From Atractiella rhizophila (Eukaryota), in NCBI GenBank assembly GCA_021432655.1, contig MU271606.1, forward strand, positions 1-40,082: 40,082 nucleotides of DNA. Reading direction: 5' to 3'. Numbering within the stretch: the first letter of the stretch is position 1; each line of letters opens with the position of its first letter. A model generated the notes under the pieces. The model did not search any database and had not been told where the DNA came from. It was given only the letters and a program-made list of their open reading frames with translations. A program made the position numbers and the translations under genes. Positions 1-40,082 of the stretch are shown here, in pieces.

Positions 1-922
1 GGCACACGAGTAAGATGACACTGTGGAAGTCAGAGGGATACGCGACTGTGTGTTGGTTAATGAGGGAAGCACCGTAAGAATGTCCAACGCCGATGACCTG
101 TTTCAATCTCTATCAGATGGGTTCCTAAGTCCCGTCAAAAAAAGTTTCACGGTGCTGAACTTCTTTCCAAGAAGAGTGCCATCCTTCACTCCCTTCACGA
201 TCTGGTGGAACATCTCGACATGGAGAGGAGACTGGACGAGGTTGATTCCATCCTCAGGAATGTCGGACTGACCTGATCCTAGACGTTCAATGACGAGAGT
301 TGAGAGACCAGACTCCGCCGCTTGACGTTGGTAGGAGTAAATGTCGGGTTTCACTTTGATGTCGAACTCTGGATGCCAATTCCTCAATCACGTGCAACTT
401 TGCAACTTTTTTCTTGGACGACGAACCAGTGATGCCCTGCTCAAGAGCTGAATGATGGATGACTTGGATCGCGTTCTCTCGCTTTTTATCCGAAGTCCTC
501 TTCGCCTTATCACAGGCTGCTGGTGAGCAATACTGTCCATGGATCTTATACGTAGCAGGAGCAACGTTTTTTGTTCCCTTACCGATTTTCAGTGTGTGCG
601 GGAAGAAGGACAAGAGGGAAGCATACGCCAACAGGATTCAGCTGGCCCGTGAGGATGGCATTCAAGGCAGCAGCAAAGTCGGCCTGTGTCGAAGGAGCAG
701 TGATGTTGAAAAGGACGTTCGTTGCTCCAGCTGTGACCTTGAAGTCAAGCTGTCTATGCCTCAGAATCCAAAGTGTAGCCTTGAGTGTTGTAGAGAACTC
801 ACTTCTTTGCACACTGCCGTTTCCTTTGCAACAAAACTGTGTCCAGGTTGCCCTCTGTCAGAGTGAGAAATGGCAGAGGCGGACGCCAGGAAGAGAGAAG
901 CGATGAGAGATTGTTGACGCAT
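1..922 (-). CDS. Secreted alpha/beta-hydrolase fold protein (Abhydrolase_6-like), multi-exon, 3' end outside the window
   Basis: ATG at 922 gives a signal-peptide-like start, MRQQSLIASLFLASASA. Spliced exons give YSYQRQAAESGLSTLVIERLGSGQSDIPEDGINLVQSPLHVE and VIGVGHSYGAS, which contains a G-x-S-x-G nucleophile elbow. One internal splice junction was not resolved. Confidence 0.8.
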
Positions 923-1936
923 TGGTATATTATTCGGTATATGGAGCGAAGGGAGCGAGAGAATGACAATGCAGCGCTGAGTGGTGAGAAGGGACTGAGT
1001 AGGATGAGTGAGAAAGAATATGTCCCTTTATATATTTCTACCACCAACTGAATATGAAACTGTGCGTTTCCATCCTCCTCATCGGCCACATCCTTACTCT
1101 CCGAGCAACAATTCTATGGCACTCTGTTGTCTCGCTCATTCGATAATCTGGAGTCTTCGGCATCCGAAACAGAGCCTTTAGGAGTAGGAGTACATCCTTA
1201 GACTTCTTCTCACATCGTACAGACGGGATACATCTACGATCAACCCACTGGTCACTCGGTTACAATGGTCCATGCGAGTTGCACAATCGCACAATCACAC
1301 TCATTATTTCCGTTTGACTAATTTGAAGGTCGCCGGACTTGTTTGTTGAAGCGCTGTAATACTGTTGTCGGATGCTTCAACTTGCAGCAAAGTTTGTCTT
1401 GTCCGCTTGTGACGACACCAGTTCGTTCAGGCAAATCCAGGGAAATCAGTTAACAAGGAGTGAGCTGGCGGAGAACGGATGGAGGGTCCGGTGTTGTCAT
1501 ATGCATGAGAGCGTTCCTAAGCCACTTCTCAAAGTCTACGAAGATAGGCAACAGTAGCTCGAGGGCTGGCCCAATAACACCTGTACGGGTATTGGGATCT
1601 GGATACGGAACTGATGCAACAGTGGATCGGCGTACAGAGCACCTGAATACATCCAACGTTTCTCCTTCCCCGTGGGCATAGGACAAATCTGCTGACATTG
1701 AGGTTTCAAGAAGGTGGTGATCACCCCATGAAGGCAATTGAAACACACTGTTCAAGTTGTACTTGACCTGTCACTCGCGAACTGCAAGAATTGGTTCTGT
1801 AAGGAAGGCGCCGGTTGAGCACAAAGTCCGAAGTTTCAAATAAGCAAACAAAAGGGATGAATATTATTGTCATCCGAGACAGTCTTTGACCAGGGAAATA
1901 GAAGGTGAAGTGTGACATTTCAGGACCGAGCCGCAT

Positions 1937-4035
<2,099 letters not shown>

Positions 4036-4173
4036 GATCAGTTTATATATGTAGCTGATCAGGAATTGGTTGAGGCTGAGCTGCTTTTATGGCTGAGTCT
4101 TCCCGAAGATGGGAGATGAAGTGGATGTGGGTCGTTTGGCGTTAGTTGTTGACTCGATCAGTCCTGTTCCTTC

Positions 4174-4206
4174 AACAGTTCCGTTAACAGTTTCGTTAAC
4201 AATTCC
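4174..4206. repeat. Short tandem repeat, about 2.7 copies of a 12-bp unit (AACAGTTYCGTT), upstream of BNA6
   Basis: Sequence aacagttccgtt-aacagtttcgtt-aacaattcc, with two GTTAAC palindromes at the unit junctions. Confidence 0.6.
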
Positions 4207-4474
4207 ATATTACATGGTCGGAAGGAAGTAGACTAGAAACGGTGGGGCACAGGGCAAATGGTCGTAGCTCGGAGTTCAAGACGAAATTCAAACCAACTTC
4301 GAGAAAGGCAAGGGATCGACCAACTCGAATCTTTCAGATCAACTTGACGATGAATGCTGAAGAAAGGCCCTAGTCCTGGTACATGGGAGACGGATATCTG
4401 AAAATTGCGACAAACGAAACAAACGATGCGTATAAGATAACCAAGCTAATAAACGGAATTAGTGGACGTATTGA

Positions 4475-4871
4475 TCATAAATACGTGGTCGAATAAGTCA
4501 AGTGGATTTTCTTTCCTTGCGCTCTTATGAGCTGCTTCTCCACTTCGAGGTGCATGATTTGAGGATTCGATTCTTCCATTATCTGTCATCCTAGCTTATC
4601 AGTCCTAACTAAGAGGGTGCAAGGGCAGACAAACGGTGTATTGAGTAATACTCATATTTTGGAGGGATATAATCCCTTTCTTCCACCGCTGATCTGTTCA
4701 ACACGCTTTATTCTTAATATCACCATGAAGAATACTTGCCGAACCTTTGCAGAGAAAGTAGACATATTGCCCCTGCCTGTACACCGGTAAGACTTTGGCA
4801 TCCGGAGGTGGAGGAGGTGGAGAAAACGAAGGAGAAGAGGAGGAGGAAGTGACCGCTCGTCCGTTGTACAT
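4475..4871 (-). CDS. Hypothetical small 3-exon protein (about 97 aa)
   Basis: Two canonical GT-AG introns of roughly 50 nt join an open frame: MYNGRAVTSSSSSPSFSPPPPPPDAKVLPVYRQGQYVYFLCK/DQRWKERIISLQNMSITQYT/IMEESNPQIMHLEVEKQLIRAQGKKIHLTYSTTYL*. No family recognised. Confidence 0.35.
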
Positions 4872-5242
4872 ATTTTCGGGCAGAATACAGTGGGTGATTG
4901 TGGAGGATTCACATATCTCGAGCCATCCTAAAGCGCATATAAGTGAGTATCTGAGCGTTGAGATTGAGTACAAAGAAAGCGTCGTTGATCCAACGTCGAT
5001 CAAGAGAGAAAGGGAGCGCATATTACACAGAAGAATTGATGCTTACAGTACTTTCAACGGCTCATTTTCCAACCTTGTCATCCCCAAAGCCTCCAAACCT
5101 TCCAACGGCGGTTGAAGTTGGTCGAAGCTTAGAACTCCTGATCTTGATCTTGATTCTTCTTTCAGATCACGATCACTCACGTGTCTGTTCGCGACGTCCC
5201 TGCAGTCGCCAAAGGAAACGACCACATTTCCTGTGAAGTCCC

Positions 5243-5749
5243 ATGCAGACAGCGACCAGCTTCGCGCACAAGCCTCCGCGGCTGAGCTCCTCTCTCTACT
5301 CCCCGCCCTCTCTGCCCGCTCCCCCAGTCTCCGCCGCGCTCTCCTCCCCGCCCCCTCCCCCTGCTCCGCCTCTCCAAAAGTTCCCCGTCGACACCTTACG
5401 CCCCCACATCCACCGAATACTGCACTCAAAGTTCTCCAGCAGCGCGAGCTACAATGCAGATAGGACGTGGTGCAAAGAAGTGGCGGAGGATATAAAGAAA
5501 CGCATGTTGGAGGCTGCACCGAAAGGGTGGAAGTTCGTCGTGCTGGTGGAGGTCACGGAGAACGCGGGACAGGGTGGAAAGTTGGATTTGGCGGGCCATT
5601 GGGATAGGGAATGGGATGTGGCGATCACGGAAAATTTAATCACAGTGTGTTGTCTCCTTCTGTGGGCAAACGGAGAATGATGGTTTCTCTACTGAAAGGA
5701 TAAAATCATCGTTTCAGTCATCGCTCTGGCGTTGAGGGTGCAGTATTAG
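5243..5749 (+). CDS. Tctex-1 family (dynein light chain-like) protein, copy 1
   Basis: KFPVDTLRPHI...CKEVAEDIKKRMLE...WKFVVLVEVTENAGQGG...HWDREWD, then intron 5645-5698 and last exon DKIIVSVIALALRVQY*. This matches the Tctex-1 pattern after a Pro-rich N-terminus. Confidence 0.85.
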
Positions 5750-5992
5750 TTCTTGGGGACACGATCAGCCACATCAAGGAGATTGGGTCGCCCAACGCGG
5801 CCTCAAATAGCTTTGGACCGCCGGAACAGGTCCCCAGGATGGAGGACAGGGAAAGGAAAGGAGTAGCTGATATGACAATCAAAGATTGGAGCTGAATGCT
5901 CGTCCTGCTTCTAGATCACGATCACTCACGTGTCTGTTCGCGACGTCCCTTGTCGTCGCCAAAGGAAACGACCACATTTCCTGTGAAGTCCC

Positions 5993-6499
5993 ATGCAGAC
6001 AGCGACCAGCTTCGCGCACAAGCCTCCGCGGCTGAGCTCCTCTCTCTACTCCCCGCCCTCTCTGCCCGCTCCCCCAGTCTCCGCCGCGCTCTCCTCCCCG
6101 CCCCCTCCCCCTGCTCCGCCTCTCCAAAAGTTCCCCGTCGACACCCTACGCCCTCACATCCACCGAATACTGCACTCAAAGTTCTCTAGCAGCGCGAGCT
6201 ACAATGCAGATAGGACGTGGTGCAAAGAGGTGGCGGAGGACATAAAGAAACGCATGTTGGAGGCTGCACCGAAGGGGTGGAAGTTCGTCGTGCTGGTGGA
6301 GGTGACGGAGAACGCGGGACAGGGTGGAAAGTTAGATTTGGCGGGTCATTGGGATCGGGAATGGGACGTGGCGATCACGGAAAATCTAATCACAGTGTGT
6401 TGTCTCCTTCCGTGGGCAAACGGAGAATGATGGTTTCTCTACTGAAAGGATAAAATCATCGTTTCAGTCATTGCTCTGGCGTTGAGGGTGCAGTATTAG
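5993..6499 (+). CDS. Tctex-1 family protein, copy 2 (protein identical to copy 1)
   Basis: Same exon structure, intron 6395-6448. Only synonymous differences from copy 1. Confidence 0.85.
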
Positions 6500-6991
6500 G
6501 TCTTGGGGACACGATCAAACACATCAAGAGATTAGGTCGCCCAACGCGGTCTTAAATAGCTTTGGACCACCGGAACAGGTCCGCAGGGATGGAGGACAGG
6601 AAAAGGAGTATCTGATACGACAATCAAAGATTGGAGCTGAATGCTCGTCCTGCTTCTACGTGAATCGTTCGCATTTGAATGCATGGGGGTGAAAATGTAC
6701 ATTCGGATCGAGCTGTTCTTGCAAGCCCTTAAATCCCACTGGCTGCCGCTGCGAGGATAAGATTAAGTATGCGTGGTCTGGGAAATCTTCGATTTTCGCA
6801 GTTGCAGATGATGGTCGATCTGCACCAACACAATTACTGTAATGGAGCCAGGCGAAGCAAAAAAGAGAGAGCCTCCAAATCAACCTGAGTGCCTTCTGCA
6901 TGTCACGAAGTTTTACAATTATATTTCTCAAAGACGACATCATTGCAGAAGTACACTAGATGAAAACATTAACAGATAACATGTCTATGCA

Positions 6992-9544
6992 TCAGAATCC
7001 AAAAAGTCCATCAACAGGTTTTCCACCTCTCAAGCTCTCCAAAACGCGTTTTCTCGCTCCACTCAACTTCTCCGCCTTGATCCAAGCGACCGGCCAAATC
7101 CGCGCCTCTCTCCTCAACAACTCTTCTGCCAAATCCAACTCACTGAGCAGCGCCATGACCCTCCATTCCATCGCTGCGAGTTCCTCCCTCTTGATATCCC
7201 GTTTCTGATTCTTCGCTATCAGAATCGACGCGATGCCGACGAGGATGGCAAAGGAAGCGTTCAGTTGACAACAGGAGTAAAAGGGGGAGTGGGCGGGGAT
7301 GGATCCTTTGTTTTTGGAGAAAGATGGAGGAGAAAAGTGGGTGAGAGGGACGGAGAGAAGACCCTCTCCTCCCATCTGTCCGGCGTCTGTGTTAACGCTC
7401 TCGAGGTCGATGAAGGTGCTAGACTCCTGTCTCATCAAAGCGAAGACGCCTTGCCCCGCGCCAACTATCTTCTTCAGGCTGGTCAAAGGCACGAAATTGA
7501 GCCGAGAGAGGGACATCTGTGAAAAAGCTGCTGCGTCTGGTTCGCTAGTGGGCTGAGAAGGAGGTGTTTTGCCATTTGTAAGAGCGGGAGGAATGAGGTG
7601 TTGCGATTCGTCCACCAGTTCCACTTGGGCGTTGGATTCATCCTGAGGATCAACGGAGCAGTATTGGAAAGCAAGGCTGAAGTCGGGCATTTTGTATGCG
7701 TGATGCAGACGAACTCTGGCTCTGTTCCGAATTATTTCCATTAGTCTAGAAAAGTACGGGGAGTGGAGTAGTGCGCACGAGCTGAGCATTAATAACCCCA
7801 TCCAAGCTTGCTCCCGATGATACGTATTGACCCATTCTTCTTTCGGATTCGCTTTTTCTCGCTCCAATGTCGCCTTATACATGGATTCGCAAATGACGAT
7901 CAGGTTTGAAATCATCAGATCAAGGCTTTGGAACTGTGCCTCGCGCGTAGTTGGATTTTGTGAAGGTGGAGCTGTCACAAAGAGAAGAAGGGATAGGATA
8001 CGAAGTCGCAAGGCAGGGGGACGTAACTGATCCCACTTTCAGTGACAATATCAGGGAAGAGGAAACGACAACACAAACCTCCTTTGAATCGTCTTGGGAC
8101 AACCAATCTTGTGGGAGTTCAAGTGCAATCTTTCCCACTGCAGGTTCGAGAGCACTATGGCGAACGCCAGTCGCAAATTGAGCCATGGTGTCCAAGCAGA
8201 ACAATTCCCACCAAGCCTTCTTAGCTGTGTCCTCTCCAAAACCTCCTTCCCTCCTTTCTCTCACCAAAATACTCTCCGTCGATTGATAGAGTTGATGGTC
8301 AAGAGCAATACTGGAGGATTCTTTCACGTATTCCAGAGCTACCATGGCTTTGGCCTGTCCGTAAGAGGCCTGGATCATAAACAAGCACCCAAGCAACCGA
8401 GAGAGCGGAGTGTCGCCTTCGGGACAGGAGGAATTCCGAAACAAGTAGTGGGCAGTTTCATAATAGTCTCTAGAGAGGGGTTGGCCACTCCAAAAAGGCT
8501 GTGCTATAGCGCAAACTGCAGCGAGGAGGAAGGGGGAACATGTTGGGAGGTGGTGAGAAACGAATATGGGCTCAGGAGGCAGGACATTTATGAACAGTGC
8601 TGCCCTTGAATAGAAGACTGCGATGAGGCTGTAGATTTCCGAGTCCAGAGGAAGGCTTTTGAGATGCTGAGTCGGTGCAGACACAGTCTGAGATGTGAGT
8701 GGTACGTCGACATGGACGGTATCATGCAGCAGATAGTCGAGGAATCCGAGGTCTGGAAGCTCCACTAGATTATCAGAAGCAGGCTTGCTCGTTGAAACCG
8801 AGTCTGAAAACATCGTGAAAGCAGCTTCGAAAGGCTCAAAAGTGTTTCCATCCACAAAGATGTTGTCTCGTCCATTTTGATTGTGGTCTGACGGCGACTG
8901 CGATGAAGAAGTCGAGGAAACGGAACGGTTCGGCAGATAACCCTGGTAAGCAGCGAGTGTTCCAGACATAGGTATCTTCGGTTCATCCAAATTTGGACTT
9001 TGGAATGGGTGATAGAGCTCTGCAACGTGAGGAGGAAGGGAAACGCCTGTCGAGGAAAAGGTGGAAAAGAACGCCCCTGGAGTTGTAGCACTTGCTGGTT
9101 GAGTTGCAGTTGATTGGGGAGTGCTCCTATCTACAATCTTGACGTTCGATCCAAGCTCCTGAGCTGCTGCTGGAGGAGCAACCTTCTTGACCAGCCGTCT
9201 TGGCCTGCCCTTCCGCTTTGAAGCTACCCACTCACAACGCTCTCCAAGTCGCTCGCATCTGTACAGCCTGTCAGCTTCCGATATGCAATGGATGCAACTG
9301 CTAACCTAGCGCAAGGGGGGACAAGAATGATTATCTCTTCCGAGTTCTCGTTTTCAGGAGGAGGATTCGCTTCACAGCGACTTTTCGAGTTCCGGCAATG
9401 CACACACGCTCGCGACTTCCTCACACGCTTAGGATCATCCGCTGCTAATGCCTGCAATTTCCCGACAAACGCGGGAAAGGAAAGAAAAGAATCAGATGCT
9501 CGATAACTTATATGGCGTTCGGCGTGGAGACATACCTTGGTCAT
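6992..9544 (-). CDS. Zn(II)2Cys6 fungal transcription factor, multi-exon
   Basis: Spliced cluster RKSRACVHCRNSKSRC...PPCAR/CERLGERCEWVASKRKGRPRR. A middle-homology-like region has SPFLLAAVCAIA and KKAWWELFCLD. A phase-0 intron joins ORFs 7920..8990 and 6992..8011. Confidence 0.9.
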
Positions 9545-9920
9545 TGTTAGAAAGGTCCTATACCCACCCGGTACCCGTACGATAGTTGTTAAGGGGTCTC
9601 CAGCCCTGAATAGAAGTCAAAAGGCTTTTATTATTCAGTTTGGGGGCGAAGGAGCGTGTCAGCGACCGTCTATCGGCTGCAGGAATTTTGTCCTTGTCGT
9701 CTCCTGTTTCGGCGGTTACAATGTTCGGCGTTCAATTCGCCACACAAATTTGTACTTTGCTTGTTGCTACCTGGTGGTAGCTAGTTGCTCTCAATCCACG
9801 CAGTCAAAATAAAAAAACGATGCATTCAAGCTCCAGGAATGGGAATAAAGCCAACAGATGTCAGCAGGATACTGAACAGAATGAACATCGCGGGGAGGCA
9901 AGTTTGACTTGGAAGGGACT

Positions 9921-11559
9921 TCAAAACTTGAACACAACAACCGTAACATCGTCCTGCATTTTGTAAGGGGCTTCCAATGTCAACCTCCAGCTGCACTGAT
10001 CATCATTCTTCCCCCCACAAGCGTTCCGAATGAGGCTGGTAGCCAGATTATCCTGGTGATCCGCAAACAGCATGTTCTGCATCCATGTATTTGCTTCCGA
10101 TAGCCGCTCATCCTCGGCTGGGTTCGACATTGAGAACGCTTTCGTATTGGACGGGAAAGACTGGTAAGCAAGTAGATGAATAGCTAGGCGATCGATTTCT
10201 CTGTCCGGCTGGAGATCAGTTGGCATAGAGGGAGCCTCTGTCTTCCCCACTCCTTCCTTTAGCTCTTCCGCCGGTTCTGGTGCCTTCTTCTTCTTGATCT
10301 TGATCAACTCATCTAGTCGCTCCCTTAGTCCATCCGTCGCAAGCACCAGAATCCGCTCCTCTCCGTCCTTAGTGGGATCGAATTTTTTGTGCATAACGTG
10401 AGGTTTTGCTGTTAGATATGGGGGCGTCAGGCAGCGGTGGAAGCTGTCGGGATAGCGTGGTGGAAACCCGATGCGAGAACGCTCGTGGAAGAAGATGCGG
10501 TCAGCATACACCTTCGGCAGCTTGAAGTGAAAGTCCCCCAATGCTGGAATGAGGTGTGAGTTGTGGTGAGTGTACTTGAAAGAAGGAGAAATACCTTTGG
10601 TAACCATGATCAACCCTAGTACCCGTCCATTCAATACGACTTCAGATTCACCGGGATGTAGTTCTCGAAGCTCGTCTGCTGCTTCTTTCTGAAAGCCGTT
10701 GTGCTGTTTCGCCAAAGATTCGACACTCCATTCATTATCGATCTTAACACCCAAAACTACTTTTATGAGTTTATGCTCTGAAGGAGACACCATAGTATCG
10801 AAAGAAGGGAACAACGAACTAGCTTCTGCATCTCCCACATTTGCAATCCACAAATTTTCCTTCTTTGCATCGAGGAGCGCAACAACAACTGTGCTACCGT
10901 TGACCACAAGTTCCGCCAATTGTTGATTCCTTTCATCAGCAAAGCGCCAATCCAGTTCTTGTTCCGTCATGGACCCATCCTCCATCCTTTCTTGGGGGAA
11001 GGTTTCGAGGAATTCTTGTGCGAGAGATTTATCGTAAGCCTCGATCGTCGATGAGAGAACGTTGGATATGTCCTCTTCAGTTGGTGAAGTTTTGGCTTGG
11101 AAGAGGACGGTCAGGGCAGTGGTCAATAACAGAGGAATGCGTTGAACTGCATCATTGGACACGAGAGGTCCGAAATGTCCTAAATATGATGTTTCTCCAT
11201 CAGCAGCCTTCTCCACGTGCGTTGTAATTGACCTGCTCACCATCGAAGACAAAACCTGCTACCCATTCTCCCTGGCCGAAATCCACCTTCTGAAAATTGA
11301 ATCGATCCTCATTTTCACACTTAGGCGATCCATCCTTCGGTTGGAATGATTTGGCTGAGATTGACACACCGTTGATCGTACCCTTCTTGGACGATCCAGC
11401 ACTTTCGAAAATTTGTTTGATGAGTGAAGCAGGGAGCTTGTGGTAGTTGAAGGTCTCTTCTTGATCATCCAACCATTCGTTGATCTCCGAAGCCTTGATG
11501 GTGGATTTTGGCGATTGGAGGCTACTGAGAGTAAGCTGAGCTGAGATGGTGGAAGTCAT
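9921..11559 (-). CDS. PP2C/PPM-family protein phosphatase (pyruvate dehydrogenase phosphatase-like subgroup)
   Basis: Motifs in order: CENEDR, FVFD/GHFG, NGSTVVVALL, LWIANVGDAEA, GRVLG..VTK/ALGDFHFK, TPPYLTAKP, ILVLATDGL, QDDVTVVV. Start MTSTISAQ at 11559. Confidence 0.9.
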
Positions 11560-11985
11560 CTTGCGGGGGGTCGTGATACTGACTGGTGTAGCAGTTGAAC
11601 TGGTGCATTTTATATTCTGATTGTCCTTCTTCCTCGCTCGTAAGATCACTCTGGTCAGATCACAAAACGGTAATAACAACTGCAATGGCGGGAGAATGAG
11701 GAGAGCACCGGACGTCTGTGCGTGTGCGTGGTGCAGTGTGGTCCGTGCTCAAGTCATGTGATCAACGAAACGCTTGACGATTCAGACGTTGCATCGACAA
11801 AGATATTTTGTGCTCTACCCTTTGTGGGATTTCTTGACTACGTCCCTGTGTATTTGCGCACATTTGTGTGACTTGTGCCTTGCAGTCAAGCGGGTATCGA
11901 AGTGTCCTATGTACAGAGCGTCGTCGGTGTTCTGTCCCAGTATCAGCGTCCTTTGAAAACAGAGGGGAATATAAAAGCGTACCGT

Positions 11986-14900
11986 TCAACCTTCAAATTT
12001 CCACCTTTCTCTCCACCCCTTTCCCCTCCAAAACATCATAGCTGGCGCAGGAATAGCAATCGCTCCTGCTCCAGCCAGAACAGTTCCACCCCATCCCCAA
12101 CCTAATGTCTGATACATTTGTGGCGTAAAAATGGGCTGCATATATGTTTAGCCATCGCACAGAGGACCCTCAGAAAACACACCAGCACAGCTGCAGCAGC
12201 AGAGCGCATAGCTGCACCAGCAGCGACTGCAGCCTATTGGAATCTGATCAATATGACAGTACGATTGAGAGAGCTAAATACGAACCGCGGCAAATGCGCT
12301 AAATTCTACGAGCCACAGCTGTATACTCGCAAATGCGAGCATGATACCGTAGCCAAAGATCATTTCTCCTATGGCAGGAACAATCCAGTGGATTTCAGAC
12401 TGAGCAGTCCACCCCTTCCAGTACTATTGTCACCATTTGGTCGTTGGAACACAAAGTGACAAACCCAGAGCAGGAGACCCGGTGGGAAGAGAAACATCCC
12501 TATCTTCATCTCTATGGGTAAAACAATCAAAAATCGGACCACAGTACATTACCTGTGTTAGGACGAGTCTATATTCAGGCCGACAGGCCGACCTGCATCC
12601 CCATTCCTCGTTTTTAGACGAGCATATATCGAATCTTGCCATTTAATCGCAGTTGACACAGCAAAAAAGAAGCCGATTCCTACCTTCCCATCAAGACGTA
12701 TGACAGTGTAACGAGGAAGGAGTCCTACCTAATGGAATGTACGCCAATCCCACGGTTTCGTCTGCCCACTGATAACTGAAAACCTTTTCGCTTCCGTCTT
12801 CTTTCGACGGTCTCCCAAATAGTGTCGGGATTGCTACGATGGCCACATACATTATGGCATAAACGTAGCTGCAGAGACTCTTCAGAGATTCCTTTGATAC
12901 GGCTACAATGACACTGACGCGTAATAGGACACAAAAAAGAGGCATATTGGGTTTGCAAGCATTCGTGGTGGCCGCTATTTCGGTTGTCAGGCTTACTGCT
13001 GAGTCAAAAGGAAGTGAGAATCGCACAGAAAACGTTCTCGCAAACACAGCTCGCACTTCCTTGCTCCTCTCCGCGTTACTACGGCAATAAAAGAGTCTTT
13101 TCAGGACGCTATCATAAAGGTGAGTACTCTGTTATGTAGGAAAGGAGCAGGTTAGCGTACGGTTCATAAGTTTCCTGCAGGCCTAGGAGAACACAGAAAA
13201 AGTTCGATCCACTGAGAATCGCCAGGACCCAAAATGCCCATCTCCAGCCGATGAGCTTGATGTAGCTTCCAGCCAGACTACCAAATATCGGCCCAGCTAT
13301 AGGTCCCTATTGAGAAATAGTCAATTCTTCAATTTTCAAAAATTAAAAGGGAAGACGACGAACGAGGGAGTAAACTGATACTGGGCCGCCACGTTCTGCT
13401 GACGCGAAAACGTCGCCAACGCTTGCTGCTCCCAGTCCGGGACCAGAGGAAGCAAAAGAGCCTGCGAGCAGACGAAAGATGATGAGCTGCGCCATCCTAG
13501 CCTTGTCATAAGTTCAAGCGGAGAGGAGGAACGGAAAGCTTACGAGTGTGAGACTCCACATGCAATATTGAAGATGAGAAAACCGAAGACTGAAAACAGA
13601 TATGAGGGTCGACGACCATAGAGCTCGGAAATCGGAGCCCAAAGGAAAGGTCCTGCTCCCTGTCCCATGGATCAACATGTTTACATACTGGTTGTACTCA
13701 GAAGAGATGCAGGACGAATAAACCTCGTCACGGTGGCCGCTGAAAGAGGATTGAAAACTACGAGTGGAAACGACAAGTGCTTCGCGTAATTCATCGCCCA
13801 TGCTCTCATCAGCAGCTCCCTTCCTTCGTTTCGTAAAACCGATGCAATGATCTAACAAACGCCAGAAAAAGGGTAAAGAGAAGTTGAAATGTCCTACCTC
13901 CTCTTAACTCATTTTTTCCGTAAGTAAGGAACTTATATAGAAACTTCTTCTTGTGGTCTTTTGAAAAACTAATTGAGGGCAATACGATAGCTTTAGCAGG
14001 TGTCCTTCTGCTGCTAAATGTCGAAGCAGTGACTGAATGAGCAGTGAAATCACTTCAAAACAATCAAGTACAGCTAAAGCAGGTTTCAGAACCAGACGAG
14101 GGACGTGACTCGCTCAATACGAACCGCGGCAAATGCGCTAAATTCTACGAGCCACAGCTGTATACTCGCAAATGCGAGCATGATACCGTAGCCAAAGATC
14201 ATTTCTCCTATGGCAGGAACAATCCAGTGGATTTCAGACTGAGCAGTCCACCCCTTCCAGTACTATTGTCACCATTTGGTCGTTGGAACACAAAGTGACA
14301 AACCCAGAGCAGGAGACCCGGTGGGAAGAGAAACATCCCTATCTTCATCTCTATGGGTAAAACAATCAAAAATCGGACCACAGTACATTACCTGTGTTAG
14401 GACGAGTCTATATTCAGGCCGACAGGCCGACCTGCATCCCCATTCCTCGTTTTTAGACGAGCATATATCGAATCTTGCCATTTAATCGCAGTTGACACAG
14501 CAAAAAAGAAGCCGATTCCTACCTTCCCATCAAGACGTATGACAGTGTAACGAGGAAGGAGTCCTACCTAATGGAATGTACGCCAATCCCACGGTTTCGT
14601 CTGCCCACTGATAACTGAAAACCTTTTCGCTTCCGTCTTCTTTCGACGGTCTCCCAAATAGTGTCGGGATTGCTACGATGGCCACATACATTATGGCATA
14701 AACGTAGCTGCAAAGACTCGTCAGAGATCCCTTTGGTAAAGTTACAACGGCACTCACGCGTAATAGGACACAAAAAAGAGGCATATTGGGTTTGCAAGCA
14801 TTCGTGGTGGCCGCTATTTCGGTTGTCAGGCTTACTGCTGAGTCAAAAGGAAGTGAGAATCGTACAGAGAACGTTCTCGCAAACACAGCTCGCACTTCCT

Positions 14901-16555
14901 TCCTCCTCTCCGCGTTACTACGGCAATAAAAGAGTCTTTTCAGGACGCTATCACAAAGGTGAGTACTCTGTTATGTAGGAAAGGAGCAGGTTAGCGTACG
15001 GTTCATAAGTTTCCTGCAGGCCTAGGAGAACACAGAAAAAGTTCGATCCACTGAGAATCGCCAGGACCCAAAATGCCCATCTCCAGCCGATGAGCTTGAT
15101 GTAACTTCCAGCCAGACTACCAAATATCGGCCCAGCTATAGGTCCCTATTGAGAATTAGTCAATTCTTCTTTTAATTTTCAAAAATTAAAAGGGAAGAGG
15201 ACGGACGAGGGAGTAAACTGATACTGGGCCGCCACGTTCTGCTGATGCGAAAACGTCGCCAACGCTCGCTGCTCCCAGTCCCGGACCAGAGGAAGCAAAA
15301 GAGCCTGCGAGCAGACGAAAGATGATGAGCTGCGCCATCCTAGCCACGTCGTAAGTTCAAGCGGAGAGGAGGACCAGAACGCTTACGAGTGTGAGACTCC
15401 ACATGCGATATTGAAGATGAGAAAACCGAAGACTGAAAACAGATATGAAGGTCGACGACCATAGAGCTCGGAAATCGGAGCCCAAAGGAAAGGTCCTGCT
15501 CCCTGTACAATGGATCAACATCTTTACATACTGGTTGAACGCAGAAGAGTTGCAGGACCAGTAAACCTCGATTGAAAACTACAAGTGGAAATGAAAAGTG
15601 CTTCGCGCAATTCATCGCCCATGCTCTCATCAACAGCTCCCTTCCTTCGTTTCACAAAACCGATGCAATGGATCTAACAAACGCCAGAAAAGGGGGTACA
15701 GAGAAGGTGGAAGTTGGAACGTCCTACCTCCCCTCAATTCATTGTTTCCGTAAGTAAGGAATTTTCTGAAGTAATTTCGCTAAAGTCGACGCAACGCATA
15801 TAGACAACTTTTTCATGTGGTCTTTTAAAGAAGAAATCCAGGACATTACGATTGCTTTAGCAGCGTCCTCCTGCTGCTAAGTGTCAAAGCAGAGACTGAA
15901 TGAGCAGTGAAATCACTTCAAAACAGTCTAGTACAGATAAAGAAGGTTTCAGAACCAGACGAGGGACATGACTCGCTCTTTCAATACGGTAAATAATGCA
16001 TCAGCGCTTCATCTCATCTTCTATCACGGTCAGCTCAGAACTGGTAACAGTGCAACAAATAACAGATTCTGAAACTGAATGCTATCTTTGGCCATTTCTG
16101 AATTCTGAGTTCTAGCGTAACTGATCGCTCTTGGAGCAATAGGATACGTCGCATGATGTCGAATAGTTCGAATAAACAATTCGCAGAAGACTCACAAGTC
16201 CCAACACATACGCGCTAACACTGAGCAGTAATATTTTCTCCTCCTTCACTCCCCAAGGTTCCTTCCTCAGCAGGGGGAAAGACGGGACAAAAAGGCTGGA
16301 GGCGAATGTAGAGATGAAAGCTGAGAGTGAGACCAGCACGACGACCCTCCATTTCTTTGAGCGAGGAAAGTTGCGTGGATGAGATGATGAGTGGAGCCAT
16401 TCAGAATCGTCGTAATCTTCGTCACGGTGAGGCTGGCACGGTTGTTTGGATTTTTCGGGTTCCTCTCTCCTGTTATCCTGAGCTCGAGGCTCCTCGTCTT
16501 CAAGTTCATCTTCAAGTCGTTTCCCGTGGCCGTCCAGACGTTCCTTTTCCTGCAT
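11986..16555 (-). CDS. MFS drug:H+ antiporter (DHA1-type). The internal exon block is duplicated and frameshifted as assembled, so it may be a pseudogene
   Basis: Exon 1 (16555-16196) has PRNFPRSKKW and TM1-2. The duplicated block has GPFLWAPISELYGRRP, FRLLAG, GWRWAFW, ETYEP, PEYRL and HWIVP. Single-copy last exons PIFTPQMYQTLGWGWG end at stop 11988-11986. Confidence 0.85.
12277..15978. repeat. Tandem direct duplication of about 1.84 kb (12277-14115 and 14116-15978) inside the MFS gene
   Basis: Offset of 1839 bp with identical ORF translations in the left part. AATACG microhomology at both outer ends and at the junction. Confidence 0.95.
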
Positions 16556-17081
16556 CCTTGCTTGCTTGCACTCGAGCGCTCGTGAAAGTGCTTACTCAGT
16601 CCCTCGCACTAGCCGTGGGAGCAAGTTGGACGTGAAAGGCTGCAGGCTTGAAAGGAGCGTATAAATAAACAGCTGGCAAGAGGTGATCTAGCCCACATTT
16701 GGGTCGAAAACATCGGGATCGTCGTCGTTCGGCTGTTCCCTCTGGCCGGCGGTAGCGGGAAGCGAACACGAAGGATGTCGGGCGGAATAACTTTTAAGTA
16801 ACCGGATGCTACCGGCGCATAGATTATCCCTGACGAAGTGATCTCGTTTTGAAGGAAGCAGAACCCGACGGGCAGAGTTGGGTAACGTTGGTGCAGGGTC
16901 AGGTCAGGTTGCAGTGCTAGAATCAAGGCCCAGGGATAAGGAACTAGCATATTGAAGGAAGCCTTTGAGGCAGGGCAAATATTCATTCCATCACCCTTTG
17001 ACAGCATTTGAATTTGACAAGAATCCATGGGAACCAACAATCAACAATTTTAGCTGTGGCTCACAATTTTGACAAGGAGGC

Positions 17082-19241
17082 TCAGGCGGTGGCAGGAACA
17101 GCAGTCGCCACGACCTGAGGGATGGCAGCCGTCGTGACTTCGGAAGCAGCAACCGTGCCCGCCCAATTGCCAGCGGAGACCAGTTCCTGATCCGCCAGTC
17201 CCTTAGGTGTTCCCAATCCGAGTTCATGGTCCTTCCAGATCCTATCCACCTTTCCTCTTTGGCCATGCCAACTCCAGCTCTTCCTCCTTCCAACCTCCAT
17301 TGAGAGGTGCGGCGAAGACCCATCGTGATCCACACTTGTTCCAGCGCATCGACCAACGTAGCAGTCTGGTCGGGGCTGTGTCCCGGCGTGGGCTGTTCAT
17401 TGGAAACAAGGCATCAATCAATAAGGGAAGGAATATCATTGGAAAAAGACGCACAGTGATCCTGAGCCTCTCCTCTCCCCTCGCAACAGTGGGGTAGTTG
17501 ATGCTTTGGACATAGATTCCATGTTCACCAAGGAGTCTATCGCTAGCCTCCTTCGCCTTCTCCGCATCACCAACGAGGACGGGAACGATGTGGGACGGGT
17601 TGGGGATCACCGGTATATCTCTTTCGGCAAGGAGTGCCTTCAGAGACAACACGTTCAGCTGCTGCTGGACACGATCTCCCAAGTAGGATTTCTGGTACGC
17701 AATAGAGGTTTGAGCACCCGCACAGATGGAAGGAGGCAAGGAGGTCGTGAAGATGAATCCCGGCGCGTAGGAGCGGATGGTGTCAATGAGATCGGCTGAG
17801 CCAGCGACGTAACCTCCTACAACCTAACCCAATTTGCACAATCAGTCACCTTCCTCATTTTCGAGACAAGAAGCTACGCACTCCGTACGCTTTTCCCAGA
17901 GTGCCGGTGATCATGTCCACGTCCGCCATCACATCTTCCCCAAGGTGTTCAGCAACACCAGCCCCCCTTCGTCCATACATGCCCACCGCATGAACCTCAT
18001 CGAGGAAAGTGATCGCCCCATACTTCTTCGCGAGCGCGCAGATCTCCTTGATGGGGCCAACGGATCCGCACATGGAGTAAACGGACTCGAAGGCGATGAT
18101 CTTTGGCGTCTCGAGGGGGAGGGAGGCGAGCTTGGCTTCCAAATCGGAGAGGTTGTTGTGCTTGAAAATCATCTTCTTGGCAGAGGAATGCTTGATCCCT
18201 TGTATCATGGATGCATGGTTCATCTCATCGCTGAGGATGACACATCCAGGCAGCTTGGAACCGAGGGTGCTCACTATGATCGATTATCAGTCTCTCTCGT
18301 TTCCAGGTGACGTGGACATCAAAATGGATCAGAAGTACGCACAAGTAGCATCGTTAGCCACATAACAGCTGGAGAACACAAGGGCAGCAGGTTTCTGATG
18401 CAAATCTGCCAATTCTGCTTCTAGAGCCAAATGCAACGCCGCATTCCCAGCAATGTTCCTGGTTCCTCCGGCTCCGGCTCCATACATGTCCAAAGTATCT
18501 CTGTTTCACGAGAACATTTCAATACCCACAGCTCTTCCAAGGCAATACTGAGAAATAACGCACTTCATACTTTTCAATACGGCAGGGTTCCTCCCCATCC
18601 CCAAATAATCGTTGGAGCACCAAACGGTCACTTCATCCGACTTATTTGCGGTGTGCGCCACTGGAAACTTGGTAGCAAGGCGGTTGATGTTGTTGAAGTA
18701 CCTGTAGGACTTGTCTGCGTGTTTCTTCTGCAATTCTGCCGCGTAGAACTGTTCATAGTCGAACTTTCCTCCCTATGACAGACCCACCAACAGAATTAAC
18801 ACCCACACTATGCAAGAAAAATACGGAAAATACATACGTGGCCACTGACGGGGCAAACGCTGCTGGCGTTAGCGCTAGCTGGTTGAGGGTGAGGAGGAAT
18901 AGGTTTGATTTCCTGCGCTCCAGCAACGGAAGCGTAATGCCTCCTCTTCGTCTCAGAGCTGAAAATTGCCGATCCTCCCGTCGCAGCAACGCATTGTCTT
19001 TTCGCTGCTTCGCTCAAATCGAGAGCAGGTGCCATGATTGGGCCTACATGTCCATGGTAACCACATCACTACCAGGTCTGCAGACTGAGAAAAAAGACAA
19101 ACAGGAACGTGCCCTCATCGCCAACCTGGACACTCCATCGATGGATTGGCTCGACATAGACCTAAGAGCAGCACCAGAAGTGCGACGGAGGTACGGGCAG
19201 TGCGGCTTGAAGCTGCTGAGCTGTTGAGTTATGGACTGCAT
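17082..19241 (-). CDS. HEM1: 5-aminolevulinate synthase, mitochondrial, with an apparent 1-nt frameshift near the 3' end
   Basis: [76 protein letters not shown] (PLP lysine) and [18 protein letters not shown] heme-regulatory motifs HCPY, SC/PI and VCPV lie in the N-terminal region. Confidence 0.96.
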
Positions 19242-19361
19242 GATTTTTATTTTCAGAGGTAGAATGAACTCGACTTGGGCTTTGCAGTGCGAGGTAGTTT
19301 TGTGAAATTGAGGAGTCTGTTGGTGGTTGCAAGCGTTGGGAAAGCTGGAGCTGGCAAGAAA

Positions 19362-19381
19362 AATTCGTCGACTGTGATTGG
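19362..19381 (-). promoter_or_regulatory. CCAAT box matching CSAAT-N12-RWT (CBC/HapX-type) upstream of HEM1
   Basis: Minus strand CCAAT-cacagtcgacga-ATT, about 120-140 nt upstream of the ATG. A second CCAAT lies near 19560. Confidence 0.35.
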
Positions 19382-20755
19382 TCGCTTCTTTTATTCGGCT
19401 ATCTCGAAGGTTAACAAAGCCCAGCCTTCGGTTGCCCTCGCCGAACGCCTTGTCCGACCGCTTCCAGCTGCTTGTTTTGGAGGTTTTGGTCAGCATTTTC
19501 TGTGTCAGCAATGCTCCTGCGCTTAACTTCGAGCCTGCCTCGATACGCCTGTCCTCTGATTGGCGGAAGGGAAGGACGGGACAACGGAAAGTTGGAGGAC
19601 TGGTGCGAGTTACGCATGAGCCGAGCCTATGACAGGTTGCAGGAAGTAGTGGTCCGAGAAAGGCGGATCGCTTTTAATTGAGTCGCTTTACATAAGTAAC
19701 TTTTCAAGCTGAGGCACTGCGCGATGCAGCTTGGAGGATCGAATCGATCAAATTTATTCGCTTGTGGTACGAATCTCGCGACAATTCTAAAACCGACCGT
19801 AATTGTTCAGGCTTTGATTGATAAACTGCATTCCCACGCCATGCGGCAGCCTTTTGAGTTGCGTGCGCAGACAAGTCGCCTTGGGACTTGAGAGCTTGAG
19901 ACTTGAGAAACGCATGTGCTGTTCTCCATTGGGTTCTTTATGTCGTAATCTTACGGCTTTTCATCAAGCACCAGGCCAACGCAGATATCTCCAGTCCCTG
20001 TTGTTTAACCCCCTACATTGTGGCGACACTACCCTGCAAAAGCAGAGGAAAACAATTCTGGAAAGCCTACCTGCCATACATGTTGAGACTAGTAAAAGAA
20101 GAGATGCATTGTATTGATGCCACATTTATAACTCAGCTCATTAGCAACCGCATGTTAAACCAGTGGAACTACCAAGCATGAAGGCACGGTCATGCAGTCT
20201 GGAATCTGAAAGTATTGGGCACAATGGAGAAGTAATGAAGACCAATGTTGGTGTGCTAAATGTGCGGCGAAATTCTGAGGAATGAAATCCTTATAATTCG
20301 TTGGATTAATAAAGTCCTGACTGTAAAAGGCGCACTAAACTGGTGGTACAGGACGTGAACGTTCACAAACCCTCAGTGGTCGTGAAAGCTGACAGGGCTG
20401 ACCTGATGTGGGAAGAAGGAACATCATCCTGCTCCTGAAGCGGGATCTGAGGAAACTGACTCCAGATTGAAGTGGTGGGATGTCGCTCAACATTAGATTA
20501 CGGACTCATCAATTTTATTGTCACAGAAATGACCTGGGGAAGAATCCCACACACTGCATGGGGTTAGAGAGAGAATGGGAATTAAACTTGAAAGCAATCG
20601 ATGATAAGGTAAAACATAGTACCCCCCAAGTTAGATTAAATCCAAGTTAACCTTCCTATTGTGAAAAGGGTTTCAATTCATTTGGATCATTTAAAGTACA
20701 CCTTCAGAGCGTTGCTATTCTTTTCATGACAAACCAACGAATTGGAGCAAGCGTT

Positions 20756-22837
20756 TCACCATTCATCCTCATCATCCAGCCCCTTCACTGTCACCCCGAC
20801 GGCAGCTGTGACCTCCCACTCCATCACTAGCGTGGTCTTCTTTCCGGCTTCCAACTCGACCATCCACTCAATCCTCCCATCCGGCTTTCCACCCTCCAAC
20901 ATTGTTTCGTCACCCACAAGAGGCTTCCACCTCACCCACACCCCAGCAGATACGCTCGTATATTTGTTCGTCGCGGCTGAAAGGATGGTGGTGGTTGGAT
21001 CAGGCAATTGAGGCTTCGTGACCTTGACGTGAATACTTCCGTCGCTGGAGGTGGGAACACGATCGAGAACAGTGAAGTCTCTGACTGCCTGTGGTTTCGT
21101 ATTGTGAAGCACAATGCGCTGCGTGTAAGCGTGCGAGCGTGCTTTGGAGATAAAACCAGAAGTGGTGGAATGCTTCGTCTTTGGAGGATAGCTGACGCGG
21201 ATGGAACGGTCAGGGCTGTAGTCAAGACGAAGTCAGCGATGGGCAAGAACAAGCTTGCAGGGAGAGACTAACCCAAGGTTGAGTAAGAACTTCTCGTTCA
21301 AGTTCACATCTGCAATCTGAGATCTGGCAACAAAACTGCCGTCCAAGTAAACACTCGCAGGTCCCTTGAGCAACGGATACTCTGAAGCATTTTTGCAGAT
21401 AGCCTATCACCCAGCATGAGGATACTGTCACCAAGATAAATTACGCACATTCAGGAAGACCTTCTCTAGCATCCTTGGCACAACATACCACTCGAATGTA
21501 CCAGGCAGGTTCAACTCAGTGATAGCGATCGTCCTCCTTTCCAACACGCTTAAAAGGTCACCATCAATCTCTTCATGTTCCCAGCAGTCCCCTTCGAACA
21601 CATCCAACAGCTCCTCAAAGTCGACTTCATCCAAGCTTTTCAGACTTGTCACTCCTGGAAGCTCGAAGTGCGTCGAAAGGTGATTTGAGCTCTTGACATC
21701 TACATCTTCACTCCTCATGATCTTCCTATGCCTCTTTGCTCCACCTTTTCCGAGTCCTCTGCCGCCTCGTCCTGCTTGCCCACCACTACTACTCTTCCTA
21801 GCGATCCATCCTCCTCCCCCTTTTGTAGTTGGCATGCTGACAGGGTGGAGGATCCAAGGATCAAGATTAGGAGGTTTGGTCGAGACAGAAGGAATGGCAG
21901 TAGAGAGCGTGAGCTGTACATCTTCCCAATCCTCTACGACTGGAGTTAGCCAGTCGTAAAGAGAGGTTGCTGCGAATATGACGTACCACCAGTGGCCTGC
22001 AAAATAACAGCTTTGTATGAAAGCTTGAGCGGCTTCTCTTCTCCTTTCTCGTTGACCGTGGTCAGTCTCGCATCGTAGCGAGGCGTCCAGGACGCCTTGT
22101 CGGTGGCTATGTGCCGTCGTCAACAAATTTTAATGTAGGTGAGCAAGAAGGAAGAGTGACCGACCATAACTGAACGACAGCTCCACCTGCCCATCTTCTT
22201 CGCACCAAACGCCAACAGTAGCCTTTCCTCTCAACCTTTCTTTCTCCTCTCCTTTATCTTCGCCCTCCCTCAACCTCCTCTCCAAAGCCACCTTCTCCGC
22301 CTCCACCCTCTTCAGTTCCCTTCCTAATTCTGCCTCTCGTTCATACATAGCCGCACCCTCATCTTCTTGGTATTTCAACGCTTCCTTCAATTGTTCCACG
22401 CTCGCTTTTTCGGGAAGAACGGCGGATATGAAACTCGACAATACTTGCTTTCTCGCTTTGACGCGGTCGAGGGAAGCTTTGAGCCTTTCAATTTCTGCCA
22501 ACAGGTTTTTGTGTTCCGAAGACTCGTAAATGTTGATTCGCTTCACATCGACCACATGATAAGATACGTATTTGAGGATTGTGTCCTGCTCTGACGTCCC
22601 ATCTACCCTATGGTCGTGCTATCAGCTTAGTGTGCGAGAGGAAGACCGAGTGGAATACTTGAGCGTCTCCCTCATTAACGAGGTTGGCAAGTCCCCAACG
22701 ACAACTTCATTATCTCCCTTTTTTAACGCGCAAGTGACGGATCGAGCAACCTCAGCTCTCTTGGAATATAATGTAACTTCCTCGATGGGGAATGCCTGAG
22801 CGGAGACAGTAAGTTTGTGCGTCTCAGGTTCAGCCAT
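20756..22837 (-). CDS. DUF4140/DUF4139 (mucoidy inhibitor MuiA-like) protein, 6 exons, intact, with an embedded histone-tail-like segment
   Basis: IEEVTLYSKRAEVARS (DUF4140), a coiled coil, ASWTPRYD, QATG/EDWEDVQLTLSTAIP...LDPW, NASEYPLLKGPASVYLDGSFV, LG/PDRSIRVSYP, DRVPTSSDGSIHV and GRIEWMVELEAG. Five canonical introns keep the frame. Confidence 0.9.
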
Positions 22838-24201
22838 CTTATCGTTTTTTGAAAGAACTAGATCAGCCTTGGTGGTCGATTTGGAGGGAACATGGAGAGA
22901 AATAGATGCATTTATACCTTCAATTGAGGGCCCTGAGGGTCCGCATGCATGATTCGCTCCAAAAATTGTCCGCGCCTTCATAGTTGGAGTTTATCAAAGA
23001 AATCATGTCTGCAAGTGAGACAAAGGTAGATTTTAACCGGACCAAAACGGGATAGTATTGGAAAACCAGCGAGAACGGATATATCGAAAAGAAATGGGAT
23101 TCGCGTTGTACTTGCTCGAAAAGCATGAATTTTCGTGTAAATATATAATAAATCATAAATATGGAACGCATAAAGCAGGTTCTATGCTGAATGAATCTTT
23201 CACGAGCATCCCTGAAAATGCACGACTAATAAGGAAAGGTTATCGTGAGATAACCAATAAAAACAGTTTATTGGGTAGATTCCATAGCCCGCTGACTTTG
23301 TAAAGACCTTGGGAGCATTTGTATACAGGAAAGTAGTACCGGTTCTTGATGACCAGTCGAGATTTGAATGATTTTATCGCGGTAAGACATAGTGGGCATT
23401 TCAAATGTAACAGCCTACGAGTAGGAGCATAACAGGAATCACATCCTTGGAGTGTGAGAAGACACAGTTTACTTCCCAAGAAGCTTTGATGATCACTCAT
23501 CCTTCCACTTGCCCTACAACTTCTCCGAACCAGCAGAAGTAGACGCTCACTTACCTCAACGCAACGTCATGGTCATCGAACCGATCTTTCAACTGTCCAG
23601 GAATATTCCTGAATCCACCACTGAGTTACTAATGCACCCTCTGACCACTGTTTAAACCTCAACTTCGTGAACAACCAAGATTTCGAGGATGTATTGCGCA
23701 TGCATCGTTGGAGATGACGGATAGAGGAGTACAGCAGACGCAGCTATGAGTATAGTGTCCTGCCACAGTTCTTACTTTACTTTGAGCAGCGACGACCAGA
23801 CCGAATTCACTGTTGCCAGTTTTGTCTTAGGCGAATTCTTGGTCAAAGAGTCATAATCATGATAGCGGCGCAGATGACTCAAGTGATTTGAAATATGTTC
23901 AAGGCATGTCGGCAGCGTGGGATTTCTTGTTGAACACAAATCAATTGCCTTGAATGTATTGTATGTACTGTAAAGACAGGTTGATTAATGTGAATCTATG
24001 AAGTGATTTGAATGAGTATGAGTGTGTCAATGGCAGAAAGGTTGCGAATGAGTTGTGCTTGAAGTTTGTGAACCAACGACGCCAGAGCCCAAAACTTCAA
24101 ACGAAAACTAAAGAGAGCATGTGTACCCAAATCCAATGACCGCTCCAACTGAATGTCCGTTTCTCGTTCTACGAGATTTTTCCCTGTTGGGTGATGTATC
24201 C

Positions 24202-26214
24202 TCATGCTTCGGCGACAGCCTCAATTGGATCCCTTCCGTCCGCCCTCCCGTTGTAAGTTTTCGTCCTCTCAATGTGGTCCAACGTGCTGCTAGACAGCGC
24301 TCGCTCCACATGGTTGCGAGCGTTCCTTACGCTGAGCAGCTCCTCCGCATTCCTGTTATCTTGAGGATGGAAAGGAACGTTCTGAGTGGAATAGATGAAA
24401 ATATCGGGCGAGAGCGATTCGGAAGGATGGGAAGTAATCTCCAGCATTTCGCGGTGGATGATACGTTGACAGAAGTAATCCATGTTCAGATCGTTCAGGT
24501 CGTAACCGAATGGATTTTCAATTTCAGTACCAATGGACAGCAGGCCTGGGACATCCTGATCAGTTCCGCTCAGCTAAGTTAAAGGGCAAGTGCGAACCCA
24601 GGAACACAAAAGCGGAGATCGCGACGGCGGGGATAGAGACCCACTTCAAGGCAGCCTCAATCTGTATTGCGTATCAACCTCTGCATCCAAAATGCCATTT
24701 ATGAAAGTAAAAAACGAACCTGGAATGGCAGGACAAGCAGATAGAGCCAGACGACGTGCTTCAAATGAATGGCGTATCCGACCGGGATGGGAGTGGTTAG
24801 AATTCTCTCGAGTGAGGCGAGGGCCGTGGCTGAAAGAGACTGCCGTCAGCGTTGACAATAGGGAAGGCGTCAGGAAAACACACTGAAGTTGCTAACGGAC
24901 AACAGCATAGCCGAGACTGTGGGAGCGTCAATCGTCTTTCGCCTGTGGCAAGACGTTTATTAACTGTGTTAAGCTGCAAGAAAGAAAGGTGCTTACTTAG
25001 CCAGAGTTGAAATATAGCTGCTCAAAACAAGTGTAAGCTCCAAAGGGATATTCTCTTGCGTCAAGGGCTTTCTCTTCTTTCCCTTCCTCCGCTGGCCATC
25101 CTTTGATCTCGCTCGTCTCGAGATATACTTGAAGGCGCTCCTGACAGGGATAAGGAATTGAAACAGGTCATCGATCCAGTTAAAGTCTGGGGGGTTCCTT
25201 GCGGGCCTCAAAGGTTCAGGAGGAATGGGGATACCAGAACCGTGCCCTCCAACAGTAGGTGGTTGAGCCATGGCATGTGCGTGGGCGGCAGACATCTTGG
25301 CGGCGCTCTCCGTCTTCTGTCTTAGCAGGTTGGCGACGGGATAGTTTTGGCTCATGGTGTTGGTGGAGGAAGACATGGAGATTTCACCTCCCTTCTCGTT
25401 GAGGGAGGAGCTGGAAGCAGCCATAGCATGAAGGTTGTCGGCACCATCCTTTGGAACTCCAGAGGGGAGGTTGTACCGTGGCAGATAGCAGACAAGCGGC
25501 CAAAGATCCTCATAATCTGTGCTCTAGTCAGACCAGGCTCACACCTACAACCGATGAAAGACGCATACAGACACCAGGCTCGCTTCGTAGGTAATGCTTG
25601 AGTGAGAATGAGAAAGCTTCGATGACATTAATCATCGTCTTTTTCTCAATGAGACCTTTGACAGTTTCCTCTTCTGAAACGTTGTTAGGATCAGCTGGAA
25701 GATTGATGTAGTTCGGGACATGGAACCAAATGAGCCTCGCAAATACTCTCGACTGGATAACGATGTCAGACCACAGCCTCCGTCCCTCCCAATACCTATA
25801 CGCCAAAAATGAGCCATGTCACTGACTCGCCACCAAGCATTGCCAGAATGCCTACCGATCATAGGCTGAGCTCGTCCGGTAGCTGATGATGAAACCAATG
25901 ACCGTTCCGAGAACTGACAGCATCGTGTTGGATATTCCAAGGTTGAAGCCATCATGAGTGATGTCGAGACCGACTATGAGGGCGGCCCATCCTGGAAGCC
26001 TGTTCAGCTGCATGTCTTCACCGGCAGTACTATGTTGACGAACCGGTGAACATCAGCACCGAGAGCCATATCGAACGCAGGGCAGACTGGTGAAGCAGTT
26101 CTCTCAGAAACTGTTCTTCGTGAAAGAAGAGTTAAAAAAATTTACAGCCCTAAAGTTGTTTGACACTTTTCGAGCGCCGTATGGCTCAAAGTCTTTTAAT
26201 TCTTCCTGGGCCAT
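24202..26214 (-). CDS. Bestrophin-like / UPF0187 anion channel, multi-exon
   Basis: MLSVLGTVIGFIISYRTSSAYDR/YWEGRRLWSDI, AFSFSLKHYLR, ENIPLELT and EIENPFGYDLNDLNMDYFC. Confidence 0.92.
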
Positions 26215-27798
26215 GCTGGAGGCTGGGTACTGGAAAGAGAAGAAAGGAGGAAGATGGGACGTGAATCCCAAAGAAGGAGGGAGTCGTGTGATGGGATTCG
26301 AAAGAAGGGGACAAAAGAAAAATGGGGGCGGGATCGCCTTTTATATCGGTAGCTTCCGCATTTCGGAATTAGAAGGTTTGGCGGCTGCATTTGCCCCTTG
26401 CAACAGTTGGCAAGAGTCTTTGCATACCTTTTCTGGGCACTTCGCCTTCACTTGAGCGTGCGGACGAGTTAGTCGAGGTATCATCCATTGTATGGCAACT
26501 TAAGCTGTGTGTATCTGCAGTCGCAAGTGACGGACTCCGCGAGATTACCCGCCTACCATGCATCACGTACATACAAAGGAGCGCTTAAATCTGTCCAGAT
26601 TTCAGATTACTGACAGTGGGGAGGTTTTCCCGCGGAGGACGTACTCCCGGAGTGCTTGTCTGCATGGCAAAGCCATCGCCAATCATAGCTCGGATGACAG
26701 GGGACCATCGAAGCAGCATCGTCAGCACCATTTTGAGGGGAAAACGAACCAATTATATCAAAAACCTACATAGCATGCCCACTTTACGTAGTTCTGTCCA
26801 GCCTTTCCGCCCCAGGCGGTTACAAACGGACATGAAAGCTTGAGGGGCGGGCATGAATCTCTTCGAATGACTGAGGTCAAAATGTGCATGCGTCCTTGCC
26901 CTGAAGGCGCACCGTGACGCGTGAAGAAATACATGTTGCGGCAGACCACACTAACTTGAATGAATCTGTAGTCAGAAACTCCTTTCCTGAAGCAAAGAAT
27001 TGTAGGAGAAGCCTGAGGAGAAGCGATATCAATCCCGAGTCTTAATGTGGCAAGAAAGTGAGAACAACATTTTATGATTTCCGGTGTTGATTTCACCGTA
27101 TTTCTTTCATTTTTTGCTTCAAACAGACTGATACTCACCTTTGATCCGCTCCTCTACTTATCCTCTAATTGTCTGCAACTCAACATCCTGGACTTGTCTT
27201 CTGAAACATGGTTTACTCTTGTAAGTGACATATAGAGCAAATCTTCGTTAGCCATGGTCAGCAGTCACGGTGGACAATTTCAAAGAGGCAGACTGAATCT
27301 TTTCAGCACGTGAACTCGAACGCAACAAGCGCTGGAGTGAGGCTGGAGCTTTGACATATTGACGGTTTCCCCCGTACAACCAGGGCCACAGTGACGCGGA
27401 TTAGGGGATGCAAAGGCCGAAAAGATTCCTGTGAGTCGGCCAGTCACTAACGTTGTCGTGGCCGTGTATTGTCGAAGATATACGAGCCTTGATCTCCTTA
27501 CCACTCGAAACAACTCGAAGTCCAAAGAAGAGACGTAAGGTATCTGGCTGGATGTATTGTCAAGGATTGTGAGTTTCTGGCTAATCGGAAATGATCCATA
27601 TGATCCATGATCATGGATGACGGTTTCGTGAGCATGGAAATATGCAAGATCCATGCATCCATCATGTTCTCAGCTTTGAATTTCCACTTTCCAATAGAGG
27701 ACTTCAGTATTCGTGCCACTAACAAAGCTTTAGGTAGTATTAATCAGATAACTTTGAGGAGACCTCCCGAACAGAACAATACATCGTCTTTGAGCATT

Positions 27799-29160
27799 AT
27801 GGCGGGTACTTATTTCAACTTTTTTGGCCTGCCTTCCGAAGTCCAGCTTTTGATAATCGGAACGCTCGCGCAATTGTCACCCTCAGGCACTAGCGAGAGT
27901 TACCTCAAGATTGCCTCGAGAATTTCTAAGCAAATGCGACGGCTTGTTGTGGGGATCCTATTTCGCAAACTCAGAATGCCAGCGCCGCATTCTTTGCTTC
28001 TCTCCCCTACGGAAATATGTCTGGAAGACCAGCCGACAGATCCTGAAACCCTCCCTACAATGCATCTATCCGCTGTCCAATCTATACACATCGCTTTTGA
28101 ACCAGCCGCCACTCTTCCTCACAGCGCCGGGTCACAGTCTCTCGAAAGTAGCTTGACTGCATACTTCGCGAACCTTCATCAACTGATGATAACCATATAT
28201 CTCCACTCAAAACCAACGAACTTGACTTTAACTCTGGACAGAACTAGCTTCAATGATGAGGTGTCTGAAGCGAAAGGGTCTTTCGACCTATCGTCAAGAT
28301 TTACAGACCTCTTTCGGACTCTCTCTGCTGTTTGCCACGAACAGCTTCACCTCAGTGTTCACTACAAGACCTCTGCTTACGTTTTCCCCTTGACGAAATT
28401 GGACGGCCTCGAGATTGATGTTCTGCACATAACGAACCTTTGTGTGGAGCTAAACGGTCTGGAAAAGGAACTGTTCAATGCTCTGGCATCTCTAAAACCA
28501 CTGGTCGAGTTGGAATTTTGTGTTCAAGCATTTCGGTTTACCTCCGCAACTTTGCTTAGCAACTTTTCCGCGCTAAAGTCTTTGACCATTCGGCAATACC
28601 AGCGGTTCCTCACCCATGACAGCCCCTTTCTGTTTAACCACATCGTCGCCATTCTGCGGACCTGCTCGAGTACCATCGAAAAGTTCGAGCTGGACCTCCC
28701 TCTAGACGAACATGCGACCAATGGCCTGCCGCTGTTTGATAAATTGGACTTTCCCTGTCTGAGTCACCTAGATATCGGCAACAGTTTTGAAACTTTCTAT
28801 CCAGTAGAGCTCAAAGCCTTTTTAATCGCTCTCTCCACTTGTCCGATCCGCTCTCTAGCTCTCAACGTGGGGAGACTTGTGCCCGAAATTGTCGACAGGA
28901 TCGTCCAAGAAACTGTTTACCAGTCAAACTTCGCTGCCCTCTTTGTGGACACTATTTCCGAAGAACGGAAGAAAGGAAGTTGGGTATATTTGCAAGAACT
29001 TTGGATTCCAGTGCCAGATGCTGCAACCTGCTTTCGAACGCTTCATACCCAACAGCAAATCATACAGTTGGCAAAAGGCGGAGTTCACATTATCGTCCAA
29101 AATGCTCAGAAGCAATGGGTGGAACTGGACTACAGTTTACTCCAACCGTTCCCTACTTGA
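27799..29160 (+). CDS. F-box-like / LRR-like protein, intronless (the ORF is open from 27607)
   Basis: Uninterrupted 517-codon ORF. The likely start is MAGTYFNFFGLPSEVQLLII, an F-box-type LPxE motif, followed by SRISKQMRRLV...LFRKL and leucine-repeat-like segments FSALKSLTI, FPCLSHLDI and LQELWI. Confidence 0.65.
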   Translation: MAGTYFNFFGLPSEVQLLIIGTLAQLSPSGTSESYLKIASRISKQMRRLVVGILFRKLRMPAPHSLLLSPTEICLEDQPTDPETLPTMHLSAVQSIHIAFEPAATLPHSAGSQSLESSLTAYFANLHQLMITIYLHSKPTNLTLTLDRTSFNDEVSEAKGSFDLSSRFTDLFRTLSAVCHEQLHLSVHYKTSAYVFPLTKLDGLEIDVLHITNLCVELNGLEKELFNALASLKPLVELEFCVQAFRFTSATLLSNFSALKSLTIRQYQRFLTHDSPFLFNHIVAILRTCSSTIEKFELDLPLDEHATNGLPLFDKLDFPCLSHLDIGNSFETFYPVELKAFLIALSTCPIRSLALNVGRLVPEIVDRIVQETVYQSNFAALFVDTISEERKKGSWVYLQELWIPVPDAATCFRTLHTQQQIIQLAKGGVHIIVQNAQKQWVELDYSLLQPFPT

Positions 29161-30010
29161 ACTCGGTCGGCGAGTGTTGAGCTTTTTCAACCCTCACAAG
29201 CTCACTTTCGATATGAATGAGTACGAAGTGTATAATTACATTTAGGGATCTTTTGGAAGATGGTGAATCGGGCCGAAACATTAGATGAATGTCCAACAAA
29301 TGCATGCCATGCTTCATATCGCCTTCACGCCAATGTTAACCAGTTCTCTCACGAGGACGTTCCACGCCAGGGTATTTGCCTAGCCCAAGCATGATGGTCA
29401 GTTCCCAGAAGCTCTTCAAGCTCCAGTGAAGTTGACTTCGAGTTGCTCTCGTCCTCCTTCTTTGGCTTGGCAGCTACCCCTTCGGAAAGTGTGCCATTGC
29501 TTGGTGAATACTTCAGAGCGGAACATTATCCGTCGAAGCAACGTTGCAATCAGGTGCTTGGTCGTGGGGGACATTCCGTCAACCCGTCCGTTGACACGCG
29601 CCTCATCCCACAAATCCCACTTGTCAGGGAGATAGATCCAAGGCTAAGGATGTGGGCTGATGGGGTTCGATATCGTTAGATCGCCTGTTATCACATCCAT
29701 TGAGCTGCAGACGATTGGTCGATGTACGTCCTAGTCCGATTCAGCCTGCTGATCTTCCAGAGCACACTCTACAATTTATCGCCTTCGGTAACTGGAGGGG
29801 GAAATCGGATTCTACAAGTCTCATTTTTTGGTCGAATGGGATGAGCGAATTGTGCGTGGACAATCTTGGAAGAAGGCACAAGAGCTGTTAGTATGCCAAC
29901 CTAGAATCCCCAGCAAGGGAGGCTTGATTTAAAAGTCCTCTTTTACGGTTGTTCTCTGCAGGTCGCCACTGTCGCCCCTCCACAGCTTCAGTAATCAAAA
30001 CTCGATTGAG

Positions 30011-31050
30011 ATGCGTTCCTCTGTGGTGCTCTTGCTCGCTGCCGTCTCCAGCGTTTCGGCGCATATGTGCATCAACACCCGTTTGTCACCTTTCCTGTTC
30101 CTAATCTCTATTTGTAGAGGCTGAAAGATGTCATTGAACTCTCCAGCAAAACCTTTGAGGCACCCCGACAACCCATACACCACAATAAAGGACTACGACC
30201 TAATTTCTCCCTTGAAGGCAGATGGTTCAAACTTTCCTTGTCGTGGATATCAATCTGATTTAGGCACAACGGCTGGAACGCCTACTGGATCATTCACTCC
30301 GTCAGCTTTATTCCTCCAATGTATTGATATTAACTGATGCCGGGTTGACTATGCGTTACGCAGCGGAGCCGTGAGCAGCCTCACCCTCCAAGGATCTGTG
30401 TGCCACCAAGGGGGATCATGTCAGATATCCCTCTCATTCGACCAAGGAAAGACGTTCAGAGTCTGTCCTCTCGTTTCTGTCACTAAGTCTCCTTTGCCAA
30501 GCTCAGGCATTGCTTCGGGACTAGGTCATTAAATCGTATATTGGCAACTGCTGCCGTGTCACGGCGTCAGGGGACCAGTGTGACGCGAACCAAACGTACC
30601 AGTTCACCATTCCGAGCGGTACGAAAGCTGGCACTGTGCTGCTCAGCTGGAGCTGGTTCAATGAGATTGGGAACCGCGGTCCGTTTTTTTTCTCCTCACG
30701 TCAAGTTTTCTGACCTTGATACATGTGTACAGAGATGTATCAGTCTTGCGCTGCCATCACGGTGACGGGGAGTGGGACATCGACTTTAACTTCCTATCCC
30801 AACATGGTGTGTTCTTTCTTCAATCGGGAATGAGTGTTGAATATTGAATCTGTACAGTTCGTCGCACACGTCAATAATGGATGTTCCATTGTTGAGGGGA
30901 GAGACGTCGTCTTTCCCCATCCAGGAACAGACGTTACTTATGGCGCCGCAACTGTGAGCTTTTCCCAATTTCTCTGCCCTTGTAATAATGAACACGATCT
31001 ATTGGCGAACATAGGCTAAGCAAGGTCCTCCCACTGGGAATTGTGGTTAA
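30011..31050 (+). CDS. AA11-family lytic polysaccharide monooxygenase, secreted, 7 exons
   Basis: Signal peptide MRSSVVLLLAAVSSVSA then His1 (HMCINT/PKPLR), SPLKADGSNFPCRGY, GSVCHQGGSCQISLSFD (second His), VIKSYIGNC, WSWFNEIGNR/EMYQSCA (axial Tyr) and VVFPHPG. Confidence 0.9.
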
Positions 31051-31396
31051 ACAGGCTTTCAACTTTGCCTTCCAGGTTTCGTCAAAGGGGTTCAAGGGAC
31101 GCAGTTGGAAATAAATGTTTCATGTAACGATTTTGTATGTGAAAAGGCAAGGGAAAAAGGGTAACTTGAGTTTTCACTGTTCTCATAAGCTTTATTCAAG
31201 CTGTACATTTAGCGAGCCGGAAGCTCTGAGTTGTGAAATAAGGTGGAATCTAACAATTTTCTGTAGTCAAAGCTTGGCCAAAAGAAAGAGGAAAAAATCC
31301 AAATGTTATCATAAGCACGTGGAAATCCGAATGGGAATGTTTGGTTGTTAATCTTGTTAACATTTGTTCGGTTTGGTTCCGATCTCGACTTCCACC

Positions 31397-32807
31397 ATGT
31401 CACTCATCCCTTTATCTTTCGCGAGGCCAGGACGCGCATCTGCTTCTCGCTTGGCTTTGACGTTCCAACGGACCATTACTACTCGTCACACTCCCTGCCT
31501 CGCCTTCGCCTTCCCGTCCTCTTCTTTGGGGGCAAGACATCACGTTCTCCCTCCACCCTCCTCACCCCTGAACATTTTCGCACGAGGACGCAATAAGCAA
31601 TCAACAACCAGGATATTCCATACTTCCTCCCTGCTTTTCAACCGGCCATTCGACGTTCGAAAACCCTCCCCTCCACCGACATCAACACCAGAACCGACTC
31701 ATACTTCCCCACAGGGTTCACAGTTTTTTGAGAGCCCACTCATCCCTAGGAGCTCGATATGGCAGGACTCACGTCGTGAAGAGGCAAGAGAAGAGGGTAA
31801 GAGAACAAGTCGGACAGGAAGAATCGTGTTGACCAGCGTGTTCACTGTGGTTTTACCGCTTTGTGTAGGGACTTCTTTTTCCTTTAAACTTGAACTTGGA
31901 GCCTGAAGATGATAGACTGATTCATTGATGTTGCAGATATTTGGATATGAAAACTACTGCATGCTTTCGAATACAGAACTCGATCGACGGTGGGTGGAAA
32001 TCACTTCAGTGAGCGGACACGAGGACGCTATTTCCAAAGGGGAGTAGTATGTCTTCTCTCCTTCGACTTCACGGGATTCATTGCTGACTCCTTTGGCATT
32101 GGAATTGGGGGAAAAAAGCTATAAGCTAGTTCCCTCTCTCTTTGCACCAGATCCCTTCCCATTGAACCTCGTCGTCATGGCATTATACACCATCCCGTTC
32201 ATGAGCGCCATGTCTCAAGTGGCCCCATTCCTCTCTCTCACCGCTTACGTGTCCACCGTACGTCTGTCCTTCTTCCCGCCTTATCTCCAAACCACGTCCA
32301 CCTCTACATAATGGACTGACATTCAACTCGATCTTTCAGGCGGCCGCCGGTCTCTACGTTTCGCGCCAAACGCGTCAATCGCTCTCCTTGAGCTCCCCCT
32401 TCGACGAAAGGACCTACGGTTGGTCGTTTGCTGTGGGGGGGTGTCTGGCAGTGTCAACGGTTCTTCATCCGATGAGTAACATCTTTGGAGCGGCCAAGTT
32501 CTACGTCCCACTTTGGTCGCTGTTGGCGTTGATCGCAGGGAGCGAGTGGGCCACTACGCAGATGGATCCCGTACGTTATGGTTCCCTCCTCTTTTGAGAG
32601 TTTGCGGTCTCCAGCTTCCTCCTCCGCTGATTTTCTGCTTGTTGGATTATAGTACCATGAACCCCATGCTAACGGTTCGTCTTCCTTTCTTCCTCCGAAT
32701 GACGTGTGGCCAATGAACGCACAGGTACATATGCCTCCATCCTCGCTGGATTGCTTTGGGGAGCGGGACTGAGGGTCGGGATGAGGATGATGAAGAGGCC
32801 ACGATGA
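31397..32807 (+). CDS. Membrane protein with a mitochondrial-type presequence; rhomboid-like, probably catalytically inactive
   Basis: Arg/Ser-rich, acid-free N-terminus with RIFHTSS. The spliced model has about 6 hydrophobic segments with GEY/YKLVPSLFA, TYGWSFAVGG and GTYASILAGLLWG. Gene support is good; the family call is an inference. Confidence 0.6.
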
Positions 32808-33210
32808 AGCATCTAGAAGACTGTGCTTCCTAATGATATAACTACCCTTATAATTGCTCCCCGTTACAATGAGTATGCCTCCACAATGAGTTGATGCAAC
32901 TTTAATTTTTACTATCCAAAATCTTATCTGTTGGTTCTCTGAACAATGTGTGGTCGTGTCGACCAGTCTCTAGTAAGAATTGCTTGCTCCGTCTTGCAGT
33001 CTCCGTCTAGGTCGATTCTCTCTCTTCCTCTACCAGGGTGAATTTAGGCGCTGTAACATTCAAATATTTTGATGTGTCCGCCCCGTCCGGCACGACATTA
33101 CCCGTTGATCTTGGGCTAGTCCCTCTCCCTTGAACACGTTCTCATTGGCTTGGTCCTTCTAGCCACAGCATACAACGCAGAGTGTCAGTGCGCGAGGAGA
33201 GCAAGCGAGA

Positions 33211-36200
33211 ATGTCAGCAAACGGTCAGGCGCGGCGCGGTGGCAATGGGGATGGCGAGAACGAGTCCTTCTTCAAGACGCTGGTCAAACAGCTTCCCTTG
33301 ATGGTTAGTCCTCCTCCTTTCCAGCATATGTGCAAGTTAGTTACCGATGAGGTGTAGATAGGAATGTGGATGCTCACCAACTTCCTCACCAAACAATTCC
33401 TCCCCCAACCCACGCCACAATCTAGCTCTCCTGACGTTGCAAACTCTCCTAACAGCCCAGGAGACCCCTCCGCGCTAACGCCGCAGGGAAAACCCAAGTT
33501 TGAGGTCTTCCCGGCTTGGCCGCTGGGAACAGAGCTCGATTTGTTTTTGGATCTCAGGACGGGAGAGGGCCAAAAGGTCCAGATGGATGGTGAATGGGTG
33601 AAGGGAGCTCACGAGGGAAAGATTAAATTTGGGGAGTGGGGGTGGGAGAGGACGTGGGAAGGGAGTTGGAAGGTGCCTAAGGTACGTACTTGGTTTGAGG
33701 CGGTTCATTCGGAATGTTGGTTGGTTGTGTTGCTCGTACCACGAGTTTGCGGTGAGAGAGGCTATTCTCCTGCCTCATTTCTGAGATTGCAGCGCAGGCG
33801 TAGAGCAGCTGGCGTATAAATTTCTCTTAGAAAGAGGAGAATGTGGACTTTTAATGGCGCAATTAAGGGATCGCGGGAGTGCGGAATGAAGTCGAAAAGT
33901 GGTGTCTTCATTCTCTTTTGTAACTGAGGTGAATCATGTCCTCGTTCGCATTCGAGAACGCAGCAACCTTTTTCCATTGCAGGCTGGGAAATTTTAAAGA
34001 CCAGGCGGAGAGGTGAAACATGGAGGGTCCCGCCTCGTATTGCATTTTACTTTTCGGGCACTCTAACATCGTCCTAATTACTAGAGCATTGAAAGACCTC
34101 AGGGTTATCTCTTCAGGATCCTGGCATTGTACTGCACTTGAGAGATTCGCTTTTTTCTCTCATACTCGAACGTCCTTCGTTCCCAACGAGGAGGGAGAAA
34201 GAAGGTGGAGCCATATCGTTTTTGGTCGACTGAGAGTCGCCACGCAACTTTTATTAAAGACACAAAGCGCCACCATCTATCCCCGGGATCTTTGGCTAGC
34301 GTCGTGCTCTCGATCGGTGTGGCGTTTTTATATGATTTCGGGTTCGGCTCCTTATAGGGTTGCATCAGTGCTTTCGACCTCTTGAACTTGGCTGCCCTAA
34401 ACCATGTTCCTTTCAAAGGTTCACCCGGTTTCATAACGGCCTGTGTGCTGCGTGGTGATGTCCGTATTCATCTTGGTGTGTGCAAAAAGATGCACTTTCT
34501 CCTTCAGCTTTGCCCACTCCTTCTTGGTTTACGCTTTCAATGTCAAAGACGGATACTGACAGATGAAGCGAAAGCTCGCTCGACCTGAGTTACAATCTGC
34601 CAATTTCTGTGAGCCAATAGAGCCGCGGACTACTTCCCGTTTTATGTACCTTGTTGTTTCCTCCTCCCGTTAGATGTAGAAGGGAAGGAGGAGTAACACC
34701 TTCGGACCTGTTCCATTCAGGTCTAACTCTTTTCTCAAAACAGTCTGTCCAACACAACTCCTCCCTTTCCCTCGACATCTACCTCGTCCGTAATGGGATA
34801 CCTCTCCACACTACACCTACGGGAGCTCCAGCCTGGCAACCATCGGATGTTTCATTTCGGCAAAAGTTACTCACACGCTTCCATCCCTTGAAGCGGGAGA
34901 GGAAGACGCATAATCTGTTTTCTGGCACTGAGAAGGAAGAGGAGATGGAGGTGGGACATTTCTTTCTACACTCGGAGCGAGATTTTGACTGGAAGCGAAG
35001 GAAGAATCGCAGGGACCGCCGCCGATCATCAGTTATTATCACCCCAACCTGACTCTCGCACTCGTCTCCGAAGCTAATATGTTAGACCTCTACTCCCTGC
35101 CGGCGATTCTGAGCCGCCGTTAGTCCTCCATTCCTTTCATCGGAAAGTTCATTTGATTCTCGAACCCTCCGTGAAGACGTATCCGTCGTTCCTGCTCCTG
35201 AAGGGACACAGAGGAAGGAATACTACCCCATCGTGTTCCCAAACGATTTTTGGCTCATGAAAGGTGCTATGGAACCTATCAATGAGACCATCTCGTGTGT
35301 CCCTTTATCACTTCTTCAATGCTTAAACATTGATGCTGGAAATGGGTTCTAGTGAGCTCCCTTTGAGGATCACGGTGCATCCCACTTCTTGGTTCAAGTT
35401 TCAGGTACATCATAACGATACCCGAGCAAAAAGACAGAGAGTTGATCTTTACCTGTCCGGTGATAGATGTATGCGTCTTTTCAGGAGTCTTTCGATCGAC
35501 AAGCCGAGCAGTCATCAAGTGGCACGAGTGAGCTGGACGAGATCAAACGAATGTTGATCGAGACCAACCCACTCTTGCTCGGGACTACTATTGTCGTCAG
35601 TATCCTGCATTCTTTGTAGGTTCTCCTGTCCTCATTGAGCGCTGCTGACATTGAGACTGGAAAGGTTTGAATTCTTGGCGTTCAAGAATGGTATGTTCTG
35701 AATCATCCAGGCTGGCAAACGTAACAAGGCATTGTTTGGGACAGATATTGTGCACTGGAGGAATAAGAAGGAGCTTGTTGGTGTGTCCGTCCGGACGATT
35801 ATCACAAACGTCGTTGTGCAGTGGGTGTCTCCACCTCTGCAGTTTAGGAATTGGATTGATTGACACGCGACCAGACTGATCATCCTGCTCTATCTTGTGG
35901 ACAACAACGAGAACACGTCGTGGATGATTCTTGCGTTCGCCGCCTTCCATTCATTTATAGCCTAATAAGCTTATTAAATGTCGTGCAGTGGGCAAGGCTT
36001 CGGACTCGTCATCGAAGCATGGAAGATCACCAAAGCCGTTTCTATCAAGGTGGTACCTTCTCCTCCTGGCTCCGTGCTACCATGGAAGCTAGACATACAA
36101 GACCGACATGTCTTGAGTGAAGAAGAAAAGAAGACTCAAGAGTATGATGCCCTCGCGTTCAAGTATGTGTCGTGGGTGGCAGGACCGGCTTTGGTCGGAT

Positions 36201-36813
36201 ATACCATCTATTCGCTCATTGCAGAATCGCACAGGGGATGGTTCGTTATTCACTTTACCTCTATGCGGAAGGGAATTCACATTATGCGTGTTGCAGGTAC
36301 TCGTTCATCATTTCAACACTTACCTCCTACGTCTATGCCTTTGGCTTTGTGCAGTATGTTCCCCTTCCACTTTACCTGCGTTGCTCACAGCAGCACTTGA
36401 ACAGGCTTATTCCACAGTTAATCATCAACTATAAACTCAAATCTGTGGCACATATGCCAATGAGAACCTTTACATACAAATTCCTCAACACGATCGTAGA
36501 CGACTGTAAGTTTTCGCAAATGTTCGAGGCCATGATCTGAAATGTGTCTCTTGTGGTGCAGTCTTCAGTTTCGTCATAAAAATGCCGCTACTACACCGGC
36601 TAGCTTGCTTTCGAGATGACATTGTCTTCCTCATGTACGTCTCTATTTCAACAGCCTGAACATTTGAACTAATCTGCGGAAAGTTTGATATACCAATCCT
36701 TCATCTACAAAGTGGATTACACGAGGGCGAACGAGTTTGGACAAGTTGGTGAGGGTTCAAAGGAAGCGATGGAGTCGAAAGATGAGAAGGGTGAGAGTAA
36801 GAAGGACCGTTAG
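33211..36813 (+). CDS. CLPTM1 (cleft lip and palate transmembrane 1) family protein, multi-exon
   Basis: SVQHNSSLSLDIYL, YYPIVFPNDFWL, ELDEIKRMLIETNP, FEFLAFKN, IEAWKITKA, EEKKTQEYDALAFKY, PQLIINYKLKSVAHMP, YKFLNTIVDD, KMPLLHRLACFRDD and YKVDYTRANEFGQ. Confidence 0.95.
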
Positions 36814-37162
36814 TTACTGAGTAGGAAGCAGACTGAGATAGATAAAAGTATCATCAATGTAATGTTGCATCCTCAAAAGAAGACGGACCAAGTTGTTGAG
36901 GTAACTTGTATGACGGATGTTGCAGTAAGGAGCTGACGCACTTCATCATTACAGAGCGATATTGCCAAACGGAAGGCGAGAAGTTTTTTCACAATCTTGT
37001 AGAGGGATATATCATTGTCAAGCGTTCAGATGTTTGTTCGGTCGGACGTTAAACTTGAAATTACTGATCGTAAGACAAAACTTGCTAGTACAAAAATCTC
37101 GAAGGATGAAGTAAAGACGGTAAACAAAATCCACTCGGTAACACTCATTTTACGTATTTGGC

Positions 37163-38366
37163 TCATTCGACCCTCTCCCCATCGCCTTCCTCTTCCTCTT
37201 CAATTCCTTCCTCTTCATCGTCATCCAATGCTTCTTCGTCCACATCATCCCCTTCCTCCAGTCCATCAACAGTTGTCGATTTCTGTTTTGCACTTTTCCC
37301 TTGCCTACCGCCAGAATTTCGCCTGATGATCAGCTTCACACCTTGTTTCGCCAGAGCCTACACCCCCAAAATGGACGAACGATCCCAAAATTCAAAGGAC
37401 GAACCTTTGTGAGGACTGTATAAGTGGAATGACTCATCCTTAGATTGAATTTTCCATCGCAGAAAAGGGAAGGACGAACGAGTCGAGCTTTTCATTCCGG
37501 GAAAAGTGAGATGAGAGAATACCCTGAATGCTTGCGAATGTACCCTGGACAGTGGAGGATGGACGCCATTCTCTTCCGCCCTGTTCCCCCCAGGAGTTTT
37601 GAGCAGGGCAAATGAGTGATCTCGAGTTGTAGATCACGTTGAAAGGTCAACCAAAGTGAAGCGGATAGAAAACACGCCTTCTGCTCGCACGGCTAGATCA
37701 GAGCTTTCATTTTAAGGAAACACAGATGAGTAACCAAACTAGATTGGAAGGAGACAATGCTCACAAAACGAACATGAAGCCGTATTCCCCATATGCGTCC
37801 TTCAATCGTTTCCCCGGCACTGTGAGGCTCCCTAGAAAGTTTTTGATAGGTCTTTGTGGAGCATCGCTTGTTCTTGCTGCTGCAGAAGTAGGAGGGAATA
37901 TGTGGTTTTGTTGCTGAGGCTCCGACCCAGTACTGGAGCTTGAGCCTTCTGTCGAACCAGAAGGCGAGGCGGGTGGACTGAAGAGCTCAGCATGACAGAA
38001 GAGGGTATCACTTTCAACGGTGCTAGACAAAAATGCTTCTGTCAGCAGAGCTTGTAGTGAATTGGGAAGGCGAATGGGGAACAACTGATGAGGCACACGA
38101 GGAACACAAACTTGTCGGGTAGCACATTTCCCTTCTCATCTTTCATCCTGACGATTACAACGGGGGGAGGATCAACTGGCCTCCTATCCTTCTCTCCGAA
38201 GCCAGTCTGACGAGCTACTCATTCGATATCAGTAAACCATAATTTGGTGCATTTTTTTGGAGACTGGCGCAGAGTCAAACATTGACCAAGATCGTGGCGC
38301 AATCAAGACAGGCTAATACACACCTTGGAGAGGCTGCTGAAGGATTTCAAGTTCGAAAGAACTCAT
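37163..38366 (-). CDS. Velvet-domain regulator (velvet family), multi-exon, acidic C-terminal tail; start uncertain
   Basis: FELEILQQPLQ/ARQTGFGEKDRRPVDPPPVV, FCHAEL, NFLGSL...RLKDAYGEYGFMFVF/SDLAVRAEGVFSIRF and FRVFSHLTFPGMKSST/LLTK/ALAKQGVKLIIR reproduce the velvet consensus blocks in order. Confidence 0.9.
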
Positions 38367-38819
38367 GCACTGGCACCGCACTCGAATCCAACGTCTTCAT
38401 AGGAAAATACGAGAGCCTTTGCGGCCAAAAAGTCCAATCAGGACGTGGAAGGAATGCAAGGGCGTTTTCTGCGATCTCCAGTTGAAATTAGGGCGCGGAA
38501 AGGGGCATTCTGGGGTATCAGGGAAGCTCAGGTTGCGCGGAATGGGAACTGCCACGCTTTATGACGCTCGAATGACATCTGAACTGGTTGGACTTGCATA
38601 CGGCTGAGCGACGGCTACAGGACGGAGACGAGTTTTAGTCCCAGAACAAAGGAGACGTGTGGGTTCGTCGCCTAACATCATCACTAGACGGCGTTTATGG
38701 TTGAATGTTTCATGGAGACGATGGTTAGCATTCTAGGCGAAATGGGCATTTTACATTCATACTGGCGAGCATTGGTGGCTGTTCGTGGCCTCGAATCGAA
38801 CCAATCCCGAGTCTTGTTA

Positions 38820-40082
38820 TCTCATCTCGACAAAGACACTCGCAGAATTCAGAGTTTTCACAGTTTTTTTTTTGCATATCCTGAGGTCTTTGGTCGGGAA
38901 TCCTTCATCAAATCCATCGAATCGAAGGGTTCAGGGTTACTCTAGCTCACCGAAGTAGTTGGTCACGTAATTATCTTGTTCCCAACTCAGCAGCAGAAGC
39001 GTCAAATTGGTGATCACAAGCTGCGACGCAATCTCGTCTTCAACATCTCTTGTCGTTTCAGTGCCACGATGTTCGTTTGATTTGAAGGAGTTGCGATGCA
39101 TTTTAACCGTTTGTTATAGAGCACAGGGTCAAAGAAATGCAAAAAGCTTCTCGTTCGAACAGATTTTACCCAGGTATTGTCTGAACCTCCTCGCGATTGG
39201 GCACTTTCGCTGGTACTGGATGTGGATCACGGTTCTACCGAAATCTTCTAAACGAGTACATATCCATGGGCAATGGGTTAACCTGGTTAAGATTGGTCAA
39301 AGTACCGTCTTCTGGCTCTTTTCGCAATCAGCATTCGTTCAGCTAAACAATTGCATCAGTTCGGAAAGCTCGCGTGTCGCATCAAGCTTTCGAGTAGCCA
39401 CATAGGAAGGCGACCTAAGCTACCTGCTGAAGGCCTTCCGTTATCATTTTGGCTTAGTTCATCATATCAACTCTGCGCATCGTGAGCTGAACCAAGCCTG
39501 CTTCCTCAACGTCTTTTCTCTCTGCTGTGCGGCATTGTTCGAACCCATCAAATTTTCAGTGACCAAAACCAATACTGAGAGTGGGTTATCACCCTAGGGC
39601 TAGTCCAGATGGCCGACTTACCATCCTACCTTCAGCCTCTTGAAAATCAGAGCGAAATTCCAACGCTTCAAGAATACGTCTTAGTCGCAACGGTTCGGGA
39701 AGCCTAACATATGTTACGAGTATGGACAGAGGAAAAACTCACCTGCCTACTAGCAGAGCAAGAAATGCGTGGGAATTTTGTGAAGGTCAATATTGAGGCG
39801 TTCCTTGACTTCTTAGTTCTTACCACCACGACGTTCACAGGGAAGATCGGTCTGGAACTCAGCGAAAAGGCATCTCAGTGGACAAATGTGTTTTCTTGAT
39901 GCTGTCATTCGCCTTTCGTGTTATGCTCTCGCGGTTTACTACAAACATCATCCCTTTTACTGGTGTACCATGGTTACCAGGAAGATCTTGAGCTGACACT
40001 CCACAAATAGCCTTGACTGGATCACTTCATGTACTGCACGGTTAGCTAACAGCATTCATTAAAGTTACTATTTCATACCTTT
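38820..40082 (-). other. Possible spliced gene or gene remnant of unknown function running off the window end
   Basis: Several minus-strand donor/acceptor pairs about 40-55 nt apart (for example gtgagt near 39740, gtagga near 39630, gtgagc near 38950) flank short open segments. I could not build a continuous frame. Confidence 0.25.

Follow-up and report, generated by a model that had tools for sequence, protein, structure and literature searches.

What keeps a string of residues nearly identical to histone H4's N-terminal tail, joined to a piece resembling the tail of H3, inside a protein that has no histone fold, and with what might such a string interact? The question is raised by one gene in the window, the whole stretch of 40,082 nucleotides analyzed here.

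The gene and its histone-like loop

Pfam searches of the ORF pieces in the window gave a PF13600 match of 39 bits (cut-off 27) and PF13598 matches on two exons of 38.4 and 51.6 bits (cut-off 31.8), placing the gene in the DUF4140/DUF4139 family. Six exons, separated by five GT..AG introns of 51, 58, 53, 45, and 57 nt, were joined into a single ORF of 605 amino acids. The predicted protein is a full-length member of the family (TIGR02231; also annotated as "mucoidy inhibitor MuiA family" and, in C. elegans, "Protein F37C4.5"), is nested among fungal DUF4139 members in the tree, and aligns end to end and collinearly with the Atractiella rhizophila protein P0005 (66.6% identity, residues 1-603). 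Neither a histone gene nor a second DUF4139 member was found within the window. The features on which the analysis draws are as follows.

20756..22837, minus strand: DUF4140/DUF4139 gene, from Pfam matches on the ORF pieces and the spliced ORF
22837-22659, 22607-22165, 22106-21987, 21933-21449, 21403-21273, and 21215-20759, minus strand: the exons of this gene
20758-20756, minus strand: its stop codon
21449..21933, minus strand: exon 4, comprising the anchor block, the tail loop, and the acidic insert
21854..21907, minus strand: anchor, the conserved DUF4139 block LSTAIPSVSTKPPNLDPW (LSTAIP...PW) just before the loop, from family alignments
21677..21853, minus strand: variable loop of 59 amino acids, with 12 K/R versus 3 D/E by sequence count
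21773..21802, minus strand: H3-tail relic, a 10-mer in which the K14 position is now Q, aligned to the H3 tail of P0005
21713..21772, minus strand: H4-tail copy, a 20-mer corresponding to H4 residues 4-23, 17/20 identical
21719..21757, minus strand: exact 13-mer common to the window protein and H4, the longest identical string
21536..21640, minus strand: acidic insert of 35 amino acids, with 14 D/E versus 2 K/R, from alignment and model

Translation of 21713-21802 on the minus strand gives a 30-mer with an H3-like part followed by an H4-like part, while the plus strand of the same interval encodes nothing related to histone tails. An earlier note on this DNA had described 17 of 20 identities to H4, 13 of them contiguous, and this likeness was reproduced against a real Ile-type H4 tail (P0025): the only mismatches are K5R, K8R, and L22M, and position 21 is Ile in both. 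Exact 13-mer matches to H4 are expected by chance about 3.9e-11 times in a six-frame translation of the window. Smith-Waterman scores ranged from 65 to 109 for H4-type loops and did not exceed 44 for the remaining sequences. The H3-like part stood less firmly. Alone, the 10-mer is not significant, as its Smith-Waterman score of 28 falls inside the background of tail-less proteins, and its assignment derives solely from the orthologous P0005, in which RTRQTARKSTGGKAARKQLA is aligned at this place. These 20 residues, the best-matching ones of P0005, score 88 and differ from H3 2-21 at two positions, so that the orthologue has the H3 tail almost in full at this site, and behind it an H4-like string that has decayed. 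A word-indexed search with exon 4 alone matched one histone-fold protein over 6% of the query and was uninformative, because low-complexity words had crowded out relatives.

The gene model and the translation agree with the further description of the segment as a chimeric H3-then-H4 insert, in frame within a single exon of an intact DUF4139 protein, and no histone-fold Pfam family was found on any exon of the gene, as had been stated. Inclusion of exon 4 in RNA was also borne out: contigs of run X3 contain joints at all five predicted introns, and no joint inside exon 4 was found in any of four sequencing runs. A contig from an RNA library (run X5) covers 21691-21855, and DNA run X1 showed no difference from the window within the motif. 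The variation of the motif across sequencing runs amounts to a single synonymous change, in the X5 contig, which gives no power for inference about selection.

The insert follows the LSTAIP...PW block at a position that the earlier note had described as variable, and in the family alignments the loop at this position does differ in both length and sequence. The AlphaFold model of P0005, the orthologue rather than the window protein, has a mean pLDDT of 85.2. Values below 50 are confined to residues 269-277 and 285-330, the tail loop being the one long segment of this kind, and beta strands flank it on both sides. Judged from this orthologue model, the tail loop is predicted to be disordered and accessible. 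Acidic segments come after the basic loop. Among them, the 35-amino-acid insert is predicted to be helical, was seen only in the window protein and the Atractiella orthologue in the family alignment, and may possibly serve as an intramolecular partner for the loop.

Recurrence and conservation of the tail cores

The earlier note had made much depend on whether the motif recurs at this position under constraint, and it does. Among 105 DUF4139 family sequences, an H4 core was found in 15 and an H3 core in 8, while 82 had neither; the tail-bearing sequences come from 11 named species and the window's organism and represent at least three to four separate lineages. Each tail loop in the Agaricales paralogue clade is either H4-type or H3-type. 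Agrocybe pediades, Psilocybe cubensis, P. cyanescens, Gymnopilus junonius, and G. dilepis each have one paralogue of each type; in an incomplete sample, Hebeloma, Phlegmacium, and Crassisporium were represented by an H4-type copy only and Galerina and Flammula by an H3-type copy only. Two members of the clade, P0085 and P0111, have no recognizable tail. The C. elegans relative and most fungal DUF4139 paralogues are without a histone-like string. The bacterial members P0018, P0031, and L001 have signal peptides and Pro/Ala-rich loops, unlike the window protein, and a metagenome scan for close relatives returned one locus, where a DUF4139 gene of bacterial origin encodes a signal peptide but no tail.

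In an alignment of nine full-length H4-type proteins alone, the H4-like 13-mer was the most conserved 13-column window (rank 1 of 534), with a mean pairwise identity of 0.84 against 0.52 overall. Overall identity between the window protein and those of Agaricales is 30-34%, but 10-12 of the 13 motif positions match. By the same kind of ranking, the H3 core came among the first two of 525 windows. Outside the loop, H3-type and H4-type copies group by genus in the tree, and a single H4-type clade was rejected (lnL difference 252, p-AU 6e-6) in "quick" IQ-TREE LG+G4 trees, the tested grouping having been chosen after the first tree was seen. Both loop types have therefore persisted while the rest of the gene has been homogenized or re-duplicated.

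Position by position, conservation is concentrated in two cores. All 13 H4-type loops have L10, G11, and I21, as well as the GG pair, R17, and R19; the Ala and H18 are each present in 12/13. The K16 position holds K in 10 loops, M in 2, and V in 1, the K20 position K in 7 and R in 6, and the K12 position K in 2, R in 5, Q in 2, V in 2, I in 1, and L in 1. Among the H3-type loops, K14 is kept in 8/8 and GGKA in 7/8, either R or M stands at the K4 position, K, M, or R occurs at K9, and a clear equivalent of K23 is absent from all. The cores conserved across the family are thus GGKA[AP]R (H3 12-17) and LGxGGA(K)RHR(K/R)I (H4 10-21). This distribution does not support the stress that the earlier note had laid on specific modifiable lysines: given the variable K12, K20, H3K4, and H3K9 positions, a conserved role as substrate or decoy for H4K12, H4K20, H3K4, or H3K9 enzymes is unlikely.

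These data bear directly on whether the segment has a function at all. It could have arisen by capture of histone-gene fragments and persisted as a neutral relic, or be an artifact of assembly or annotation, and the decay of one half in each of two Pucciniomycotina orthologues, together with the loss of a recognizable tail in P0085 and P0111, would suit such an origin. Against this, the segment is present in DNA and in spliced-RNA contigs from independent runs, lies in frame within one exon, occurs in several separate lineages, and is the most conserved segment among lineages that are about 30% identical elsewhere, which makes absence of function highly improbable. We are accordingly confident that the tail loop is a real histone-tail copy maintained by selection, and the conserved H3 or H4 tail loop in relatives points to a histone-tail mimic that has not been described; no account of histone-tail copies in DUF4139 proteins was found in the literature.

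The same evidence weighs on the proposal that basic charge is all that matters, the loop being a positive patch for nucleic acid, for acidic lipids, or for the protein's own acidic insert and its likeness to histones reflecting no more than its origin. The excess of K/R over D/E in the loop, the acidic segments downstream, and the unrelated basic modules found in the same loop of other fungal paralogues are all compatible with it. However, charge leaves unexplained the retention of L, G, G, G, A, H, and I, all uncharged (12-13/13), the top-ranked H4 string across proteins of about 30% identity, and the parallel retention of two distinct, exact tail types. We therefore hold a purely electrostatic role to be improbable.

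Candidate partners of the tail loop

Nuclear import, one of several options in the earlier note, is now the reading that we favor. From sequence comparison, we tentatively propose, with a probability of roughly 0.4, that the loop is a histone-type karyopherin-binding signal for the receptors that import H3 and H4; both the importin as partner and the outcome are things we infer. The loop is in all likelihood a short linear motif derived from histones: pieces of the fungal H3 and H4 N-terminal tails, maintained by selection, occupy a loop, predicted to be disordered, on the surface of a presumably cytosolic DUF4139 protein. Through the epitopes used by the real tails, the loop would engage receptors of the Kap123/Importin-4 class, along with back-up receptors, and the result would be either import of the paralogue into the nucleus or competition with newly made histones for importin.

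The observation behind this proposal is a coincidence of residues. H3 12-17 and H4 13-20 are ordered in Kap123 co-crystals (PMC5677370) and H3 12-15 in an Imp4 co-crystal (PMC7752055); the stretches conserved across the 8 H3-type and 13 H4-type loops, H3 12-17 and H4 13-21, overlap these residues. In the Kap123 study, K16A/Q changes had only a mild effect on binding owing to the R17 and R19 contacts (PMC5677370), which fits the presence of M or V at K16 in 3/13 loops and the invariance of R17 and R19. That text also cites K-to-R changes in the H4 nuclear localization signal as import-competent (cited in PMC5677370), which fits K5R and K8R of the window protein. Compared with the histone-tail signals themselves, the copies differ in lying in an internal loop of a non-histone, beta-rich protein rather than at a free N terminus, and in having neither a histone fold nor a chaperone context.

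Agreement with the formal consensus is partial. The published Kap123 consensus consists of a small residue, K, a small residue, at least six residues, and then K. The window loop fits it in full, as do 6/21 tail loops and 0/51 tail-less fungal loops; 15/21 tail loops fail, and the second lysine of this bipartite pattern is missing from most tail loops. In addition, the invariant L10, G11, and I21 exceed the residues ordered by Kap123, and so another or an additional partner of H4 10-21 is possible. Many chromatin factors read the H4 16-20 basic patch, and for this reason the overlap with the importin epitope is not specific. Also against the proposal, the H3 K14 position is Q in the window protein and the H4 part has decayed in Atractiella, so that each half is dispensable in that lineage.

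The main alternative is a mimic directed at the chromatin machinery. Within the nucleus or the cytoplasm, the loop would then present readers of unmodified H3 12-17 or H4 10-21 with a pseudo-substrate, a competitor, or a docking site. Candidates would be H4 basic-patch readers and the enzymes that acetylate or deacetylate H3K14 and H4K16, and the scaffold would be recruited by its partner or would titrate it. Conservation, exposure, and recurrence serve such a role as well as they serve importin binding; L10, G11, and I21, invariant outside the importin-ordered residues, would be accommodated; and K14 and K16 are retained in 8/8 H3-type and 10/13 H4-type loops, respectively. Both endogenous and viral histone mimics are reported to act on chromatin factors, among them ISWI AutoN (PMC5305211) and the hepatitis delta virus (HDV) antigen with BAZ2B (PMC6972770). 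Most modifiable lysines are variable, however (K12 in 2/13, K20 in 7/13, and the H3 K4 and K9 positions), which removes numerous writers and readers from the candidates for the conserved partner, and even K16 is M or V in 3/13 loops. We regard a chromatin-directed mimic as possible, if doubtful.

The scaffold is modeled as two beta domains, one at the N terminus and one at the C terminus, together with a coiled-coil hairpin. A sequence-profile search of the PDB with it returned coiled-coil noise alone, Foldseek found nothing at E <= 1e-3 (best match OST1/ribophorin I, 1.5e-3, TM 0.13), and matches in a wide VIA structure search were confined to the coiled-coil hairpin, residues 82-178. In further structure comparison, adaptor mu-homology domains matched residues 409-610 with a Z of about 6, and aminopeptidase-N domain I and OST1 matched residues 15-384 with a Z of 5.6-6.0; such values are within the range of common arrangements. 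No informative structural relative emerged, and the fold thus gives no separate ground for expecting the protein to act in the nucleus.

A possible link to histone supply, and comparison with known mimics

The pairing of the two tail types allows a more specific alternative, in which paralogues, or the tandem loop, form a pseudo H3-H4 pair that titrates the cytoplasmic handlers of histones (importin, a Hat1-type acetyltransferase, and chaperones) and so senses or buffers the supply of new histones. The five species with exactly one H3-type and one H4-type copy, the union of both tails in one loop in the window lineage, and the persistence of both types despite genus-wise homogenization elsewhere in the gene all speak for it, and the sequestration of ASF1 by CODANIN-1 through an H3-mimic helix reportedly offers an endogenous precedent for a mimic in control of histone supply (bioRxiv 10.1101/2024.07.10.602876). 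On the other hand, Hebeloma, Phlegmacium, and Crassisporium have H4-type copies only and Galerina and Flammula H3-type copies only, as far as the incomplete sampling goes, and the decay of opposite halves in the window protein and in Atractiella is an argument that a single tail is enough. A role in regulating histone supply is thus unlikely. A broader speculation, to which we give slightly more credit while still thinking it rather unlikely, is a dedicated "pseudo-histone" system of basidiomycetes: a DUF4139 scaffold would show authentic H3 and H4 tails, as pairs in Agaricales and in tandem in the Atractiella lineage, would mimic the soluble H3-H4 dimer to importin, a Hat1-type enzyme, and chaperones in the cytoplasm, and would in this way help to sense, buffer, or gate the supply of histones, the tails having been gained or kept independently in several lineages because the interface is under selection.

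To our knowledge, histone mimicry is known chiefly from viruses and a few short regulatory motifs, and the mimics of which we are aware are about 4-8 residues long and loosely similar to their models. DUF4139 loops, by contrast, copy up to 20 consecutive tail positions from both H3 and H4, in copies that are split over paralogue pairs or joined in tandem and are conserved across basidiomycete orders. What they share with the HDV small antigen, ISWI AutoN, and the CODANIN-1 helix is a short histone-like string in a non-histone protein that is presumed to engage histone-binding machinery. Relative to canonical H3 and H4, the tail is internal, the window protein has no histone fold, and the K5/K8/K12 and K4/K9 positions are not kept in the loops.

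We know of no role for DUF4139 proteins in eukaryotes, and the tail loop provides a concrete, testable handle on them. In this endogenous, expressed family, the protein evolves fast apart from long, near-exact copies of the H3 or H4 tail, which are its best-conserved part. At least five mushroom species keep the two types as separate paralogues, and another lineage has them fused in tandem. The loops can also be viewed as an evolutionary experiment, in which the tail residues that matter off the nucleosome are H3 12-17 and H4 10-21, not the classical modification sites. They may indicate that fungi, among them species that can be cultivated and are amenable to genetics, have an unrecognized layer of control over histone import or over the machinery that reads the tails.

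A separate observation concerns the loop in family members that have no tail. Other basic modules, either Arg-Ser repeats or K/R clusters, occupy it in 19/38 tail-less fungal paralogues versus 3/16 bacterial ones, and those in the fungal loops form a weak context for importin binding.

A histone-like peptide within an intact, transcribed gene

Translation of the window yields a 30-mer at 21713-21802 on the minus strand, in exon 4 of a DUF4140/DUF4139 gene; the plus strand over the same positions encodes an unrelated string. Three segments were compared with histone tails, using P0025 (Ile-type) and P0007 (Val-type) as real H4 references.

21713-21772, minus strand: H4-like 20-mer, the final 20 residues of the 30-mer, 17/20 identical to H4 positions 4-23
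21719-21757, minus strand: longest exact string in common with H4, 13 residues
21773-21802, minus strand: H3-like 10-mer

The 17 identities, the mismatches at the K5, K8 and L22 positions, and the run of 13 contiguous matches that an earlier note had described were all reproduced against the real tails, and exact 13-residue matches are expected by chance about 3.9e-11 times per window, given its own six-frame residue frequencies. The likeness to H3 claimed for the upstream 10-mer did not stand alone, as its score lies within background, but drew support from P0005, an A. rhizophila orthologue 66.6% identical end to end, whose corresponding loop holds a near-complete H3-like RTRQTARKSTGGKAARKQLA and then GSGLGEVARYRKM, a decayed H4-like string.

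Six exons joined by coordinates gave a single 605-aa open reading frame (ORF) interrupted by five introns of 45-58 nt, all GT..AG. The first ORF piece matched DUF4140 in Pfam, two others matched DUF4139, and none matched a histone-fold family, in agreement with the earlier statement that no histone fold follows the tail. Four public sequencing runs were then compared with the gene, all as assembled contigs, so that depth is uninformative. Contigs of run X3 had joints exactly at all five predicted introns and none inside exon 4, one spliced contig linking exon 6 to the motif as far as 21751. In X5, a root metatranscriptome library, a contig covered the entire motif (21691-21855) with a single change there, 21719 G>T, which reads as a synonymous change in an Ile codon. 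Inclusion of the motif in the transcript, which the earlier note had wished to see confirmed, is thus supported. An X1 DNA contig (21259-22484) carried the motif without differences; X1 may be the same sample from which the window was assembled.

Recurrence and conservation of tail loops in the DUF4139 family

Exon 4 as query in an exhaustive HMMER search matched 25 proteins, including 11 DUF4139 relatives, 11 containing real H4 and one unrelated repeat protein; two matches, P0012 and P0023, aligned only to query residues 53-75, as H4 rows do. H4-like strings were present in four of the relatives (P0008, P0017 from Agrocybe pediades, P0019 and P0026), and six had no tail-like string. Two more Atractiella paralogues, P0013 and P0029, are without tails. 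A profile search from seven fungal sequences gave at least 65 proteins, mainly named Agaricales, and every fetched family sequence was scored against real tails. Among 105 sequences tallied, with fungal sampling limited and biased towards Agaricales and species names as given by the sources, the H4 core GG[AT]xR[HY]R[KR]I occurred in 15 (13 without two near-identical cluster mates) and the H3 core GGK[AR][AP]R[KR] in 8; 82 had neither core and none had both. Of the eight H3-type loops, four retained the H3 2-8 part as well, and the remaining four (Galerina, two Gymnopilus, Flammula) had the core alone, weak by score alone. Five species each carry one H3-type and one H4-type copy. In alignments, all tail strings lay 10-25 residues downstream of the conserved block LxTxxP...PxLxPW; the motif recurs at the position seen in the window protein. 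Tail strings were absent from sampled Moniliophthora, Wallemia, Termitomyces, Mycena, Caenorhabditis and bacterial members, and from a bacterial DUF4139 metagenome locus. Wallemia mellicola P0049 (758 aa) joins DUF4139 to N-terminal thiamine pyrophosphokinase domains (PF04263/PF04265, precomputed), which may be a real fusion or a gene-model fusion.

With the loop columns removed, a tree was inferred from 73 rows (IQ-TREE quick, LG+G4). All 16 tail-bearing Agaricales proteins fell within one 18-member clade (SH-aLRT 100), where the remaining members, P0085 and P0111, show no recognisable tail. Apart from this clade, the window protein and P0005 formed a pair (support 100) sister to tail-less Atractiella paralogues (99). 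With the motif masked, fragment P0026 was nearest to tail-less Mycena proteins (65-70%), and P0008 was only ~30-34% identical to any sampled sequence. Given these placements and masked identities, no fewer than three or four lineages carry the H4-type loop. The tree fits both an old insert with many losses and repeated gains. P0008, a 145-aa fragment, holds the fullest H4 copy seen (S1 position to L22, one two-residue unit missing), and its divergent flanks suggest one more acquisition, perhaps a later one, in a lineage outside the sample. Within the Agaricales clade, H3-type and H4-type copies formed genus-level pairs (Agrocybe 100, Psilocybe 99, Gymnopilus 92), and constraining H4-type proteins to one clade, a group chosen after the first tree was seen, cost 252 lnL units (p-AU 6e-6). 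This is consistent with loop-sparing gene conversion or repeated duplication; by either route, both loop types have been retained. The Atractiella pair has H3 and H4 tails in tandem with reciprocal decay, the H3 part being eroded in the window protein and the H4 part in P0005.

Mean pairwise identity in the 13 motif columns was 0.84 across the nine full-length proteins of H4 type, versus 0.52 overall, the best of 534 windows; the H3 core window was among the best 2 of 525. Overall identity of the window protein to Agaricales proteins is 30-34%, yet it matches 10-12 of 13 motif positions. Positions L10, G11, G13, G14, R17, R19 and I21 were invariant in 13 H4-type loops, and A15 and H18 were kept in 12. 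The earlier emphasis on retained K12, K16 and K20 did not hold as stated across these loops: the K16 position was K in 10/13 (M2, V1), K12 in just 2/13 (R5, Q2, V2, I1, L1) and K20 in 7/13 (R in 6). In H3-type loops, K14 was K in 8/8, and K4 and K9 were variable. On these counts, selection appears to target H3 12-17 and H4 10-21 and not the classical modification sites. Overall, with a probability that we put at about nine in ten, the loop is a genuine copy of histone-tail sequence kept by selection; the erosion within the Atractiella pair notwithstanding, a neutral relic or artefact is very improbable.

Loop structure and candidate function

An AlphaFold2 model, built for P0005 rather than for the window protein from an alignment of 70 sequences, had a mean pLDDT of 85.2 and a pTM of 0.74. 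It consists of a beta domain, a coiled-coil hairpin and beta domains, and structure searches found no informative solved relative. Values below 50 were confined to 269-277 and 285-330, the segments containing the tail insert, as expected of the exposed loop that had been proposed. Immediately downstream of the basic loop lies a second insert, which could act as its intramolecular mask.

21536-21640, minus strand: acidic 35-aa insert (14 D/E, 2 K/R), only in the window protein and the Atractiella orthologue, predicted helical

In Agaricales proteins (P0086, P0095, P0100, P0119, P0088, P0103, P0017 and others), a conserved acidic-aromatic string (type PDEDDLDY or DEDDLNF) directly follows H3-type and H4-type tails and could serve as another linear motif or as a charge partner of the tail.

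PMC5677370 describes the importin Kap123 ordering H3 residues 12-17 (K14 in pocket 1, small neighbours required) and 21-26, and H4 residues 13-20 (K16 in pocket 2, contacts from R17 and R19); for Imp4, H3 12-15 alone is ordered, according to a histone import review (PMC7752055). The conserved loop cores fall on these same segments. The mild binding effect of K16A/Q and the import competence reported for an H4 NLS with K-to-R changes (both in PMC5677370) match the tolerated K16 and K-to-R changes in the loops. On this basis we tentatively favor, at somewhat below even odds, importin binding through a histone-derived signal as the leading single mechanism. The published bipartite Kap123 consensus literally fits the window loop, but is found in only 6/21 tail loops (versus 0/51 tail-less fungal loops), and L10, G11 and I21 are invariant although outside the Kap123-ordered segment. 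That the loop instead mimics a histone tail to a chromatin reader or enzyme is a possible but doubtful reading, given the variable modification sites. A regulator of histone supply is unlikely. In fungi, basic linear motifs seem to accumulate in this loop: K/R clusters or Arg-Ser tracts occur in 19/38 tail-less fungal loops versus 3/16 bacterial loops, with Arg-Ser repeat tracts in 8/38 (e.g., P0080, P0092, P0101, P0109, P0114). A generic basic loop is nonetheless quite unlikely beside the invariant Leu, Gly and Ile positions.

No description of histone-like loops in the DUF4139 family was found in the literature searched, which lay largely outside subscription journals. By title or abstract, work on DUF4139 held nothing on such loops, and F37C4.5 appeared in omics contexts among the matches listed; the "mucoidy inhibitor" literature found concerned Pseudomonas only, and that on fungal histone mimicry held nothing relevant.

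Genomic surroundings

Neither a histone gene nor a second DUF4139 family member was found within the window, and none of four neighbors annotated by Pfam on raw ORFs has a histone- or import-related function.

2031-2411, minus strand: quinolinate phosphoribosyltransferase
9921-11258, minus strand: PP2C phosphatase
17242-17823, minus strand: class I/II aminotransferase
34621-36400, plus strand: CLPTM1

The window also contains a tandem duplication of ~750 bp at 5156-6658 (plus strand), with a 97% identical 300-nt core (5198-5497 versus 5948-6247) and, in each copy, an ORF that encodes a Tctex-1 dynein light chain domain (5237-5680 and 5987-6430).
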